Source: Candidatus Latescibacterota bacterium (GTDB taxonomy: Bacteria > Latescibacterota > UBA2968 > GCA-2709665). Taken from it: a stretch of DNA of 64,000 bases. Both the position numbers and the translations under genes were made by a program. Shown one piece after another: positions 1 through 64,000 of the stretch (positions are counted from its first letter, which is position 1; the number at the start of each line of letters is the position of its first letter). The notes under the pieces are model-generated. The model was not told where the DNA came from, did no database searches, and was given only the letters and a program-made list of their open reading frames with translations. Location of the stretch: contig OZ252100.1 of NCBI GenBank assembly GCA_965248435.1, positions 3,136,001-3,200,000 on the forward strand. Direction: 5' to 3'.

Positions 1-369
1 CAAGGCGCGCTCGTCTTCTGGTGGAATGAACTGGAGCGTCAGGTGCGTATCGAAGGGCGTGTGGAGAAAGTGCCGGATGAGAAGTCGGATGACTATTTCA
101 AAGGTCGACCGCGTGAACGCCAGCTTGGGGCGTGGGCATCCCATCAGAGCCGGGTGGTTTCGGATCGAGACGAGCTGGATCGCCGGTTCGAGGCGTTAGA
201 ACGGGAGTACGACGGCAAAGAGATCCCAAGGCCGCCTTACTGGGGGGGATACTGTCTGATTCCGGACAGCGTAGAGTTTTTCCAGGCCCGTTCAGACCGG
301 TTGAACGATCGCCTGATTTACCGTCGAGGAGGGAAAGCGGATTGGGTGCGTGAGCGTCTGGCCCCGTAA
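1..369 (+). CDS. pdxH: Pyridoxine/pyridoxamine 5'-phosphate oxidase, 5' end outside window
   Basis: Frame 1 open from base 1 (QGALVFWWNELERQVRIEG...). Motifs RQVRIEG, YFxxRP, QLGAWASxQS, PPYWGGY, RLNDR and C-terminal RLAP. Confidence 0.95.
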   Translation, partial: QGALVFWWNELERQVRIEGRVEKVPDEKSDDYFKGRPRERQLGAWASHQSRVVSDRDELDRRFEALEREYDGKEIPRPPYWGGYCLIPDSVEFFQARSDRLNDRLIYRRGGKADWVRERLAP

Positions 370-396
370 GCCTCGTCCACCTAAATCTATCGATAT

Positions 397-1452
397 ATGG
401 CCACGTTTCATTTAGGCAACGCAATCTGCAGGTCTCTTGTTCCGTGGTTGGAACTGGATTGGCCCCTAGACTGGGAATTCATTTTCAAACGGTCGGGCCG
501 GTTGGTGGTGGAGATCGGGTTTGGGAATGGAGACTTTTTGGCAGAAGAGGCAGAGACGAATCCTGATGCGAATTTTGTAGGCATAGAGCGTTCGTGGGGA
601 TCTGCACAACGCCTTCTGCGACGGATTGAGAGGAAGGGCCTGGAAAACGTCCGGGTTGTGCAAGGAAGTGCGGGTTACCTTGTTGAGCACCTCTTTGACC
701 AGGACGACATCGATGAGGCCTATGTCAACTTTTCCGACCCCTGGCCCAAAGAGCGGCACCACACACGCCGTCTGATCCAGCCCGAGTTCGTGAGCCTCCT
801 TGGGAGACGGCTGAGGCCCGGGGGGGAGACAACGATCTCAACAGATCACGCAGAGTATGCCGAGTGGATTAACGAAGTTTTACAGGACCAGGAGCTTCTT
901 CAATCGAAGTTTCGTTCATCATTCATCCACGACTTGCCGGGCCAAAGGCCAACAAAGTATGAGCAAAAGGCGAGGGCTGCGGGGTCCCAGATCTACTACT
1001 TTGTCTGGCGCCGAGACGGCTGCGTGTCTGAACCATCAACACATAAGAGGGTAGAAGATATGCCGAACGTGATTCTTGAGGGTCCGATCGATCCAAAACA
1101 GCTATTTTCTGGATTTGAGCCACAGACCCATCAGGAGTCGCACCGGGGCGTCCCCGTCATCTTGAAGTTCCTGAGGGCGTATCAGGACCTTAGCGAAGGC
1201 CATCACCTTGTTGAAGTGATGGTCAGAGACGGAGATCTTTCTCAGCACTTTGGTATTTCAGTGATCACCCGTCCTGACGAGCGACTGTTGATCAAACTGG
1301 CTGCGATGGGACATCCCAGACCTCTCTATGGGGTGAAACAAGCGGTCTGGCGAGTCGCTGAACTTATTTTGAATCAGTTTCCTGAGATGAGAGTCGCTTC
1401 GAGTACGGTGACCCCGGATCACGTAGAGCGTGAGATGGAGATCGGAGACTAG
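397..1452 (+). CDS. trmB: tRNA (guanine-N7)-methyltransferase with C-terminal extension
   Basis: EIGFGNG, NFSDPWPKERHHTRRL, STDHAEY, TKYE motifs, followed by an extra ~130-aa C-terminal domain. Confidence 0.92.
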   Translation: MATFHLGNAICRSLVPWLELDWPLDWEFIFKRSGRLVVEIGFGNGDFLAEEAETNPDANFVGIERSWGSAQRLLRRIERKGLENVRVVQGSAGYLVEHLFDQDDIDEAYVNFSDPWPKERHHTRRLIQPEFVSLLGRRLRPGGETTISTDHAEYAEWINEVLQDQELLQSKFRSSFIHDLPGQRPTKYEQKARAAGSQIYYFVWRRDGCVSEPSTHKRVEDMPNVILEGPIDPKQLFSGFEPQTHQESHRGVPVILKFLRAYQDLSEGHHLVEVMVRDGDLSQHFGISVITRPDERLLIKLAAMGHPRPLYGVKQAVWRVAELILNQFPEMRVASSTVTPDHVEREMEIGD

Positions 1453-1457
1453 CGTCT

Positions 1458-2357
1458 TTGCGGGCCTGTTACAGTCCTGACTATTTCGTGGCCCTGCCCC
1501 AGGGGCATCGATTTCCGATGGGGAAATTCCCTGCACTCCATCGGATTTTGATTTTGCAGGGGTTCGTGCGGCCGGACGATGTTGTGGCGCCTTTTGAGGC
1601 GGCGTGGGAAGACCTGCTGCTTGTACATACAGAGGGCTACCTCTCGGGGCTGAAACAGAGCAAGCTGAGCCGTTCGACGGAGCGAAGAATCGGACTACCG
1701 GTTTCTGAGGCGCTCTTCAGGCGCTCGCGACTCGCGACCCAGGGCACGGTCGAGGCCGGGCGTATGGCTCTGGAGGACGGCATCGCTGCGAACCTGGCCG
1801 GCGGTATGCACCACGGCTTTCCGGATCACGGGGAGGGGTTCTGTGTTCTGAACGACGTAGCTGTTGCCGTTCGAGTTCTGCGGCGCTCCGGACGTGTGAG
1901 CCGAATCCTGGTCCTGGACCTGGACGTACATCAGGGCAATGGAACGGCGTCGATCTTTTCTGGTGAGCCGTCTGTCTATACTTTTTCGATGCATGGCGCA
2001 AAGAATTTTCCTTTCAAGAAGGCCCGATCTTCCCTGGATGTCGCACTGCTTGACGGCACCGGAGACCGTGACTATCTGAACTTACTTTCACTGCATCTTC
2101 GGCGTGCCTTCGAACAGGCGAAGCCGGACCTGATCTATTACCTTGCCGGGGTGGACCCGGTGGGTGGTGACCGGTTCGGGAGACTTACGCTTAGCCGAGA
2201 GGGGCTTATGAGGCGGGATCGATTGGTTCTGGAGACGGCGCATCGCGCAGGTGTTCCAATCGCGCTTCTTCTATCTGGTGGGTATGCGAAGTCGGCGGAA
2301 GAGACGGCGGACCTGCACGCGGTGGTCCACAGGGAAGCGGCGGAGGTTTTTGGATAA
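1458..2357 (+). CDS. Histone deacetylase family Zn hydrolase
   Basis: HRFPMGKF, GGMHH, GFCVLND, DLDVHQGNG, AGVD and GGY motifs; TTG start. Confidence 0.93.
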   Translation: MRACYSPDYFVALPQGHRFPMGKFPALHRILILQGFVRPDDVVAPFEAAWEDLLLVHTEGYLSGLKQSKLSRSTERRIGLPVSEALFRRSRLATQGTVEAGRMALEDGIAANLAGGMHHGFPDHGEGFCVLNDVAVAVRVLRRSGRVSRILVLDLDVHQGNGTASIFSGEPSVYTFSMHGAKNFPFKKARSSLDVALLDGTGDRDYLNLLSLHLRRAFEQAKPDLIYYLAGVDPVGGDRFGRLTLSREGLMRRDRLVLETAHRAGVPIALLLSGGYAKSAEETADLHAVVHREAAEVFG

Positions 2358-2367
2358 CGTTCTAAAA

Positions 2368-2392
2368 ATGCCCCGCCGGGGCGTCTCTACGG
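2368..2392. repeat. REP-like palindrome (GTAG-foot family, same family as the 39388 array)
   Basis: atgccccgccggggcgtctctac resembles gagacgccccaccggggcgtctctac at 39578. Confidence 0.6.
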
Positions 2393-2416
2393 CAGTTTAT
2401 TTGACAAAGGCAATAT

Positions 2417-3169
2417 ATGATTTCGTTGAATGGAGTCTCAAAGCGATTCGGGAATACGGTCGCGCTGGAGCCGATGGACCTGGCGATTCAACCTGGCCGC
2501 ACGACGGTGCTGATCGGTCCGAGTGGCTGTGGGAAGTCGACGCTGCTGCGGCTGATGATCTATTTGATCCAGCCGGATACCGGTTCGGTGCGCTTCGAGG
2601 GCCGCGCGTTTACGCCTGCAGACGCGCTTGTGCTGCGGCGTCGGATGGGCTATGTGATTCAGGACGGAGGTCTGTTTCCTCACCTTACCGCGCGCGACAA
2701 CGTCGCTTTGATGGCACGCTATCTAGGTTGGGAGGCCGGTCGGGTCGAATCCCGTTTGGGTGATCTGTCCGAGCTGACCCGGTTTCCGAAGGATGGGCTG
2801 GATCGCTTTCCGGCGCAGCTCTCGGGTGGGCAGAAGCAGCGAGTGAGTCTGATGCGAGCGCTGATGCTGGACCCTGATGTGCTGTTGTTGGACGAGCCCC
2901 TTGGCTCGCTGGATCCGATGGTCCGCTCTGAGCTGCAGACGGACCTTCGGCAGATTTTTCAGACCGTGCGTAAAACGGTGGTGATGGTGACTCACGACAT
3001 GGGTGAGGCCGGGTTCTTCGGCGATGTCATCGTGCTTCTGCGTGAGGGGGAGATTGTGCAACAGGGAGCGCTGCAAGATCTTGTAGAGAGGCCCACCGAT
3101 CCGTTCGTAACACAGTTCATCAATGCTCAGCGCAGTCCGCTGGAAGTCGTGGGAGGGAGTTCTCAGTGA
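2417..3169 (+). CDS. ABC transporter ATP-binding subunit, osmoprotectant/quaternary-amine (OpuCA/ProV-like)
   Basis: Walker A GPSGCGKST, GYVIQDGGLFPH, LSGGQ, Walker B LLLDEP, VTHD. Confidence 0.92.
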   Translation: MISLNGVSKRFGNTVALEPMDLAIQPGRTTVLIGPSGCGKSTLLRLMIYLIQPDTGSVRFEGRAFTPADALVLRRRMGYVIQDGGLFPHLTARDNVALMARYLGWEAGRVESRLGDLSELTRFPKDGLDRFPAQLSGGQKQRVSLMRALMLDPDVLLLDEPLGSLDPMVRSELQTDLRQIFQTVRKTVVMVTHDMGEAGFFGDVIVLLREGEIVQQGALQDLVERPTDPFVTQFINAQRSPLEVVGGSSQ

Positions 3170-4659
3170 AGTCGATGGGATGGCTGCTGTTCGTGTCGGC
3201 CATGTGTACGTCTTCGTGGGCCAACGGTCCAGAGGTGAAGATCGGGTCTAAGACGTTTACAGAATCGGTGATCCTTGGGGAGCTGGTCGTGCATCTGGTG
3301 GAAGACGCCGGTGGACGGCCCGTATACAAACGCGAGCTGGGCGGAACTCGGGTCCTGTGGAACGCGCTGCTTCGGGGGGATATCGATGTCTATCCTGAAT
3401 ACACGGGTACGATCAGCCAGGAGATCCTGGCAGGTCAGGGCATTCGTGACGAAGCGGCGATCCGTAAGGCCCTGGCCGCGAAGGGCATCCGCGTTAGTCG
3501 TTCCTTCGGGTTCAACAATACGTATGCGGTCGGGATGAGGGAGGATGTGGCGTCGCCTCTGGGCATTCGGACGGTTTCGGACCTGCGCGACCACCCTGAG
3601 CTGACGTTCGGGTTCAGCAACGAGTTTATGGCTCGAGGAGACGGCTGGCCCAGTCTGCGCGATCGATATGGGCTTCCGCAGGTCGAGGTACAGGGACTCG
3701 ATCACGACCTGGCCTACCGGGGTCTGGAGAGTGGTTCAATCGATGCGACCGATCTGTATTCCACTGACGCGGAGATCCGGTACTATGGATTGCGGGTCCT
3801 GGAAGACGATCTGAAACACTTTCCTGCCTACAACGGCGTGCTCGTCTACCGTGCTGATTTGGAGACGCGCGCCCCGGAGGTGGTGTCCGCAATGCTGCGG
3901 TTGGAAGGACGGATCCAGGAATCGGCGATGGTGGAGATGAATGCTCGGGCAAAGCTCGATAAGGTCGCTGAGAGCCGTGTGGCGGCCGATTTTCTGACAT
4001 CCCGTCTGTCTGTTGACGCGGAAGCCAGAGAGGAGCAGGTGATGGAGCGCCTGCTTCGCACGACTCGGGAACACCTCATTCTGGTTGCGATCTCGCTGAC
4101 GGCGGCGATTTTGATCTCGATACCGCTGGGCGTCCTGGCCGCGCGCCTGCCGCGCTTCGGACAGGCGATTCTGGGACTTACCGGGGTCGTTCAGACGATT
4201 CCGGCGCTTGCGCTGCTGGTGTTGATGATTCCCCTGCTCGGCATCGGCGGACCGCCCGCGATCGCAGCCCTTTTCCTCTACAGTCTGCTCCCGATCGTTC
4301 GCAACACATATGCAGGCTTGCACGGTGTGCCGCTCGAGATTCGCGAATCGGCCGAGGCATTAGGACTGCCATCCCGTGTGCGCCTGCGCCTTGTGGAACT
4401 GCCCATGGCTTCGCGGTCGATCCTGGCCGGGATAAAGACCTCAGCCGTAATCAACGTGGGGTTCGCGACTCTTGGTGCGCTGATCGGGGCGGGAGGCTAC
4501 GGCCAGCCGATTCTGACTGGCATCCGGCTGGACGATACAGGTCTGATCCTCCAGGGTGCGGTACCGGCAGCGGCACTCGCGCTTGTGGTGCAGGGGCTTT
4601 TCGAGCTGGTGGAGCGGGTGATGGTCCCTCGGGGGCTGAGGCTGAGTCCAGAATCCTGA
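3166..4659 (+). CDS. Fused substrate-binding protein + permease of a betaine-type ABC importer
   Basis: Signal peptide; OpuAC-type motifs GSKTFTE, YPEYTGT, FNNTYA, YSTD; C-terminal TM domain with QTIPALAL and EAA-like loop; GTGA overlap with the ATPase. Confidence 0.9.
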   Translation: MKSMGWLLFVSAMCTSSWANGPEVKIGSKTFTESVILGELVVHLVEDAGGRPVYKRELGGTRVLWNALLRGDIDVYPEYTGTISQEILAGQGIRDEAAIRKALAAKGIRVSRSFGFNNTYAVGMREDVASPLGIRTVSDLRDHPELTFGFSNEFMARGDGWPSLRDRYGLPQVEVQGLDHDLAYRGLESGSIDATDLYSTDAEIRYYGLRVLEDDLKHFPAYNGVLVYRADLETRAPEVVSAMLRLEGRIQESAMVEMNARAKLDKVAESRVAADFLTSRLSVDAEAREEQVMERLLRTTREHLILVAISLTAAILISIPLGVLAARLPRFGQAILGLTGVVQTIPALALLVLMIPLLGIGGPPAIAALFLYSLLPIVRNTYAGLHGVPLEIRESAEALGLPSRVRLRLVELPMASRSILAGIKTSAVINVGFATLGALIGAGGYGQPILTGIRLDDTGLILQGAVPAAALALVVQGLFELVERVMVPRGLRLSPES

Positions 4660-4695
4660 CGCCACGCGGCAACTCGAGTCCTGCTTGACATCCGT

Positions 4696-5775
4696 TTGGG
4701 CAGATCAAATATTGATGATCACTCGGGATTTCCCAAGGCTTTGCAATCGTTGGAAAGGATAGACGCCCAGGTGCCTTTGTCGGAGTTTGATGGCCGTTTC
4801 TCACTTATTACCGAGGAGGTTCAGTCGGCGGAGGACTCCTTCGCGGCGGATGTGACCGAAGGTCTCTCGTCGTCGCCCAAACGGCTTTCTTGTCGGTTCT
4901 TTTATGACGGCGAGGGATCCCAACTGTTTGACGATATCACCAAGCTTCCTGAGTACTATCTGACGGATGCCGGTTCGGAAATCCTGGATTCCCGGGCGGA
5001 CGAGATCGCATCCGCATTTGAGGATGAAGTTACGCTGGTCGAGCTGGGCAGCGGGAGTGCAGTGAAGACCCAGCATCTCATCGATGTGCTGCTAGAGCGG
5101 CAAGACGGGCTTCGGTTCGTGCCGGTAGACATCTCCGTGGACGTCCTGGAGGAGAGCTCTCGCGACCTGCTCCGTAACTATCCAGAACTGAGGGTGCTGG
5201 GCGTTGCCGCAGAGTATCGGGCTGGCCTGGAGAGGATCGAGAAAGAGATAGACGGCGCAAAGCTCATCCTCTGGCTCGGGTCGAACGTGGGGAATTTCGA
5301 AAGGGAGGAGGCGGCTCGATTTCTGGGTCAGATCGGGGAGCAGATGACCGATCAGGACCGCTTATTGATGGGCGTTGACCTTCGCAAAGATCGTTCTGTG
5401 CTTGAAGCGGCATACGACGATTCTCAAGGTGTGACGGCTCGATTCAATCTGAACCTTCTTGAACGGATCAACAAAGAACTCGGCGGGCAGTTCGATGTGG
5501 ATACGTTTCGGCACCGAGCGGTTTACAATGAGGAGGCGGGACGAGTAGAGATGTATCTGGACAGCACGTGTGCACAGACGGTAAGGATCGAGGAACTGAA
5601 TCTGGTCGTTTCGTTCGAGAAGGGAGAAGAGATTCACACGGAGAACTCTTACAAGTATTCGCTTGCTGAGATCGACAGACTCGCCGAGGCGGCTTGTATG
5701 CAGGTAGAGCGACGGTGGCTTGATACAAGGCGCCTGTTCAGCAAGAACCTCCTGAAGGTCAGGGACGCGAAATAG
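4696..5775 (+). CDS. egtD: L-histidine N-alpha-methyltransferase (EgtD family)
   Basis: FFYD, PEYY, ELGSGS, GSNVGNF, GVDLRKD, AYDD.GVTARFNLN, VEMYL, HTENSYKY. True start may be downstream of 4696. Confidence 0.88.
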   Translation: MGRSNIDDHSGFPKALQSLERIDAQVPLSEFDGRFSLITEEVQSAEDSFAADVTEGLSSSPKRLSCRFFYDGEGSQLFDDITKLPEYYLTDAGSEILDSRADEIASAFEDEVTLVELGSGSAVKTQHLIDVLLERQDGLRFVPVDISVDVLEESSRDLLRNYPELRVLGVAAEYRAGLERIEKEIDGAKLILWLGSNVGNFEREEAARFLGQIGEQMTDQDRLLMGVDLRKDRSVLEAAYDDSQGVTARFNLNLLERINKELGGQFDVDTFRHRAVYNEEAGRVEMYLDSTCAQTVRIEELNLVVSFEKGEEIHTENSYKYSLAEIDRLAEAACMQVERRWLDTRRLFSKNLLKVRDAK

Positions 5776-5812
5776 AGACGCTTTATTTAATTGCCAATGT
5801 GCCTCATCCGGA

Positions 5813-5851
5813 AGGGCGTTTTGATCGAGGGGTCGATCGCGCCCTATTTTT
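5813..5851 (+). terminator. Probable intrinsic terminator after egtD
   Basis: agggcg..gatcga gggg tcgatc..cgccct hairpin followed by attttt. Confidence 0.55.
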
Positions 5852-5879
5852 CTGAGAGCGAGGCTCGTTCAGGGCGACG

Positions 5880-6560
5880 ATGACAACCGCACTTTCCTTT
5901 CGTGGCGTTTCAAAAGTTTACGAAGCCTTCGGCAGCAGCAGCCGCTTCGCGCTCCGGGATATCTCTTTCGAAGTCCCAGCTGGACGGAAGGTGGCTGTCG
6001 TCGGAAGGAGTGGGAGCGGAAAGTCGACGTTGCTGCACCTCGCCGCCGGTATCGAGGTCGCCACCGAAGGAAAGATCTCCATCCAGGGTCAGGAGCTCGA
6101 TGGATTGTCCGAGCGGGCGCGCACGCTGCTCAGGCGTGAGGAGATCGGCCTTGTGTTTCAGTTCTTCCACCTTCTTTCCCACCTCTCAGTGAGGGAGAAT
6201 GTTGCCCTCCCTGCCCTGATTGCATCGGAGCGGGCGAGCGATTTCGAGCCGAGAGTGTTCGATCTGCTGGAGCGAGTGGGTCTTGCCGACAGAGCAGAGG
6301 ATGCAGTTCAGAAGCTCTCCGGTGGGGAGATGCAGCGGGTGGCGATCTGTCGGGCCCTGCTGCGTCGCCCCAGGCTCCTGCTCGCCGACGAGCCGACCGG
6401 GAACCTGGACGATGAGACGGGCCAGCGGGTGATGGAACTCCTTCTCGACATGGTGGCCCAGGAGGGGACGACGCTGCTTTATGTGACGCACAGTCGCGAC
6501 GTGGTAGCGCTTGCCGATGAGGTGTGGACGCTCCACAGCGGCGAGTTGGAGCGAGCATGA
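5880..6560 (+). CDS. ABC transporter ATP-binding protein, LolD/MacB-like
   Basis: GRSGSGKST, IGLVFQFFHLL, LSGGE, ADEPTGNLD, VTH. Confidence 0.92.
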   Translation: MTTALSFRGVSKVYEAFGSSSRFALRDISFEVPAGRKVAVVGRSGSGKSTLLHLAAGIEVATEGKISIQGQELDGLSERARTLLRREEIGLVFQFFHLLSHLSVRENVALPALIASERASDFEPRVFDLLERVGLADRAEDAVQKLSGGEMQRVAICRALLRRPRLLLADEPTGNLDDETGQRVMELLLDMVAQEGTTLLYVTHSRDVVALADEVWTLHSGELERA

Positions 6561-9079
6561 TCCGCTACTTCCTTGGAACGCTCGTTTCCCATTTCAGGGC
6601 GGGACGGAGCCTCTACCTTTTGACGTTGTTCGGCGTCGCGCTGGGTGTGGCGTCTGTCCTATCGATTCAGGTGATCAATCAAAACGCTTTGGCGGCCTTC
6701 CAGGGGAGTGTGGAGGCCTTGAGCGGTGGCGCTGATTTCAGTGTTCTGGGACGGACGCCGGCGTTTCCGGAAAGGATCTACTCCGAGGTGCTCTCCGAAC
6801 CGGGGGTCGCTGCGGCCTGGCCGCTCTTTCGCGTGGAAGTCGCGGTTCCGGAAGAAGAGGCGTTTTTCCTGGAAGTACTCGGAGTCGACTTTTTCGCCCC
6901 GATGCAGATCCCGTTGCGTGGGGCCAATGCAGACCTTTCAAAGGCGCTTTCGCAGCCGGGTTGGGTGGCGGTGTCGCCCTGGTTGGCCGCTGAGCGAGGA
7001 TTGGATGTCGGCCAGTCGCTGGAAGTGGCGAGCGGTTCGAATCGGGTGCGCCTCACGGTCGGCGCGCTGGTGGACTTTCAGAGCCTGAGCCCCCTGGCGA
7101 GTCCAAAGATGGTCGTGATGGACATTGCCCAGGCGCAGAGCCTGCTCGGCCGGCGGGGGCAGATCCATCAGATCGACGTTCAGGTGGCGGAGGGCGAGAG
7201 CGAGACCGAGGTGATGGAACGTCTTCGGACCAGGTTGGGCCCTGCGCTGCAAATCGTCACCCCGGAGGCGCGCGAACGGCAGGCAACTGGCCTGATGGCC
7301 GCCTTCCGACTGAACCTGACGGCGCTGAGTCTGATCAGCCTCTTCGTAGGTCTCTTCCTGGTCTACAGCAGCACCCAGGCCTCACTGATTCGCAGGCGGG
7401 CGGAATTCGGTCTTCTGAGATCGATTGGATCCACTCCGCGGCAGGTGTTCGCTTTGATCGTCGGGGAGGTGATCATCCTGGGAGCGCTGGGCGTGGTGCT
7501 GGGCCTTCCGCTTGGCTACTGGGTGGCGGAGTCGAGTGTGGACAAGGTCAGCGCGACGTTGAGCAACCTCTACCTGCTTGAAGAGATCTCTTCACTTCAG
7601 GTCCCTCTCCAACTGTTCTGGCTCGCGGGGCTGGTCGGGATCGGTGGGGCCTTTGCAGGGGCCGTCGTTCCGGCGCTGGATCTCAGTCGTCGCGACACGC
7701 GGTCTCTGCTCTCGGCCTTTACGCTGCACGAAAAGATCGGGTCTGTCGCCAAAGGGTTGTCCGGAGTCGGTGTCTGCGCCATTCTGCTTCCCTTGATTTG
7801 GTACCGGGTCTGGGGGGAGATGTGGCAGCATTCCGGGTTTGTGCTGGGGATCGGGCTTTTGATCGGCATTCCCCTGCTCAGTCCTTTACTCGTCCAGCAG
7901 GCCTGCGGCCGGGTGCGTGTCAGGCGATTCGGATTCGGCTATAGCCTGAAGAGCCTGGGTCTTCAGTTACAGACGACATCGATCGCCGTGGCCTCGCTCG
8001 CGGTGGCGGTGAGCATGTTGATCGGCATTACGCTGATGATCGGGAGCTTCAGGAAGACGCTGGAGGTCTGGGTGGCGACATCGATCCAGGCCGACATCTA
8101 CATTACCCCGCAGTCCTGGCGTGGAAAGGGGACAGAGTCGACGCTGGAGCCCGATCTGGTCCGCGCAATAGGCGCCCATCCAGGGGTCGAGGCGATGGAT
8201 CGTCTGCGCGGGTTTCTGGGCTATACGGGAGAACAGCGGATTTCCGTGGCAGGCGTGGAGATGGGCCTCCTCGGGGGAGAGCCGAGGTTTCCGCTTCTGG
8301 AAGGCGAGCCATCCGATGTGTTCAAGCAAGTCCACGCAGGCGGGAAGGTTCTCGTCGGTGAGACTTTGGCTCGGAAACAGGGTCTGGCTGTGGGCGATGA
8401 ATTGCCTCTGTACGGGCCGGAGGGAGAGCTGAGATTGGAGATCGCGGGTGTCTATTACGACTACAGCACGGAGGGCGGCGTTGCGGTGATGGACCTCGCG
8501 ACGATGGAGCGACATTTCGGGCCGGGCGAGGTCAACAGTGTTGCACTTTATCTTGAGTCAGGTCGCGACCCGGAGCGGGTCGTGGACGAGCTCAGGGCAC
8601 AGTTTCCTAAAGCCCCGCTTCTGATCAGGAGCAACCGACGTCTCAGGGCAGAGATATCCAGGGTGTTCGAAGAGACGTTCGCTGTGACCCGAATCCTTCA
8701 GCTTATGAGCCTCGTCATCGCGACGTGCGGCGTCGCGCTGATGCTCCTCGTCCTGGCTCGCGAGCGGGTCTCGGAGCTGGCCCTTTATCGTGCCCTGGGG
8801 GCCAGCCGTCGACAGCTCTTCAACATTTTCGTGTGGAAAGGGTTCGGAATGGGGTCTCTGGGCCTCGGCCTGGGTCTGCTCGGCGGTCTGGCCCTTGCCG
8901 GCGTGCTGATCTTCGTGATTAACCGGGCCTACTTCGGCTGGACGATCCAGGTCTATTGGCCCTGGCGAGACCTTTTACAGGAGGTGGGATCCATCCTGGG
9001 CGCTTCGCTGATCGCGAGCCTCTATCCGGCCCTTCGGGCGAGCCAGACACCAGCTGAGGAGTTGAGACGAGATGTCTGA
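6557..9079 (+). CDS. FtsX/MacB-type ABC permease (duplicated, AttF/AttG-like)
   Basis: Two MacB-PCD/FtsX halves (GVALGVA...; RRRAEFGLLRSIG; RVSELALYRALG). ATG at 6557 overlaps the ATPase stop (ATGA). Confidence 0.9.
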   Translation: MIRYFLGTLVSHFRAGRSLYLLTLFGVALGVASVLSIQVINQNALAAFQGSVEALSGGADFSVLGRTPAFPERIYSEVLSEPGVAAAWPLFRVEVAVPEEEAFFLEVLGVDFFAPMQIPLRGANADLSKALSQPGWVAVSPWLAAERGLDVGQSLEVASGSNRVRLTVGALVDFQSLSPLASPKMVVMDIAQAQSLLGRRGQIHQIDVQVAEGESETEVMERLRTRLGPALQIVTPEARERQATGLMAAFRLNLTALSLISLFVGLFLVYSSTQASLIRRRAEFGLLRSIGSTPRQVFALIVGEVIILGALGVVLGLPLGYWVAESSVDKVSATLSNLYLLEEISSLQVPLQLFWLAGLVGIGGAFAGAVVPALDLSRRDTRSLLSAFTLHEKIGSVAKGLSGVGVCAILLPLIWYRVWGEMWQHSGFVLGIGLLIGIPLLSPLLVQQACGRVRVRRFGFGYSLKSLGLQLQTTSIAVASLAVAVSMLIGITLMIGSFRKTLEVWVATSIQADIYITPQSWRGKGTESTLEPDLVRAIGAHPGVEAMDRLRGFLGYTGEQRISVAGVEMGLLGGEPRFPLLEGEPSDVFKQVHAGGKVLVGETLARKQGLAVGDELPLYGPEGELRLEIAGVYYDYSTEGGVAVMDLATMERHFGPGEVNSVALYLESGRDPERVVDELRAQFPKAPLLIRSNRRLRAEISRVFEETFAVTRILQLMSLVIATCGVALMLLVLARERVSELALYRALGASRRQLFNIFVWKGFGMGSLGLGLGLLGGLALAGVLIFVINRAYFGWTIQVYWPWRDLLQEVGSILGASLIASLYPALRASQTPAEELRRDV

Positions 9080-9081
9080 CA

Positions 9082-9116
9082 ATTGCGGATTGCGGAATGG
9101 GGATTGCGGATTGAGA
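9082..9116. repeat. Tandem ATTGCGG heptamer repeat
   Basis: attgcgg attgcgg aatgggg attgcgg attgaga; similar runs at 23464, 27395 and 60197. Confidence 0.85.
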
Positions 9117-9273
9117 AGGCTGGATCACGGAAGGACACGAAAAAGGTAGAGGGCCACGGAAACGATGTATTGGACTGAGTTACTTGGGGATTGAAAGACG
9201 AATCTCACCGCAGAGGCTTGCCCCGGAAGTGTCTCTGATCCGGGGCGCAGAGGACGCAGAGAAGGAAGAATAG

Positions 9274-10401
9274 ATGATGAATAAGCGGCGATTAAGATAC
9301 TGCGTGACCCTGATAGTTCTGTTTCTGGCGGTGAGCGCGTGGTCGAGAGAGTGGAAGGGCGCACGCCCGGACTATGAGTGGTCATTTCCGGAGGACCATT
9401 GGGCCCGAGCAGGGTACAAGACGGAGTGGTGGTACTTTACGGGCCACCTGGAGTCCGAGTCGGGAAGGAGGTTCGGGTATCAGTTCACGATATTTCGCGT
9501 AGGACTGCTGCCTGAGCGGTTGGAGCTGTTGTCTGACTGGACGACGGAGAACCTGTTCATGGGCCACGCCGCGATCGGGGATTTCGATTCGGGACGACAC
9601 CACTTCAGTGAAGTGGTTTATCGGGCAGTGCCCCTGCTGGCCGGGTTCGGTACCTATCCCGATTCAACGATCGCCTGGTCGCGTGGGCCTGCGGGGACGG
9701 CGGGTTCCTGGAAGCTGACGTGGAACGGGAACGGCTTCGACTTTGAGATGCAGGATCGCAAGACGGGCATCGCATTTACCCTTTCAACGGAGCAAGACAA
9801 ACCGATCGCCTTTCAAGGACCCAACGGTTACAGCCGTAAGGGAGAAAGCCCGACTGCAGCGAGCCAGTACTACAGTTTGACTAGATTGAAGACGCAGGGG
9901 ACGATTTCGATCGGGGAGCAGACGGTGCCGGTTCGGGGCGAGAGCTGGATGGACAAGGAGTTCGGCTCGAACCAGCTCGAAACGCATCAGGCCGGGTGGG
10001 ACTGGTTCAGTCTTCAGCTCAGCGACGGACGGGATGTAATGCTATATTTGATCAGAGACAAGTCGGGCAAGGTCGATTTTTCCAGGGGGACGCTGATCGG
10101 AAGGCAGGGAGAAATCGACTACGTCTCGGGAGACCAGGTCTCTGTGGAGGTGATAGAGACCTGGAGGAGCTCGGAGACCGGGGCGGTATATCCGTCGCGG
10201 TGGCGGATCGGGCTCGATGGGGCAGGTCTGGAGCTGGATGTAGAACCGGAGATCGCGGACCAGGAGAATCGGAGCCGGCTGGTGTCCGGCCTGTTCTATT
10301 GGGAAGGGGCTGTTCGCGTTATGGACAGAAACGGAGTGCGGATCGGGCGCGGCTACACGGAGCTGGTCGGTTACGGAGGATCGATTCTACCCGCGATTTG
10401 A
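9274..10401 (+). CDS. AttH/CrtC-like secreted lipocalin-fold protein
   Basis: Signal peptide; FPEDH..TEWWYFTG.L, FGYQFT.FR, SQYYS, WMDKEF, GWDWFSLQL, YWEG, GYTELVGY; lies after the LolD/FtsX pair as in attEFGH-like loci. Confidence 0.88.
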   Translation: MMNKRRLRYCVTLIVLFLAVSAWSREWKGARPDYEWSFPEDHWARAGYKTEWWYFTGHLESESGRRFGYQFTIFRVGLLPERLELLSDWTTENLFMGHAAIGDFDSGRHHFSEVVYRAVPLLAGFGTYPDSTIAWSRGPAGTAGSWKLTWNGNGFDFEMQDRKTGIAFTLSTEQDKPIAFQGPNGYSRKGESPTAASQYYSLTRLKTQGTISIGEQTVPVRGESWMDKEFGSNQLETHQAGWDWFSLQLSDGRDVMLYLIRDKSGKVDFSRGTLIGRQGEIDYVSGDQVSVEVIETWRSSETGAVYPSRWRIGLDGAGLELDVEPEIADQENRSRLVSGLFYWEGAVRVMDRNGVRIGRGYTELVGYGGSILPAI

Positions 10402-10426
10402 CGAAATCTATCCACAGGAGAAATAG

Positions 10427-11122
10427 ATGAATCGAGTTCAGGACGCCAAGGCACTCACGTTCGATCTGTTCGGCACGATTCTAGATCTGGGGGGCAGTCT
10501 ACGCCCTCACATCGAGAAGTTTCTGACGCGTAAGGGTGTGGAGGTATCTGCAGACCGGTTCTGGGATCAATGGCGAGCCAGACAGCGGATCGAGCAGTTT
10601 CAGGATACGATTATGATGGTGGGTCACGCCGGTTATCTGGAGACAGTACGGAGGGCGTTCGTCTACACGTTGGGTTTGAACGGGATGGAAAGCTCCGCCG
10701 GTGAGGCGAAGCAGGTTATGGCTTCCTGGCAGGAGCTGTCTCCTTTCCCGGAGGTCCGTGCCGCCCTGGAGCGACTGAAGGACCGCTACAAACTGGTCGT
10801 TCTTTCCAACGGCGATCCCGGTTTTTTGGAGCACCTCGTGAAGAACCGTGTGGATTGGGCATTCGATGACGTGATTTCTGTGACCGAATTCGGGGCCTTT
10901 AAACCACACCCGACTGTCTACCTGGGCGCTGCGGGGATCCTCGGGTTGGAGGCGGGTGAATGCCTGATGGTCTCCGCGAACTCCTTCGATGTGGTCGGGG
11001 CCAGGGCGTGCGGACTGAAGGGGGCATTCGTGAATCGCAATCGCCTTCCGTATGATGATTCGCCTTATCGCCCGGATTTGACGGTGGAGGATTTTACGGG
11101 TTTGGCGAATGCCTTGTTGTAA
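10427..11122 (+). CDS. Haloacid dehalogenase type II (HAD superfamily)
   Basis: FDLFGT nucleophile motif, LSNG, FKP, VSANSFDVVGA. Confidence 0.88.
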   Translation: MNRVQDAKALTFDLFGTILDLGGSLRPHIEKFLTRKGVEVSADRFWDQWRARQRIEQFQDTIMMVGHAGYLETVRRAFVYTLGLNGMESSAGEAKQVMASWQELSPFPEVRAALERLKDRYKLVVLSNGDPGFLEHLVKNRVDWAFDDVISVTEFGAFKPHPTVYLGAAGILGLEAGECLMVSANSFDVVGARACGLKGAFVNRNRLPYDDSPYRPDLTVEDFTGLANALL

Positions 11123-11135
11123 ACCCGAAACCCAG

Positions 11136-11285
11136 ACCTCACCCGGCCCCTCTCCTAAAGGAGAGGGGAGGTGAGAGCAATGTTTCAAGCCAGAATGGAA
11201 TCGCGACTCTTCTGGGACGCGCTATATGCGATACGTGTGCCTGTTCCCCCCTTCCCTTTAGGGAAGGGGGGAGGGGGGGTTAGGT
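11136..11285. repeat. Pair of GC-rich REP-like hairpins in inverted arrangement
   Basis: cctcacccggcccctctcctaaaggagagggg at 11137-11168 and ccccttccctttagggaagggggg...ggttagg at 11246-11284. Confidence 0.7.
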
Positions 11286-11303
11286 TCGACCGAGGAATTC
11301 TGA

Positions 11304-12425
11304 ATGGCGAAGCAGAAAGTGTTGATCCTGTGTATCGATGGATGCGGTCCGGAGTACCTGGAGGCGAGTGAGACGCCGAACCTCGACCTGCTCGGCGAGG
11401 AGGGATTTATCATCGAAGGGAGCGCAGTGATTCCCTCTGTGACGAACGTGAACACGACGAGTATCGCCACGGGGGCCTTTCCGGACCGGCACGGGATAAC
11501 GACGAACTACCACGTAGACAGAGAGAGTGGAGAGGGTTCGTTCGTGGAGGATGATCGGTTTCTGCTCGAGCCCACGCTGTTTCAGAAGGCGAAGGCGAGC
11601 GGACTTGCGGATAAGACGGCGCTGCTGGTGACAAAAAGGAAGCTGCTTGATCTCCTGAGCGGAGGTGCCGACGTTAGAATTGCCGCGGAGGATCCGGCTC
11701 CCGAGTACATCGATTCCATCGGTCCGGCAGAACAGATCTACTCCACTGAGATCAACTTCTGGCTGCTTCGAGCATTGCGGCGCGTGCTGCGGGACAATGA
11801 TCCAGATCTGGCCTGCTGCTTCACGACGGATTGGGTCCAGCACAAATATGGCCCGAGTGAGGAAGCCTCCCTGCGACACATGGAGGAACTCGATCGTCTG
11901 ATTGGCGCCATCGTGGATGATGACCCTGAACGGCAGATCTACGTGACGGCCGATCACGGGATGCGACCCAAGACGCACGGGCTCGACCCGGAACGCCGGC
12001 TGAGAGAAGGGGGCATAGATGCGATGGCGATTCCGATCATCAAGGATCGTTACGTGGTTCATCACGGGAATCTGGGAGGGGCTGCGTATATCTTCCTTAA
12101 AGACGGGTCGGATTTTGCGAAGGCGCTCGCGCTCCTGTCGGAAGCGCCGGGCGTGGAGGAAGTCTATTCCGCGGCGGAGGCGGCGGCGATCTTTCGGTTG
12201 CACCCAGATCGCATCGGCGACATGTTTATTCTCGCAGACGAGGAGACCGTCTTCGGTCAGCTGCAGGACGCGGAAGAGACACTGTCGCTGCGTTCCCACG
12301 GCTCTCTGTACGAAGGCCGGGTGCCGATCATCGGATTCAACAGCCCGTGGTGTCCGGAAGATTTCGAGTACAACCTGGATGTGGGCCGGCTGGGGATCCT
12401 TGAAGACACGGAGGAGGAAAAGTGA
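11304..12425 (+). CDS. Alkaline phosphatase superfamily protein, phosphonoacetate hydrolase (PhnA)-like
   Basis: CIDG, PSVTNVN (Thr nucleophile), HGITTN, TTDWVQHK, TADHGM, YVVHHG, LRSHG. Confidence 0.82.
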   Translation: MAKQKVLILCIDGCGPEYLEASETPNLDLLGEEGFIIEGSAVIPSVTNVNTTSIATGAFPDRHGITTNYHVDRESGEGSFVEDDRFLLEPTLFQKAKASGLADKTALLVTKRKLLDLLSGGADVRIAAEDPAPEYIDSIGPAEQIYSTEINFWLLRALRRVLRDNDPDLACCFTTDWVQHKYGPSEEASLRHMEELDRLIGAIVDDDPERQIYVTADHGMRPKTHGLDPERRLREGGIDAMAIPIIKDRYVVHHGNLGGAAYIFLKDGSDFAKALALLSEAPGVEEVYSAAEAAAIFRLHPDRIGDMFILADEETVFGQLQDAEETLSLRSHGSLYEGRVPIIGFNSPWCPEDFEYNLDVGRLGILEDTEEEK

Positions 12426-12745
12426 AACGGGTCGGGTTTCTGCTCAAGGTCAAGAAGGAGAAGGTCGAGGAGTATCGCGCTTCCCACCAGAATGTCTGGT
12501 CCGAGATGCTGGACGCCCTTAGACGGACCGGCTGGCACAATTACTCTCTGTTTATGAGGGAGGATGGCACCCTCTTCGGTTATTTTGAAACGGAGACCAG
12601 TCTACAGCGCGCGCTCGAAGGGATGTCCAAGGAGGAAGTGAATGCTCGGTGGCAGGATGATATGTCGGAGTTCTTCGAAATTCCAGAAGGGGCACACCCT
12701 GATCAAAACCTCGTTGAACTGGATGAGATATTCCATGTGGACTGA
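12422..12745 (+). CDS. rhaM: L-rhamnose mutarotase family protein
   Basis: EYxxxHxxVWxEMLxALxxxGxxNYSLF, LFGYFE, VNARWQ. Confidence 0.85.
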   Translation: MKRVGFLLKVKKEKVEEYRASHQNVWSEMLDALRRTGWHNYSLFMREDGTLFGYFETETSLQRALEGMSKEEVNARWQDDMSEFFEIPEGAHPDQNLVELDEIFHVD

Positions 12746-12763
12746 TCGGATGGGGGATATTCC

Positions 12764-14230
12764 ATGAAGTGGATCATAGGTGGGTTCTCTCACGAGACGA
12801 ATACGTTCTCGTCAGAGGCGACTGGTCTGGAGCAGTTTCGGGAGCGGCACTATGCCGAGGGCGACGAGGTCGCGGCCGAGCTGGAAGGGACGCGAACGAA
12901 CATCGGGGGATTCCTTGATGTGATCCGCGAACGTGGAGATGAGGCCGTGCTTACGGTGTCGGCCTTCGCGACGCCATCAGGTCTGGTCACCCGGGAGGCG
13001 TTCGACACGATTTCCGGCGTGATCCTTGATGGCGTAAGGAAGCACACGGATGCTGACGGGATTCTGCTGGATCTGCACGGGGCCATGGTGCCGGAGGGAT
13101 CGGATGACGGAGAGGGATGCGTTCTTGAGATGGTGCGAGAAGTGGTCGGTCCCGAGATGCCGATCGTGGTTGCACTGGATCTGCACTCGCACATAACGGA
13201 ACTGATGGTCGAGAAAGCGGATGTCCTGATCGGATACCAGAAGTATCCCCATACAGATATGTACGAGCGAGGTGTGGAAGCGGCCAACTTGATCGTTCGC
13301 ATCGCGTCCGGCGAGGTGCATCCGGTCTGCGCCATGAGGAAACCAGGGATGATCCCTGTCCCCCCGACGTGCAACACGGAGTGGGGGCTTTACAAGTCGC
13401 TCTGGGAGGATGCGCTGCGCGCAGATCGGCCCGGCGGGATCATCTCGACCTCGCTCTTTGCCGGCTTCCCGTGGGCGGATGTCGCTCCGATCGGGTTCGC
13501 GATTCTGGTCTACACCGATGGAGACGAGAACCTGGCTCGGGAAGAAGCGGAGCGTCTCTCGGAGAAGGCATGGAACCAACGACAGGAGTTTCTCTACACC
13601 CCGACGTCCATCCCGGAGGCGGTCTCCAGGGCATTGAAGGTGGAGGGCAGGCCGGTTGTGATTCCAGATGTTGCGGACAACCCGGGCGGCGGCGGGTCGA
13701 ACGACAGCGTTGAGGTCGTTCGTGAATTGCTTGCCCAGAAGGCCCCGAGCGCGGCGATCTCTACGATCTACGACCCGATAGTGGTTCAGGAGGCAATCAA
13801 GGCCGGCGTAGGTTCGAAAGTCTCGGCCGAGCTGGGCGCGAAGACGGACGATCTGCACGGGCAGCCTTTGGAGATTGACGCGCGGGTGAGAATGATCTCT
13901 GACGGTCGGTATCGTGTTCGCGGCAGGATGTCTCAGGGCGCCTGGATGCACATGGGTCCGACTGCTGTCCTGGAGGTGGAGGGTGTTCGGATACTCGTGG
14001 CGAGTTACCGGCAGCAGACTTATGACACAGAGGCGTTCCGGTATGTGGGGATCGATCCGATGGACACGGATGTTCTGGTGGTAAAATCGGCGATGCACTT
14101 TAATGCAGCCTTCAGACCTATCGCCTCCGAGGTGATCGTCGCCGACGGGCCCGGTCTTTCATCGAACGATATGTCCCGATTCGCGTTCGAACGAATTCCC
14201 CGACCGATCTTCCCGCTTGACGATACCTGA
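12764..14230 (+). CDS. M81 family metallopeptidase (MlrC-like)
   Basis: HETNTFS, LDLHGAM, LDLH, YPHTD, DNPGGG, VVKSAMHF. Confidence 0.92.
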   Translation: MKWIIGGFSHETNTFSSEATGLEQFRERHYAEGDEVAAELEGTRTNIGGFLDVIRERGDEAVLTVSAFATPSGLVTREAFDTISGVILDGVRKHTDADGILLDLHGAMVPEGSDDGEGCVLEMVREVVGPEMPIVVALDLHSHITELMVEKADVLIGYQKYPHTDMYERGVEAANLIVRIASGEVHPVCAMRKPGMIPVPPTCNTEWGLYKSLWEDALRADRPGGIISTSLFAGFPWADVAPIGFAILVYTDGDENLAREEAERLSEKAWNQRQEFLYTPTSIPEAVSRALKVEGRPVVIPDVADNPGGGGSNDSVEVVRELLAQKAPSAAISTIYDPIVVQEAIKAGVGSKVSAELGAKTDDLHGQPLEIDARVRMISDGRYRVRGRMSQGAWMHMGPTAVLEVEGVRILVASYRQQTYDTEAFRYVGIDPMDTDVLVVKSAMHFNAAFRPIASEVIVADGPGLSSNDMSRFAFERIPRPIFPLDDT

Positions 14231-14317
14231 ATCTCGCCTGCAAAGAAGTATTTTAACATTCTGTTTTATACCCACTTGTGATCTTACTCACCTTCGAATG
14301 AGAACGTGGATAAATGC

Positions 14318-14346
14318 TTGACATTCCTCGAACCTTGGTTTACCTT
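14318..14346 (+). promoter_or_regulatory. Sigma70-type promoter
   Basis: TTGACA-17 nt-TACCTT upstream of the STAS/wHTH gene, followed by an AT-rich stretch. Confidence 0.6.
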
Positions 14347-14404
14347 GGCATATATTAATGGAATTCAGTTAACTCGATCATTCTCCCTCTTTTAGCCAGA
14401 GGAG

Positions 14405-14968
14405 GTGAGCTCGATGCTGAATCAGTGTGCCCCGTTCCAGTTCGGTGCCCCGAACGGAATCCTGACCGGTCGGGAACGGGGTGGAGATCTTCTCGAAGAC
14501 CTGATGGGGCATATGCGGAAGTCGGATTCCGAGGGTGTCGTCCCCCTTGACTTCTCCGGGATCGATTTCATGGACATCTCCTGCGCGGATGAGTTTCTCA
14601 CCAAACTGATCATGCGAATCGGGAGCGGGGAGCTCGGAACGCGGTTTGTGTATATCGAGAATGCGAACGAGTCTGTCCGAGAGACGGTCGAGGCGGTCCT
14701 GAAGCTTCGCGGGCTCGCAGCACTTCTAAAGGAGGGAGACCGGGTCGAGGTCCTGGGCAAGCTCAAGACGCCGATTCGGGAGGCGCTGGACGTGCTGCTG
14801 GAGAAGAAAGAAGGGACGTCTACGGAGCTCGCAGAGGCACTTCGAAAAAACGTGAACATCGCGTGTAATCGTCTGAACGCGCTGCAGCGCATGGGGCTTG
14901 TTTGTCGCGTTAGGGAGGGGAGTGTGCGGGGTGGCGGGCGTCAGTATTTCTACGAGTCGATTCTGTAA
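14405..14968 (+). CDS. STAS-like (DUF4325-like) domain + winged-helix DNA-binding protein
   Basis: N-terminal LTGRERG...VPLDFSGIDFMDISCADEF (STAS-like); C-terminal TSTELAEAL..NIACNRLNALQRMGLV.R..GGRQYFY (wHTH); RBS gaggag. Confidence 0.7.
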   Translation: MSSMLNQCAPFQFGAPNGILTGRERGGDLLEDLMGHMRKSDSEGVVPLDFSGIDFMDISCADEFLTKLIMRIGSGELGTRFVYIENANESVRETVEAVLKLRGLAALLKEGDRVEVLGKLKTPIREALDVLLEKKEGTSTELAEALRKNVNIACNRLNALQRMGLVCRVREGSVRGGGRQYFYESIL

Positions 14969-15033
14969 GTTGGAGTTCGCGGATTCCTTCCGTTCGTTCA
15001 GATCACACGGCTCATCTTTCACCAGGGGGAAAA

Positions 15034-15855
15034 GTGAAATCGCTCGGGACAATCATCTACGTATTCTGCTTCTGTGCAGCCGCACAGGCGGATCCTTTGG
15101 ACATTCTGTTTCCATACGAATGGCACGGCAACATCGACCGGATCGACTTCGAAGAACCTTCGGGAGTCGTCTTTCACGAAAAGCGGGGCACGCTATTCGT
15201 TGTGGGAGACGATGGAGACCTGTTGGAAATCAGAACAGATGGCGCACCGGTCCAGCAGAAGCATCTGCGGGACGCGGACCTGGAGGGAATAACATACGAT
15301 CCCGCAACAAGCCTGCTTTACCTGGCGGTTGAAGGGGAAGAACGGATCCTTGAGGTAGAGCCGGATGATTTCTCCATCCTTCGTGAGTTCACGATTCCGA
15401 GACGGGTGAACGAAAAGACGATGCTCAAGGAGGGTGGTCAGGGGATCGAAGCCATCACATTTGTGCCAAAGCGCGATCATCCCCACGGCGGCACATTCTA
15501 TGTCACCAACCAGTCCTACGACCTGAGCGACCAGGAAGACGTGTCGGCTATTTTCGAAATCGAGGTGCCTCTAAGGAGCACGGACCCTTCCGAAACGGTC
15601 GCGAGACATATTCGTCAGATCGTGCCAATGATACCCGATATGTCCGGCCTCAACTACAGTGCGACATCCAACAGTTTACTTGTCATCAGCGACGCGACAA
15701 ACTGCTTCTTCGAAATCAGTCTGTCCGGCAAGATCAAGGATGCGAAAGCGTTTCCGGGCCAGAACCAGGAAGGGATCGCCTTCGACGACAAAGGGAACAT
15801 CTACGTCGCGCAGGACTCGGGCGGTATCCTAAAAATGCGTTGGAAGTTCGAGTAG
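15034..15855 (+). CDS. Secreted SdiA-regulated/YjiK-like beta-propeller protein
   Basis: Signal peptide; repeated EPSGV, DLEGITY, GIEAIT, DMSGL, QEGIAFD blades. Confidence 0.8.
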   Translation: MKSLGTIIYVFCFCAAAQADPLDILFPYEWHGNIDRIDFEEPSGVVFHEKRGTLFVVGDDGDLLEIRTDGAPVQQKHLRDADLEGITYDPATSLLYLAVEGEERILEVEPDDFSILREFTIPRRVNEKTMLKEGGQGIEAITFVPKRDHPHGGTFYVTNQSYDLSDQEDVSAIFEIEVPLRSTDPSETVARHIRQIVPMIPDMSGLNYSATSNSLLVISDATNCFFEISLSGKIKDAKAFPGQNQEGIAFDDKGNIYVAQDSGGILKMRWKFE

Positions 15856-15885
15856 CCGGTAAACCCGTCGATCGTGAATTGTTCC

Positions 15886-15919
15886 TCGTGTCCTTTCGGA
15901 CACGACAGGATCGTCGTTC
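15886..15919. repeat. 34-nt hairpin repeat, copy 1
   Basis: tcgtgtcctttcggacacgacaggatcgtcgttc, identical to 27913-27946. Confidence 0.9.
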
Positions 15920-15990
15920 GTAAGGGCGGCGACGCAATATTTCTTGTCACTCGACAGATTGAACGCACAAGCTGATTCAGGGCGCGCCAG

Positions 15991-17172
15991 ATGCTGGATT
16001 TCGGATCTCTCAAGCAGCAGATCAACGAGATGGCGGCTGATCGGAAGTCTCTGCAAAGTGACTTTGGGAACCGGGTCGATCTCGCTGTTTCCGAGATGGA
16101 ACGGTGGGAGGATGGCTGGGACATCCTGTCGAACAGGATCGCCTCCAGCCGCACTTCGTGGCTCGTCGCCCGGCCGGGTGGGCCTTTTTCCGAGGTCTAT
16201 CCCCAGCCGGAGCGTCCCGCTGAACTGACGGTGATTGCAGCGGACGGGTCGCAGATCTTTCCGGATCGACACGAGGTGGCCAGCTGCTATCTGATCAACA
16301 TCGGCTCGGTGGCGATCCATTACGGATCAGGCGAGCGCCCCGCGATGGCGAGCCGGCCCACCCTCATCTACAAAGAGGCGGACCTCATACAGGAGTGGGC
16401 GGGGCGGCGCACGACAGTGACTCGGGAGATGGTGGGGGTGAGGCGAGGGGCGATGGAGTTCGATGAAGTGGCCAACCTTGCGGAGGACGCCCGGGCAGAA
16501 GGGAGAACGGTCGTCGGCCTGTCTGACGGGACGCTGATACTCTGGATGCTGGAGGGGAAGCCGAGTCCGATCCGGAGAGAGATCCTGGGCAGCACCCTGT
16601 CTTCGTTCGAACGTATGCGAGGCGCCGGGGTGCCCGTGGCCGGGTACATCAGCCAGCCTGGCAGTGCGGATGTGGTGAACGGCCTGCGCGTGGGCATGTG
16701 CCCTGAACGACCGCCAGATTGTGATCGATGTCCCTGGAAGACGCAAGAGGGGTCCGAGCTACCCTGTGAACCGATCGAGGGCGTCACGGACGGTGTCCTG
16801 TTCAAACGGCTGCTGAAGAAGGGTGAGCGGAGTGCGGTTTTTGGAAGCGCGTCGAAGATCCTTGACGATTACGGGGGACACCGGATATGCTTCTTCTATG
16901 TGAATACCGGCGTGGAGATTGCACGGATCGAAGTTCCGGAATGGGTGGTCGAGGGCCCGGAACTGCTGGATCTGGTCCACGCGACGGTCTGTGACCAGGC
17001 GGAGAAGGGAAACGGCTACCCGGTGGCACTGTCGGAGGCACACGAGCGAGCCGTCGTGCGCGGGACCGACCGGGAGATTTTCTATAAGTTTTTGAGAGAT
17101 GCTTTTGTGGAGCGGGATCTCAAGGCCGAGATTTCGGTGAAGAGTCTGAAGAAGCTTGCGGTATCTGTATGA
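15991..17172 (+). CDS. nurA: DNA double-strand break repair nuclease NurA
   Basis: AADGSQ, DGTL, ARIEVPEW and GYPVALSEAHERAVV motifs; internal C..CxxC..C cluster. Confidence 0.9.
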   Translation: MLDFGSLKQQINEMAADRKSLQSDFGNRVDLAVSEMERWEDGWDILSNRIASSRTSWLVARPGGPFSEVYPQPERPAELTVIAADGSQIFPDRHEVASCYLINIGSVAIHYGSGERPAMASRPTLIYKEADLIQEWAGRRTTVTREMVGVRRGAMEFDEVANLAEDARAEGRTVVGLSDGTLILWMLEGKPSPIRREILGSTLSSFERMRGAGVPVAGYISQPGSADVVNGLRVGMCPERPPDCDRCPWKTQEGSELPCEPIEGVTDGVLFKRLLKKGERSAVFGSASKILDDYGGHRICFFYVNTGVEIARIEVPEWVVEGPELLDLVHATVCDQAEKGNGYPVALSEAHERAVVRGTDREIFYKFLRDAFVERDLKAEISVKSLKKLAVSV

Positions 17173-18146
17173 CACAGTTAGGATTTGACACGTCGACCGA
17201 AAACATAAGAGGGCACTTGAAGTCGGTATTCCTCAGCTATTCTTGGGACTCCGAGGCCCATACAGTATGGGTGGCGCGGCTTGGAGACGCGCTCCGTGGG
17301 GCTGGTCTGGACGTGCGATTGGACCAGGTTGATCTACGCCCCGGTTCCGACCTCACCAAGTATATGGAGACTGCAGTGCGTGAGTCCGACTATGTCTTGC
17401 TGATCTGCACACCGGGATTTGCACAACGCTCTGACGCACGGATCGGCGGCGTGGGGTACGAGCACGGATTGGTCACGGGAGAGATCTTTTCGGGTGTTGC
17501 AGAAACCGAGAAGTTCATCCCCATCCTTCGAGGAGACCCTGCGGAGTCGATCCCGAGCTTCCTGCGAAGTCGCAAGTGGGTTGACTTCCGAGAGGAACCT
17601 ATGTTCGACGCAAGAGTCGCTGAGCTCATCTCCAGTATTTGCCACGGAATCTCCAAATCCGACTTCGGAACGCAGGATCTTGGAGCGACCCACAGGGATG
17701 CGGACATCAACGAGGATCTACGTGTCTACAAGGGAGCGTTCGACTTCGCTTGTACCAAGATGGGTAAGACGAAGAGCTCAGCTGAGGATTTTTCTGAGGA
17801 ATATCAACGGGACTGGTCGCTCGCAGCGCTCAGGGTATTCGAGCAGGTCTTTACATTTGCGAATTCGTCGATGAAGCTGTCGCGGTCTGACGCCGAAGAC
17901 TTCGCGCTGAAGTGGATGGAGCATGACGGCTACGACCATTTCGATCAGTATCGAGATGCGTTCGAGTTCGCGGCATCAAGGGATGGAAGAAATCTTTGTG
18001 CCTCAGAAGCTCGCAGATTCGTTGGGGACTTCGAGGAGGAGGTCGGCCTCGAGCACTTCCACAGATTCAAGCAGGCGTTCCGCATCGCTAGGGACGGAGG
18101 CAGGTCGCGTTCCGACGCTGAGGATTTCGCCTTCGACCAACTGTAG
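17169..18146 (+). CDS. TIR/SEFIR-domain protein with four C-terminal helical repeats
   Basis: VFLSYSWD, LDQVDLRPG.DL..YME, VLLICTP, GGVGYE, KFIPILR, WVDF; repeats begin at aa 184, 221, 258, 297. Confidence 0.88.
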   Translation: MTQLGFDTSTENIRGHLKSVFLSYSWDSEAHTVWVARLGDALRGAGLDVRLDQVDLRPGSDLTKYMETAVRESDYVLLICTPGFAQRSDARIGGVGYEHGLVTGEIFSGVAETEKFIPILRGDPAESIPSFLRSRKWVDFREEPMFDARVAELISSICHGISKSDFGTQDLGATHRDADINEDLRVYKGAFDFACTKMGKTKSSAEDFSEEYQRDWSLAALRVFEQVFTFANSSMKLSRSDAEDFALKWMEHDGYDHFDQYRDAFEFAASRDGRNLCASEARRFVGDFEEEVGLEHFHRFKQAFRIARDGGRSRSDAEDFAFDQL

Positions 18147-18233
18147 AGGTGAAAGGCTAGCTCGCGATTGCTGTAGGCTGACCGCGCAGCAGAATTCGTG
18201 AGACTGATGTATCGCACTAAATGAGGAGGCATC

Positions 18234-19292
18234 GTGATGGAGCCTGTGAGGTTGGGTATCGTTGGCTGTGGCGTGATAGGCACTCAGCATCTGGATCTTG
18301 CAGAAAAGTGTCCTCTGGCTGAGGTGGTCGCGATAGCGGACGTCGTGGAAGACCGGGTTCGTGCCGCCGCAGAGCGATTTGATATATCCACCACATATGA
18401 TAACGGTGACGACTTGATCAATGACGAACAGGTGGATGCCGTGGTCCTCGCAATGCCCGCGGGCTTTCGGACTCCAGTAGCGTTAAAGGTGCTGGAGCGG
18501 AAGAAGCACGTCCTCCTGGAGAAGCCTGTTGCAAGATCTGTTGAGGAAGTGGAGAAAATCATGGCGCTGCAGGGAGACCGCGTGGTCGGCTGCTGCTCAT
18601 CCCGGTTTGTCTTCACCGGCCACGCTGAAGCTGCCACCAGGTGTATCGCGTCGGGAGGTCTGGGGGAGATTCGTATGGTGCGCGTCCGAGGGGTGCAAGG
18701 GGCACCAGAGGCACCGAGGGACAATCCGCCGGCGTGGCGTCAGAACATGGAACAGAATGGCGGTGGGGTCCTCGTAAACGTGGGTATCTACGATCTGGAC
18801 TATATGATGCACGTCACGGGATGGGAGCTAAAGCCGAAGGTAGTGCTGGCCACGTGGTGGCCTGCGGCAGATCCGATGTCGGCTTACGTGGCACCCGACT
18901 CGGATGCCGACTCCCACTGCGTCGGGCTCTTTCTCTGTGAGAGGGGTATCGTGTTCAGCATGGAGCGGGGAGAATTCTGCAGTACGGAGACGGACAACGC
19001 GTGGGAGATCGTCGGTACGGAAGGTACGCTTTATCTACCGGTCCGCCCGCAGAAGGGCATACCGGCTGCGGTGGTCCTGGATCGATTCGTTCCTGGCGAG
19101 GGCGTGGTACGCGAAACGCTGTGGGAGGAGGGTCAGGGGGACGTGGAAAACGATATCCTAAACGATTTTGTCTGCGCCATTCGAGAAGGCAGACAGCCGA
19201 GGACGGACCTGGAACAATCCCTGGTCCTGCAGAAGATGATTGACGCGATTTATGCTTCGGCGAAATTGGGCAAGTCTGTGTCGATATCTTGA
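18234..19292 (+). CDS. Gfo/Idh/MocA family oxidoreductase
   Basis: GIVGCGVIG, KHVLLEKP, GGGVL, GTEG. Confidence 0.9.
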   Translation: MMEPVRLGIVGCGVIGTQHLDLAEKCPLAEVVAIADVVEDRVRAAAERFDISTTYDNGDDLINDEQVDAVVLAMPAGFRTPVALKVLERKKHVLLEKPVARSVEEVEKIMALQGDRVVGCCSSRFVFTGHAEAATRCIASGGLGEIRMVRVRGVQGAPEAPRDNPPAWRQNMEQNGGGVLVNVGIYDLDYMMHVTGWELKPKVVLATWWPAADPMSAYVAPDSDADSHCVGLFLCERGIVFSMERGEFCSTETDNAWEIVGTEGTLYLPVRPQKGIPAAVVLDRFVPGEGVVRETLWEEGQGDVENDILNDFVCAIREGRQPRTDLEQSLVLQKMIDAIYASAKLGKSVSIS

Positions 19293-19391
19293 TTTGGCTT
19301 TTGCCGGAATCGAAAGGCAAAGTCCCAAGAGGCGCGGAGAGCGCAGAGAAAACGAACAATGAAATCGATGATTGAAAGGGGAAAGTGAACC

Positions 19392-20153
19392 ATGAAATTG
19401 TGTTTTATGACGTTTGTCTGTCCCAGTTGGGATCTTGAACGCGTCGTCCAGTTCGCCAAAGAGACGGATTACGACGGAGTGGAGATCAGGGTGGATCTCG
19501 GACACAATCACGGGATCTCGTCTTTGTCCTCAGCCGACGAACGGCGACGTGCAAAGGACCTTTTTGCGGACACGGGGGTGGAGATCCCGTGCGTGGCGAG
19601 CTCGGCACGCCTTTCCAACCCTGACCCCGAGAAACACGCGGAGCACCTCAAAAATGCCAAAGCGGATCTGGATCTGGCGGCCGATCTCGGCGCGCCCATT
19701 GTCAGGATTTTCGCCGGGAAGGAAGTACCCGAACTGACGACGGATGTCGCGATTCAAGTGGCGGCAGCGTTCGACGAACTCGGCGCGTACACCGAAGGCA
19801 CGGGAGTGAGTCCGATGCTCGAGTGTGGGCACGATATCATCATCCCGACGGATAAGGCGGCCGAGATTGTCAATCGCATCACGGGGCCGAATGTGGGTGC
19901 CCTGTGGAACGATTCGAACATGGACGACAAGGCCTACGATCTGCTGAAAGATCGCCTCAGACATTTTCATGTTCACGATGAGGTGCTCGATCCGGAGAAT
20001 ACAAACATCCTGGACCTGGCAAAGCGGATGAAATCTCACGGTTACACGGGCTACGTGTCTCTGGAAATCATCTGGAAAAAGGACATGCCGGAAGATCAGC
20101 TGAGGGAGACGGGGTCGAGGCTCAAGGGGTATATCTCACAGGTCTATGGGTAG
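19392..20153 (+). CDS. Sugar phosphate isomerase/epimerase (xylose isomerase-like TIM barrel)
   Basis: YDGVEIR, VRIFAG, LE.GHD, HFHVHD, GYVSLE. Confidence 0.85.
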   Translation: MKLCFMTFVCPSWDLERVVQFAKETDYDGVEIRVDLGHNHGISSLSSADERRRAKDLFADTGVEIPCVASSARLSNPDPEKHAEHLKNAKADLDLAADLGAPIVRIFAGKEVPELTTDVAIQVAAAFDELGAYTEGTGVSPMLECGHDIIIPTDKAAEIVNRITGPNVGALWNDSNMDDKAYDLLKDRLRHFHVHDEVLDPENTNILDLAKRMKSHGYTGYVSLEIIWKKDMPEDQLRETGSRLKGYISQVYG

Positions 20154-20204
20154 GGTTGGCGGAGAGGAGGCGGTTTCAGTGAAAAACAAGGGAATCGAGA
20201 GAAC

Positions 20205-20792
20205 ATGGATCGCGTGAACTCCACGGAAACGGTCGGCGAAGTGATCGAAAGCAGTACGTCAGAGTTTCTGGCGGAGAGCCGGGAGCTGAACGAAGGACCT
20301 TCGTTCGGGACCTTCGTCAAGACCGGGCCTGAACCTGTGATTTATGGGCTGGTTTTCAACTCCACGACACATTCACTCGAGCCTAACCGAAGGCCCAGGG
20401 CCTATGGAAAGACGGAAGCGGAGCTTCGCCTGGAGCAGCCCCAGATCTTCGAGCTCCTTACGACCGAGTTCGCGGTCGTGGTGATCGGTCACTTGTCCGA
20501 GCGTGGTCCTGAACGCGTTCTGCCTCCCCAGCCACCTCGCATCCACAACTTTGTATATACGTGTGATGAGGCGGAAGTGAAGGCCTTGACCGTTGACGGA
20601 GACTTCGTACGGACGATCTTGGGTCGCCCCGCACTGCCTGCCGATGATCTAATCATCGCGGCCGTGCGAAATGCTTGGCACGCACGCGCCTTCGAGATGC
20701 CTTACATGGTGTCTCTGGGCAAGGACCTTTGTCGGCTCGTTCGAGACGACTATGACCGCCTCAGCTCGATTATGCGGAGGATCTCTTCGTGA
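20205..20792 (+). CDS. HAS-barrel domain protein (NurA/HerA partner)
   Basis: GEVIESSTSEFLAE, PSFGTFVK, EQPQIFELL, LPPQPPRIHNFV, L.DDYDRL; GTGA overlap with herA. Confidence 0.8.
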   Translation: MDRVNSTETVGEVIESSTSEFLAESRELNEGPSFGTFVKTGPEPVIYGLVFNSTTHSLEPNRRPRAYGKTEAELRLEQPQIFELLTTEFAVVVIGHLSERGPERVLPPQPPRIHNFVYTCDEAEVKALTVDGDFVRTILGRPALPADDLIIAAVRNAWHARAFEMPYMVSLGKDLCRLVRDDYDRLSSIMRRISS

Positions 20793-22468
20793 GCAGCGTC
20801 GGGAAACAGGCTACGCCTGAATGGAATGGATCGGGTTCCGGGAATGAGATCGGTGTCATTACGCAGGGCTCGCTGACTGAAGGCGTGGAGATGAAGCTGA
20901 ATCCGGACCGGAGTGTGGAGGATGTGAAGGCGGGCAAGTTCGTGGTGATCGAGGGATTCAAGAACGAATTCTTTTCGATGATTACGGACCTGAGCCTGGA
21001 CGCGACGAACCCAGACATCCTTCTGTATCCGCCGATGGAAGGAGACCGGCTGCTGCACAGCGTGCTGAATGGATCGAGTACCTACGTGACGGTGTCTCTT
21101 CGGCCCATGCTGATGCTCGAGCGAGGCGAGGAGATGGGCGATGAGCCCCGTCCGGTCAAGACGATCCCGAGCCACTTTTCCAGGGTGATCGAGGCGGAGG
21201 AGGAGGATGTCTCCAGGGTGTTCGGGAGCGAGGCGAGGGGCGAGCGATTCTTCAATATGGGTACGCCGCTGGATATGGAGACACCGGTCTGCCTCAACCT
21301 GGACCGCTTTGTGGAGCGGAGCAACGGGATCTTCGGAAAGACAGGAACCGGAAAGTCCTTTTTGACGCGACTCGTCCTGTGTGGAATGATCAAGCAGGAA
21401 CGGGCCGTGAATTTGATTTTCGACATGCACAACGAGTACGGGTTTCAGGCGATGCAGGAGGCCGGGTTGGGCAAGGGAGGATTCGTCAAAGGTCTGAAGC
21501 AGCTTTTCGGGAGCCGCGTGGCGCTGTTCTCTCTTGACCCGGAGTCCACGCGGAAGCGCGGGCAGCAGCCGGATCACGAGGTGACGATCTCCTACGACCA
21601 GATTGCTGTGGAGGACGTGATTGCGCTTCAGGATGAACTGCAGTTGAATCCTACCGCCGCGGAGTCGGCCTATCTGGTCTACGCGATGTATAAACAGCGT
21701 TGGCTGCGGCAGTTGCTGTCGATCGACGGTCCGGATCTCGAGCAGTTTGCGGATGACCTGGGGGCGAACAAAAGCTCACTTTCGGCGCTGCACCGGAAGT
21801 TGAGACGGATCGAGACGTTCCCCTTTACGGTGGACCGGCTGGATGGTCCGGATGCGGTGGATACGATGATGGACTACATCGACCGCGGGATCCACATCGT
21901 TCTGGAGTTCGGACGCCAGACGAGCATGCTGGCCTATCTGCTGGTCGCCAACATCATCTCGCGACGCATCCACGAGAAGTATGTGCAGAAGAGCGAGCAG
22001 TTCTACGCGACACAGGACCCCGCGGACCGACCCCGGCAGCTAGTGATCACGATCGAGGAGGCGCACAAGTTCCTGAACATGACGACGGCCAAGCAGACGA
22101 TTTTCGGGACGATTGCGAGGGAGATGCGGAAGTATTACGTTTCCCTCCTCGTTGTAGATCAGCGCCCATCCGGGATCGACGAGGAGGTGCTGTCCCAGCT
22201 CGGGACGAAGATCACGGCGCTTCTGAACGACGAGAAGGATATTCAGGCGGTGCTGACGGGGATGTCGAACGCATCGGGGCTGAGGAGCGTGCTGGCGAGC
22301 CTGGACTCGAAGCAACAGGCCCTGGTCTTCGGCCACGCCGTACCGATGCCGGTTGTGATCCGCACGCGGGACTATGACGCGGCCTTCTATCGGGCCATGG
22401 GAGACCTGGATGATGAGGAGGTTGTGACCCGCGCGGAGACGGCCTCGGCGGCGGTATTCGGGGACTAG
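20789..22468 (+). CDS. herA: HerA/FtsK-family helicase-ATPase (DUF87)
   Basis: N-terminal HAS barrel, Walker A GKTGTGKS, FDMHNEY, Walker B IEEAHKF, IAREMRKY, DQRPS. Confidence 0.92.
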   Translation: MSSVGKQATPEWNGSGSGNEIGVITQGSLTEGVEMKLNPDRSVEDVKAGKFVVIEGFKNEFFSMITDLSLDATNPDILLYPPMEGDRLLHSVLNGSSTYVTVSLRPMLMLERGEEMGDEPRPVKTIPSHFSRVIEAEEEDVSRVFGSEARGERFFNMGTPLDMETPVCLNLDRFVERSNGIFGKTGTGKSFLTRLVLCGMIKQERAVNLIFDMHNEYGFQAMQEAGLGKGGFVKGLKQLFGSRVALFSLDPESTRKRGQQPDHEVTISYDQIAVEDVIALQDELQLNPTAAESAYLVYAMYKQRWLRQLLSIDGPDLEQFADDLGANKSSLSALHRKLRRIETFPFTVDRLDGPDAVDTMMDYIDRGIHIVLEFGRQTSMLAYLLVANIISRRIHEKYVQKSEQFYATQDPADRPRQLVITIEEAHKFLNMTTAKQTIFGTIAREMRKYYVSLLVVDQRPSGIDEEVLSQLGTKITALLNDEKDIQAVLTGMSNASGLRSVLASLDSKQQALVFGHAVPMPVVIRTRDYDAAFYRAMGDLDDEEVVTRAETASAAVFGD

Positions 22469-22519
22469 CCGGGCCCTTCCAGGGGTTTGCGTTCGAGAGC
22501 GCGGATGGCGCGGAAAAAA

Positions 22520-22864
22520 TCAAGCAGATTCCGGCGAACTGCCGCTCGTATTTTCCTGGATCCAGTCCAGGTAAGGCGGATGGCCCTCGACAATCGGTAG
22601 GGCGGTGATGCCGGGGACTTCGTAGCTGTGGAGCTCGCCGGCGCGTTGGATCAGGGCCTGCAGCTGTGCGCGGGTCGTTTTGAGGAACATCAGGGCTTCA
22701 GGTTCGTCTTCGACCTTGCCCCGCCAGCGGTAGATGGACCGGATTTGGGGAACGATGTTCGCGCAGGCCGCCAGGCGCTCCTCGACGAGGGTTCGACCGA
22801 TTGTAGCAGCTTCGTCTTCCGAGCCGGCAGTGATGAAGACGACGTGGGGTTCGTTTTCAGTCAC
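22520..22864 (-). CDS. cutA: Divalent-cation tolerance protein CutA
   Basis: LVEERLAACANI, SIYRWRG, HSYEVP, YLDWI. Confidence 0.95.
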   Translation of the reverse strand: MTENEPHVVFITAGSEDEAATIGRTLVEERLAACANIVPQIRSIYRWRGKVEDEPEALMFLKTTRAQLQALIQRAGELHSYEVPGITALPIVEGHPPYLDWIQENTSGSSPESA

Positions 22865-23343
22865 GGGATCTCCTTTCGGGCCTTTTCAGCGTGCTCCTTA
22901 ATCTTCTCCAGCCTGCTGTTCATTCGGTTCAGGTGCGTTCCCTGCCAGTAGACCCGGCTGCACTTGGGACACTCGTGAAAGCGCCGCTGGGTCTCGTAAA
23001 CGTAGGGCGGAATTCGGTCTTGAACGGCCTCTGGCTGCACCTGGAGGATGGGCTCGTTACAGACCAGACAGAGGGTGAAGGTCTCACGATCGAGGTTCAA
23101 CCCCAGTGTCTGGACGAGCTGGAACATCTGATCATCCAGGCCGTCGTGGGTGATGAGGAAACTACGCCCGTCGGGGGAACGATCCGCCAAGGGCCTGTCG
23201 CGTGTGAGGAGAACGCGGTCTTCCGTCAGGGCCTGATTCAGGATCGTATCGTCGTCGGCAAGCGGATCGTAGGCGGTGTCATATCCGAGAATTCTGAGCC
23301 ACCGAGCCAACTTGCCGAGCATGCTGTCGGCGACAAACTTCAT
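22861..23343 (-). CDS. Mut7-C RNase (PIN-like) domain protein
   Basis: FVADSMLGKLARWLRILGYD, LLTRD, CLVCN...CPKCSRVYWQGTH. Confidence 0.92.
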   Translation of the reverse strand: MKFVADSMLGKLARWLRILGYDTAYDPLADDDTILNQALTEDRVLLTRDRPLADRSPDGRSFLITHDGLDDQMFQLVQTLGLNLDRETFTLCLVCNEPILQVQPEAVQDRIPPYVYETQRRFHECPKCSRVYWQGTHLNRMNSRLEKIKEHAEKARKEIP

Positions 23344-23361
23344 GTCAGTAATATATAAAAG

Positions 23362-23498
23362 ACCGGGTACCGGGTATACAGTAGATGGCGACAGAGATCT
23401 GACGGCTTAGGGGCGACGCAGGCGTCTCCCCTAAAACCAAACACGGGTACCGGGTACGAGAAAATTGCGGATTGCGGATTTGGGATTGCGGAATGAAG
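23362..23498. repeat. Cluster of short repeats: ACCGGGT units, REP-like palindrome, ATTGCGG run
   Basis: accgggtaccgggt near 23362 and 23443; taggggcgacgcaggcgtctccccta 23408-23433; attgcgg run 23464-23498. Confidence 0.7.
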
Positions 23499-23562
23499 GG
23501 CAGAGCCGCCTAACCGCAGAGACAGGATCAGGCAACTCCAATCATATGGACCTATTTTGACC

Positions 23563-24669
23563 ATGGCGCTTGAGCTTTCACCCGAAGAACTGGGATTCGA
23601 TCCCGAAAGGCTGGAGCGTGCAAAGGACGTCCTCGTTCGCCACGTGAAAAGAGAGACGACACCTGGGGCTGTGGGGGTGGTTGTGCGCGGCGGGGCTGTT
23701 GCGGCGAAGTGGGCGGTGGGGCGGCACAGCTACGACCCCTTCTCGCCAGAGGTGCGGGTAGAGGACGTCTACGATCTGGCTTCTCTGACGAAGGTGGTGG
23801 CAACCACAGCGATCTGCTTGCTTCTAGAGGAAGCGGGCCGACTGGATCTGGATGAGCCCGTTGCAGAAAGAGTCAAGGAGTTTCGGGGAGCGGGACGCGA
23901 GAAGGTTACAGCCAGGCAGCTGCTTGCACACTGCAGCGGTCTTCCCGCACACGCCGAGCTGTATCGCGTCTGTTTTTCGCCGGAGGCGGTCCAGGAGGCG
24001 GTGTGCAAGATCCCGCTGGCCTACGAACCGGGGACGCAGGATGTCTACAGCGATATTGGGTTCATTCTTCTGGGGATCACGTTGGAGCGGGTGAGCGGGC
24101 ATCGTCTGGGACGATTGGCCCGACAGTACGTCTTTGGCCCGCTCGGCATGTCGGATACGACATATCGTCCCGGGCGGGAACTGCACTACCGCATCCCCCC
24201 TACTGAATACGATTCCACAGTGCGAGGGCGATTGATTCACGGGGAAGTGCACGACGAGAATGCGTGGGCCATGCGGGGCGTGGCGCCGCACGCAGGCTTA
24301 TTCGGCCCGGCCGAAGACCTGACGCGATTTTTGCAGACGTTTCTAAACGGCGGCAGGCAGGAGGGTCGTCGGGTTTTTCCGAAGGATAAAGTCGACGCCT
24401 ATACGGCGAGAGCGGATCTGGTGCCGGGAAGCACGCGTGCACTGGGGTGGGACACCGTTTCCGAGGAGGGGAGCATGACCGGCAAACATTTTTCCCCGAA
24501 ATCTTACGGGAGTCTCGGGTTTACGGGCACCTCCATCTGGGCGGACCCCACACGAGACCTTGGCGTGGTCCTGCTGACGAATCGGATCCATCCCAGCCGG
24601 GAGAATACGGGGATCAGGCGGCTGAGGCCGGCCTTTCACAACGCCATAGCTGAAGCCCTAGTCACGTGA
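23563..24669 (+). CDS. Serine hydrolase, beta-lactamase/AmiE-like family
   Basis: YDLASLTK (SxxK), YSD, GEVHDENA, HAGLF, GFTGTSIW.DP, LLTNR.HP. Confidence 0.9.
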   Translation: MALELSPEELGFDPERLERAKDVLVRHVKRETTPGAVGVVVRGGAVAAKWAVGRHSYDPFSPEVRVEDVYDLASLTKVVATTAICLLLEEAGRLDLDEPVAERVKEFRGAGREKVTARQLLAHCSGLPAHAELYRVCFSPEAVQEAVCKIPLAYEPGTQDVYSDIGFILLGITLERVSGHRLGRLARQYVFGPLGMSDTTYRPGRELHYRIPPTEYDSTVRGRLIHGEVHDENAWAMRGVAPHAGLFGPAEDLTRFLQTFLNGGRQEGRRVFPKDKVDAYTARADLVPGSTRALGWDTVSEEGSMTGKHFSPKSYGSLGFTGTSIWADPTRDLGVVLLTNRIHPSRENTGIRRLRPAFHNAIAEALVT

Positions 24670-24688
24670 ACCAGGGGCAGTTGCCCGG

Positions 24689-26206
24689 CTAGGAGAAACA
24701 CTTTTGGAGATAGGCCAGATCGAGTCCTGGATAGACCGGAAACCGCTCGAGCAGATCGCTGACACGTGACTTTGCTGCTTCGAGGGTCTCCCCGTCAACG
24801 CGATACCTCGCCTTGCTTAGCTCTCCTGCACTCTTCCCTTTCTTGATCTTCGACGGCCGAGTTACGGAGAGGATCTGCTTCATGATGGACGCGATTTCCC
24901 GCATTTCTTCTCCGCCCATCCCGAGGGTTGTGAGCGCCGGCGTGCCGATTCTGAGCCCGCTCGTGTACCACGGGCCGTTGACGTCAAACGGAAGCGCGTT
25001 CCGGTTCAGAGTGATGCTGGCTTCACGCACGGCAGATTCTGCCTGACGCCCTGTGAGGCCGAAGGTTGTGACGTCGAGGAGCATCAGGTGGTTGTCGGTT
25101 CCGCCTGTGAGGATCTTCATTCCCTCCTGGATGCAGCTTTCCGCGAGGACCCGGGCGTTTTCGATAATTCGCGCCGCGTAGTCTTTGAATGCGTCCGAAC
25201 TGGCCTCCTGCAAGGCGACGGCCTTGGCGGCAAGTGCGTGCGGCAGCGGCCCACCCAGGACGAGCGGACAGCCCTTGTCAACGTGTTCGGCGAATTCCTC
25301 TTTGCATAGGATCAATCCCCCTCGGGGCCCCCTGAGGGTCTTGTGCGTCGTCGTAGTTACGACGTCGGCGTGGGCGACCGGATCGAAATCGCCTTCGAAT
25401 ACCTTTCCCGCCACGAGCCCTGAGAAGTGCGCCATGTCCACCATGAATACGGCGCCCACTTCCTCCGCTATCTCTCTGAAGATCCTGAAGTTGATCTTCC
25501 GGGGGTAGGCGCTGTAACCGGCGAGGAGGATGAGCGGCTTGAAGGCCGCCGCCTGTTCCCTGAGCTTGTCGTAGTCGATGAGGCTGGTTTCGGGGTCGAC
25601 GCTGTAAGATTCGCTAATGAACATGCGGGCAGATACGTTGTGTCTGTAGCCGTGAGTCAGGTGACCGCCGGAGTAGTAGTCCATCCCCAACAGCCGCTGG
25701 TTCCCAAGGGCGGATCGGATTCTCTCCCATTCCTCGTCTGAAAGCTTTGACGGGTCGGGCTGGTCGAGTGCTTCCATCATTGGGGCCTGAATCCGGGCAG
25801 AGAGGATGGCCCAGAAGGCCACCAGGTTCGCGTCGGCCCCCGAGTGAGGCTGAGCGTAGGCGTGATCCGCCCCAAAAAGGGCACACGCCAGGTCGGCCGC
25901 GTGGCTCTCCACCGTGTCTACGTTGTCACAGCCTGCATAGAAGCGGTGGTATGGGTAGCCTTCGGCATATTTGTCAGTGAACAGGTTGCCCTGGGCGAGC
26001 TGAACGGCGAGCGAGCAATAGTTCTCGCTCGCGATCATCTTTAGATTTCCACGCTGGTCGGTCAGCTCTGAGACGATGGCCTTTGCGACTTCCGGAGAGG
26101 ATGCGTGGACGATTTCCAACGCGGCGAGGTAGGCGATGAATCCGGGGTCCGGCCGCTTGTCCGGGGCGGAGGCGAGGTAGCTTGCAAGCGGGGACGGAGA
26201 AGCCAT
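24689..26206 (-). CDS. glyA: Serine hydroxymethyltransferase (long form)
   Basis: [39 protein letters not shown] (PLP Lys), GGTDNH, SGLRIGT. Confidence 0.97.
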
Positions 26207-26229
26207 TGGGGAACCTCCTTGAATCTAGG

Positions 26230-26264
26230 ATAAAAAATGACCCAGGCTTTGGACGGCCCAGGTC
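26230..26264 (-). terminator. Terminator-like hairpin in the glyA leader
   Basis: Minus strand GACCTGGGC-cgtccaaa-GCCTGGGTC followed by ATTTTTT, between promoter and RBS. Confidence 0.55.
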
Positions 26265-26283
26265 GTCACATCAAACCACACCC

Positions 26284-26311
26284 AAGATATCTGAAAAATT
26301 TGCAACGTCAA
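26284..26311 (-). promoter_or_regulatory. Sigma70-type promoter for glyA
   Basis: Minus strand TTGACG-16 nt-TATCTT. Confidence 0.55.
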
Positions 26312-26324
26312 CCTCAATTTCCCC

Positions 26325-26353
26325 TTGCTCGCTCGCAGCGGTGGACCTATATT
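26325..26353 (+). promoter_or_regulatory. Sigma70-type promoter for pyrB
   Basis: TTGCTC-17 nt-TATATT. Confidence 0.55.
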
Positions 26354-26363
26354 CCCGTTTCAA

Positions 26364-26417
26364 ATGAAGCGCATACAAGGTTTCCGGACACGGTTTCGGT
26401 GGAGGCTCTCCCTCTAG
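26364..26417 (+). CDS. Putative pyrB leader peptide MKRIQGFRTRFRWRLSL
   Basis: ATG about 10 nt after the -10 box; the TAG stop lies in the loop of the terminator hairpin. Confidence 0.5.
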   Translation: MKRIQGFRTRFRWRLSL

Positions 26418-26434
26418 AGGGGGAGTTTTTTTTT
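26408..26434 (+). terminator. Attenuator-type intrinsic terminator upstream of pyrB
   Basis: CTCCCTC-taga-GGGGGAG followed by nine T, 20 nt before the pyrB ATG. Confidence 0.8.
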
Positions 26435-26454
26435 GATCTGGATGGGAGATCTCA

Positions 26455-27381
26455 ATGGATAGACTTTTCCACGTGATCGAGGCGCAGCAGTTCGACAAGG
26501 ACCTGCTTGCGAAGATCTTTGCCGTGACCAAGGAGATGGAAGAGGTCGTGAGCCGCTATGGATCCAACATCCTCAATCGGAGGATCATGGCCACACTCTT
26601 CTACGAGCCAAGCACACGCACCCGCTTGTCTTTCGAGGCAGCCATGCGCCGGCTTGGGGGCGGGGTGGTCACGACGGAGAGTGCGACAGAGTTTTCCTCC
26701 GCTGCGAAGGGAGAAACGCTGGAGGACACGATTCGGATCGTGGAGGGCTACTCCGATGTGATCGTGTTGAGACATTTCGAAAGCGGAGCGGCGAAACGTG
26801 CGGCAGATGTCGCATCCGTGCCCATCTTGAGCGCCGGAGACGGGCCAGGCCAACATCCCACGCAGGCGCTGCTGGACGTCTATACGATTAAGAAGGAGAT
26901 CGGGAGGTTGGATGGGATCAAGATGGCGATGGTGGGAGACCTCGCAAACGGACGCACCGTTCGGTCACTGGCCTATCTGATGACCAAATATGCAGATGTG
27001 AAGCTCTACTTCGTGGCTCCGGATGTGGTCCGCATGAAAGACGATATCAAGGAGTACCTGACCCGGAGTGGTGTGTGGTTCGAGGAACGAAAAGACCTGA
27101 TGAGTGTGGTAAAGGAGGTCGACGTTGTCTACCAGACACGCATCCAGCGAGAGCGGTTCGGAGATCGAACCGAGGACTATGAGAAGGCACGGGGCAGTTA
27201 CATCATAGATGCCAGTGTGATGGAGGCCCTTCCCCAGCACGCGCGTGTCATGCACCCCCTTCCCCGCGTGGATGAGATCGACCCTGAAGTGGATTCCGAT
27301 CCGCGCGCGGCCTACTTTCGGCAGGCCCACAACGGGCTCTACATCCGAATGGCGCTTCTACAGATGGTTTTGGATGTGTAA
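26455..27381 (+). CDS. pyrB: Aspartate carbamoyltransferase catalytic chain
   Basis: FYEPSTRTRLSF, KGETLEDT, HPTQALLD, YQTRIQRER, HPLPR. Confidence 0.97.
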   Translation: MDRLFHVIEAQQFDKDLLAKIFAVTKEMEEVVSRYGSNILNRRIMATLFYEPSTRTRLSFEAAMRRLGGGVVTTESATEFSSAAKGETLEDTIRIVEGYSDVIVLRHFESGAAKRAADVASVPILSAGDGPGQHPTQALLDVYTIKKEIGRLDGIKMAMVGDLANGRTVRSLAYLMTKYADVKLYFVAPDVVRMKDDIKEYLTRSGVWFEERKDLMSVVKEVDVVYQTRIQRERFGDRTEDYEKARGSYIIDASVMEALPQHARVMHPLPRVDEIDPEVDSDPRAAYFRQAHNGLYIRMALLQMVLDV

Positions 27382-27394
27382 AAAGCGCCAATGA

Positions 27395-27422
27395 ATTGCG
27401 GATTGCGGATTGCGGATTGAAA
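27395..27422. repeat. Tandem ATTGCGG heptamer repeat
   Basis: attgcgg x3 plus attgaaa after the pyrB stop; accgggtaccgg at 27441. Confidence 0.85.
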
Positions 27423-27502
27423 AGCAAAGACCCAGAGAAAACCGGGTACCGGAAGTCAAACCACCGTAGTCACTTTTATTGCCGTTCATCCTTGACGCCC
27501 TG

Positions 27503-27871
27503 TCATGGATTTCTTTCGAAGAGCTGCAGCAGAGTATCGTTTGGTCCCTTGAAGAACCCGAGACGGATCCCTCCTACGCCTGCATCAAACGGCTCCACCT
27601 CCATTTCGGTCCCCTTATCTTTCAGCTTCTGAGCGCTGGCATCCACACTGTCGACGTGAAACGAGATGTGGTGAAATCCCGCGTCCGTGCCCATCGTCTT
27701 CTTCGGCATCAGTTCGAGCGTGAAATCACCCGACTTCAGGAAGACAAAGTCCTCGTCATCTTCGTTCTGGAATCGCTCGGCAACGGTGAGGCCGAGGGTC
27801 TCGGTGTAGAATCTCACTGCGCCTTCGACGTCGTCTGTTACCAATGCCACTTTGTGGATCTTGTCGACCAT
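27503..27871 (-). CDS. VOC/glyoxalase family protein (methylmalonyl-CoA epimerase-like)
   Basis: AVRFYTETLGL, LEL, GFHHISFHVD, FFKGP. Confidence 0.85.
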   Translation of the reverse strand: MVDKIHKVALVTDDVEGAVRFYTETLGLTVAERFQNEDDEDFVFLKSGDFTLELMPKKTMGTDAGFHHISFHVDSVDASAQKLKDKGTEMEVEPFDAGVGGIRLGFFKGPNDTLLQLFERNP

Positions 27872-28678
27872 TCAGGACTCCTTTCTCAAATCCGTGGATC
27901 GTGGATCGTGCGTCGTGTCCTTTCGGACACGACAGGATCGTCGTTCATCACCTATTTGTCGGGTCCGAATCGATTGATGTACAGACGCTCGAGCAGCGAG
28001 CTCATCCATAAGGGCGCGCATAGTATTGTTGATTCGTTTGAACCGACCCTCGTCGGACAACATGCTGGTACCTGTTTGGACAAACGGCCCATCACGTTCT
28101 TCATCTGCGCAGTTGTGAATCAGTCGAGCTGCACCCGTTCGCGTCGTTTCAAGATGAAACTGCAGGGCAACTGCTCGATCCTCATAGGCGAAGGCCTGGT
28201 GCTCACAGCAGTCGCTCTTTGCGATGTGAGTGCAGCCTGCGGGGATGTCGAAGGTATCGCCGTGCCAGTGGAAGGCTTCGACCTCGCGAGGAAAGGAACC
28301 GAAGAGCGATGAATCAGATGCAGTCGGGACTTTCTTGACGGGGAACCAGCCGATCTCCTTGTGGGCATTGGGGTATACCTTCGCCCCGAGCACGTCGGCA
28401 AGGAACTGTGCACCGAGACAGACGCCGAGGATCGTCTTGTCTGCCTTCAACGCCTGCTCGATGGCTCGCTTTTCGAGTGAGAGCCAGGGGTAACGGTTTT
28501 CCTCGTAGACGCTCATCGGGCCGCCCATAATGACCAGGCATTCTATGTCTTCAGGGGGTGGTGGAGATTCCTTGGCGAAGAAACGCGTACGGGTGATTTT
28601 GTGGCCGTTTTCCGTCGCCCAGTCTCTGATGCGGCCGAGGTCTTCGAACGGGACGTGCTGAAAATAGTGCAAGTTCAC
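27872..28678 (-). CDS. Type 1 glutamine amidotransferase (GMP synthase-like GATase)
   Basis: QHVPFE, MGGPMSV, GVCLGAQ, HWHGDTF, QFHLE; C-terminal tail runs through a repeat element. Confidence 0.92.
   Translation of the reverse strand: MNLHYFQHVPFEDLGRIRDWATENGHKITRTRFFAKESPPPPEDIECLVIMGGPMSVYEENRYPWLSLEKRAIEQALKADKTILGVCLGAQFLADVLGAKVYPNAHKEIGWFPVKKVPTASDSSLFGSFPREVEAFHWHGDTFDIPAGCTHIAKSDCCEHQAFAYEDRAVALQFHLETTRTGAARLIHNCADEERDGPFVQTGTSMLSDEGRFKRINNTMRALMDELAARASVHQSIRTRQIGDERRSCRVRKDTTHDPRSTDLRKES
27913..27946. repeat. 34-nt hairpin repeat, copy 2 (inside GATase 3' end)
   Basis: Identical to 15886-15919. Confidence 0.9.
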
Positions 28679-28758
28679 GCTGAAGTCCGCTTAAGTGATC
28701 GAGGTCAAGGGGCTATGACAATGCTCCGAAGTGAGTTCGCCCAACGACTTGGAGCACG

Positions 28759-28795
28759 CAAAACAAGCCCCCGCCGGAAAGGCCGACCGGCGGGG
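28759..28795 (-). terminator. Probable intrinsic terminator after the cupin gene
   Basis: Minus strand CCCCGCCGG-tcggccttt-CCGGCGGGG followed by gcttgttttg. Confidence 0.6.
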
Positions 28796-28828
28796 ACGGA
28801 TCTGCAGACCCCCGATTCTCTGGTGCGA

Positions 28829-29245
28829 CTATGGATTGGGTGGGGACGTACAGATAAGGATTTCGAGGGTATCGTCGCCTGTATTCTCCACCCCGTGTTC
28901 ACACCAGGGTGGCAGGTGAATGAACATGCCCTCTCGGACCTCTCGTTTCTCTCCAGCAAGGGTCATCGTACCTCTGCCCCGCAAGATTACATAACACTCC
29001 TCGGTGTAGTGAGACCCTGGGTTCAGCACGACGTGGGGGGGAACGTAGAATTTCACGAGGCCCAAGTTCTTAGCGGGGGCGTTCGGGTTTGCTGGATGTA
29101 CAATCCGCACGCCGATGCCCTCACATCCGGAATATTTTACGGGCACGCCATCCTGAACCGTAACGACGTTGGCAGAGACAGGTTTGTCGGGCTTTGGAAT
29201 CGGAGGTTCACCCTCATAACCCTTGAACTGCGTGATTTTAGCCAT
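28829..29245 (-). CDS. Cupin domain protein
   Basis: H..EECYVILRG.G and HLPPWCEHGVENTG cupin motifs. Confidence 0.88.
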   Translation of the reverse strand: MAKITQFKGYEGEPPIPKPDKPVSANVVTVQDGVPVKYSGCEGIGVRIVHPANPNAPAKNLGLVKFYVPPHVVLNPGSHYTEECYVILRGRGTMTLAGEKREVREGMFIHLPPWCEHGVENTGDDTLEILICTSPPNP

Positions 29246-29266
29246 GTAGAACTCCTTGTTATCGAG

Positions 29267-30061
29267 TCAAAAATCTCGGTGATAGCCCGCGATCCAGCCT
29301 CCATCTACTGGAAGGACGACACCGTTGACATAACTTGCGTCGGGGGAAACGAGGAACAGCACGGCATTCGCGATTTCCTCTGTCTTACCGGGACGACCCA
29401 GCGGGATATGAGAGAGCATGTTCGCCGCCTTCTCCGATTGGAATCCATCCTTTCCATAGAAAAGTTTCTCCGTGCCGCGAGTTAGCGTGGATCCCGGGGC
29501 GACTGCGTTCACGAGGATCCCCTTCGAGCCGAGTTCTATGGCCATCGAACGCGTGAGGTTGGCCACGCCTGCCTTGGCCGCGACGTAGGCGCTCTGCAGG
29601 CGAAGTGGTACAAGCCCCGCAATCGAGCTGATGTTTACGATGCGGCCCCCTCCCGCTTTCAGCATGATCGGGACGACGGCCCGGCTGCAAACGAATACGC
29701 CGGTCAGATCGACTTCCAGGATGCGGTTCCAGTTCTCCAGAGTAAACTCGTGAAGGGGCGCACGGTCGCTGCCGGTGTTGATGCCTGCGTTATTCACGAG
29801 CACGGTTACGCGCTCCCATCTGTCAACGAATTTCGATACGACGTGCTCGATCTGCTTCGGGTCTGAGACATCTCCCTGTATGGCGTGGCAATCGGCTCCG
29901 GACGCCCTCACTTCCTCGGCAGCGGCCTCACCCGCTTCTCCATCCAAATCGACGATGCCCACTTTGGCACCGTTCTCAGCCAGTGCTTGGACGGTGGCCC
30001 GTCCGATCCCGTTGGCGCCACCTGTCACCAAACAAACGTCGTTTTCTAGATCGACTTTCAA
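29267..30061 (-). CDS. Short-chain dehydrogenase/reductase (FabG-like)
   Basis: TGGANGIG, NNAG, YVAAK, VNAVAPG, VDGG; probable TTG start at 30061 after RBS GGAGGTGG. Confidence 0.92.
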   Translation of the reverse strand: MKVDLENDVCLVTGGANGIGRATVQALAENGAKVGIVDLDGEAGEAAAEEVRASGADCHAIQGDVSDPKQIEHVVSKFVDRWERVTVLVNNAGINTGSDRAPLHEFTLENWNRILEVDLTGVFVCSRAVVPIMLKAGGGRIVNISSIAGLVPLRLQSAYVAAKAGVANLTRSMAIELGSKGILVNAVAPGSTLTRGTEKLFYGKDGFQSEKAANMLSHIPLGRPGKTEEIANAVLFLVSPDASYVNGVVLPVDGGWIAGYHRDF

Positions 30062-30252
30062 GTTTCCACCTCCTCGAGCGGAAGGAGCGTTCGTGCGACT
30101 TCGACAGCCCCGTGCCCGTAGGCATCCGCCTTGATTGATGCGATGATTTGCTTGTGTGGACCGATGCGGCGACGAATTTCGGCGTAGTTGGATTCCAGTG
30201 CCTCGAGGTCCAGTTCCATCCAGACTGGACGCGCTGATGTTTTCGAAGCCAT
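30058..30252 (-). pseudogene. alr: Truncated alanine racemase (N-terminal 64 aa only)
   Basis: RPVWMELDLEALESNY...ASIKADAYGHG (PLP-Lys motif), then a stop overlapping the SDR start. Confidence 0.85.
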
Positions 30253-30343
30253 CGCACTCTCTCTGGCCGGAAGGCTTCCCATCGGGCTCCTGAGTTCCAG
30301 ACTCAATCAGAAACATTCAGCTCGAGGCGTGCAGGACATGTGC

Positions 30344-31531
30344 TTATGAGGATGACTTTCTCCACGCCGGGTGCAGCTCGGCTCTTACTCGCTCCAGATC
30401 CAGATCCACGCCTAGACCGGGCCGGTCTGATAGTTCGAGGCGATTCTCGGTCCACTTCAACGGTTCCTGAAGGAAACGATCGTAACCTGGTTTGCTGCTG
30501 ATGCAATGCTCCAGCCTGTAGAAGTTCGGGATGGTCATCGCGACCTGGGCCCCGGCGAGGATCTGCCCTGGACCTTGTGCGTTGTGTGGGCTGACTGGTA
30601 TGTAGTAGGCCTCGGCCATCGTGGCGATCTTCTTAAGCTCTGAAATTCCGCCGGTCCAGACGACGTCCGGCATGATGAAATCGGCCAGACGCTGTTCGAG
30701 GACGGGAACGAAATCGAATCGCGTAAAGAGCCGCTCACCCACGCAGATCGCGGCCAGGATCTGCTCCCGCACGCTTCGAAGCGCGCCGAGGCTCTCCGGC
30801 GGAAGCGGTTCCTCGAACCAGGCGATTCTTGACTCGTCGTAGAGCCTGTTGGCGAGGCGGACGGCGGTCGGGACGTTGAACTGCCCGTGCGCGTCGATCA
30901 GAATTTCGATGTGAGGGCCCACGGCCTCGCGTATTGCGGCGACGATGGCGCTCCCCCGCTCCTCTCCTCGCGCGGAGATCTGGCCGTCCACGTAGGCGGT
31001 GAGGAAGGGGAACATCTCGAGGAAGGGATCCAGCTTCAACGCGTCGTGGCCTTCCTGTACCGTAGCTTCGGCGGCCTGGGCGTATTGCTCGGGCGTTTCG
31101 CATTCTTCGAACCAGGCGTTGGCGTAGAGGCGCAGGCTGTCACGGATCTTGCCGCCCAGGAGCTCGTAGACCGGCCTTCCCAGGGCCTTTCCTTTCAGGT
31201 CCCAGAGGGCGATGTCGATTCCGCTGAGGATGGTGCTCGGAAACCCGCGGGACCCCATGTAGGTATAGCGGCGGTAGAGCTTTTGCCACAAGCGCTCTAT
31301 GTCGGCGGGATCTTCGCCGACGAGCGACTCTCTCACCGACCGGACACCGGCGCCCGTAAGGAGGGAGCCATTGTTCGGGGTGCTGGAGGCCTCGCCCCAT
31401 CCCTGCAGCCCTTCGTCCGTGTCGATGGTGACGAAGGTCCACTGCCATTCGCTGATACCTAACGGATCGTCGTCCTTTTGCCGGCCGTATTCAGGCACGA
31501 CGACGTAGGCGTTTACGTCCGTGATCTTCAC
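30344..31531 (-). CDS. Mandelate racemase/galactonate dehydratase-like enolase-family enzyme
   Basis: TDEG..GWGE, SGIDIALWDLKGK, KLDP, IDAHG, WFEEP, VGE, GGISE, PHN. Confidence 0.9.
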   Translation of the reverse strand: MKITDVNAYVVVPEYGRQKDDDPLGISEWQWTFVTIDTDEGLQGWGEASSTPNNGSLLTGAGVRSVRESLVGEDPADIERLWQKLYRRYTYMGSRGFPSTILSGIDIALWDLKGKALGRPVYELLGGKIRDSLRLYANAWFEECETPEQYAQAAEATVQEGHDALKLDPFLEMFPFLTAYVDGQISARGEERGSAIVAAIREAVGPHIEILIDAHGQFNVPTAVRLANRLYDESRIAWFEEPLPPESLGALRSVREQILAAICVGERLFTRFDFVPVLEQRLADFIMPDVVWTGGISELKKIATMAEAYYIPVSPHNAQGPGQILAGAQVAMTIPNFYRLEHCISSKPGYDRFLQEPLKWTENRLELSDRPGLGVDLDLERVRAELHPAWRKSSS

Positions 31532-31568
31532 GGGCTCAGTCTTTCTGTGGTGGAGTCACCGCTGTTGC

Positions 31569-33170
31569 CTAACGCTTCAAAGGGGCTCCGCCCCGTAGCT
31601 GAACGAGGATCTGATCGTAGAGGTCGGGATCCATTTGCACATCGATCACAGCAGGTCCGTCTGTTTTCAGGGCTTCAGAGAACGCCCTTTCGAATTCTGA
31701 TTCAGATGCGACCTGGACGCCGCGACAGCCGCACGATTCTGCCATCTTGGCAAAGTTTACGGGTCCCAAATCCAACCCCCGTCGCTCGAGGCCTCGAGTC
31801 GCCTGTCGAGACCGTATGGTGCCGAGTCCCCTGTCGTTGAAGACGATGAGGGTCAGTGGAACTTTCATTCGGCCTGCCAGCTCGAGCTCTCCGGCTCGCA
31901 TGAGCAGCCCTCCGTCTCCAACCATGCAGACAATTCGCCGATCACTGCGCAAGAGCCCGGCCGCCAGCGCGGCAGGGAGCGCCAGCCCCATCGTTCGGGC
32001 GCATAGCGTTCCCAGATAGGTGCCGTAGGCGTAGCTGATCCAGACGTGTTCGACGACGGCCTGGTAGATCCCTGTCTCGAGTACCAGAATAGTATCACGG
32101 GGGCTAAGGTTTCGCGTGATCTCAACGACCTGCTGGGGCCAAAAGCCGGGTCCCTTGGGTTCGGCGCGCTCCTTTAGCTTTTGCAACGCAGCAGCGACGT
32201 CTTCTGTCGCCCACTTTTCTGAGCCGGAAGCCGCAAGGCTGTCCAGGATGTCCGGAAGGTGACCAATGACTCGCGCCTCCGGCGCGTGTGGGATGTCACT
32301 CCCCTGATCGATACAATCCAGCAATAGCACCGGCTGCTCGTAGGCCCACTCCTTCATCAATTCGTGGCGATCCCATCCGATTGTAAGGAAGAGGTCTGCC
32401 TGGTCTGTGATGTGCTCCTCCGCCCTTCCGTGGGCTAGAAAGAGTCCACCAAAGAGCGGATGGTCTTCTGGAAACAGTCCTCGGGCTTTAACACTGGTCA
32501 TTACCGGGATGGACCAGGCCTCTGCAAAACGAATGAGAGCATCGTCGGCGCCGGCGCGGGCGCAGGCAGCGCCTACCAGAGCCACAGGCTTTTCAGCCGC
32601 GCGGAGTCTTTTGACGATGACATCTACGTCTGGAGTATCGGGTTTCAGACTCTCTCGGAGCGAGACCTCCGACGGTCCGAATTCCACCAGGTCCGCATGG
32701 CCGTCGGGAACGTCTAGATGGACCGGCCCGGGACGTTCCTGGGACGCCGTTCGCCAGAGGGTCGAAAGGCAGGTGTCCGGGGTAAGAAGCTCTCGCCGTT
32801 TGGTCGTCGGTGAAAAGACGCTCTCGTGATCCAGGTTCTGAAGTGCCGGAGGCCGGGAGAGCTTGCGCGAAAAAGTTTCGGTGATGGCCAGCATGGGCGC
32901 GTGTTCCAACCATGCGTAGGCGACGCCGCTGTTCAAGTTCGCCGCCCCGGGACCTCTTATGGAGAGGCAGACGCCCGGGATTCCGGTGAGCTCGCCGTGG
33001 ACTGCGGCCATCATGGCAGCAGAACCCTCGTGCGCGGTGGCTACGAAATCTATGCCCCGACGGGAGGCCGCATCGATGAGATCCAGCGAGAAGCCGCTGC
33101 CGGGAATTCCGAAGATATAACGGATGCCCTGTGAAGAAAGGTGATCGGCAATGAGCTCGGCTCCGGTCAC
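31569..33170 (-). CDS. Thiamine diphosphate-dependent enzyme (acetolactate synthase-like)
   Basis: FGIPG, HE..AAMMA, GPG..N, PGPVHLD, GDGG...FND; GTG start overlapping the upstream stop. Confidence 0.9.
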   Translation of the reverse strand: MTGAELIADHLSSQGIRYIFGIPGSGFSLDLIDAASRRGIDFVATAHEGSAAMMAAVHGELTGIPGVCLSIRGPGAANLNSGVAYAWLEHAPMLAITETFSRKLSRPPALQNLDHESVFSPTTKRRELLTPDTCLSTLWRTASQERPGPVHLDVPDGHADLVEFGPSEVSLRESLKPDTPDVDVIVKRLRAAEKPVALVGAACARAGADDALIRFAEAWSIPVMTSVKARGLFPEDHPLFGGLFLAHGRAEEHITDQADLFLTIGWDRHELMKEWAYEQPVLLLDCIDQGSDIPHAPEARVIGHLPDILDSLAASGSEKWATEDVAAALQKLKERAEPKGPGFWPQQVVEITRNLSPRDTILVLETGIYQAVVEHVWISYAYGTYLGTLCARTMGLALPAALAAGLLRSDRRIVCMVGDGGLLMRAGELELAGRMKVPLTLIVFNDRGLGTIRSRQATRGLERRGLDLGPVNFAKMAESCGCRGVQVASESEFERAFSEALKTDGPAVIDVQMDPDLYDQILVQLRGGAPLKR

Positions 33171-34219
33171 TGACCTGCTCCTTCCCACGTGAAGATGATC
33201 TTACCGGTCTTGCCCGAGTCAAAACATTCGTACGCTTCCGGGGCCTGTTCGATGGAGAACCGGTGGGTAATCAGGGACTCCATCGGCAGGTCTTTCTTCA
33301 GGACGAAGTCTACGATCTCGTCGTGTTGTCCACGGTTGAAGATCCACGATCCCATCAGGGTCAGCTGCTTAGAGATGATCTGCATCGTGTCCACGCTGAA
33401 AGAATCCCCGATGCCGACAATTGCGAGACGGGCGCCCTTGGCTGCGGCAGCCATCATGGCTTCCTGACCGTTCGAGTTTCCAGAGTAGTCGGCGCCTGCG
33501 TCCACGCCCCTGCCTCCTGTCAGATCTTGTATCGTCTTTACAGGATCGTTTCGAGACGCATCGATACCTTCAAAGGCACCGACCTTTCTGGCCAGTTCTA
33601 CGCGATCCGGCACAACGTCGACGCCGATAACGCTGGCTCCGCGCGCCGCAGCCATAATCACGGCGCAGAGGCCGACAGGACCCAGGCCGAAGATGGCTAC
33701 TGTATCCGCGCCCGAAACGTTCAGCCGATTGATCGACTGATAGGCGGTGCCGCCCGCACAGGAGATAATGACCGCTCGTTTGAAATCGAGCGCGTCCGGG
33801 ATCGACATGCAGTCTCGCTCTGGCGCGAGGATGAAGTCAGCAGATGAGCCGTCGCGAACAACGCCGTAGGCGCCTCGCTCCGGGCAGAGCGTCACGTCTC
33901 CTCTTCTACAGGCGCCGCAGTGTCCGCACCCGCAATGAAGGAACACAGTTACTCGATCACCGGGCTTCAAGCGCGACACCTTACTTCCGACTGCATCTAC
34001 GATACCGGTTGCTTCGTGCCCTGAGATCGTGTCGGGCGAACCTCCTGAGACTTTCCTATAGGCAAGCAGGTCCTCCCGGCCCTTCCTGTAGGTATGCATG
34101 TCGGACCCGCAGATCGACGCGACTTTCAGCTGAACGCGAACTTCGTCTGGACCCGGATCAGGCGTGGGGAAGTCTCTGACTTCCGCCCTGCGGTCTCCCG
34201 AAAACACAACGCCTCTCAT
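33167..34219 (-). CDS. Zn-dependent medium-chain dehydrogenase
   Basis: ICGSD, GHE..G, CGHCGAC...C, GLGPVG. Confidence 0.92.
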   Translation of the reverse strand: MRGVVFSGDRRAEVRDFPTPDPGPDEVRVQLKVASICGSDMHTYRKGREDLLAYRKVSGGSPDTISGHEATGIVDAVGSKVSRLKPGDRVTVFLHCGCGHCGACRRGDVTLCPERGAYGVVRDGSSADFILAPERDCMSIPDALDFKRAVIISCAGGTAYQSINRLNVSGADTVAIFGLGPVGLCAVIMAAARGASVIGVDVVPDRVELARKVGAFEGIDASRNDPVKTIQDLTGGRGVDAGADYSGNSNGQEAMMAAAAKGARLAIVGIGDSFSVDTMQIISKQLTLMGSWIFNRGQHDEIVDFVLKKDLPMESLITHRFSIEQAPEAYECFDSGKTGKIIFTWEGAGQ

Positions 34220-34370
34220 GACCCGCTCTCCATCCGGCCTCGAGGTGTCCGGATCTTCGGAATTGAATGTGTTATTCTTTTGCCGGTTAGATCTAAATTA
34301 GACGGTGATTCAAATTGCTTGATTTGAGTGAGGTCCGCATGCAACCGGTCCGCGTGTTCGTATACAAGGT

Positions 34371-35543
34371 TCACGCTTTGTTGCGCACAAAAGCCAGCGT
34401 TGGATCCGCCGCACGGATCTCTGCCTCCGGCAGGCCGAGTTCCTTCCTGACGATGTTGGTTCCTTCCACGAGCGCAATACATTTGTAGAACGCGATCCGC
34501 CTCGAGATCCCCTCACGACCGAACCCGCAGTCCGTGGTGATAATCAGCCGTTCCGGAGGGATGTGGTTCAAGGCCTTTCGGATGAGGTCCGCCACGACTT
34601 CCGGCGGCTCGACGACGGTGTTCGTGTGGCTCACGGCACCGATCGCGACCTTCTTATCGCTCGGAAGAGATTCAAGAAGGGCCAGATCCTTGCCTCCTGT
34701 GCTTGCGCATTCGAAGGTGATCGCGTCGGCGTTCAGCATGGAAAGGTATGGCAGCGCCCGTTCGTAACTGGGTCGCTCCCAGAATAGCGCCTGTTGACTC
34801 GGGTTTCCCCAGCAGGTGTGGACCCATATTTCCGCGTTTACTCCTTCCACCTCTTTGTTGAATGCCTCTGTCAAGAAGAGGAGATCCTCTTCGGTCGTTT
34901 CCGGGTTCAGCGCCCGAAAGTGATGCTGGGGCTCTTCCACCTGGATGAGCTGACATCCTGCCTCGGCCAATTCCTTCAGTTCGGCGTTGAAGATCGCGAC
35001 GAGATCAAGGATCATCTCCCGCTCGTTTCCGTAGGCCTCGTCCCAGAGCATGCTTGGAAGCGTCTGAGCGCTCACAGAGCCGAACTTCACCGGACGCTCT
35101 GTGAGTCGCTGCGCCGTCTGCCAAACGGCCGGGTATTCCATGGGCCCACGTCCCAGTTTCTCAACTGCCGTCGGTGCTTGATACGCTTCCTGGACTTCCC
35201 AAAGTATCTTCCCCGGCCGCAGGTCCAGGCGTTTTGACCATCCGGGTGAGTTATCTCGACGCCCGGCAACGCCTTCCATCCTCTCCAATGGGTAGAAGAA
35301 CCAGGACCGCCCCCCCACGTCCTGGTCGAACCGGGCGTCCCCGTCGGTCAGGATATCCAGGCCGGCCCTCGCCTGGTCGTTCAGGATACAGGCGACCGCA
35401 TCAAGATACTGCTCCCGAAATCGTTCATCCGCCAACGCGAGCTTGAACGGCCTTCCGCGCAGATTTTCCACGTACCAGTGCGGACGCGGATAAGAGCCGA
35501 CCATCGTCGTCGGTAGAATCTTGTCCTTTGTAACCGTGAGCAT
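34371..35543 (-). CDS. Cobalamin-independent methionine synthase II family Zn protein (MetE C-terminal-like)
   Basis: TTMVGSYPRP, TDGD, IQVEEP, HTCWGN, FE, TDCGFG; single-barrel length. Confidence 0.88.
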   Translation of the reverse strand: MLTVTKDKILPTTMVGSYPRPHWYVENLRGRPFKLALADERFREQYLDAVACILNDQARAGLDILTDGDARFDQDVGGRSWFFYPLERMEGVAGRRDNSPGWSKRLDLRPGKILWEVQEAYQAPTAVEKLGRGPMEYPAVWQTAQRLTERPVKFGSVSAQTLPSMLWDEAYGNEREMILDLVAIFNAELKELAEAGCQLIQVEEPQHHFRALNPETTEEDLLFLTEAFNKEVEGVNAEIWVHTCWGNPSQQALFWERPSYERALPYLSMLNADAITFECASTGGKDLALLESLPSDKKVAIGAVSHTNTVVEPPEVVADLIRKALNHIPPERLIITTDCGFGREGISRRIAFYKCIALVEGTNIVRKELGLPEAEIRAADPTLAFVRNKA

Positions 35544-35561
35544 ATGGCTGACCTGGCCTCC

Positions 35562-36926
35562 TCAGTTGTTAAGCACATCGGAACGAAGGTTCACTGTGAG
35601 TGTAAACGTCTCGCCTGAATCTGTGCTTTTGTAGAGAAAGAAGCCCTCGGTAATCGCGAAGGCTATTGTGGGGTCGGAGGGCGCGACCACAATATCCGTA
35701 ATTGTGCCGGTTGCATCCAGTACCGATTGACTCGACTGAAGACCATCAGTCGACCGGTAGAGCGTGGAGGAGCCTGCAAAAAGAACGAGCAGCGGATCTG
35801 AAGGAGAGACTGCGACGGGGCCGTTGGCCTGATTTATCTGAGTTGTGGACCAGGTTGTCCCGCCATCGATCGACTTTTGTAAAACAAACGAATTTCGCTC
35901 GTTCGCATAGATGGTTTGTCCGTCTGAAGAGACATCAAATCCTGTGATTAGAAGGGGCTGTAGTTCGGAGGCAAAGGCTTCCCAGGTGAGACCGGAATCT
36001 CGGCTTCTGAAGAAACCGAGATTTTCAGATGTCTCGCTGAAATTGAAGCCGAAGGTGATTAACTGGGTTTGTGGACTTGCCACCGCGAGCAATCGCCAGT
36101 ATCCGTTCTTAGTTTCATTTTCTGCGATTTCTACTCGAGACCAGGTATCACCGCGGTCGGAAGATCGATAGATACCGCCGTCAAAAAACTGACCCTGGAG
36201 GGCAGAGAATGAGGCCTCGCCGCCTTCCACGCCAATGATGACGACGTTGGGACTGTCCGGATCGACCTGAACGGAGGTGATGCGGGAATTGAAGAGCCCG
36301 CAGTTCGCACGGCTCCAGGTTTCTCCACCGTCCGTACTTTTGTAGACGCCGGCGGGGGCACTCGGGTGGTCCCCGATGATCGGTCCGGGCGAGTCCAGGG
36401 TCGCTGCGTAGACGTTGGATGGATCGACCGGGTCGAAGGCGATGTCCCAGACTTCCGGGTAACCATTGTTCGTGTGACGCAATCCGCTGCGGAACCTCGT
36501 CCAGCTTTCGCCACCATCGGTGCTCTTCACGAACCCGTTGCGCTCGGTGCCGATAAGGAGGATCTCCGGGTCCGATGGATGGACCGTCAGCGACCGGAAT
36601 GCATTGTCGTGGTCGGCCCCCTCCGGTCCGTCTGGTCCCTGGATGATCTCTAGCCCGTTTCCGACCTCGTTCCCACAGTCCTCCGGCTTTACCTCCTGAT
36701 CAAACAGCAAGACGAATGCGATAAAATCGAGGAGGTCGACCTTGCCACTGTGGTCGAGGTCGTACTTGCTCTGGGTGCTTTCGAAGGCTAATGCGAATTC
36801 TATGAAGTCGAGTAGATCGATCTTCCCACTGCCGTCAAAGTCGGCGTCGAAGGCTGTCTGTCCCAGGGCCGTGTGTGGAATGAGCAGCAGCAGCGAAACG
36901 ATGAGGATTGTCGTAGGTTTACTCAA
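35562..36926 (-). CDS. Secreted protein: dockerin/EF-hand-like N-terminal tag + BNR/YCF48-type beta-propeller
   Basis: Signal peptide; DFDGSGKIDLLDF...YDLDHSGKVDLLDF; repeated S-T-D-G-G-x-(S/T)-W Asp boxes. Confidence 0.82.
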   Translation of the reverse strand: MSKPTTILIVSLLLLIPHTALGQTAFDADFDGSGKIDLLDFIEFALAFESTQSKYDLDHSGKVDLLDFIAFVLLFDQEVKPEDCGNEVGNGLEIIQGPDGPEGADHDNAFRSLTVHPSDPEILLIGTERNGFVKSTDGGESWTRFRSGLRHTNNGYPEVWDIAFDPVDPSNVYAATLDSPGPIIGDHPSAPAGVYKSTDGGETWSRANCGLFNSRITSVQVDPDSPNVVIIGVEGGEASFSALQGQFFDGGIYRSSDRGDTWSRVEIAENETKNGYWRLLAVASPQTQLITFGFNFSETSENLGFFRSRDSGLTWEAFASELQPLLITGFDVSSDGQTIYANERNSFVLQKSIDGGTTWSTTQINQANGPVAVSPSDPLLVLFAGSSTLYRSTDGLQSSQSVLDATGTITDIVVAPSDPTIAFAITEGFFLYKSTDSGETFTLTVNLRSDVLNN

Positions 36927-36935
36927 TTGTCCTCG

Positions 36936-38114
36936 TCAGCCCTTGTGCTTGACCGTGAAGAAGGTGCCCAGCATCTCGCCCTCCCTGATGTCGTCCGGGT
37001 CGGCGTTGCCGTAGACGGCCAGCAGGGTGTCTGGCGCAACCTCTTCGACAGCACAGTAGTTCCACGCGTCCCAGGCCTTTGGGCCGTGATAGAACTGGAA
37101 GTGTCCGACCCAGGTGTCTCCGTCATCTGCGCTGAACATCAACCAGTTGTAAGGGCGACCGTATATGACGACAACGACCCCACTCTCCATCACGGTGGCA
37201 ACCGGCATCACGCCGCGGTCCGCGACGGGGAGGGGCATGCTCCATGTGTTGCCGGCATCGTTAGACCTGCTCATTCGGAGCGGCCTGACGCCGCCCCCGC
37301 CTACAGATCGCATGAAGGCGAGGACCTCCCCATTGGGCAGGATGACCGCATCCGGCTCGGTGAAGCCACCCAGGGTTGTTCTGTTGTTTCTGCTGAGGTC
37401 GAAGGCAACCGTTGAAAGATAGGTCCAATCTTTCCCGCGATCGGTGGAGCGGAAGGCAAAGATCCGGTTTTTAGGGAGGTCCCGGTTGTAGACGGTGCCG
37501 TTCTTCGAGACAGAGGTTCCGAAAACCACGACCGGGTCGTCCTCCCATCTGGCATAGTCGATGCCAAGCAGACTGCCGTCCCGGAGCTCCAGTATCCGCG
37601 CGTGACTCATCGCACTCAACTTCATCTTCTCGGGCACGTGGATGGCGATCTGTTCCAATTCCTCCGTCAGTCCGTTGTCTCGGGAGCGGACCAGCCATCC
37701 AAAGGACTTGGTGAAGCCCTTCAGATCACTTTTCTCGTCAGGTGGCGCAGCGTCGCAGGACAGACCGTCGCGCCTGACGAACTGGACGGTTTCGCCGTCG
37801 GACAGGTTGCAGGAATAGTTCGAGAACAGGGTGTTGACCTTGCTCCAGGATTTGGCCCCGTCGGTAGAACGCACTTGCGCATTTCTGGTGCCGGCTACAA
37901 GGTCGCCGTTGGGAAATTTGACGATGCTCCCGACACAAATCCCTCCGGCGTCTTCTTGAGGTATGATGACCTGAGTTTCACCTCGTTCAACTTCCAGACC
38001 GGCTCCGGTAAGCTCGCCCTGGACGTCCTCCAGGGTGTTGCACTGCAGGTCCTCAGGAATGTTGTAGCCGAAGGATTTTCTGTCCTTGGACCAGTGTGTC
38101 GATGGTATTGTCAT
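36936..38114 (-). CDS. BNR Asp-box (sialidase-fold) protein, paralog 2
   Basis: STDGAKSW, SRDNG, STDRGKDW, SNDAGNTWS, SADDGDTW; RBS ggagg. Confidence 0.85.
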   Translation of the reverse strand: MTIPSTHWSKDRKSFGYNIPEDLQCNTLEDVQGELTGAGLEVERGETQVIIPQEDAGGICVGSIVKFPNGDLVAGTRNAQVRSTDGAKSWSKVNTLFSNYSCNLSDGETVQFVRRDGLSCDAAPPDEKSDLKGFTKSFGWLVRSRDNGLTEELEQIAIHVPEKMKLSAMSHARILELRDGSLLGIDYARWEDDPVVVFGTSVSKNGTVYNRDLPKNRIFAFRSTDRGKDWTYLSTVAFDLSRNNRTTLGGFTEPDAVILPNGEVLAFMRSVGGGGVRPLRMSRSNDAGNTWSMPLPVADRGVMPVATVMESGVVVVIYGRPYNWLMFSADDGDTWVGHFQFYHGPKAWDAWNYCAVEEVAPDTLLAVYGNADPDDIREGEMLGTFFTVKHKG

Positions 38115-38162
38115 GATTGCCTCCTCCACTCAGGGTTCTGGCTGCTTTTCGATCGCCCGGGT

Positions 38163-39344
38163 TCAGCTTTTTCGTTTGACCGTGAAGAATGTAGCCATCT
38201 GTTCACCTTCTTCAACATCGTCTGGGTCGGCGTTGCCGTAGACTGCGAGCAGGGTGTCGGGCCCGACTTCCTCGACGGCACAGTAGTTCCACGCGTCCCA
38301 GGCCTTTGCGCCGTGATAGAATTGAAAGTGGCCGACCCAGGTGTGACCTTCATCCGTGCTGAACATGAGCCAGTTGTAGGGGCGGCCGTAGATGACGGCG
38401 ATCACCCCGTTCTCCATTACGGTCGCAACGGCCATCACGCCCCGGTCCGCGACGGGCATGGGCATACTCCATGTCTCGCCGCCGTCGTTGGATCTGCTCA
38501 TTCGGAGCGGGCGGATGGTACCGCCGGCCACGCACCGCATAAAGCAGAGGATCTCTCCGTTTGGAAGGATCACCGCATCCGGCTCGGTAAAGCCACCAAC
38601 GGTCAGTGTGTTGGTCCTGCTGAGGTCAAAGGCCACGGTGGAAAGATAGTGCCAGGTCTTTCCTCGGTCGGTGGAACGGATGACAAAGGTCCGGGATTTG
38701 CCGACTTCCCGTGACCATACGACCCCCTCCTTCGTACACCACGTTTCAAGCGTCGCCGCACCGTCACCCTCAAAACTGCCGTAGTCAGCTGCAATCAAGC
38801 TGCCGTCGTCCAGCTCGATGATTCTTGTATGATGCATCGCGGTCAGCTTGAGCTTTTTGGGTACATGGATGGGTACAAGCTCAACTTCCTCTGTCACGCC
38901 GCTGTCCCGGGATCGGACCAGCCACCCGAAGGCCTTGGTGTAGCCTTCCACGTCGCTCGCCTCATCCGGGGGAGCGACCTCCCAGCCGTGCCCGGTACGG
39001 CTTGCGAACTGGACGGTTTCACCGTCGGACAGGTTACAGGCATAGTTTCCGAACAGAGACTTGCCTACTTTGCTCCAGGTTTTGCCGCCGTCGCTGGAAC
39101 GCACCTGCGTCTTTCGCGTGGATGACTGGAGATCCCCGTTGGGGAACCTGACGATGCTCCCGACGCAAATCCCTCCCGCGTCTTCCTGAGAGACGATGAC
39201 CTGAGTCTCCCCACGTTCCACTTCCAGGCCGGCCTCTGCAAGCTCTTCCTGGACATCATCCAGGGTTTTAACCGGCAGATCTTCCGGAATGTTTATGCCA
39301 TAGGTCTTTCTGTCCTTGGACCAGTGTGTCGAGGGTATCGTCAT
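38163..39344 (-). CDS. BNR Asp-box (sialidase-fold) protein, paralog 1
   Basis: SSDGGKTW, STDRGKTW, SNDGGETWS, STDEGHTW; colinear with the downstream paralog. Confidence 0.85.
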   Translation of the reverse strand: MTIPSTHWSKDRKTYGINIPEDLPVKTLDDVQEELAEAGLEVERGETQVIVSQEDAGGICVGSIVRFPNGDLQSSTRKTQVRSSDGGKTWSKVGKSLFGNYACNLSDGETVQFASRTGHGWEVAPPDEASDVEGYTKAFGWLVRSRDSGVTEEVELVPIHVPKKLKLTAMHHTRIIELDDGSLIAADYGSFEGDGAATLETWCTKEGVVWSREVGKSRTFVIRSTDRGKTWHYLSTVAFDLSRTNTLTVGGFTEPDAVILPNGEILCFMRCVAGGTIRPLRMSRSNDGGETWSMPMPVADRGVMAVATVMENGVIAVIYGRPYNWLMFSTDEGHTWVGHFQFYHGAKAWDAWNYCAVEEVGPDTLLAVYGNADPDDVEEGEQMATFFTVKRKS

Positions 39345-39387
39345 GATGGGATCCTTTGTGAGAGACACCCTGCGGGGGGGTGTCCAT

Positions 39388-39603
39388 GAGACGCCCCGGT
39401 GGGGCGTCTCTACGGGTTAATGGATCGCTGGAATCGAGACGCCCCACCGGGGCGTTCCCAGGTTAATGGATCGCCAGGATCGAGACGCCCCACCGGGGCG
39501 TTCCCACGGGTTAATGGATCGCCAGGATCGAGACGCCCCACCTGGGCGTTCCCACGGGTTAATGGATCGCCAGGATCGAGACGCCCCACCGGGGCGTCTC
39601 TAC
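39388..39603. repeat. Tandem array of 48-nt units each containing a REP-like palindrome
   Basis: Units start at 39388, 39436, 39482, 39530, 39578: gagacgcccc-acc-ggggcgt(ctcta/tccca)c + gggttaatggatcgccaggatc. Confidence 0.92.
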
Positions 39604-39614
39604 AGGTTTTTGAG

Positions 39615-40001
39615 TTACTTCGGTACTTCGCTCATGAGTGCCAGGACGTTTTCGTCGAGGTCCTTGAAAAAGGCCATCCAGAGCTCGTGGTTCCCCATGT
39701 CTGCAATCATGTGGGGATCGTCCTCGAAGGAGACCCCCCTTTCCTTGAGCGCGTCGAACGAAGAGTTGATGTCTTCGACCTTGTAGTAGATGACCGAGCC
39801 CGGGTGATCCGATTCCGGGGTTTCGGGTTTGGAGAGCATGAGTCTGACTCCGCTGCAGTCGAAGAAGGCCATTCTGTCCATTTTGAAGAGCAGATTCATT
39901 CCGAGGGTCTTGTCGTAGAATTCGACCGCTCTGTCGATATCGTGCACTATCAGGGAAATTTGACCGATTTTGCCGAGGGAGAGTTCCTTTTCGCTGGACA
40001 T
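39615..40001 (-). CDS. VOC/glyoxalase family protein
   Basis: IGQISLIVHDIDRAVEFY, WMAFFKD.DEN.LAL; RBS aaggag before ATG 40001; alternative in-frame ATG at 40100. Confidence 0.88.
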   Translation of the reverse strand: MSSEKELSLGKIGQISLIVHDIDRAVEFYDKTLGMNLLFKMDRMAFFDCSGVRLMLSKPETPESDHPGSVIYYKVEDINSSFDALKERGVSFEDDPHMIADMGNHELWMAFFKDLDENVLALMSEVPK

Positions 40002-40169
40002 GCGTTGCTCCTTGTTGTCCGCCAAGTCAGACCCAGATACGTGGAGTGCTGTGACCATAAGCGCGATGAGAACTGCGAAGGTTCGTATACTTCCTTGCAT
40101 CCCAATCCTCTTTTTTATTGGATTGGCCCCTCTTTTGCTATAACTATAATGCAGGAGAGGAATAAAAAG

Positions 40170-40198
40170 TTGACGCCTCAAAAAGAATTGCGTATACT
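40170..40198 (+). promoter_or_regulatory. Sigma70-type promoter of the cold-shock gene
   Basis: TTGACG-17 nt-TATACT, giving a long 5' UTR typical of csp genes. Confidence 0.7.
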
Positions 40199-40334
40199 GA
40201 CCCCGAAATCGAAGCATGCCGGTCTCTGTATCCTATGCAGTCGAACAAAAAAGAAGACAACATGGCAAGGATCAGAAGTTCCGATTCTTGCCTTTTTGTT
40301 TGGGCAACAGGTAATAAATTCCCAGTAGAGAAAG

Positions 40335-40547
40335 GTGGTGAATCAGTTGGCAGAAGGCAAAGTGAAGTGGTTTAACGATGCCAAGGGCTTCGGGTTTATC
40401 GAGCAGGACGGCGGCGAAGATGTGTTTGTCCATTTTTCCGCGATCCAGGGCGATGGGTTCAGGTCATTGGCCGAGGGAGACAGTGTCCAATTCGACATTG
40501 CTCAGGGTCCTAAGGGGCTACAGGCCGAGAATGTGGTCAGACAATAA
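40335..40547 (+). CDS. cspA: Cold-shock protein
   Basis: [34 protein letters not shown]. Start could be TTG at 40347. Confidence 0.95.
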
Positions 40548-40581
40548 TCAGCGATAATTAAGAAGAGTTTTCGTTGGTTCC

Positions 40582-40622
40582 AATGGGTGTCATCTCGATG
40601 AGGTGGCACCCATTCTCTTTTC
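40582..40622 (+). terminator. Intrinsic terminator after csp (possibly bidirectional)
   Basis: aatgggtgtcatctc-gat-gaggtggcacccatt followed by ctctttt. Confidence 0.75.
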
Positions 40623-40651
40623 GGAACCGAGGATATCGTCCTCCCACCCGA

Positions 40652-41269
40652 CTATTTCTGCGTCTTAAGTCCAGCCTTTGCCGCTGCCAGGAGCAGATCC
40701 GGATCAAGCCGCACCTTATATTCAGGATTTACGTACTGGAAGAGAATCAGACCGTCTGTTCCGACCAGATAAACGGCGGGGACTGGCAGTGGACGCCTTC
40801 CCTGAGGACTGAATACGATTCCAAAGGCCCTGGCAACGGACAAATCTTCGTCAGAAAGGACACGATACGTAAGGCCGTGCTTTTCAATCGTGTTAAGGAT
40901 CTCCTCCGGAGGATCGGGGCTGAGGGCAAGGATTTGGTATCCCAGCTCGGCAAGCTCTGGTTGGATTCGCTGCAGTTGAACCAACTGCCGGTTGCAATGG
41001 GGTCACCAGAAGCCGCGATAGAAAACCAGAACCGTCGGTTTTTTGGAAAGCGCATCCTTCAAATCGAAACGGCGACCTTTCGTGATTTTCAGGTCCACAT
41101 CCGGGATGTGCGTTCCCACCAGGAGGGGCCGAACGTCAGACGGGGCGTTGGGCAGGGTGCTTTCATCCCCGGGCTCCTTTGCATCCGAGAACGTGAAATG
41201 AAACAAGATGGCGGACAGGGGAAAAAGGAGCAGGACCCTGCTTCGATCTAAACACCTACCAAATGCCAT
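40652..41269 (-). CDS. Exported AhpC/TSA peroxiredoxin-like selenoprotein (UxxC), 205 aa by TGA read-through
   Basis: ORF-track pieces 41003-41269 and 40652-40984 are in one frame; joined they read VLVFYRGFW-U-PHCNRQL...ALSPD...VLSD...PVPAVYLV. SECIS-like hairpin follows the TGA. Confidence 0.88.
40967..40997 (-). promoter_or_regulatory. Bacterial SECIS-like hairpin
   Basis: Minus strand ttgc-aaccg-GCAGTTG-gtt-CAACTGC-a-gcga; upper stem begins 15 nt after the TGA with G at the apex. Confidence 0.65.
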
Positions 41270-41428
41270 ATGTGACTCCTTCTGAAAGCACCCGTGCGCG
41301 TGAATCAGGGAGCGATTCTACATCTCGGATGATTTAAGGATAACACTCGAACGGGCGGAAAGCTAAACGAAAAAGTGTAGAAGCAGGCGGCCTCCAGGAG
41401 CATCCAAAACTGCGGTTTAACCGCTCGC

Positions 41429-44194
41429 TCAACCTCCAAGCTTCAAGATTTCCCTGGCGAAAGAGAGTTGAACAACACGATTTCGAAACGTGCCCGGTCC
41501 CTCGCTGAAGTCACTCAGCCCCAGGTTGTAACGAAGGTCTATCTGAAACCCGATCGGGAGGTCCAGGCCGGCGCCCAGAACTAAACTGGCCTCTGACCGC
41601 TTGATGTTGTCGTCGATGTCAAAACTTTGCTTTCTGCCCGCGTCCGTTATGACGGTGGTTCCACCTACCGGAAAACCGATCTGAGGTCCCAGATAGATTC
41701 GGGCTGATCTCGATAATTGACGACCGATGAGAACTGGAATGAGGATGTAGCGGACTCTGTTCGTCTCTTCCAATGCCCCAACTGTCCTGTTGTAGCCCTG
41801 GTTCGAGTAAGTCAATTCCGGCTGCAGGAACCAGCCGTGCTTGAGAAAGATTTTTTCATAGAGCCCGGCGTGCCATGCCCATCGGGACGATGTCTCGGCC
41901 GCATCTCCGGAGACCGTGGCAGCGTTGACACCGGCCCTGAAGCCCAGTCTTGGTCCCCCCGCCTGCTGCTTCTTTCCGTTGGGACGGCGATAGATCCCTA
42001 TCCGCTCTTCCAACTCCTGGTCACGCTTCGCCGCTTTTTGGAGCGCTTTCGCCTCATCGCAGGAGATAACCCGGTTCCCTTTGGCCCTGAATCCAAAAAG
42101 CGATTTGATACAGTGCCCGATTACGCGTTTCCGAAAAACCAAGCGGTAGGCCTCCGGGGCTGCGTACCGTGGATAATGCGCATCGGGATCGACCTGATCG
42201 AGTCGACGGTTGAGTTCCAAAAGCTGCGTCTCGAGGAGGACGCGGCCGCGGGTGAAGGAGAGAAGGTCTCGCGTGTATGCCCCTCCCTCAGCGTAGGCGA
42301 CGGTTGCGATCCGGTCGGCTTTCAGACGGCTTGTCGTGCTCTCCCGGGATAGGATATTTCGTACCGTGTCACGGAGGGCAGCCCGATCAGAATCGAGGAT
42401 CGTTCCGATCTTGGCCAGGGCGTCGAGTACCTCCTCCGACTCCTCCCTGGCGACGCCCGCCATGAACTCGACCACCCCCTGCTGCTGGGAGCGCGTGAAG
42501 CGTCCAGTGTTTCCGAAGTCGATGATCGTCAGGTGAGAGTTTCCCACAAAGCGGTCCTCGAACTGTCCCTCGCCCTCCTGAAGCGAGAAGAAGACGTTTC
42601 CCGAATGAAGGTCTCCGTGGAAGAAACCGCTTCCTAACAGTGCCTCTTGCATCCAGAGTTTTGCCAGCTCAAAAAGGGCTTCACCTTCGGACGACAACAG
42701 GTTTGCCAGGTAGTGGTCGGCAACCGCGCGATTGGCCTTGTGTGTTTCAGCTCTGACGGTGGCGTCTACCTCGGTGAGTTTCTCGTTGATCTTGTCGAGC
42801 GTGGGCGCGTCGACGAATTCGATCGCCACGAGAGAGTCAGAGGGGGAAACGAACTCAACCACGCGAGCGACCCCGATTCTGGGATGTCGGTAAACCCGAG
42901 TGGCTTCTCGAATTTCGTCGGCCTCGCGACCCAGGTTCATCTCCCGTTCCAGCGTTGCACGCACGTCTTTGATCAGCTTTTTCGCGAAAGGCGTTTCTGC
43001 GGCGCCCTCGAAGAGCGCCATCTCCCGTTCTACAGATTCTATCAACCCGGGACGCTTGACTTTGATGATGAATCGCCTCGAGCGAGCCGAACCCTTATCC
43101 ACGGTCACTTTGTGCGCCTGTGCAATCGTACCCGCGCCGACGGCTCGATAATCTACCGTGAGGCGGGGATAGATCGAATCAGGGACGGACCGGCGAAGAA
43201 CGGAATCGATCGTTTCTCGGATGTCTTGTTCTCCATACACTTTGATCCCGCTCTTCAACTCGTTCAGCTGCGCGCGAACCTTCGGATTGTTCGTGTAGTC
43301 GGCGATCATCTGGAAGAGTTTCTGGAGAACCGGGCCGCTCGCGTGAAACATCGCCGCCATCCGGCGGTGAGGCTCTGCCATAAGGTAGTGGATGGCCATC
43401 CGGTGTTTATCCCTGAAGGTCCGATAGTAGATCGGGAGGTGAAGATTCAGGAGCTCGGCGTATTTTTCGGGCATTCCCGCAGTCAGGGCACCGATATCCA
43501 TCATCTGGCTGAAGTCGATAGAGTTCGAAGATACCTGGCCGTTGCCCAGCAGGCGATCGTTGACAGTATTGACGATGTCCACGTAGAAGCTGTCACTGAA
43601 GGCGTGGTCGATGAGTTGTCGCCGTTGCGAAAGGTCCAGATCTCTATAGACACGCTCGAGCACCCCGAGGGCAGCGGTGCGTGCCGCAGGCACTGCGCAA
43701 GGATCGGCGCTAGAGTCCACGAGCTGTGCAAACTCACTCCAGGCGCTCTCGACCCAGCCCGTCGTCTGTATGACGAGCCTTCTACAGACCAGGGAGTCGA
43801 CCCGTGACTGGAGGGCGTTGACATCTCCGACGAGGTCTTTGACCTGCGCCGCTTCGGTAATATGGGGAAGGCCGCCATTCAGCCATTGGAGGAGATCCGG
43901 ATACTTCGCAGCGACCGTCTTGAGGCGCTCAGCGCTTTCCTGCGTCCGTTGGAGATCCGTTCGTGATAGGGCACAGGCGTGAACGATTTCTGCGAGGAAG
44001 ATTCGGAACAGGGGCCCGTCTGCTCGATCCTGACTCTGCAAGATGGTTTGGAGCTGGTCTGCGGGGTATTCAGGAAGGAGGAGCGGCTGGGCGGCTGCTC
44101 TGGAGTAGAACAGCGCGGGCCATATCAGAAGGGTGAGCCAGCGAGGAAAAATCCGGACGAAGTGGCCACGGGTCCGTGTTTGGGGAGAGGCCAT
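41429..44194 (-). CDS. Signal peptide + ABC1/UbiB/AarF atypical kinase + C-terminal outer-membrane beta-barrel
   Basis: GPVLQKLFQ (KxGQ variant), GAGTIAQAH, IKVKRPG, FHGDLHSGN, IDFG; last ~170 aa RLGFRAGVN...LQPELTYS..G...YILIP...LGPQIGF...IDLRYNLGLSD...NRVVQLS. Confidence 0.82.
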   Translation of the reverse strand: MASPQTRTRGHFVRIFPRWLTLLIWPALFYSRAAAQPLLLPEYPADQLQTILQSQDRADGPLFRIFLAEIVHACALSRTDLQRTQESAERLKTVAAKYPDLLQWLNGGLPHITEAAQVKDLVGDVNALQSRVDSLVCRRLVIQTTGWVESAWSEFAQLVDSSADPCAVPAARTAALGVLERVYRDLDLSQRRQLIDHAFSDSFYVDIVNTVNDRLLGNGQVSSNSIDFSQMMDIGALTAGMPEKYAELLNLHLPIYYRTFRDKHRMAIHYLMAEPHRRMAAMFHASGPVLQKLFQMIADYTNNPKVRAQLNELKSGIKVYGEQDIRETIDSVLRRSVPDSIYPRLTVDYRAVGAGTIAQAHKVTVDKGSARSRRFIIKVKRPGLIESVEREMALFEGAAETPFAKKLIKDVRATLEREMNLGREADEIREATRVYRHPRIGVARVVEFVSPSDSLVAIEFVDAPTLDKINEKLTEVDATVRAETHKANRAVADHYLANLLSSEGEALFELAKLWMQEALLGSGFFHGDLHSGNVFFSLQEGEGQFEDRFVGNSHLTIIDFGNTGRFTRSQQQGVVEFMAGVAREESEEVLDALAKIGTILDSDRAALRDTVRNILSRESTTSRLKADRIATVAYAEGGAYTRDLLSFTRGRVLLETQLLELNRRLDQVDPDAHYPRYAAPEAYRLVFRKRVIGHCIKSLFGFRAKGNRVISCDEAKALQKAAKRDQELEERIGIYRRPNGKKQQAGGPRLGFRAGVNAATVSGDAAETSSRWAWHAGLYEKIFLKHGWFLQPELTYSNQGYNRTVGALEETNRVRYILIPVLIGRQLSRSARIYLGPQIGFPVGGTTVITDAGRKQSFDIDDNIKRSEASLVLGAGLDLPIGFQIDLRYNLGLSDFSEGPGTFRNRVVQLSFAREILKLGG

Positions 44195-44228
44195 GGGTAA
44201 GATCTAATTCGGGTTAAGGAAATTGGCC

Positions 44229-45662
44229 TCAGGCATGAACCGGTGGTCGTTTGTGGACCCAGGGTTTGGCCTCTTCCAGCTGTGCGCCGAGTCTGAACAG
44301 CAGGGCCTCATCTGCGTACCGACTAACGAATTGTACGCCGACCGGGAGGTTGTCTGACGTCCAGTGCAGGGGGACAGACATGGCCGGACCTCCGCTCACG
44401 TTGAACAAGGGGGTCAGCGAAGCGTAGCTCCACAGTTGATTTATGTATGCCTCGGCGTCTTCCACCATCATGTCGAGGGTCCCGAGCGGCAGCGGGGGTT
44501 TGGGGAGCGTTGGGGTAACCAGCACATCGTATTTCTCGAAGAAATGGCCGACCTGACGGCCGACGCGATGAAGCGTCTGTGTGGCCGTCACGTAAGCAGA
44601 CGCCCGGGCTGTGTCGCCTATTTTGGCGATCTGCCAGGTTACGTTTTCGAATTCGGACGGGCTCGCTTTCCGACCCCTGGCTGCGGAATATTGTTCCACG
44701 GTAGAGGACACGCTGGCGGACATGATGATCTTGATGGCGTTGAAGATCTCATCTGCCGACACCTGAGGCGACGCTTCCTCTACTTTGTGACCCAGGTCCG
44801 CGACGAGCTTTACGGCGTCTTCCATGGCCTGAACACACTCGGGATGCACCGGGACCCCTGAGGGCGGCACGGACGAAAAGGCTATGCGCAGGTTTTCGAC
44901 GTCTGCGCCCACCTCTTCGATGAAGGGTCGCTCCGGGGGCGGTGTGTAGTATGGTGCCCCGATATCGGGACCCGAGGTCAAGTCCATCATCGCGGCGCTA
45001 TCCCGGACCGTACGACTGAGTACGTGCTCGACGCTCATCCCACTCCATCCCTCACCGCGGTCGGGTCCGGCGGGATTGCGTCCTCTTGTCGGCTTCAGAC
45101 CAAACAGCCCGCAGCAGGAGGCCGGAATGCGTATCGATCCGCCCCCGTCACTCCCGCTGGCGATGGGGACGATGCCGGCGGCGATCGCTGCTGCCGAACC
45201 CCCGCTGGAGCCCCCCGGTATACGTTCTGTGTTCCAAGGGTTGCGCGTCGGGCCGAACAGCTGAGGCTCCGTCGCCGCATTGAGGCCGAATTCAGGTGTG
45301 TTGGTCTTTCCGAAGATGACCAACCCACCCTGCCTATAGCGGCGGACCATCTCGGTGTCGTGATCCGGTAGATTATCGATCAGGAAGCGACTGCCGCTGG
45401 TTGATGCGAAACCGGTGCAGTGGGCATGGATGTCCTTAAGGAGAAACGGCACACCCGTGAAGGGTCCATCCGTCAACCCGGCTGCGATGGCCGCCCGGGC
45501 ATGGTCATACATTTCTGCCACGACGGCATTGATCTCGGGGTTCACACGTTCTGTACGGGCGATCGCCTCGTCGAGCAGGTCATCAGCCGAGACCTGCCTG
45601 GACCGTACGAGGTTTGCTAGGCCGAGCCCATCGAAATCACCGTAATCACTGAATCCGCTCAT
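44229..45662 (-). CDS. Amidase signature family enzyme
   Basis: [39 protein letters not shown]. Confidence 0.95.
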
Positions 45663-45717
45663 CGATTCTTCCTTTGCCTACGTCGCTTCGGCGGAACATC
45701 CACGCTTGGATCTTCCT

Positions 45718-45746
45718 TTGACATTTTCCTGTACGAGATTTATCAT
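45718..45746 (+). promoter_or_regulatory. Sigma70-type promoter
   Basis: TTGACA-17 nt-TATCAT upstream of the PhyH gene. Confidence 0.7.
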
Positions 45747-45812
45747 TCGCTGATGTTACGAAGTTCCTGAAGCCATTGTGCAACACCATGATACTAAAGA
45801 AAAGGGCGGGGA

Positions 45813-46670
45813 ATGGAGATAAATCTTGGCGCGCAGCTTCTCCCTGAGGAGACGATCCGGCAGTTTGATGAGGAAGGGTATCTGATCATTCGCGAGGCGC
45901 TGGACGTGGGGACGATAGACTTGCTCACAGAGGCTGGCGACCGTCTCGTGTCCAGCGATCGTTCTGAGAACCGCCAAAGGAGTGAGGATGGTCAGTACGA
46001 CAGCTTTCGCAACTGCATTGCTCTGGACGATGCCTTTGTTCCACTCCTGGTCCACGGGAAGGTCTTTCCGATCGTCGTTCAGCTGCTGGGAGCCTACCTC
46101 CATTTAACGACTTCACATCTGATCTATAAATTCCCTGATCCCCACGACACATCCGCCTCGGTCCGTTCCCCTGAGTGGCATCGCGATTATGGGCGCCTGA
46201 CTCAGGATCTGGGTCACGCGGCGGTCCCGCGCGCTATGTTGAAGTGCGCTTATTACTTGACCGATTTGATCGAGCCGAACTCGGGAGCGACGCTGGTTGT
46301 GCCTGGAAGCAACCTGCTTCGCAAGCCGCTGGAGATTGCAGAGGGAGAGGCTGATCCTGATGGCGTTTTTGAGCCGCGTTTGAGGCGTGGAGACTGTCTT
46401 CTATTCGAGAACCGAACCTGGCACGCAGGCGCTGCGAACCTTTCTGATCACACGCGCAAGGCTGTTATGTTCGGGTATGGCTATCGCTGGGCTGCGCCGA
46501 TCGACTATCGAACTCAACCTGCTTCATTGTTAGAAAAGGTAGATCCATTGGGGCGCTATCTTCTGGGTGAACCCATGAAGGCGTCCAGCGAGTACCAGAT
46601 TAGCGGGGGGGAGAGCCCCCTGAGAGCCTGGTGTGAGAAACATGGGCTGCCTCTAGTGAGACCGCAGTAG
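45813..46670 (+). CDS. Phytanoyl-CoA dioxygenase (PhyH) family Fe/2OG oxygenase
   Basis: F.EEGYL, WHRD, G.T.VVPGS, GD.LLF...WH, R. Confidence 0.9.
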   Translation: MEINLGAQLLPEETIRQFDEEGYLIIREALDVGTIDLLTEAGDRLVSSDRSENRQRSEDGQYDSFRNCIALDDAFVPLLVHGKVFPIVVQLLGAYLHLTTSHLIYKFPDPHDTSASVRSPEWHRDYGRLTQDLGHAAVPRAMLKCAYYLTDLIEPNSGATLVVPGSNLLRKPLEIAEGEADPDGVFEPRLRRGDCLLFENRTWHAGAANLSDHTRKAVMFGYGYRWAAPIDYRTQPASLLEKVDPLGRYLLGEPMKASSEYQISGGESPLRAWCEKHGLPLVRPQ

Positions 46671-46674
46671 AAGC

Positions 46675-46761
46675 AGTTTCGAGTTGCGAGTTTAAAGTTT
46701 CTAGTCAAAACCGAAGCTCATCTGATATGAACTAGAAACCCGAGACTAGAAACCAGAAACT
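46675..46761. repeat. Inverted pair of AGTTTCT-type heptamer runs between convergent genes
   Basis: agtttcg agttgcg agtttaa agtttct agt ... act agaaacc cgagact agaaacc agaaact. Confidence 0.7.
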
Positions 46762-47399
46762 TTTTTCTGCCAGTTAAGCGCCAGGGCTTTCACGGCCAGG
46801 TAGAGGACGGCTCCGTTCAAGATGTGCCAGAGGAAGTGGGTACCGAAGGGCACAAGATCACAAACGACGGAATCTATCGTGCGGAAGGTGAGTGAGACCA
46901 GGAAGATTGCGGATGCAACGAGCAGGGCCAGGCGTGCCCGCTTTTTGGTGATGTAGTGGTATGATCCAAAACAGATCAAGACCAGGAGGCCGGGGGCGTA
47001 TGAAAGCGACCTGTTCAAGACATCAGGGAGCTGCCTTCCGAGAACGGCCAAGATGAAGAAGCAGCAAAGGGTCGCTCCGGATGCTGCCCGGCTCAGCTGG
47101 ATGATCCGCCTCGAGTAGAGCCAAACGAAACATATTTGAAAGAGGAGGATCGGGGTCACGTCGAGAAGCTGTGCCCAGGTCGTCGCGAGGGTGTGAAATA
47201 AGGTGCTGCCGATCCCGATCGCGAGGATGAGCGCGATCAGAAGCGTGGCCGCGCTCGATTCCCTGTCGGAGTTACGGACCAACCTCCAGGCGGCCCAGGC
47301 TGCGGCGAAGAACGCGAGGTTCGTCAGCGCATTCATCGGTTCCGCCCATAGCCCGGGCTCGGTTCGCTCGCAGTATAGATCGACGCACCCAGAGGTCAC
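46746..47399 (-). CDS. Ceramidase-domain (CREST superfamily) membrane protein
   Basis: YCERT.PGLWAEP.NA.TN, GS.LFH, D..PI, D..C..GTHFLWH; multiple TM segments. Confidence 0.88.
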   Translation of the reverse strand: MTSGCVDLYCERTEPGLWAEPMNALTNLAFFAAAWAAWRLVRNSDRESSAATLLIALILAIGIGSTLFHTLATTWAQLLDVTPILLFQICFVWLYSRRIIQLSRAASGATLCCFFILAVLGRQLPDVLNRSLSYAPGLLVLICFGSYHYITKKRARLALLVASAIFLVSLTFRTIDSVVCDLVPFGTHFLWHILNGAVLYLAVKALALNWQKKVSGF

Positions 47400-47504
47400 G
47401 GGTTGCCCCTATTCGCTACGATTTCTGAATCTCGGAGCGCGCAGACTCGTTAAAGGGAGTGAATCAAGAGGACTACACGACACTCTAAGATGGGGGTCTA
47501 AAGG

Positions 47505-47783
47505 ATGGAACGGAAACGATTTTGGCTCTTGACTGCTGTGGTGATCGCATCCGGCCTGCTCGGGGGATCGGTATCGACCCTGTTTCTGAATGGTGGTTCA
47601 GTCTTCGCCAAGTCAACGGAGGTTGTCGAGGCAAGGGAATTTCACCTGACGGACAAAGAAGGGAATGTCGTGGCCAAGCTGTTCGCCGTGAATCCTGGAC
47701 ATCCGGTCCTGCATCTGACTGATGGCGCGGGAAACTCCGTATGGACGATGCCACCCGAGACCAAGATGATGTTTGTGAAGTAG
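47505..47783 (+). CDS. Small hypothetical exported/membrane-anchored protein
   Basis: RBS, hydrophobic N-terminus, VVEAREFHLTDKEGNV...LHLTDGAGN. Confidence 0.65.
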   Translation: MERKRFWLLTAVVIASGLLGGSVSTLFLNGGSVFAKSTEVVEAREFHLTDKEGNVVAKLFAVNPGHPVLHLTDGAGNSVWTMPPETKMMFVK

Positions 47784-47807
47784 CTCGGCTCTCAGAAACA
47801 GAATCGG

Positions 47808-48563
47808 CTACTTTCTTGTGGCCACAAAGAGCATGGCAGATTCGATCTTGGTGATCCTGCCGCCGTGCTGCTCGATCACTTGCCTTATGCCCTCGAAGAG
47901 TCCTTCTCGCGTCTCAGGATCGAGCTTCTGGTGGCTCGAGTTGGTGTTGAGCAATCCGACGAAATTATCCGCGTTGAAGTCCTGTTCCCACTGATAGGTC
48001 CTCACCTCGACCTGTGAAAACAGGCCTGTGTCCAGTATCTCCAGCTCGGAATTCCGGATCGACTTGTAGAAGTTCCTCTGTGAATCCTCCAGCCCGGGCG
48101 CAAATTTCCGATATACCTGACGGATGTCTTCAAATACCGGTGAGAAGGATGGCACGTGGTTCATCCAGAACGGTGCGAACACACCCCTTTCTTTCAAACA
48201 GCCAGCGACCTTCTGATACTTCGTCTGAGGATCCAGGAAGTGGAATGCGGTCGCAGAGGTGCAGAGATCGTATCGATCTTCCGGTTCCCATTCCTCGAAG
48301 ACCATGTTTCGAAATGAGACATTTGAGAAGTCCTGGAGCTTCTGTTTCGCGATTCTGATCAAGTCCGGTCCGGGTTCAATGCAGAGGATCGAGAAGCCCA
48401 TCTGCGCGAGCGCTTCGGTTGCCTTTCCCGTGCCGCTCCCGACCTCGAGGACCTTCGCGTCCGATGAGACTCCCGACAGCTCGCGCAGGTCGTCGAACAG
48501 CTTTGCGGGATAGGTTTGACGATACCTCTCGTACTCGGAGGCAAGGTTGTCAAATACCTGCAC
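47808..48563 (-). CDS. Class I SAM-dependent methyltransferase
   Basis: FD..A..Y..YR..YP, VLEVGSGTGKAT, SATAFH. Confidence 0.9.
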   Translation of the reverse strand: MQVFDNLASEYERYRQTYPAKLFDDLRELSGVSSDAKVLEVGSGTGKATEALAQMGFSILCIEPGPDLIRIAKQKLQDFSNVSFRNMVFEEWEPEDRYDLCTSATAFHFLDPQTKYQKVAGCLKERGVFAPFWMNHVPSFSPVFEDIRQVYRKFAPGLEDSQRNFYKSIRNSELEILDTGLFSQVEVRTYQWEQDFNADNFVGLLNTNSSHQKLDPETREGLFEGIRQVIEQHGGRITKIESAMLFVATRK

Positions 48564-48621
48564 GATATCAGGATACTTTTCGAAATGAGAGATTTCGGGC
48601 CTCCTCGGTCGCCGGCTCCGA

Positions 48622-49944
48622 TCAAAAATGCGGTAGAACCCAAAGCACCCACGATGCCCACACGACAGCCGGTATCATCGCTAGAGCCATCGATTCTCGA
48701 AAGATGTTTACCCATTCATCAGATTTCGCCTGCCAGAGTCTCGCGACGACGATTGCGAGGATCAGCAATGTGACGATGTTCCAACCGAGAACGGCGTGGC
48801 GATTCGGCGTTAGTCCAAGTGTTGTAGTACGAGTGATGATCGCCGCCAACGCATAGATGTTGAGGAGAATCGTCAGGAGGCCTACGGAGAGGATTGCGTG
48901 GCGCAGCATCCGGTCGAGCGCCTCGGTCCGCTGCTCATCCGATTCTGTAGCCGCGGCGGCTAGCAAGGCAATGATCGCCATAATCGTGGCGTTGTAGACG
49001 ATGAGGACCTCACGCTCCTCGAAGGGTCGCCAGAAGTATAGAGGAATGAACCAGCAGACGTAGACCGCCAGCACACCAAGGGCAAGTGGCAGCAACAGTC
49101 GGGTCAATATCCTGAGGATGCGTGCCAGGCCTGTAGCCCAGTTTTGATCGGTCGGGCTCAGCGCGGGATCATAGACACTCGCCAGGGCCAGTATCGGGAT
49201 GACACCCATCCCCCAGGCCGCCACGGTTCGAAGGCTATCCTGGGAAAGCTCCATTCCCAGAACGTTGAATATCCCGAAGGTCAGTCCTCCAAATATTACC
49301 CCGGCAACAAAATAGACACCGGCGGTCAGCATCGTCTCTACCGACTTCACGAGGAAGGCATAAAACTGGCGAGCCCTATCTGGGTCACCGAAGGCCAAAG
49401 CTCCCCCTACGACTGACCAAACGACGAACGGGAGATGCAGCGAGACAAGGATCGCCTTTTGACCTGTTTCGCCCCAAGCCATAAGCGCAGTTATCAGACC
49501 GGCAAGGGATATGATCAAGGCTACTGTTCCGAACCGCCTGAGACGGTCCCCGATTGGATTCGTCATCGCAAGAAAGAAGAGAAGGCCCAACGCGGTCAGG
49601 GGCCCCCACCCGATCCAAAACAGTGGATTTGCCTGATTAGGATCCGGCACGGGAGGTTTGTCACCTGCGAAAAGCGCGTAGAGTGCGCCCAAAACAACGC
49701 TGCCGGCAATGGCCACCCACCAATGGCGGTCCTTGTCTGGAATTGGAGCTCCCGACGCCGCTTCCGGGGGTTGGTGAATGTCCAGTCGGTAGGACCATGC
49801 TGAAAAAAGCGTATCGTCCGGATACGCCTTTACGGATTCAGCGATGGCTTCTTTAAAGGCCCGCTCCTCATCCGCCTGTCGATACAGCCTCTCCAGCGCG
49901 GCTGCATCTCCTTTTGCTTGTTGGACCTGATCCTTAAGTGTCAT
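48622..49944 (-). CDS. Multi-pass membrane protein (DUF4153-like)
   Basis: About ten TM segments; LERLYR N-terminus; REVLIVYN and GLTPNR..VLG.N motifs. Confidence 0.7.
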   Translation of the reverse strand: MTLKDQVQQAKGDAAALERLYRQADEERAFKEAIAESVKAYPDDTLFSAWSYRLDIHQPPEAASGAPIPDKDRHWWVAIAGSVVLGALYALFAGDKPPVPDPNQANPLFWIGWGPLTALGLLFFLAMTNPIGDRLRRFGTVALIISLAGLITALMAWGETGQKAILVSLHLPFVVWSVVGGALAFGDPDRARQFYAFLVKSVETMLTAGVYFVAGVIFGGLTFGIFNVLGMELSQDSLRTVAAWGMGVIPILALASVYDPALSPTDQNWATGLARILRILTRLLLPLALGVLAVYVCWFIPLYFWRPFEEREVLIVYNATIMAIIALLAAAATESDEQRTEALDRMLRHAILSVGLLTILLNIYALAAIITRTTTLGLTPNRHAVLGWNIVTLLILAIVVARLWQAKSDEWVNIFRESMALAMIPAVVWASWVLWVLPHF

Positions 49945-50007
49945 TTCTCATCCAAGACGCTATCGGGGACCCTCTCTTGTGGAGTGCCGGCATCAGCGAA
50001 GGCCGCC

Positions 50008-50568
50008 TCACTGCATAAGGTGTGCGAGTGCGGGTTCGATCGTGGAGACAGGATAACAGAGTCTGACCAGGCCGGAGGTGGACGGCGATTCCACTTCGAA
50101 GACCAGGAGGACGGTTTCCTCTTCAGGATCGACGAGTTCGAGAAGGGATGGACTCGTTTCCAACATCGCATCTGCAACCTCTATTTCCAGCTTTGATTTC
50201 CAGGTTTCCTGCAAGTCGTCCATCGTCTTTGTATACCGAAGATTGAGAATGTCACGATGTTCCGGTCCCAGGACGTCGGCTCGGATTTCGTCGAGCCCCA
50301 TCTTCACTTCACTGGAGATGAGCAAGTGGACCGCCTCCAGGGAATAGTCTATAAGTGCAGGGCCGTCGAGTCCTTTGACCGTGAAGGTGTATGTATAGAC
50401 CAGCTCTGGTAGAGAGGCGACGAACTCGCCAAATGTCGTTTGGTCCGAAAACATAAAAACCACCGTGACCTCTTCGCCTACGATTTCGGTGTATGATGAC
50501 GCCATCCTGCTGGCCAGGTTGGCGTGGTGGTGCTCGATCGCTTTCACTTGCACATTGCTCAAGCCCAC
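50008..50568 (-). CDS. FliM middle-domain (CheC-fold)-like protein
   Basis: DQTTFGEFVASLP, L.G.ALI, ETSP..P.E..LLVFEV, LCYP..IEP resemble the FliM central domain; no N-terminal CheY-binding peptide or SPOA domain. Confidence 0.65.
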   Translation of the reverse strand: MGLSNVQVKAIEHHHANLASRMASSYTEIVGEEVTVVFMFSDQTTFGEFVASLPELVYTYTFTVKGLDGPALIDYSLEAVHLLISSEVKMGLDEIRADVLGPEHRDILNLRYTKTMDDLQETWKSKLEIEVADAMLETSPSLLELVDPEEETVLLVFEVESPSTSGLVRLCYPVSTIEPALAHLMQ

Positions 50569-50581
50569 GGGAGACCTCCAC

Positions 50582-51016
50582 TCAGATTGGGTAGGCCGGC
50601 TCCTCCGACCATCGACAGATTTCTTCGAGGATTCCTGGAATTGTCAACAGGCCCGCGGTCCACAAGTAGACCCGATCCCGCTCCGCCAGTTCGTTCAGTC
50701 CGATCCAGGCCATATCCACGATGATCTGTTTGTCCCCGAGTTCCGGATCGAACCCCCTGGCCGGTTCCTGTGTCCCTACATCTACCCAGTATGTGTAGTG
50801 CTGATCATCGGGAGCGTATGTAGTGACCGCAGTCGGCCGGATCACGACGCCCTCCACACAACATTCTTCTGAGAGTTCCCGGAGTGCGGCCTGTTCCGGG
50901 GTCTCTTCTGCTTCAATCCCTCCCCCAGGCAGACACCACCACTCCTCCTCCTGATGGGCGTGTCTAACCATCAGGAGCTTATTCCGCCTGTAAACGATCG
51001 ACTGTGCGCGTGACAT
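50582..51016 (-). CDS. NUDIX hydrolase
   Basis: LPGGGIEAEETPEQAALRELSEE Nudix box. Confidence 0.92.
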   Translation of the reverse strand: MSRAQSIVYRRNKLLMVRHAHQEEEWWCLPGGGIEAEETPEQAALRELSEECCVEGVVIRPTAVTTYAPDDQHYTYWVDVGTQEPARGFDPELGDKQIIVDMAWIGLNELAERDRVYLWTAGLLTIPGILEEICRWSEEPAYPI

Positions 51017-51060
51017 TGGATCTCTGTCAAACAGACCTGGATGCTGGTAGAACAGGATGT

Positions 51061-51420
51061 TCAGATCTTAGCATCGATCTGACCCGCAAAGGTCTGAACC
51101 AGGATCTTCCCGTCTCTAATGACGAACGTGTCGGTGCCCAATGGGACATCGTGTGAGTCGGAGGCGGCGGACCATAAGATGTAGGCGACTTCTCCATGAA
51201 TCACCTGCTGCTGCATATCAAAGGACGTGGAATCGGGTGGAAGCACATTGTCGAAGAAGTGCTCAAACAGAGGCCGAATCTCATCGGAGCCATTCAGTGG
51301 ACCGTCAGGCGTGATGATGACCGACTCATCCGTATAGTCTTCCATAATGGCTTCTACATCTCCCTCGCCAAAGGCCTGAAGGTGGTGCATCAGTACACGC
51401 TCAGTCTGCTCGCTCGACAT
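51061..51420 (-). CDS. NTF2/SnoaL-like protein
   Basis: HHLQAF..GD.EAIM.DY, GTDTFVIRDGKI..QTF. Confidence 0.85.
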   Translation of the reverse strand: MSSEQTERVLMHHLQAFGEGDVEAIMEDYTDESVIITPDGPLNGSDEIRPLFEHFFDNVLPPDSTSFDMQQQVIHGEVAYILWSAASDSHDVPLGTDTFVIRDGKILVQTFAGQIDAKI

Positions 51421-51468
51421 GGTGAATTCCTCCTGCTTACGGTGTGTTCGTGCGCAATTTCCGCCTGA

Positions 51469-52746
51469 TCATCCAAACTTTGTCAGATGCTCGTAGAACC
51501 AGGAGACGGGAAGCCCCAAACATACGTCGGCCCTGTAGGGTTCCGTCTCCTCCTGGGTCAATTCATATCCCGGTCTGCCCTGCTCGTCGATGATGTAAAG
51601 TTCTCTTTTCGCCGTTCGGTAACGAACGATCGCCGTCTCATTCCAGAAATCCAGGAAGGGATAGGTCGCCTCCATATCGTTGGCCGGAAGTCTGGAGGCT
51701 TTAAGCATGGCCCGGTAGGTTCCCGGCAGGGGTGGTTCCACGTAGGTCCGGTCACCTTCCTGCTGGAAGGTGGAGAAGACGTTCCGGCTGTGGCTCCAGG
51801 TGGCCCCGCCATTCATGCTGACGGCGGTGGAGATGCGGTGGCGCTGAAAACCCCGCTGCGTCTCGTCTGGGGAGGACTGATTCCAGATAATGAGCAGGTG
51901 ATCCGATCCCGGCATCCGGCCGATGGCGGCCGGCGCGAGCGACGAGGCCAGGCTTGTCGGCTCGGGGAGGCTCCAGGTGTCGCCGTTATCGTTCGACCAG
52001 GACTGGTAGAGCCTTCCCAGGGGGGTGCGGAGGATCATCAGGAGATGCTCAGGACTCACTTCAACGACCACCGGCTCGTTGGCCCGGTAGTGGCCTCCTG
52101 CGGATTCGTCCAGCGTGACAAAGAGCTCTCCTCCGCCGGCCCAAACCCCCTTCTCGCGATTCGGCTGCCAGGTGGCCCCCTCGTCGTCGGAGTGATAGAT
52201 CCAGCAGTATGTGAAGAAGTTCTCGTAGCCGTGGTGTCCGATCAGGGCCAGGTCATCACCGAACAGGGCGCGGCCTTTCTCGCGCATCGTGCTGCCGACG
52301 AGCGCGTAGACGGGAGCGATGATGCGCCCCGTTGACGTGACGGTGACCCCGCTGTGCAACACCGAGTTGTTGTTGGGTTCACCGACATACGTCGGGGTGG
52401 ACCAGGTGGCGCCCTCGTCTTCAGATCGGGCAAACCAGTCCCGCTTCAAGTATCGCTCTCTTCCGGTCACCCGAAAGAACCCACCGAGGCTTCCGGACTT
52501 CAACCTGACGAAGTGTCGAAAAATGAGCTCGGCATCTTTACCGTCCTCCCATTTCATGGGCTCGGGATCGGCCCAGGTTTTTCCTCCATCCTCGGAAAGG
52601 CGCCTGCCGGAATCGGTCGACCACATCAACGAGCCTTCTTTGAGCTCGACAGTTGCACCGTAGTCGCTGCCGACGTGCAGAAAAAGGGCGTCCTCGGGCG
52701 TGAAGGACTTGACTTGATCGATGTATGCTTGATCGGCCATGGGCAT
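51469..52746 (-). CDS. BNR Asp-box (sialidase-fold) protein
   Basis: SEDGGKTW, SEDEGATWS, SDDEGATW, SNDNGDTWS, SMNGGATW, EP, YP. Confidence 0.85.
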   Translation of the reverse strand: MPMADQAYIDQVKSFTPEDALFLHVGSDYGATVELKEGSLMWSTDSGRRLSEDGGKTWADPEPMKWEDGKDAELIFRHFVRLKSGSLGGFFRVTGRERYLKRDWFARSEDEGATWSTPTYVGEPNNNSVLHSGVTVTSTGRIIAPVYALVGSTMREKGRALFGDDLALIGHHGYENFFTYCWIYHSDDEGATWQPNREKGVWAGGGELFVTLDESAGGHYRANEPVVVEVSPEHLLMILRTPLGRLYQSWSNDNGDTWSLPEPTSLASSLAPAAIGRMPGSDHLLIIWNQSSPDETQRGFQRHRISTAVSMNGGATWSHSRNVFSTFQQEGDRTYVEPPLPGTYRAMLKASRLPANDMEATYPFLDFWNETAIVRYRTAKRELYIIDEQGRPGYELTQEETEPYRADVCLGLPVSWFYEHLTKFG

Positions 52747-52758
52747 GACTCCCTGTAC

Positions 52759-54714
52759 TTACTCCTTTAAGAGGAATTCTTCCAGAAAAAGCGCGACAGC
52801 GTTCTCGTGATAGTCGCGATTCTGCTTTTTTCTGAAGCCGTGTCCTTCGTCGTTGAATAAGAGGTACCAGACCTGGCTGCCATTCTTCTTGATCGCATCT
52901 ACGATTTGCTCGGATTCGCCCGCGGGAACTCGCGGATCGTTAAGTCCCTGGGCGACGAACATAGGCCTGGTGATCCTGTGAGCGTTGGATGTAGGCGATA
53001 TGCGCGTCAGAAACTTCCGCATTTCAGGATCGCGCTCGTCGCCGTATTCCACCCGCCTCAAGTCGCGGCGGTAGCCTTTTGTGTTCTCCAGGAAGGTAAC
53101 GAAATTGCTGATGCCGACCGCTTCTGTGCCACACCGGATCCGATTGCCGAAACGGATCATGGAAGAGAGCACCATGTAACCACCGTAGGAGCCGCCCATC
53201 AGGGCGATACGATCGGCATCAAGTTCGGGCCGAGTTTGAATCCAATCGAGGAGGGCCCCGATATCCCTGACGGAGTCCTCGCGCTTGTAGCCGTTGTCCA
53301 GCTTCAAGTAACTCTTCCCGTAACCTGCCGAGCCGCGGACGTTGGGGGCCAGCACCGCCACGCCCAGTTCGGTGACATAGTACTGCGTGGTGGCCCTGAA
53401 GAATGGGCGGTACTGTATTTCAGGGCCACCGTGGATGTGAATCAGCACAGGATGTGGACCTTTGCCACGAGGCCTGTAGTAAAAGCAAGGAATTTTGCGG
53501 TCAAAGGTCGGGTAGTTCACCAACTCGGGCACGAGGAAGTTTCCCGTATCGAGTCCCCCTACTTCGCTGTAGGTCCAGCGCTCCAAAGCACCGTCACGCA
53601 GGTCCAGGACGTAGATGTCGCCCGGGGTGCGCGGTGTAACGATGCCCAGAGCAAGCCGGTTGTTGTCGGGATGGAATCTCAGCCCGCTTATCTGTCCGGC
53701 AGGAAGCCCCTTCACTGGCTCGTAGCGCAGGGAGGCTGTGTCCAGAAGGTAGACCCTGGAGATCCCACCTTCGTTCGTCGTAAACGCGAGTCGGTCACCT
53801 CGAGGAGACAGATGGAGTTCTCTGACATCCCAGGGGATATCCGGGGTGAGGTCGGTGAATTTCCTGATTTCGAGATCGTAATACTTTAGACGGTGGAACT
53901 CGCTGTCTTCATCGTGTACGATAAACAGACCCCGCCCGTGCTTCGCCCATCGGGCAGATCCATAGGCGACCCGCTCTTCTTTGGGATTGATTTGTTCCAG
54001 TTGGCGGGTTTCCACATCGAGGATGTAGTAGTACGACTCAGTGACCGACACGTACTTCTCGACGAGAATCGACCGGTCGTCGGGTGACCAGTCGACGGGC
54101 CCCCACGCCCCGCCTGCCTCCAGTAAACTCTTTGATTCGAGCGGATTTTCCATATCGACCAGCAGCAAATCCCAATCGCGCTCATTTCGTCGGGTGCTGT
54201 GGTAAACGAAACGATCTCCCTTGTTGGACCACTTCCCGCTCCCATTGCGGGAAGTGCTGTCCGACAGCATAGTATGGCGACCTGTGTGCATGTCGAACAG
54301 GAAGAGCTGGTAGGCCTCACTGCCAGCACTGTCCTTGCGGTAGAGGAATTCCCTTCTGGTCGGGCCTGGGCGTACGGTCACACCCCCAACGGGCTCCGGG
54401 AAGAAGGTGAGCTGCCGCCGAGCGCCGCCCGGTTCGTCCACAATGTGAATCTGCGAGGTCTCACCGAAGCGCGTCCCGATAAGGAGTGATTTGCCGTCAG
54501 GTGTCCAATCGTAGATCCAGGCGGAACGGGTATTCTGGTACTGTTGCATGCGATCGATAATACGCGCTGGGATTTCGGGAATGCCGTCGGTGACCCGATT
54601 CCCCTTCTCCAGGCGATCCGCCCGTAAGCCGAAAGGCTGGAAGAAGAGCGGGGCGAACGCGAGCAAGACGACGGTTGTCGATATCACGGGTTTTGCCATC
54701 AGATTCTCTGCCAC
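52759..54714 (-). CDS. S9 family (acylaminoacyl/dipeptidyl) peptidase, exported
   Basis: Signal peptide, propeller repeats, HGGPE, GGSYGG, NDPRVP, DEGHGF. Confidence 0.95.
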   Translation of the reverse strand: MAENLMAKPVISTTVVLLAFAPLFFQPFGLRADRLEKGNRVTDGIPEIPARIIDRMQQYQNTRSAWIYDWTPDGKSLLIGTRFGETSQIHIVDEPGGARRQLTFFPEPVGGVTVRPGPTRREFLYRKDSAGSEAYQLFLFDMHTGRHTMLSDSTSRNGSGKWSNKGDRFVYHSTRRNERDWDLLLVDMENPLESKSLLEAGGAWGPVDWSPDDRSILVEKYVSVTESYYYILDVETRQLEQINPKEERVAYGSARWAKHGRGLFIVHDEDSEFHRLKYYDLEIRKFTDLTPDIPWDVRELHLSPRGDRLAFTTNEGGISRVYLLDTASLRYEPVKGLPAGQISGLRFHPDNNRLALGIVTPRTPGDIYVLDLRDGALERWTYSEVGGLDTGNFLVPELVNYPTFDRKIPCFYYRPRGKGPHPVLIHIHGGPEIQYRPFFRATTQYYVTELGVAVLAPNVRGSAGYGKSYLKLDNGYKREDSVRDIGALLDWIQTRPELDADRIALMGGSYGGYMVLSSMIRFGNRIRCGTEAVGISNFVTFLENTKGYRRDLRRVEYGDERDPEMRKFLTRISPTSNAHRITRPMFVAQGLNDPRVPAGESEQIVDAIKKNGSQVWYLLFNDEGHGFRKKQNRDYHENAVALFLEEFLLKE

Positions 54715-54725
54715 CCTCCGATGCG

Positions 54726-55160
54726 TTACTTGACTTCGATCAGCTGCACCTCGAAGATCAGGGTCGCGTTCTTCGGGATCGCCGGTGGATGACCTCCAGG
54801 TCCGTAGCCCAATGCGGGAGGGACCTTCAGGTGCCGAATACCTCCGACCTTCATGGTCATCACACCCTCGTCCCAGCCCCTGATGACCCTCCTGCGCCCG
54901 ATCTCGAAGCTGAAGGGCTTCTTCTTCACGACCGAGCTGTCGAATCGCTTGCCGCTCGTCAGCCAGCCCGTGTAGTGAACCACGACTTGCTTACCCTTGA
55001 CGGGTGATGCGCCTCCGCCAGCCTTGAAGTCGAAATACTGCAGTCCGCTTTCCGTTTTCAGGTATTTCGACGGGTCGACAGGGGTTGGCGCTGCTGTCGA
55101 TACCTCCTCCTTGCTCTTCTCCTTCTCCGACCCTGAGAATAGACGGCTCAGCAGACCCAT
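54726..55160 (-). CDS. FKBP-type peptidyl-prolyl isomerase
   Basis: VHYTGWL, FDSS, VIRGWDEG, LGYG, IPKNATLIFEVQL; probable start MGLLSRLF. Confidence 0.93.
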   Translation of the reverse strand: MGLLSRLFSGSEKEKSKEEVSTAAPTPVDPSKYLKTESGLQYFDFKAGGGASPVKGKQVVVHYTGWLTSGKRFDSSVVKKKPFSFEIGRRRVIRGWDEGVMTMKVGGIRHLKVPPALGYGPGGHPPAIPKNATLIFEVQLIEVK

Positions 55161-55170
55161 GACTGTCCTT

Positions 55171-55968
55171 TCATTGAGGTTTCTCGATCTTCCAGGATGA
55201 ATAGACTTCCTTTTCGTAAACGATCTCAAATCCTTTCCGACGCAGGTTACCCAGTGAGGTCTTCAACATGTAGAGCGTCTCGGTGAATATACGCTCGCAT
55301 CCGAGGTCCAACGCCTTGTTTACCCTCTCGACGATCAGGGCGCTCTGCCCGCCTCGGGAACGGTGACCTTCTGCCGTCCCTGCCAGCATCAGCAGGGCAG
55401 CGGCCTCCTTAACATAGAGTACGGCGGCTGACACGGGTCGCTGTCCGTCAAGCGCGACGTAGTGATGGAAGCCCGGCTTCCCACAGGTGTCGAGATAGAG
55501 CTTACTGAACTCTCCGTAAAAGGCGAGAAGATCATCGCGATAGCCAGAGAGCGTCCCTTTCTCGACCTGTCTGACGAGCAAGGTTGTGTCGTGTTTAGGA
55601 AGCTTATCGCCCGTGTAGATCAGCGTCGGATATCCTGTGCCCTGGAACCGGGAGAGTCCGGTTCGGGTGATCCAGGACCTGATTCTTTCCTCGTATGGAC
55701 AGGGGCTGAGCCACAGGAACCACTTCGAGACATCGGCTGCTCCAAACCGGACGGCGATTTCGTCCAGCTCGTCGTTCCGAGGCTCCTGCTCGCTGCCGAG
55801 AAACTTGGCTTGATTGTGATTCGTGGACGGGTAGTCTGATTGCCTCCCTGGATCCAGTGTGAGGTATCCACCGGCAAGGTCGATCAGCTCGGCACCCAGC
55901 ATGTGTCGATCGATTTCCCTGTAGATGCCTGTAAGCAGGTGTGCACAATAAGCGGGATCTTGCTGCAT
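55171..55968 (-). CDS. GNAT family acetyltransferase
   Basis: AGT..HRSRGGQSALI..R, S..NL.R.GF. Confidence 0.8.
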   Translation of the reverse strand: MQQDPAYCAHLLTGIYREIDRHMLGAELIDLAGGYLTLDPGRQSDYPSTNHNQAKFLGSEQEPRNDELDEIAVRFGAADVSKWFLWLSPCPYEERIRSWITRTGLSRFQGTGYPTLIYTGDKLPKHDTTLLVRQVEKGTLSGYRDDLLAFYGEFSKLYLDTCGKPGFHHYVALDGQRPVSAAVLYVKEAAALLMLAGTAEGHRSRGGQSALIVERVNKALDLGCERIFTETLYMLKTSLGNLRRKGFEIVYEKEVYSSWKIEKPQ

Positions 55969-55983
55969 TTCCTTACCGGCAGT

Positions 55984-58044
55984 TTACCAGGTGACTCGAA
56001 ACTGTGTGAGCGCCGCTGCGCTTTCGCCTTTTAATAGGTCTTCGACGACGACGCGGAAGTTCCTGGGTCCCGGAGAGGTATCCTCCATATCCAGGGTCAA
56101 TCGATGTGTCTCCCAATCCCTGGACCCGCGATAAGTGGCCGAAACGGCTGTCAACCATTCTGGATCCGTCTGCGCCTGGACCTCGGGAAGGACCTGAACT
56201 TCGTATGTGAGTCGATAGTGCGTGCCGCCGAAGGCATCACGCGGCAGGTTGTATACCTCGAAGTAGAACGAAGCGCTGCTCTTCCGGGAGCACCGCTTCA
56301 GCGGGTTAGACAGGATTGCGAACTGGTCCCGACCATAGTTCCCTTCATCCCGTTCTTTGATTCTCAGGGCCATCAGCAGGCTGCTCACCTGCAGTGAATC
56401 GTATCCGAATTCATTCACCCTCAAGGTGTCTCTGAAGGTCCCCACGTTCCGAGTTTTCTGATCCTCCAGCTCACCCGCGAGGTAGTAGCTTCCGGGATCG
56501 AGCTCGAGCCGCTGGCTTGCCAACAGGAAATCCTGCTTCGTGGATTCATAGGTCACCAAGGGCAATCGACCGACACGATGGGTGTCATACACCAGGGAAT
56601 CCCATTCCGCGTCGAAGAGGAACAGGCCGTGCCGCAGGTCTACCTCACTGATCCCCGGAGCGAGTTGGCTGTTGGCGACTCGCTCGCTTTCGAGGGCGGA
56701 GTAGATCTCTACTGACGTCTTTCCCTCTTCTCCTCGGAATTGACCGATCTGATATGCGACGTCGTATTGAAACGGGTATTGATAGTGATCCGGAATGCGC
56801 TCTGTCAGCTCGGAAAAGCTTACCCTTCGTGGACCGATCTGCGCGTCGAATGAACTCCAGGAGTCATAGGAATTCATGTTTGTAAAATTGATGTGGAACG
56901 GTCCGTAATGCCAGATTTCCTTTCTCGGCTCAGAGTAGGACAGCGTCATGCTTCGGGTTATCGGATCACCGTAACGGATGTAGGCCTGTCCCCGATCGGT
57001 CTGCCAGCCCTCACGACCGTTAACCGGATCGGTGAACCGAAGGTTCGCGTAGGCAACCCGGCGGCACTGTTCCAGCATCCTCTCGTTCACCCGGGTCAGG
57101 AAGAGCGGGTCTCTCCCCAACCAGAATCTGCCGATGGCGACTTCGTCGGGCAGCGGGTCACCCCGCTCTTCAGCCTTCTTTCCCCTGAGCAAGAAGATCG
57201 ACTGCATGAACTGCCGATCTTCGTCGGACATCTGGCTTAATCCCTGCACATAGGCCCCATAGGCCGGGGCCAACTGTCCCTTCATCTGGTGGCCGAGTCC
57301 CACGAAGAAGTGGGCATCTCTGTTCCCTGGATGCCTCTGGCGATATGTCTCAAACAGGTTGATCAAAGGGTCTGGACGGTCTGAAACGAAGTAGGCCAGA
57401 CCGAGCTGTACGTGTGAAGGCCAGTGATCGGGATCTGCTCGGATGGCTCGGGACAGGAAGTCGATTCCGTCGTCCAGGTCCAGATCCTGGTACTCGGTGT
57501 GGAAACCTGTCCTCCCGGTCACGTAAGCGTCGTCCTCCTCTTCTCGCAGTTGATCTTCTTTGATGACGTCCGTGAAATAAGTCATCTCCCAGGACCAAAC
57601 CACGAAACGGGCCGTCCAGTAAAGACCCCAGACGTGATCCGGATCGATCTGGAGAACGCGGCGTGCCTCGGCGTAAGCCCTTGGACGCCGCAAACTGTAC
57701 CAATTGAGTTCCGCGAACGTGGCGATGTAGTCAGGATTCTCTCGCTCCCGGCCCATCGCCTTCTTCAGCCATTCGATTGCCTGCTGCCTGGACTGGGGTG
57801 TGCGCCTGTCTATGAGCAGCCGCGCTAGGGCGTGCATCGCCTTCCCTGAGCGGTCGTTTGAGATCGCCTTCTTTATCAGGTTCTCGCGGACGCGATCGTC
57901 AAGGGTGCCATCGGCCGCGGAGAGAAGGGAATCGACAGCCGCGGGACCTTTCCTGGCCGTTGCGGGCGTGGTCAGAAGGAGGGTCAAGAGGCCATAGGCC
58001 GCCCATCGGCCAGACGTGATGTGATGCGCGATTTCCGAAGCCAT
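55984..58044 (-). CDS. GWxTD domain-containing protein with TPR repeats, exported
   Basis: Signal peptide, TPR-like helices, FW..RDP..T..NE, RR..YAN..F, GWQTDRG..YIRYG.P, E.W.Y. Confidence 0.9.
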   Translation of the reverse strand: MASEIAHHITSGRWAAYGLLTLLLTTPATARKGPAAVDSLLSAADGTLDDRVRENLIKKAISNDRSGKAMHALARLLIDRRTPQSRQQAIEWLKKAMGRERENPDYIATFAELNWYSLRRPRAYAEARRVLQIDPDHVWGLYWTARFVVWSWEMTYFTDVIKEDQLREEEDDAYVTGRTGFHTEYQDLDLDDGIDFLSRAIRADPDHWPSHVQLGLAYFVSDRPDPLINLFETYRQRHPGNRDAHFFVGLGHQMKGQLAPAYGAYVQGLSQMSDEDRQFMQSIFLLRGKKAEERGDPLPDEVAIGRFWLGRDPLFLTRVNERMLEQCRRVAYANLRFTDPVNGREGWQTDRGQAYIRYGDPITRSMTLSYSEPRKEIWHYGPFHINFTNMNSYDSWSSFDAQIGPRRVSFSELTERIPDHYQYPFQYDVAYQIGQFRGEEGKTSVEIYSALESERVANSQLAPGISEVDLRHGLFLFDAEWDSLVYDTHRVGRLPLVTYESTKQDFLLASQRLELDPGSYYLAGELEDQKTRNVGTFRDTLRVNEFGYDSLQVSSLLMALRIKERDEGNYGRDQFAILSNPLKRCSRKSSASFYFEVYNLPRDAFGGTHYRLTYEVQVLPEVQAQTDPEWLTAVSATYRGSRDWETHRLTLDMEDTSPGPRNFRVVVEDLLKGESAAALTQFRVTW

Positions 58045-58157
58045 GGTTCGCTCCAGGTTCTTGCACAAGATTGTAATCCGGTTGAAGGTCCTGTAGCCTG
58101 GAGACGTTTGGCGGCGGGTTTTCGTTGCTCAAGAATCGCCCGGCAGGCAAAGCGGCA

Positions 58158-58799
58158 TCAGAACTCTGCCCAGTCGTCGGGCAGGGTCGGAATAAGCCAA
58201 TCTGCATCGGGACGCCAGTCAGGCCATGGTTCACAGAAGGGAGGGTCCCGCCGTTCGATTCGTTCGATGACGCGCTCGCCTTCAGCGCGGAGTGCAGCGC
58301 CCTCTTCCGAGGTGATCCAGCCGAGTTCCTGGATGGACTCGAAGTGATCCTCGTCTTTCCATCGCCACTGGAGGTCGGGTGTCACGACGATGTCGAGGGA
58401 GCGGTCCCAAGTAACGATCCCGTCTGAGGTTCGGCGGAAGCTGTCCTGTAAATCGATATACCAGCACTTTAACGGCCCGCCTCCCGCTTCCCACATGAGC
58501 GAAACGCCGTGGTTTGAGCCAGGCTCAAGAAGCTTCAGGACGTCGGTCGAGTGCCAGGTATGATCGTAGGGTCCGTCGAAGGTTCCGGAAGCAAAGTCGA
58601 TGTCGGAAAACTTTACCACGGTTCCGGCCCGCAGAAAGAGGATGAGGCGTTCAGGCGCATCCTGCACGACCGTGACGGGGTGCGCGTACCTGACTCGACC
58701 GCGAAACAGGTGGCGAATCAGGATTGGCGATCCGGGCTGCCAGTAATGGTCAGGTGTCTGTCGTGATCCTATACCATCGTCTTTATTCGGGGCTTTCAA
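58158..58799 (-). CDS. DUF402 domain protein
   Basis: PVTVVQD, WYIDLQ, D..LDIVV.PD..W.WKDED. Confidence 0.85.
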   Translation of the reverse strand: MKAPNKDDGIGSRQTPDHYWQPGSPILIRHLFRGRVRYAHPVTVVQDAPERLILFLRAGTVVKFSDIDFASGTFDGPYDHTWHSTDVLKLLEPGSNHGVSLMWEAGGGPLKCWYIDLQDSFRRTSDGIVTWDRSLDIVVTPDLQWRWKDEDHFESIQELGWITSEEGAALRAEGERVIERIERRDPPFCEPWPDWRPDADWLIPTLPDDWAEF

Positions 58800-59181
58800 A
58801 GCAGAGTTCGTAGCCGTCTGGATCGATGATGAATGTCTGGTTCATGTCGTAGAACGCAACGTGCGGTGGAGTTGCCTGGATGCCGCGTGCGGTAATCTCG
58901 CCGTGAACGGCGTTCGCGTTCTCGCACACGAAGTAGAAGGTGACCCCCTCAGCCTGTCCTACCCTGGCTATGTCTTCCTCCTCATCTGCGGCCTGCAGCA
59001 TGAGCGATGCTCCGCCGTGCTGGAGCCGACACCATTTAATCTGTCCGTTCGGGTTCCATTTGCTCGTCATTTCGAATCCGAGACCTTCACAGTAAAACTC
59101 TATGGACTGCGTAATATCGGAGACGAAGAGTAGAGGTACAGTCTCCTGGACTTTCGCTTTTGCTTCCCCTGGGACCGTCAT
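58783..59181 (-). CDS. VOC/bleomycin-resistance family protein
   Basis: PLLFVSDI..SIEFY...LGF, Y.M....DPDGYEL.F. Confidence 0.88.
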   Translation of the reverse strand: MTVPGEAKAKVQETVPLLFVSDITQSIEFYCEGLGFEMTSKWNPNGQIKWCRLQHGGASLMLQAADEEEDIARVGQAEGVTFYFVCENANAVHGEITARGIQATPPHVAFYDMNQTFIIDPDGYELCFESPE

Positions 59182-59347
59182 TCGCTGTCCTCCGGATGAA
59201 TGTGAGGGACGTCGTTAGGGCACTTGCAAATGTCCCTCTGTGGATATACAATATATCTCGCAAACCACAAGAATTGAATTGCAAATTGGCGGACCCACCC
59301 GTAACGCCGGCGGGCACCTAACAGACAGGATTGAAGGAGGTGGCGCT

Positions 59348-60181
59348 TTGGCTATCGTCCACGCCCGCGTGAGCTCGATGTCCCGCGAAGAGATGCGTAA
59401 GGAGGAGCATATACACGGGGGTGCAGGTTCGATCTTCCTGGCGGAGCTCTTCTCGGAGGAGGAATTTCAGACGCCCTGGTTTTTCCTTCATACGGCGATC
59501 CTTCCGCCCGGCGGGGGGATCGGCCACCACCGCCACGACGATTCCGAGGAGATCTTTATCACGATCGACAACGCTTCGCAGTTTACTCACAACGGACGAA
59601 CCGCAGAGGTGGTGGGAGGGGCAGCCGTGCCATTACGCGTCGGGGAGACACACGGGATCTACAACCACACGAATCAGGAGACGCGCTGGTACAACCTGAA
59701 GGTGATCGATCCCGAAGGGCAGCCGCTGTCAACTGATCTTGGAGATGACCGCGTTGGCGCGCCGCTCGAGTCGACGGACCGCCTGCCAGTGGGTCGGTTC
59801 GATCGCAGCCTGCTCGAATACGGTCGCTCGCACGAGGGAAAGGGAGAGATCGGGAGTCGAGGCATCTGGGGCCCCCAGGATTTCCGCACGAATATCTACG
59901 CAGTGAACCACGGTGTGTTGCCGCCGGACAGCTCGATCGGATACCACTGGCACGAAACGATCGAGGAGTGTTACGTGATCATGAACGGCAGCGGACGTAT
60001 GACCGTAGATGACGAGACGTTCGAAGTTTTTTCTAGCGATGTGGTTCTGAATCACCTGGGTAAGCGTCACGGGATCTACAACCACACCGATGAGGACCTG
60101 GAGGTCTTTACGGTTTCGGTCTCTATGAAGAAGGGGGAATACGACTGTACGGAAGTAGGAGAGGATCTGTCTAATCGATAA
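59348..60181 (+). CDS. Bicupin protein
   Basis: Two cupin halves (HGG.G..GIGHHRH..EE..HGIYN and HEGKG..SIGYHWH..EE..HGIYN); TTG start after RBS gaaggagg. Confidence 0.85.
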   Translation: MAIVHARVSSMSREEMRKEEHIHGGAGSIFLAELFSEEEFQTPWFFLHTAILPPGGGIGHHRHDDSEEIFITIDNASQFTHNGRTAEVVGGAAVPLRVGETHGIYNHTNQETRWYNLKVIDPEGQPLSTDLGDDRVGAPLESTDRLPVGRFDRSLLEYGRSHEGKGEIGSRGIWGPQDFRTNIYAVNHGVLPPDSSIGYHWHETIEECYVIMNGSGRMTVDDETFEVFSSDVVLNHLGKRHGIYNHTDEDLEVFTVSVSMKKGEYDCTEVGEDLSNR

Positions 60182-60196
60182 AGGGCTATAGGAAAA

Positions 60197-60224
60197 ATTG
60201 CGGATTGCGGATTTGGGGTTGCGG
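60197..60224. repeat. Tandem ATTGCGG heptamer repeat
   Basis: attgcgg attgcgg atttggg gttgcgg, followed by ggctggatcacg as at 9118. Confidence 0.85.
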
Positions 60225-60390
60225 AAGAAAAGGCTGGATCACGAAAGAACGCAAAATTCCGCGAAAACGACGAAATCATCAGAGTACGCGCGGCGGGCGC
60301 CGCACCTTTGAAGATTGTCCACGCGCGTGGAATCTTACTCTAACAACATTATTAACAATAACATGGTGAAAGTCTCTCCGCCGGGGCGTT

Positions 60391-60819
60391 CTAAGAGGGT
60401 ATGGCGGCGACGGCGGTGACTTCGGCGAGAGCCGCATCCGAGTAGAGCCCGTCGATGAGCAGCAGGGTACTCGGGGGAAAATCCTCGTCCGGGAACAACG
60501 CGTTTATGATCTTCGACCTCTCCTCAAGGAATGGCGGGACGTTTTCTCTTCCGACGATGTATGTCGTTAGCTGTACGACGTTGCCCCAGGATGCACCGGC
60601 GCTATCGAGGAGCCGCCCGATGTTGTCGTAGATTTGCCTGACCTGCGCCTTCATGTCACCCACGCCAACAAAGTTGCCCTCCGGATCGACCGCCACCTGA
60701 CCCGCCAGGAAGATCAGCTCAGCGCATTCCACGCGCGCGAGGTGTGAGTATTCCCCCACAGGCGTATGTACCGAGTCGGGATTCCGCCTTTCTATCTGTG
60801 CCATCGCTTGGTCCTCCAT
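60391..60819 (-). CDS. RidA/YjgF family protein
   Basis: P.G.YSH, IFLAGQV, NI..LL..AGA, PPSTL, EV.AVA. Confidence 0.9.
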   Translation of the reverse strand: MEDQAMAQIERRNPDSVHTPVGEYSHLARVECAELIFLAGQVAVDPEGNFVGVGDMKAQVRQIYDNIGRLLDSAGASWGNVVQLTTYIVGRENVPPFLEERSKIINALFPDEDFPPSTLLLIDGLYSDAALAEVTAVAAIPS

Positions 60820-60837
60820 TCAGAAAAGGTTCAGGCG

Positions 60838-61905
60838 CTAATCGAATACGAGCACTGAACGCGCAACCTTCCCCTGATTCATGTCGTCGAAGGCTTCGTT
60901 GATCTCGTCCAGCGGGCGGTAGCGCGAGATCAGTTCGTCCAGCTTGATCTTACCCTGTTTATACAGGTCCAGTATCCAGAGGAAGTCGATTCGAGGTCGG
61001 GCGCTGCCGTGATAGACTCCCATCAGCGTCCGATCGATCAACAGGTGAACGCCCGGGAATGAGACGTCTTCATCCGAAGGCTGTACTCCGATCATCACCG
61101 TGGTACCGGTCGTTCGAACGGAGTAGAGGGCCTGCCGCAGCAGCGCCGGCCAACCGACGACCTCGAAGGCGTAGTCCGCGCCCCCGCCGGTGATCTGCTT
61201 GATCCGCTCTACGGGGTCCTCTTTGGACGCGTCGACAAAATGCGTGGCGCCCATCTGCTCGGCCAACTCCAGCTTGTACGCCACGTTGTCGACCGCGATG
61301 ATCTTTCCGGCGGAGGCGAGGACGCCACCCTGGATGACGTTCAGCCCGACCCCGCCGCACCCGAAGACGGCCATCGTCGCACCCTGTTCGACCTTCGCGC
61401 GATTGACCACCGCGCCGATCCCGGTGATGACCCCGCAGCTGATCAGACAGGCCTTCTCCAGTTCCGTGTCGTCCGGCACCTTGACGCAGGCGTCTGCCGG
61501 AACGAGGGACTGCTCGGCGTAGGTGGGTCTGGCGTGGTAGACCGGCTCCCCGTCCTTCGTCATGCGTGACTGAGGATCCTTTGGATAGGTCTCGCAGAGG
61601 GCAGGCTTCCCGTTGCTGCAGTTCCGACAGTATCCGCACATGGGGTCGAGCGATAGGATAATCTTGTCGCCGGGGGTGACGCTGGTGACTCCGGGTCCGA
61701 CCTCTCTGATCACGCCGGCTCCTTCGTGACCCATGACCCAGGGCGTCTTCGCCACGGGCTCGTGTCCGTCGATGAGGTGGTAGTCGCTGTGACACACTCC
61801 CGCGCCAACCATGTCCAAAAGCACTTCGCCTTCCTGTAGCGCGTCGAGCTCGAGCTCGTCGATGGACAAGGGCGCGTTGGTTTCGTACATCACTGCTGCT
61901 TTCAT
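60838..61905 (-). CDS. Zn-dependent alcohol dehydrogenase (class III-like)
   Basis: GVCHSD, GHEGAG, CGYCRNC...C, CGV.TG.GA, GCGGVG. Confidence 0.93.
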   Translation of the reverse strand: MKAAVMYETNAPLSIDELELDALQEGEVLLDMVGAGVCHSDYHLIDGHEPVAKTPWVMGHEGAGVIREVGPGVTSVTPGDKIILSLDPMCGYCRNCSNGKPALCETYPKDPQSRMTKDGEPVYHARPTYAEQSLVPADACVKVPDDTELEKACLISCGVITGIGAVVNRAKVEQGATMAVFGCGGVGLNVIQGGVLASAGKIIAVDNVAYKLELAEQMGATHFVDASKEDPVERIKQITGGGADYAFEVVGWPALLRQALYSVRTTGTTVMIGVQPSDEDVSFPGVHLLIDRTLMGVYHGSARPRIDFLWILDLYKQGKIKLDELISRYRPLDEINEAFDDMNQGKVARSVLVFD

Positions 61906-61935
61906 TTGGACCCTCTCTTTCCTGGACCTGCCTCC

Positions 61936-62715
61936 CTACTTTCGAACATCGAATATGACGAAATACGGAACGATACACGCGTCTTCAAGTTCCGGAGCCC
62001 GCGATATCGCTTCGGGGGTAGGCACGGGCTCTTCCATCCGTTCGATCTTGAAGCCTGCGTCTACGATCCAACTGATCCAGTCCGACAAGGGCGCGTGAAT
62101 TCCGGTCGTAGTCCAATCGTATTTGTAACGCGAACTTTTCCATTCGAACTCGATCGGACCGCGATCGAAGTAGCCTGCGATCTCCAAAGCCGTTTTCCTT
62201 CCCGCCTCATCCATCACCCATCTGCGATACGGGGTGTCCGTGCAAGGATGTGTATTGCAGAAAACGAATCGAGCTCCAGGTTTCAATACGCGATGGACTG
62301 CTGCTATTAATGCAGATGGATCGTAGGTGTCCTGAAGGGTGACACAGGCGGTAGCCAGATCGAACGACTCGGGGGGGAAGGACTCGCCGATATTGGCTGC
62401 ATCGAGCACTCGGTAGCTGATGTTTTCGTTCCCGGACAGTGTCTTCGCGATCCTGATCATTTGCGGCGACAGATCGAGGGCCGTCACCTGTGCGCCTCTC
62501 CTGGACATCTCACGTGAGAAATATCCGGCACCACAACCCACGTCGATCACCGCCAACCCGGATACGTTGCCGCAGAGCTCGACCTGCGCTGGGCCGAAGT
62601 ACTCGGTTCGGTAGTAGTCGCTTCCGGAGGTCTGTAATTCAGCGAACGCCTCTGCGGCGTGGTCCCACTGCTTTCTTGCCACGTCGGCGCTGAAATCGGT
62701 CGGCCTCTTTCGCAT
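61936..62715 (-). CDS. Class I SAM-dependent methyltransferase
   Basis: IDVGCGAG, FDL, RVLKPG, HP. Confidence 0.9.
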   Translation of the reverse strand: MRKRPTDFSADVARKQWDHAAEAFAELQTSGSDYYRTEYFGPAQVELCGNVSGLAVIDVGCGAGYFSREMSRRGAQVTALDLSPQMIRIAKTLSGNENISYRVLDAANIGESFPPESFDLATACVTLQDTYDPSALIAAVHRVLKPGARFVFCNTHPCTDTPYRRWVMDEAGRKTALEIAGYFDRGPIEFEWKSSRYKYDWTTTGIHAPLSDWISWIVDAGFKIERMEEPVPTPEAISRAPELEDACIVPYFVIFDVRK

Positions 62716-62731
62716 CAGATGGTCTCTGTTC

Positions 62732-63253
62732 TCAACTCTGTGTCAGACTTTTGGTCATGTAAATTACGAGATCGTCATCCACTCTCACGTGCGTTCTCTC
62801 CTCCACGGGCTCCTCTTTATAGGTTAAGCCGCGTCCATCCGGAATGTAGCCCCTTTTTGCGTACATTCGCTGAGCGGACCCATAGGCTGACGACAATCCT
62901 ACTCCGATTCCACAAGTGGAGTAGCGTTCCGAGATGAGCTCTTCCGCGCGGTCCATCATCTGCGATCCGAAGCCGCGGCGTCGAAAGTCGGGCTTCACGT
63001 TGAAATCCTGAACTTCAGGGATCCCGCGGTCCACGAACGTCGAGTAGGCAGGGCGCCAGTTTATCGTGAGGTAACCTACGATCCGCCCGTCGAATCGTGC
63101 CACCAGAACCGTCCGCTTTCCGCTCGCATGTTCCGATCTGTATCGGAGGTAGACCTCCACGGTCTTCGCCATATCAGTCGACTCAAACGCCACCGATAGG
63201 TCATCGAAGTCGCGGTCGGTGGCGATTCCGATGTGAAGTGCCGTGGACATCAT
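62732..63253 (-). CDS. GNAT family acetyltransferase
   Basis: IPE.QDFNV...RRRGFG, GIGVGL...YG.AQRMY.KRGY.PDG. Confidence 0.88.
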   Translation of the reverse strand: MMSTALHIGIATDRDFDDLSVAFESTDMAKTVEVYLRYRSEHASGKRTVLVARFDGRIVGYLTINWRPAYSTFVDRGIPEVQDFNVKPDFRRRGFGSQMMDRAEELISERYSTCGIGVGLSSAYGSAQRMYAKRGYIPDGRGLTYKEEPVEERTHVRVDDDLVIYMTKSLTQS

Positions 63254-64000
63254 TCCAGGACCTCAGCGATCGCGATCCCGGACTCTCCGGCCACGGTGTA
63301 AAGGAGGTAGGTCCTGCCTTCCTCCTTGAAGATCGCCGGGTCGCGAAGCTCTCTGACCCTTCCGTGCGGGGCGTCTCGCTCCGAGGGCTCCAGCGGAAGA
63401 TCTGCACCCTCATAAGGCGTTTCCGGCACCATCACCGTAACCGGGTCGGTCGCCGTCCACGTCAACCAGTCATCCGTGAGTTCTACAGTCGACAGAAGAA
63501 TCGTCTCCGGGCAGTCGTGCGCATTCGAGAAGTAGGTGCGCAGCGTGTCTTCCTGGAGATCGACCGCTAGGTGCCTGAGGTCTTCTGTGAAGAGGGTCGG
63601 ACCCTGCTCGAAGTTCGTCAGTCCGTCCCGGGATCGGAAGAACATACCATACATTGCCGCGACATAGTAGTAGCCGTTCCAACGGAAGACACGGAAGTAC
63701 GTGCCGCCGTGGTCATCGGTGTCCGTGCCGAATACCTCTTCCGTAGGCTGAAACAGAAGCCCGTCACGCGACAGCGAAACCTTGGATTTCTGACGCCAGA
63801 CATTCAAGAGCAGTGGGTCGCATCCAGGGCCGGGGATGACGCCGTGGTAGTACATTCGAAATTCGTGCTTCTCGTCATCTATGTGGACATCCGGGGACGC
63901 GATGTGGTGTTTGCACCCAGATTGGTCCAGGGCGAGCACACCGGGTTCGTAGAGGGTCCAGGGTCCGCAAAGATCATCCGCATAGGCCAAACGGATGCTG
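63250..64000 (-). CDS. Five-bladed beta-propeller glycosidase-like protein, 5' end outside window
   Basis: LAYAD.L.GPW, HIASPDV, YFRVF, RH, PE, LRDPAIF, Y.VAGE.GI. Confidence 0.7.
   Translation of the reverse strand, partial: SIRLAYADDLCGPWTLYEPGVLALDQSGCKHHIASPDVHIDDEKHEFRMYYHGVIPGPGCDPLLLNVWRQKSKVSLSRDGLLFQPTEEVFGTDTDDHGGTYFRVFRWNGYYYVAAMYGMFFRSRDGLTNFEQGPTLFTEDLRHLAVDLQEDTLRTYFSNAHDCPETILLSTVELTDDWLTWTATDPVTVMVPETPYEGADLPLEPSERDAPHGRVRELRDPAIFKEEGRTYLLYTVAGESGIAIAEVLE

Follow-up and report, generated by a model that had tools for sequence, protein, structure and literature searches.

A mobile single-gene SEFIR insertion very probably split an old NurA-HerA operon in one marine strain of Latescibacterota, and no partnership between the inserted gene and the operon is indicated. 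The window (the whole stretch of 64,000 nucleotides analyzed here) had been flagged in a preliminary description for a TIR gene at the end of nurA, with two readings offered: recruitment of a TIR effector to guard or sense the NurA-HerA end-processing machine, or independent insertion of a defense gene at the nurA 3′ end. The latter is strongly supported, as the gene is strain specific, is closest to foreign homologues, and is absent from a 98–99% identical population. The main outcome is that a false lead is cleared, in that a TIR-type gene seemingly coupled to nurA appears to be a strain-level accessory insertion.

Architecture and ancestry of the operon

Pfam identities bear out the gene order described for positions 15991–22468, all on the forward strand: nurA, a TIR-like (SEFIR) gene, a Gfo/Idh/MocA gene, a xylose-isomerase-like gene, a stand-alone HAS-barrel gene, and herA. 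The nurA gene (15991..17172; 393 aa; Pfam NurA PF09376, 3.1e-31) is intact and has its native C-terminus (...SLKKLAVSV*), which is conserved in orthologues. The SEFIR gene (17169..18146) encodes 325 aa if read from ATG or 309 aa if read from a TTG at 17217. It is followed by the Gfo/Idh/MocA oxidoreductase gene (18234..19292; Pfam GFO_IDH_MocA) and a gene for a xylose-isomerase-like TIM barrel of the "sugar isomerase/epimerase" family (19392..20153; PF01261, 1.7e-24), the product of which has a weak match to the NCBIfam IolO epimerase model. The Pfam score of the 195-aa HAS-barrel protein (20205..20792; 9.3e-5) is below the Pfam cut-off, but its orthologues in all of the relatives are 64–76% identical to it. 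The 559-aa HerA (20789..22468) combines a HAS-barrel (PF09378, 2.1e-7) and a DUF87 ATPase domain (PF01935, 4.3e-32). Both reported gene overlaps are present, ATGA at 17169–17172 between nurA and the SEFIR gene and GTGA at 20789–20792, where the GTG start of herA, preceded 9 nt upstream by GGAGG, overlaps the stop of the HAS-barrel gene. Three genes and 3.0 kb separate nurA from the HAS-barrel gene, and the SEFIR gene is 2.6 kb from herA with the two metabolic genes in between. All of the inserted genes point the same way as the operon and are packed closely against its genes, and no terminator-like site was found from nurA to the end of herA, so the SEFIR gene may be co-transcribed with nurA and herA.

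Across relatives, gene order is conserved. A regulator-like gene, nurA, the HAS-barrel gene, and herA occur in the same succession in all 14 relatives, and the HAS-barrel gene directly precedes herA in 13 of them (about 0.8 kb lies between the two in L043). Relatives have a herA that is 84–89% identical to that of the window. NurA orthologues are 58–77% identical and present in 23 of 40 related genomes, including 5 of 21 from the same family, much of which is missing the operon. Among the 57 of 80 NurA loci with both nurA and the HAS-barrel gene located, these genes are separated by 160 nt or less in 45 and by more in 12, 11 of which belong to one clade that has a methyltransferase or HicB-like gene in common. 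Members of this clade, from another family, have N6_N4 and D12 methyltransferases and HicA/HicB-like genes at the junction, as well as a putative restriction enzyme or His-Me-finger restriction endonuclease. In one more genome, the same junction holds an enolase-superfamily gene, and all of the cargo ORFs are co-oriented with nurA. Judged from gene order and identity, this is a Latescibacterota operon of long standing that has been passed on vertically (regulator-like gene, nurA, HAS-barrel gene, and herA). It is interrupted in the window, where the genes are members by descent. By gene content, the four-gene operon is of the NurA-HerA DNA-end-processing type, a putative function; Deinococcus and Thermus have bacterial examples of HerA-NurA. 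Like the HerA-NurA pair of Thermococcus kodakarensis (PMC12977600), the locus encodes a nuclease domain of NurA type and a HerA with HAS-barrel and ATPase, and in the relatives both are encoded by one operon. Unlike that pair, the Latescibacterota operon adds a regulator-like gene and a stand-alone HAS-barrel gene, and is here split by cargo.

The two metabolic genes had been taken as making a simple insertion plausible, but they are not co-arrivals with the TIR-type gene. Orthologues of the Gfo and adjoining isomerase genes in the sister species G001 are 81% and 85% identical, respectively, and the pair is also present in a contig lacking the SEFIR gene. In G001, the Gfo gene is flanked by M81 peptidase and CutA/Mut7-C genes, and neither nurA nor herA is present there. 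From these comparisons, this place in the chromosome is where the genus natively carries the pair.

Strain-level variation at the nurA junction

Presence of the SEFIR gene varies between near-identical strains. A 2,860-nt contig (depth 9.3) from an independent seawater metagenome (X5) matches the window at 16486–17170 with 6 differences and at 18218–20195 with 40 differences, such that the flanks are 98–99% identical. Between nurA and the Gfo gene, this contig has 197 other bases where the window has the 1047-nt inserted or replaced segment that bears the SEFIR gene (17171..18217). The X5 strain keeps nurA, the Gfo and isomerase genes, and the HAS-barrel gene. This SEFIR-less form is represented by that one contig, and a contig may be a chimera; the sole additional hint comes from run X7, in which a 371-nt contig ceases to match at 17170. 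Similarity to G001 also begins at 18218. Terminal direct or inverted repeats were not found for the segment. A contig from the source sample covers 15892–21000 with 0 differences, so the SEFIR junction is not a misassembly. Together, the two forms offer a clean natural comparison, with and without a SEFIR gene, within a marine phylum that is uncultured.

Translational coupling of the gene to nurA had been proposed. The 4-nt ATGA overlap stands, but coupling itself is not established, given the location of the breakpoint and the evidence for a TTG start. The overlapping ATG is composed of the last codon (GTA) and the TGA stop of nurA, and nurA ends in GTA in 11 of 14 relatives, two of which carry GTATGA. 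The match to the X5 strain ends at 17170|17171, within the ATGA, which argues that the "coupled" ATG is a product of the junction. No SD-like motif is upstream of the ATG at 17169. Conversely, AAGAGGG (17207–17213) is upstream of the in-frame TTG at 17217, seven of ten full-length homologues start 1–4 residues from the TTG position, and the AF2 model shows residues 1–15 of the long form as disordered. We suggest that the SEFIR gene probably starts at the TTG, with its own ribosome-binding motif. Because the long ORF overlaps the nurA stop by 4 nt, coupling by reinitiation is possible. More generally, an insertion junction can by itself give rise to a 4-nt ATGA overlap, and such overlaps are not to be taken as evidence of partnership.

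Domains and distribution of the SEFIR protein

The gene is TIR-like, but bacterial SEFIR is the more exact label, consistent with PADLOC bSEFIR and PDB 5Y8F. The protein has a SEFIR domain (residues 19–158), a disordered linker (160–180), and four helical-hairpin repeats (178–325). The PADLOC screen that had been suggested for this gene yields bSEFIR (PDLC03957; 3.6e-51, 173 bits) across residues 18–175, corresponding to model positions 39–195 of 412 only; positions 196–412 have no alignment to the protein. The Bacillus cereus SEFIR crystal structures 5Y8E/5Y8F, which are entries of an isolated domain and 31–34% identical to the protein, are the best match in both sequence, including the GGVG-x-E motif, and fold. 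A PDB sequence search scored 5Y8F at 70.9 bits (1.1e-18, residues 19–142) versus 23.2 bits for the best TIR. Foldseek ranked 5Y8E/5Y8F first (E 6e-7 and 1.3e-6; TM to target 0.74–0.77), followed by SPARTA and SARM1 TIR domains. Millman et al. (2022, 10.1101/2022.05.11.491447) describe a selection rule in which a SEFIR match must exceed a TIR match by HHsearch against PDB and Pfam. Here, PDB sequences and fold favor SEFIR whereas Pfam HMMs favor TIR_2 (4.6e-19, 69.5 bits, over 2.9e-10, 41 bits for SEFIR), and the rule itself is based on HHsearch.

The C-terminal half differs from that of the validated bSEFIR protein. No family was found for the four-repeat domain in Pfam, PADLOC, or Atlas, but it is modelled with a pLDDT of about 95 (AF2) and its units are mutually alike (z of 5–11 in five of six pairs). 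This distinct C-terminal domain of four repeats sets the proteins apart as a subfamily within SEFIR and is a candidate sensor.

Distribution of the gene does not follow that of the operon. The SEFIR gene was not found in any of the 21 same-family genomes, and of 19 genomes from the other family, 7 have matches, to the SEFIR domain only (27–40% identity), which are >1 Mb from nurA where both are on one contig. Full-length homologues reach at most 51–59% identity with 95–97% coverage, all in metagenome assemblies; the best genomic homologues are in a Gemmatimonadaceae MAG (58%) and a Longimicrobiales MAG (42%), making Gemmatimonadota the closest. GC3 of the gene is 0.653, versus 0.73 for nurA and 0.80 for herA. 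In 11 loci, neighbors of homologues include genes for HNH, AAA_13, ParE/antitoxin, TumE, HepT/MNT, Mrr, PIN, and OLD/AAA_15, as well as transposases and prophage genes, and none encode NurA or HerA. The neighbors of the SEFIR gene in the window, namely NurA/HerA and metabolic genes, are unlike these defense and mobile surroundings. On this evidence, the SEFIR gene is accessory, horizontally acquired, and of foreign origin.

The guard or sense reading fails on its comparative side. A survey of genes 3′ of nurA for recurring TIR genes, as the preliminary description recommended, found a SEFIR homologue in 0 of 80 loci with NurA orthologues. Reciprocally, tblastn matches to NurA, HAS-barrel, or HerA were found in 0 of 45 and 0 of 67 SEFIR-homologue loci, and none of 5,733 ORFs from these 112 loci matched a NurA or HerA profile. 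Effector and HerA are thus not co-inherited.

Competing explanations and predicted function

SEFIR genes have precedents as stand-alone defenses. The bSEFIR of Bacillus sp. NIO-1130 is a known single-gene anti-phage system (10.1101/2022.05.11.491447), and NAD+ depletion by a SEFIR domain is described for a Bacillus protein (10.1101/2024.02.11.579819). Like bSEFIR, the gene in the window is stand-alone and encodes an N-terminal SEFIR domain, and its homologues are among toxin-antitoxin, restriction, and defense genes; it is unlike bSEFIR in the four-unit helical repeat of its C-terminal half and in its host, an uncultured marine Latescibacterota. By analogy, its expected output is NAD+ depletion via the SEFIR domain. 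Judged by sequence, the insertion is an ordinary one, of a known single-gene defense type and not a repair-coupled module.

The least probable explanation is repair-coupled immunity, in which a SEFIR NADase would guard or read out NurA-HerA and be held at a fixed ratio to NurA via the ATGA. It draws on analogy to Sir2-HerA and DUF4297-HerA, in which HerA ATPases are described as partnering NADase or nuclease effectors (PMC11472057, PMC11514289, PMC11291478), and the locus resembles these systems in having a HerA-family ATPase and an effector of NAD-consuming type in one neighborhood. The 4-nt overlap, the shared orientation with no terminator-like site through herA, and a C-terminal repeat domain that has no assigned ligand, leaving room for a cue from the host machine, are also compatible with it. 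However, effector and herA are described as an obligate co-inherited pair in those systems, whereas the SEFIR gene and herA are together in a single strain, 2.6 kb apart and across two metabolic genes, and a 98–99% identical strain keeps the neighboring genes without SEFIR. The overlapping ATG straddles the breakpoint, the TTG with its SD-like motif suits the starts of homologues, and bSEFIR functions as a single gene. HerA here is also unlike those partners, being the conserved orthologue that accompanies NurA. Its score is 86.5 bits for NCBIfam HerA_antiphage (cut-off of 800) and 70.1 bits for HerA_antiphage_2 (cut-off of 850). It is equally far under the cut-offs of the repair HerA models, and matches PADLOC HerA models up to 4.5e-37 but only in part. 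A full-text phrase search found no TIR-HerA or SEFIR-HerA system in the collection of papers covered.

A landing pad, with the nurA/HAS junction as a selected site recurrently taking co-oriented defense cargo expressed from the promoter and regulator of a break-processing operon, is unlikely but deserves more weight. If true, immunity genes would be turned on at the same time as the end-processing machine, and no partnership between the proteins would be needed. Consistent with this, one junction has received independent cargo (SEFIR, Gfo/isomerase, methyltransferase/restriction/HicAB-like, and enolase-superfamily genes), always in the orientation of nurA, and a fifth or so of gaps (12 of 57) are enlarged. 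Nonetheless, the clade and gene shared by 11 of these 12 suggest that they may be the decay of a single ancestral event, cargo is metabolic rather than defensive in two of about four events, an insert is lacking in 45 of 57 loci, and a search for an integrase, attachment site, or flanking repeat found none. It is very doubtful that the SEFIR gene is instead a decaying or silent remnant without present function. The gene is alone (the other 52 ORFs in the window have generic ATPase-type PADLOC matches only, none model-specific), a TTG start would be weak, and a related Longimicrobiales copy is cut to 128 aa beside transposases. But the ORF is full-length relative to homologues, has no frameshift or internal stop, encodes two confidently modelled domains (AF2), and has all 32 invariant family positions (by definition), including the GGVGYE motif.

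We favor insertion of a self-sufficient gene, and the history of the locus probably involved two events. In an older one, the Gfo/Idh/MocA and isomerase pair would have been captured between nurA and the HAS-barrel gene, as the pair is common to the sister species and the near-identical strain. More recently, one strain would have gained the 1047-nt segment with one horizontally acquired, bacterial SEFIR-type gene, possibly also read through from the operon promoter. The SEFIR protein is predicted to act alone. Its four-repeat domain may sense a phage cue or hold the protein inactive; activation would lead to SEFIR-SEFIR assembly, hydrolysis of NAD+ by the N-terminal domain, and abortion of the infection. 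NurA and HerA would be bystanders, the junction of which tolerated an insertion.

Features upstream of nurA

The first gene of the conserved operon (14405..14968; forward strand; 187 aa) is directly upstream of nurA in all 14 relatives, with 61–79% identity. Its product has no match to a Pfam family and weak matches to NCBIfam Sta1/Lrs14 HTH models (27 and 23 bits, far under the cut-offs), and its C-terminal part resembles a winged helix-turn-helix. By sequence resemblance, it is likely the regulator of the operon. Between this gene and nurA is a lineage-specific insert, a 273-aa SdiA-regulated/phytase-like beta-propeller gene (15034..15855; forward strand; PF06977, 8e-14; PF13449, 1.5e-13), which was not found at the corresponding position in the 14 relatives nor in the 80 NurA loci. 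Its GC content (0.539) is under that of its neighbors, and a 214-nt contig of run X7 spans 15500–15713 with 5 differences. The spacer before nurA has a multi-copy, REP-like hairpin element (15873..15921), identified by depth and copy count. Depth in run X1 is 239 versus 38 alongside, many contig ends fall there, and the 18-nt hairpin core has 6 exact copies in the genome and 21 with two or fewer mismatches, versus 1 for a reversed control pattern.

Organization of the locus and identity of the SEFIR protein

Eight genes are arranged on the forward strand of the locus. A gene encoding a 187-aa protein without a Pfam family in a Pfam scan (14405-14968) and an SdiA-regulated/phytase-like gene (15034-15855) precede nurA (15991-17172; PF09376, 3.1e-31), followed by a gene with a Pfam match to TIR_2/SEFIR (17169-18146), a Gfo/Idh/MocA oxidoreductase gene (18234-19292), a xylose-isomerase-like TIM-barrel gene (19392-20153), a stand-alone HAS-barrel gene (20205-20792), and herA (20789-22468; DUF87, 4.3e-32, plus a HAS-barrel). 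The gene order of the preliminary description, and its overlaps of nurA with the downstream gene and of the HAS-barrel gene with herA, are borne out by the sequence, with 4-nt overlaps at 17169-17172 (ATGA) and 20789-20792 (GTGA). A promoter/terminator scan, in which counts were below shuffle expectation, found no terminator-like sites from nurA to the end of herA. Directly past herA, on the minus strand, are CutA-like (114 aa) and Mut7-C RNase (160 aa) genes (22520-23343) that overlap each other by 4 nt and are kept in the sister species. A hairpin element at 15873-15921 (7-nt stems, 4-nt loop), with a second copy near 27914, belongs to a family of REP-like repeats of this Latescibacterota genome; there are six exact copies and 21 at two or fewer mismatches, and contig depth at the element is ∼6 times that of its flanks.

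The gene between nurA and the oxidoreductase gene, originally described as a TIR gene, indeed matches TIR_2/SEFIR but is more exactly a bacterial SEFIR gene. It matches the PADLOC bSEFIR model at 3.6e-51, with only model positions 39-195 of 412 aligned. The nearest solved structures are those of the Bacillus cereus SEFIR domain (5Y8F and 5Y8E; 1e-18 across residues 19-142), with which the protein has a GGVG-x-E motif in common. An AlphaFold2 model from a 13-sequence alignment (mean pLDDT of 80) has a SEFIR fold at residues 19-158, disorder at residues 1-15 and in a linker at 160-180, and an all-helical C-terminal part at residues 178-324 (pLDDT about 95). Foldseek ranks 5Y8E and 5Y8F at the top, followed by the TIR NADase domains of SPARTA and SARM1. 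The helical domain is built from four hairpin units in tandem, each 33-39 residues long (pairwise z of 5-11 in five of six pairs) and has no assignment in Pfam, PADLOC, or ESM Atlas, the last yielding no usable match. Homologues that share the two-domain plan over their full length come from metagenome assemblies (51-59% identity). A homologue in Longimicrobiales (locus L064, 8001-8351) is 68% identical across residues 11-127, is shortened to 128 aa, and sits between Mutator-family and rve transposase genes.

One gene from Bacillus sp. NIO-1130, which encodes a SEFIR protein, is reported to protect B. subtilis on its own, a protection abolished by mutation of a SEFIR-SEFIR contact residue, and SEFIR genes are reported to be enriched in defence islands (10.1101/2022.05.11.491447). 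The protein in the window may act likewise, in which case its four-repeat domain would be a sensing or autoinhibitory part. By analogy with TIR NADases, the Glu that is invariant in the GGVGYE motif is probably catalytic.

Acquisition of the SEFIR gene

Two explanations had been offered for the SEFIR gene: an effector that guards or senses NurA-HerA, or an independent insertion of a defence gene at the 3' end of nurA. The guard role, although biochemically conceivable, fails every comparative test that was run. The SEFIR protein has no match in the 21 genomes of the same family, and in the other family examined, seven of 19 genomes match it in the SEFIR domain only (27-40% identity), more than 1 megabase from nurA wherever both are on one contig. 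None of 80 NurA-orthologue loci, which come partly from the same genomes as 14 relatives compared in detail, has a SEFIR homologue within the inspected distance of up to 9 kb per side. Conversely, none of 112 SEFIR-homologue loci (seven from relatives, 38 from genome contigs, and 67 from metagenome contigs, only 25 of the last being at least 4 kb) matches the window's NurA, HAS, HerA, Gfo, or isomerase in tblastn at E ≤ 0.01. None of their 5733 stop-to-stop ORFs matches NurA or HerA orthologue profiles at E ≤ 1, the profiles detecting only this NurA/HerA subfamily. Among 63 Pfam-scanned neighbour ORFs from 11 of the 112 loci are HNH, AAA_13, ParE plus antitoxin, TumE, HepT/MNT, Mrr, PIN, an OLD-family AAA_15/TOPRIM nuclease, transposases, and prophage genes, and none is NurA, HerA, or HAS-barrel. 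No TIR-HerA or SEFIR-HerA system is named in the literature searched. Complex prediction for NurA (alignment A2) and SEFIR (alignment A1) scored 0.01 against a mark of 0.32 and returned no answer either way.

Independent insertion, on the other hand, can be read at the level of strains. Public contigs were compared across 15500-21000; according to their labels, the runs that contain parts of the window are seawater or marine metagenomes. The probable source sample of the window has a contig covering 15892-21000 with no differences, which shows that the junction did not arise in assembly. In a contig of an independent seawater metagenome from another study (X5; 2860 nt, depth of 9.3), 16486-17170 is matched with six differences and 18218-20195 with 40, and 197 other letters replace 17171-18217. 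This joint therefore represents a population, 98-99% identical in the flanks, with nurA, a spacer, and the Gfo gene but without SEFIR. The match of a 371-nt contig from a third study (X7) also ends at 17170, followed by 10 unlike letters. Similarity to the sister species (G001) likewise starts at 18218, the right breakpoint. A joint in another metagenome run, X6 (17153 to 20232; side 23, less than 95% alike), probably derives from a more distant relative and was set aside, and gaps in the coverage of X6 and X7 were not counted as absence of sequence. No terminal repeats or target-site duplication were found around 17171-18217. GC3 is 0.653 in the SEFIR gene, 0.73 in nurA, and 0.80 in herA, and the nearest genomic homologues of the SEFIR gene are in Gemmatimonadota MAGs (58% and 42%). 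The SEFIR gene is an independently acquired, strain-specific defence gene of known kind.

The location of the left breakpoint bears on the translational coupling to nurA that had been proposed, which is most likely an accident of the insertion junction. The 3' end of nurA reads GTA TGA, and the ATG consists of the A of the last Val codon and the TG of the stop. In 11 of 14 relatives, nurA ends in GTA, and the stop is mostly TAG or TAA; GTATGA is present in two cargo-bearing relatives, whose cargo plainly begins further on. The match of the X5 strain ends after the T of the nurA stop codon. The G of the ATG is part of the inserted segment; therefore, the ATGA overlap is a product of the junction. 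No SD-like motif is upstream of this ATG (17169), which straddles the breakpoint, and most neighbouring genes do have one. AAGAGGG (17207-17213) is upstream of an in-frame TTG at 17217, and seven of 10 full-length homologues start one to four residues from that position. Because of the junction-made ATG, the SD-like motif, and the homologue starts, we think that the TTG is the native start. Use of the ATG through reinitiation is possible but unsupported.

History of the NurA-HerA operon and its junctions

NurA orthologues (58-77% identity) are present in 23 of 40 related genomes, the window's own family contributing five of 21 genomes and the other family 18 of 19. In all 14 relatives examined, the gene of the 187-aa protein, nurA, the HAS gene, and herA are in the same order and orientation, and HerA is 84-89% identical to that of the window. 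Across the 57 of the 80 NurA loci in which nurA and HAS could both be placed, the two genes are separated by ≤160 nt in 45 and by >160 nt in 12. Because the gene order is shared by all 14 relatives and the gap is short in these 45 loci, the 3.0-kb, three-gene gap in the window is derived. The head of the operon is always a strongly conserved 185-230-aa protein (14405-14968 and orthologues in loci L035-L048 and L087-L166), which lacks a Pfam family and whose C-terminus gives no more than a weak winged-HTH (Sta1/Lrs14-like) signal; it is a candidate for a regulator dedicated to bacterial NurA-HerA operons. The stand-alone HAS-barrel protein (20205-20792; about 195 aa) is kept between nurA and herA in several phyla, even as HerA has a HAS-barrel of its own.

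Gain of the Gfo/isomerase pair is a separate and older event than gain of SEFIR. In the sister species, which belongs to the same genus, genes follow the order of the window, namely M81 peptidase, Gfo (81%), isomerase (85%), CutA, Mut7-C, and a beta-lactamase-like gene, and the 187-aa gene, SdiA-like gene, nurA, SEFIR, HAS, and herA are all absent. Both halves of the split operon are hence gone and the pair between them is kept (L174/L175). A single three-gene cassette of SEFIR, Gfo, and isomerase is ruled out by occurrence of the pair without SEFIR in the sister species and the X5 strain. In more distant relatives, the operon is at the same chromosomal position, with M81 upstream in one and Mut7-C and the beta-lactamase-like gene downstream in others. 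In the simplest history, the ancestor of the genus would have received the pair at the nurA/HAS junction, and both operon halves would later have been lost from the sister species. Scars of deletion are unreadable against the sister species because similarity of its intergenic DNA is lost at the M81 stop and no more than about 16 nt from the Gfo start; a 41-nt match just 3' of herA (E of 0.002) is too weak for use. NurA has no match in the 15 searched genomes of a neighbouring genus. Given this result and the loss in the sister species, the NurA-HerA operon appears to be dispensable and repeatedly lost in the window's family.

Cargo at the nurA/HAS junction, all co-oriented with the operon, suggests that the site is tolerant of, or possibly favoured for, insertion. 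The gap in one clade of the other family holds N6_N4 and D12 methyltransferase genes, HicA-like and HicB-like (UPF0150) genes, and a gene for a 290-aa putative restriction enzyme or His-Me-finger restriction endonuclease, in various states of loss; six loci have a gap of about 520-550 nt, and the one checked (L048) has only the HicB-like gene. An enolase-superfamily gene occupies the gap of one further genome. Against a favoured junction, most enlarged gaps trace to one clade, half of the events are metabolic, and 45 of 57 loci are uninterrupted. Restriction-modification cassettes in graded decay occupy this gap in one Latescibacterota genus (L040 in genome G026, L042 in G034, L043 in G022, L041, and L048), with either two methyltransferases and a putative endonuclease or a His-Me-finger/SH3 restriction endonuclease, plus HicA/HicB-like genes. 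The junction 5' of nurA is variable as well, with a 740-917-nt gap between the first operon gene and nurA in some loci (L092, L095-L097, L100, L101, L134, L137, L147, L148, L155, L156, L158, and L162). The genes located there encode about 150-260 aa and differ by lineage. L101, L134, and L155, for example, encode a protein of 240-256 aa that is predicted to be secreted, and other ORFs are present in L092, L095, and L096. In the window, this place is taken by the SdiA-regulated-like gene.

Follow-up and report, generated by a model that had tools for sequence, protein, structure and literature searches.

Proteins of the UbiB/COQ8 family are ancient and widespread, and their mechanism is still debated. 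To our knowledge, all well-studied bacterial UbiB-type proteins are located on the cytoplasmic side. According to PMC13418538, COQ8 works as an ATPase, extracting lipid intermediates and chaperoning them. Another member, yeast Cqd1, is linked in PMC10214851 to CoQ distribution and phospholipid homeostasis, and its kinase-like part lies on the intermembrane-space side, where it is in contact with the porin Por1 and with Om14. The original prediction on the locus analyzed here had stated that characterized UbiB proteins face the cytoplasm or the organelle interior, which is incomplete in view of Cqd1.

Here we describe a fusion gene of a marine bacterium, found in a window of 64,000 nucleotides (the whole stretch of DNA that was analyzed). 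Its product resembles COQ8A/ADCK3 and bacterial UbiB (PF03109) in its kinase-like fold, a KxGQ-type lid of helices at the N-terminus, an Ala/Gly-rich loop that ends in Q, and the VxK, HxDxHxGN, and DFG motifs. Unlike these proteins, it has a signal peptide in place of a matrix or cytoplasmic location, reads QKLFQ at the KxGQ position, carries an extra N-terminal domain of 235 residues without a PDB match (a fold search with this domain alone gave none at E ≤ 0.001 among the 424 matches listed) and a 25-residue insert at about amino acids 475–502, lacks C-terminal transmembrane helices, and ends in a β-barrel. Cqd1, as presented in PMC10214851, likewise has a UbiB-family domain in a compartment between 2 membranes, with a physical link to an outer-membrane β-barrel. 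However, a transmembrane helix holds it in the inner membrane, and it binds the porin non-covalently and works in an intermembrane space with an ATP supply, whereas the barrel of the fusion protein is part of the chain and an inner-membrane anchor is missing. The mycobacterial ABC1 proteins Rv3197 and MSMEG_1954, for which ADP and AMPPNP complexes have been solved, also match the fusion protein by Foldseek (E 1e-8 to 5e-7), but with TM scores of 0.41–0.54, below those of COQ8A, and the solved chains (313–401 residues) have neither a barrel nor a long N-domain.

On the barrel side, the closest proteins are stand-alone PF13568 barrels of approximately 200 amino acids. These are similar over the whole barrel (28–33% identity in a 129-sequence alignment, 34–38% in local matches) and share the 8-stranded fold and the motifs QPEL.YS.QG, Y.N.P, GPQ.G, RYNLGLSD, and NRV.Q.S, but they carry their own signal peptide right before strand 1, where the fusion protein has a 700-residue enzyme in between. 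OmpX, Ail, and the OmpA membrane domain are fold relatives of the barrel, although OmpA has the reverse order in textbook descriptions, its barrel preceding its periplasmic domain. Literature and protein searches yielded no described protein combining a signal peptide, an ABC1/UbiB domain, and a barrel, in agreement with the original prediction, and the architecture is both real and rare as judged by Pfam, structural modelling, and its few recurrences.

Architecture of the fusion protein

The gene is a single uninterrupted open reading frame encoding 921 amino acids, and its coordinates were verified by translation (Table 1). From the N- to the C-terminus, the protein consists of a signal peptide, an all-helical N-domain, an ABC1/UbiB-like domain, a helix followed by a basic linker, and an 8-stranded barrel; translation, Pfam, and modelling thus recovered every element that had been listed for it from the sequence (signal, helical region, kinase motifs, linker, and barrel). 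The AlphaFold2 model of the whole protein has a pLDDT of 90.2 and a pTM of 0.81, and a PDB sequence search with the entire protein returned no match at E ≤ 0.01. Pfam matches to ABC1 (PF03109; 63.9 bits against a cut-off of 22.9, E 1.6e-17, amino acids 323–591) and OMP_b-brl_2 (PF13568; 64.6 bits against a cut-off of 27, E 1.6e-17, amino acids 749–897) are far beyond chance. A promoter scan around the gene found no sites, and no RNA data set was listed as carrying it.

Table 1. Features of the fusion gene and its product, listed from the N-terminus (window coordinates).
Feature	Residues	Coordinates	Strand	Basis or remark
Whole gene	1–921	41429..44194	(-)	921 codons plus stop, TGA at 41429-41431
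Sec-type signal peptide	1–35	44090..44194	(-)	Predicted from sequence features; likely cut between AAA and QP
Clade-specific all-alpha N-terminal domain	36–270	43385..44089	(-)	Model pLDDT 81-96
ABC1/UbiB-like kinase fold including KxGQ-type helices	271–700	42095..43384	(-)	Pfam, Foldseek, hhalign
QKLFQ, KxGQ counterpart	291–295	43310..43324	(-)	K292 and Q295 kept, Gly replaced by Phe
ATP-binding lysine of IIKVK, invariant	K378	43061..43063	(-)	Alignment and translation
Catalytic loop HGDLHSGN; D528 and N533 invariant	526–533	42596..42619	(-)	Alignment, hhalign, translation
DFG; D559 invariant	559–561	42512..42520	(-)	Alignment and translation
Connector	701–748	41951..42094	(-)	Long helix 712-732, then basic linker 733-748 (flexible in model)
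8-stranded outer-membrane β-barrel	749–921	41432..41950	(-)	Pfam, model strands 749-918, Foldseek, alignment
Two terminator-like hairpins		41378..41424	(-)	Directly after stop codon; regional count at chance level, position alone suggestive

The leader, MASPQTRTRGHFVRIFPRWLTLLIWPALFYSRAAA followed by QP, combines a basic n-region with a hydrophobic core of 12 residues and has AAA ahead of the likely cleavage site. The signal-peptide call combines these features with a crude hydrophobicity score and with the conservation pattern of leader and mature part in alignment A1, in which 4 sequences have a variable leader and then the conserved mature start AQPLVLPEYP. In the AlphaFold2 model, a lone helix of low pLDDT lies within the leader (amino acids 16–30). 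The signal peptide is probably cleaved. Downstream of it the fusion protein (P0001) has no hydrophobic 19-mer, whereas the canonical UbiB P0005 has 2 in its C-terminal part, at 501 and 526. The helical region, earlier estimated at approximately 250 residues, extends from about amino acid 45 to 315 in the model; the N-domain modelled by itself has a pLDDT of 86.7 and can be aligned with a wider ABC1 clade from about amino acid 59.

Foldseek searches with the model matched the kinase-like domain to COQ8A (7udq, 5i35, and 4ped; E 9e-10 to 8e-9, target TM 0.62–0.67). By hhalign, the domain aligned with a canonical UbiB with a probability of 99.9 and with its motifs mapped: the catalytic Lys, Glu (E418/E424), Asp, Asn, and DFG-Asp align with their canonical counterparts. 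The ABC1-type loop reads VGAGTIAQAH. The exact KxGQ is absent, and GPVLQKLFQ aligns with canonical GPTFIKFGQ, confirming the change to KLFQ already read from the sequence. Residues K292, Q295, Q359, K378, E418, E424, D528, N533, and D559 do not vary among 24 sequences of only 21–55% identity, and neither do the corresponding columns of a second set (n = 44). The protein is not UbiB proper, as it scores 91.6 with TIGR01982 (cut-off 487.55) and 44.1 with PRK04750 (cut-off 667), has a signal peptide, and lacks the C-terminal membrane helices. When MenA and UbiA were searched among the quinone genes of the genome, the best UbiA-type match scored 127.7 against a cut-off of 275.45, and MenA gave no match. 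The other weak ABC1 match in this genome is a true Pkinase protein.

Between the 2 domains, C695 and C712 (the latter within the connector) are invariant in the alignment across the barrel-bearing subclade, a pattern that would suit a disulfide in an oxidizing compartment.

At the C-terminus, PF13505 also scores above its cut-off (42.4 against 28.7). The model contains 8 long strands at 749–918, mostly with pLDDT above 90 (DSSP splits one of them); the strands alternate in hydrophobicity, and the barrel aligns end to end with 13 stand-alone homologous barrels. Foldseek matched it to Ail, OmpX, the OmpA membrane domain, NspA, and OmpW. A closed 8-stranded barrel is thereby predicted with high confidence, and both the OMP_b-brl_2-like small barrel of the original prediction (by Pfam) and the folding of the C-terminus as a barrel (by AlphaFold2 and Foldseek) were borne out. 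A caveat had been that the C-terminus lacks the usual terminal aromatic signal. The end (...QLSFAREILKLGG) is indeed non-aromatic, but 3 of the 13 stand-alone barrels (P0076, P0139, and P0144) have similar ...LxxxGx ends and the model places the C-terminal tail in the last strand, which would largely resolve this point; in 7 of the 13 the chain stops shortly beyond the last strand, and 5 of these 7 have an aromatic residue at the end or next to it. In 8-stranded barrels of the OmpX type both chain ends are in the periplasm. By this textbook topology the kinase part should stay inside, and we infer that it faces the periplasm.

The wider ABC1 clade and its distribution

The fusion protein belongs to a wider ABC1 clade whose members mostly have signal-peptide-like N-termini, the N-domain, and QKxFQ; a description of this clade was not found in the literature. 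In a FastTree phylogeny, a split with full support separates the fusion protein from 11 canonical UbiBs. By a crude hydrophobicity score, 56 of the 88 full-length-like relatives of up to 1000 amino acids have a signal-peptide-like N-terminus, and a later hydrophobic 19-mer occurs in none of 106 full-length-like relatives. The sequence GPxxQKxxQ is present in 91 of these 106 and KxGQ in 10, the Gly being swapped for a bulky residue across the clade. With a lipobox in 2 of 95 members, the clade is not a lipoprotein family. The barrel is confined to one small subclade, and the sister lineage lacks it.

Relatives are present in predatory Bdellovibrionota and in Oligoflexia. The clade occurs in about 10 of 121 Bdellovibrionota genomes, a count made by eye from matches that reach the N-domain in frames of at least 650 amino acids or at a contig end, because an E-value cut was unable to separate canonical UbiB (96 of the 121 genomes matched). 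Scanning contigs with FH[GA]D[LM]HxGN gave 80 loci, mostly canonical UbiB (78 with KxGQ, one with QKIFQ in an Oligoflexia MAG, L003, and one with neither), and further fused forms were not found among them. The ESM Atlas returned only sub-threshold ABC1 clusters (scores 0.76–0.77), and when the barrel part was compared, by shared words only, with proteins of 506–1612 amino acids, the query alone was recovered among 1219 candidates. The gene is dispensable: of 168 genomes in the phylum, 2 were found to have it, and the sister species lacks it at the syntenic position. Nothing convincing was found when direct or inverted repeats flanking the 4.2-kb extra segment were sought. Comparing the neighbours of the gene (G000, G004, and 8 other loci, including Bdellovibrionota) revealed differing contexts and no recurrent partner gene.

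Proposed function and alternative explanations

The reading that we favour, with a probability of about 60%, is that the protein is a UbiB-type ATPase which faces the periplasm, is anchored in the outer membrane, and acts on a hydrophobic ligand. The protein would be exported by Sec, its C-terminal 8-stranded barrel would insert into the outer membrane, and the N-terminal 700 residues would hang in the periplasm via the helix and the short basic linker. This periplasmic portion would consist of the new helical domain and a UbiB/COQ8-type kinase-like domain that, judged by its residues, is catalytically intact. Most likely, the enzyme would bind a nucleotide and use its hydrolysis for capturing, extracting, or passing on a hydrophobic small molecule on the periplasmic face of the outer membrane, with an isoprenoid lipid as our first guess; phosphorylation of proteins by this enzyme is probably not involved. 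The ATPase activity, the lipid substrate, and the nucleotide source are suggested by analogy with COQ8 and Cqd1. An outer-membrane-tethered, kinase-like or lipid-handling protein was among the options of the original prediction, and it is the one that best fits the model, the Pfam matches, and the alignments, with a substrate that we infer. Against a lipid ATPase, no conserved neighbour pointing to a substrate was found at G000, G004, or the Bdellovibrionota loci. Also weighing against this reading are the dispensability of the gene, the lack of a UbiA match above the cut-off and of any MenA match in the genome, a frame-breaking extra G in seawater contigs of a closely similar strain, and an Asn in place of the catalytic Asp in the homologous fragment P0008. 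Moreover, we know of no ATP-regenerating system in the periplasm. The remark that the periplasm is not rich in ATP was fair, though the review PMC7432876 quotes about 24 µM for the periplasm of E. coli and states that the route of ATP into it is not known.

The Foldseek matches to MSMEG_1954 and to Rv3197, which include the erythromycin complex of the latter (5yk2), could also fit a periplasmic small-molecule kinase or binder that detoxifies or sequesters an antibiotic, xenobiotic, or metabolite crossing the outer membrane, with the barrel merely as an anchor. The sporadic, accessory distribution would suit such a defence-type gene, and APH (PF01636) matches 26 of 44 clade members. However, the weak APH match of the fusion protein (22.0 bits) is below the cut-off of 23.2, by which an APH phosphotransferase was rejected, the top structural matches are to COQ8A and not to APH, resistance or efflux genes were not found adjacent, and the problem of nucleotide supply is identical. 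We consider this role rather unlikely.

It is improbable that the protein is a true protein kinase acting on periplasmic or outer-membrane proteins, even though it has a kinase-like fold with all catalytic residues and, like its clade, a bulky residue in place of the KxGQ Gly. Mutations of the KxGQ motif unmask autophosphorylation of COQ8A, so that a bulky residue could alter the lid over the cleft. Nevertheless, the motif still has its K and Q, the KxGQ helical region is retained in full, Pfam Pkinase has no match to P0001 at E ≤ 1, which rejects a Hanks-type protein kinase, and neither PMC10214851 nor PMC13418538 lists a characterized ABC1 member as a protein kinase.

Quite improbable is a surface-displayed or autotransporter-like effector with the kinase part outside, using external or host ATP, which had been another option of the original prediction. 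The order of passenger and then barrel, a faint Pfam Autotransporter match, and the relatives in predatory Bdellovibrionota and in Oligoflexia would suit it, but that match scores 16.3 bits against a cut-off of 26, the model has 8 strands and not 12 and no helix inside the barrel, the best Foldseek matches are OmpX, Ail, and OmpA, and the predicted external loops have just 2–10 residues. A type Va autotransporter was rejected, with helix 712–732 outside the barrel segment and EspP matched only at rank 44 (TM 0.25). We also know of no route by which a folded passenger of approximately 700 residues could cross an 8-stranded barrel.

The rarity of the fusion, its absence at this site in the sister species, and an extra G after 42458 that would break the frame in seawater contigs of a 95–97% identical strain might be expected of an evolutionary accident, either a recent functionless fusion or a decaying accessory gene. 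This is very improbable. The fusion recurs in 2 full-length metagenome homologues, P0002 (921 amino acids) and P0003 (903 amino acids), and in the fragments P0011 and P0008, and is thus not confined to a single genome as had initially been considered possible; in P0008 the catalytic Asp position is occupied by Asn. Barrel-bearing sequences are only 50–53% identical, yet their frames are intact and the motifs of both domains are kept, and they form one clade (FastTree support 96), which argues for long purifying selection. A chimeric assembly joining 2 genes has a negligible probability, as homologous fusions sit on independent contigs, P0011 and P0008 span the kinase-barrel junction, seawater contigs from 2 independent studies bridge the join (41881-42921 and 41919-42069), including the stretch at 41950-42100 where its continuity was in question, and an identical contig of 27.5 kb was found.

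Implications for the UbiB/COQ8 family

The wider clade keeps every catalytic residue but mostly carries signal-peptide-like N-termini, and in one of its branches the enzyme is welded to a barrel that would fix its location. Such proteins would challenge the assumption that the periplasm has no nucleotide-dependent kinase-fold enzymes. In its most specific form, which we put forward only tentatively, the proposal is that this anchored member of a Sec-exported ABC1 clade is the first bacterial periplasmic UbiB/COQ8-type nucleotide-driven lipid extractor and a single-chain counterpart of Cqd1-Por1/Om14. If this proposal is true, isoprenoid or other lipids would be handled in an energy-dependent manner on the periplasmic face of the outer membrane, and a usable nucleotide or another phosphoryl donor has to be available in the periplasm. 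By analogy, the fusion would be a covalent version of the recently described Cqd1-porin contact of mitochondria, a bacterial parallel that could bear on the movement of hydrophobic lipids between the 2 membranes, and it would offer a clean experimental handle on the location and activity of the enzyme.

Domain architecture and continuity of the fusion

The protein encoded by the kinase-barrel gene, P0001, scored above the curated Pfam cut-offs for ABC1 (aa 323-591, 63.9 bits versus 22.9) and OMP_b-brl_2 (aa 749-897, 64.6 bits versus 27), and likewise above that for OMP_b-brl. APH stayed under its Pfam cut-off (22.0 versus 23.2) and the NCBIfam UbiB equivalog far under its own (91.6 versus 487.55). 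The motifs quoted in the original prediction were all present, with coordinates checked by translation. At the N-terminus there are four arginines, a hydrophobic core of 12 residues and AAA/QP, and in an alignment with the three closest full-length homologues this leader is variable and the AQPLVLPEYP right behind it is conserved. Such a pattern is typical of signal peptides that are cleaved off, and the leader was therefore taken as a putative one.

A word-indexed search with P0001 (5.8 billion proteins, 8000 candidates scored, E<=0.001) returned 5 proteins: P0001 itself, the metagenome homologues P0002 (921 aa, 53% identity) and P0003 (903 aa, 50% identity), both with the barrel, P0004 (732 aa, 56% identity) without it, and one canonical UbiB. 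An exhaustive HMMER search (1.84 billion representatives) extended the homologue set by fragments, and in two of them, P0011 and P0008, the kinase C-terminus continues into the first barrel strands. Contigs of one public run, which may be the source run, covered the whole stretch without difference, and the junction at approximately 41950-42000 was spanned by contigs from two seawater studies (a 1042-base contig covering 41881-42921 in one and a 151-base contig covering 41919-42069 in the other). The original prediction had left continuity across 41950-42100 to be confirmed, and the contigs of public runs now bridge this junction. A chimeric join is excluded by the fused homologues, the junction-crossing fragments and the junction-spanning public contigs.

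Several sequence variants were observed. P0008, a 305-aa metagenome fragment, reads HGNLHSGN, with Asn at the position of the catalytic Asp. In P0084 (65 aa), a stretch equal to P0001 aa 231-253 runs straight into aa 879-921, the two meeting at an LPI common to both; a collapse in assembly or a deletion is the probable origin. In contigs of two seawater studies (runs X5 and X8), whose strain is 95-97% identical, an additional G follows 42458. Because these contigs have no second gap within 41881-42921, the frame would shift near aa 579 in the seawater strain; the gene may truly be a pseudogene there, or the insertion may be an assembly error at low depth.

The AlphaFold2 model of P0001, built with a 129-sequence alignment, reached a mean pLDDT of 90.2 and a pTM of 0.81 (regions in the table). 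The top Foldseek matches in the PDB were COQ8A structures (7udq, 5i35, 4ped; E 9e-10 to 8e-9, TM on target 0.62-0.67), followed by the mycobacterial ABC1 proteins MSMEG_1954 and Rv3197. The C-terminus matched 8-stranded barrels (Ail, the OmpA membrane domain, OmpX, NspA and OmpW), in agreement with the barrel that had been predicted; its strands show the alternating hydrophobicity typical of membrane barrels and are connected by loops of 2-10 residues. Over its full length, this barrel can be aligned with 13 stand-alone outer-membrane proteins (approximately 200 aa), each with a signal peptide of its own. Of these 13, 3 terminate in the same non-aromatic ...LxxxGx tail, which largely removes the earlier caveat that the C-terminus lacks a terminal aromatic residue. 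The N-domain (aa 36-275), modelled alone with a pLDDT of 86.7, had no match in the PDB at E<=0.001.

Profile-profile alignment of P0001 with canonical UbiB (probability 99.9) paired the motifs one to one: GPVLQKLFQ with GPTFIKFGQ, AGTIAQAH with AASIAQVH, IIKVKRPG with VVKVKRPG, FFHGDLHSGN with LFHGDLHSGN, and IIDFG with LVDFG. In the family signature KxGQ, P0001 thus retains Lys and Gln, and Gly alone is replaced. Across 24 sequences with 21-55% identity to P0001, G287, P288, Q291, K292, Q295, Q359, K378, R381, P382, E418, E424, D528, N533, D559 and G561 are invariant, and the same columns are invariant in a second set of 44 longer relatives. Such conservation favours a functional nucleotide site over an inactive scaffold.

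The wider clade of ABC1 relatives

The exhaustive search yielded 3998 proteins at E<=0.001, 37 of them at E<=1e-30. Past the close homologues, the best matches are 600-850 aa long, with 25-32% identity, and align from approximately aa 59 to 713, so these relatives have the N-domain in common with P0001 in addition to the kinase part. Among 106 full-length-like matches, GPxxQKxxQ occurs in 91 and KxGQ in 10. A crude score detected a signal-peptide-like N-terminus in 56 of the 88 matches of up to 1000 aa, some of the rest possibly having miscalled starts, and in 1 of the 18 longer ones. Canonical UbiB has two C-terminal helices, whereas none of the 106 relatives has a later hydrophobic 19-mer. 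Neither a barrel nor any other recurrent extra Pfam domain was found in the 44 long clade members scanned, and a lipobox was present in only 2 of 95 members.

In a FastTree tree of 45 rows, a fully supported split sets the wider clade apart from 11 canonical UbiBs. The three barrel-bearing proteins group together (support 96), sister to P0004 and the truncated P0006, which implies a single gain or loss of the barrel; the deep order of the tree is uncertain, its branches being long. Named members are annotated as AarF/ABC1/UbiB kinase family protein (Oligoflexia) or predicted unusual kinase, nothing more. The nearest Atlas cluster comes from Bdellovibrionota, and a member with the N-domain, picked by eye, is present in approximately 10 of 121 sampled genomes of that group.

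Many members (P0010, P0012, P0014, P0015, P0024, P0031, P0035 and more) have exactly one cysteine past the leader, within a C-x-x-[FLY]-[FY] context and 10-30 residues ahead of the C-terminus; the barrel subclade has instead two invariant cysteines, C695 and C712. Four proteins of 1239-2406 aa without a signal-peptide-like N-terminus (P0064, P0073, P0087 and P0094) make up a separate group with full support within the QKxFQ clade.

Distribution and genomic context

Features of the locus and regions of the P0001 model
Feature	Position	Strand	Remarks
Two tandem BNR_2 (sialidase-like repeat) paralogues	36936-38129, 38163-39368	-	
48-bp unit repeated 4.4 times	39388-39597		90% matches; between BNR gene and glyoxalase gene
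Cold-shock protein gene	40335-40547	+	70 aa; Pfam CSD 101.8 bits; inside extra segment
Redoxin gene	40652-41269	-	two "split" ORFs in one frame; single in-frame TGA at 41003-41005
Kinase-barrel gene (P0001)	41429..44194	-	single open frame, 921 codons
PhyH-family dioxygenase gene	45813-46670	+	just upstream of amidase
Ceramidase-family membrane protein gene	46746-47399	-	just upstream of amidase
Signal peptide (model)	aa 16-30		helix, poorly packed
All-helical region (model)	up to ~aa 315		
Kinase-like alpha/beta core (model)	up to ~aa 700		
Long helix (model)	aa 712-732		
Basic linker (model)	aa 733-748		lower confidence
Long antiparallel strands (model)	aa 749-918		

Searches with P0001 detected the gene in 2 of 41 close relatives and, across the phylum, in 2 of 168 genomes, namely the source genome (G000) and a relative (G004) whose form is barrel-less, the frame ending past the kinase part and an unrelated gene beginning 14 bases on. 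G000 contains no other ABC1 gene, the sole other weak match being a Hanks kinase. Only approximately 40 bases (compared at 7948-7987 of L126, G001:C1) lie between the amidase gene (83% identical) of the sister species G001 and the glyoxalase gene that follows it; in G000, the two are separated by approximately 4.2 kb (40035-44228) absent from G001, which hold the kinase-barrel, redoxin and cold-shock genes. At 0.578 in the gene, 0.554 in the segment and 0.566 genome-wide, GC content does not point to recent import, and no flanking repeats were found around the segment. Two terminator-like hairpins follow the stop codon of the kinase-barrel gene, and no neighbour gene was conserved across the homologue loci compared. 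The PhyH and ceramidase-family genes also occur in the sister species and are therefore not tied to the kinase-barrel gene. At the BNR_2 site the sister species has a single copy. Each 48-bp unit of the repeat array contains a GC-rich palindrome.

In the redoxin gene, the TGA occupies the very position of the first cysteine in the CxxC motif (...FYRGFW-TGA-PHC...). If TGA is decoded as U, the 205-aa product has a signal peptide and matches the whole AhpC-TSA profile (98.7 bits versus 51.4 for the C-part alone). A hairpin (-12.9 kcal/mol) begins 15 nt past this TGA, and the genome has selA and selB above cut-offs with an adjoining tRNA-Sec. The redoxin is probably an exported selenoprotein.

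Predicted location and possible function

OmpA, OmpX and other 8-stranded barrels of this kind have their N- and C-termini on the periplasmic side. By this topology, the 700-residue enzyme that comes ahead of strand 1 is expected to be suspended under the outer membrane, anchored by the C-terminal barrel. The protein had been proposed to be autotransporter-like; since an 8-stranded barrel is not known to offer a pore to a folded passenger, this reading is not supported, and the Pfam Autotransporter profile was under its cut-off (16.3 versus 26).

What P0001 may do is suggested by its relatives COQ8 and Cqd1. COQ8 is now described as an ATPase acting on insoluble lipid intermediates, which it extracts and chaperones, with ATP hydrolysis gating its ligand pocket (PMC13418538). 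For the yeast UbiB member Cqd1, one account places the kinase-like part in the intermembrane space, in contact with the outer-membrane porin Por1 and with Om14, and reports effects on CoQ distribution and phospholipid homeostasis (PMC10214851). By analogy, P0001 looks like a single-chain version of the Cqd1-Por1/Om14 arrangement. As to ATP, a review gives approximately 24 uM periplasmic ATP per 10^10 E. coli and describes the route there as unknown (PMC7432876). Because neither a UbiA equivalog nor MenA was found in the G000 genome, a quinone substrate is only a guess. We also counted this result against a strong functional claim, together with the accessory nature of the gene, the extra G in the seawater strain and the Asn in P0008.

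In the main texts of openly accessible papers, full-text searches gave no account of either ABC1/UbiB proteins that are exported or a fusion of ABC1 to a barrel. ABC1 and the small barrel are both established domain families; the novelty lies in the architecture, the location predicted for the protein, the N-domain and the fact that an exported clade is recognised.
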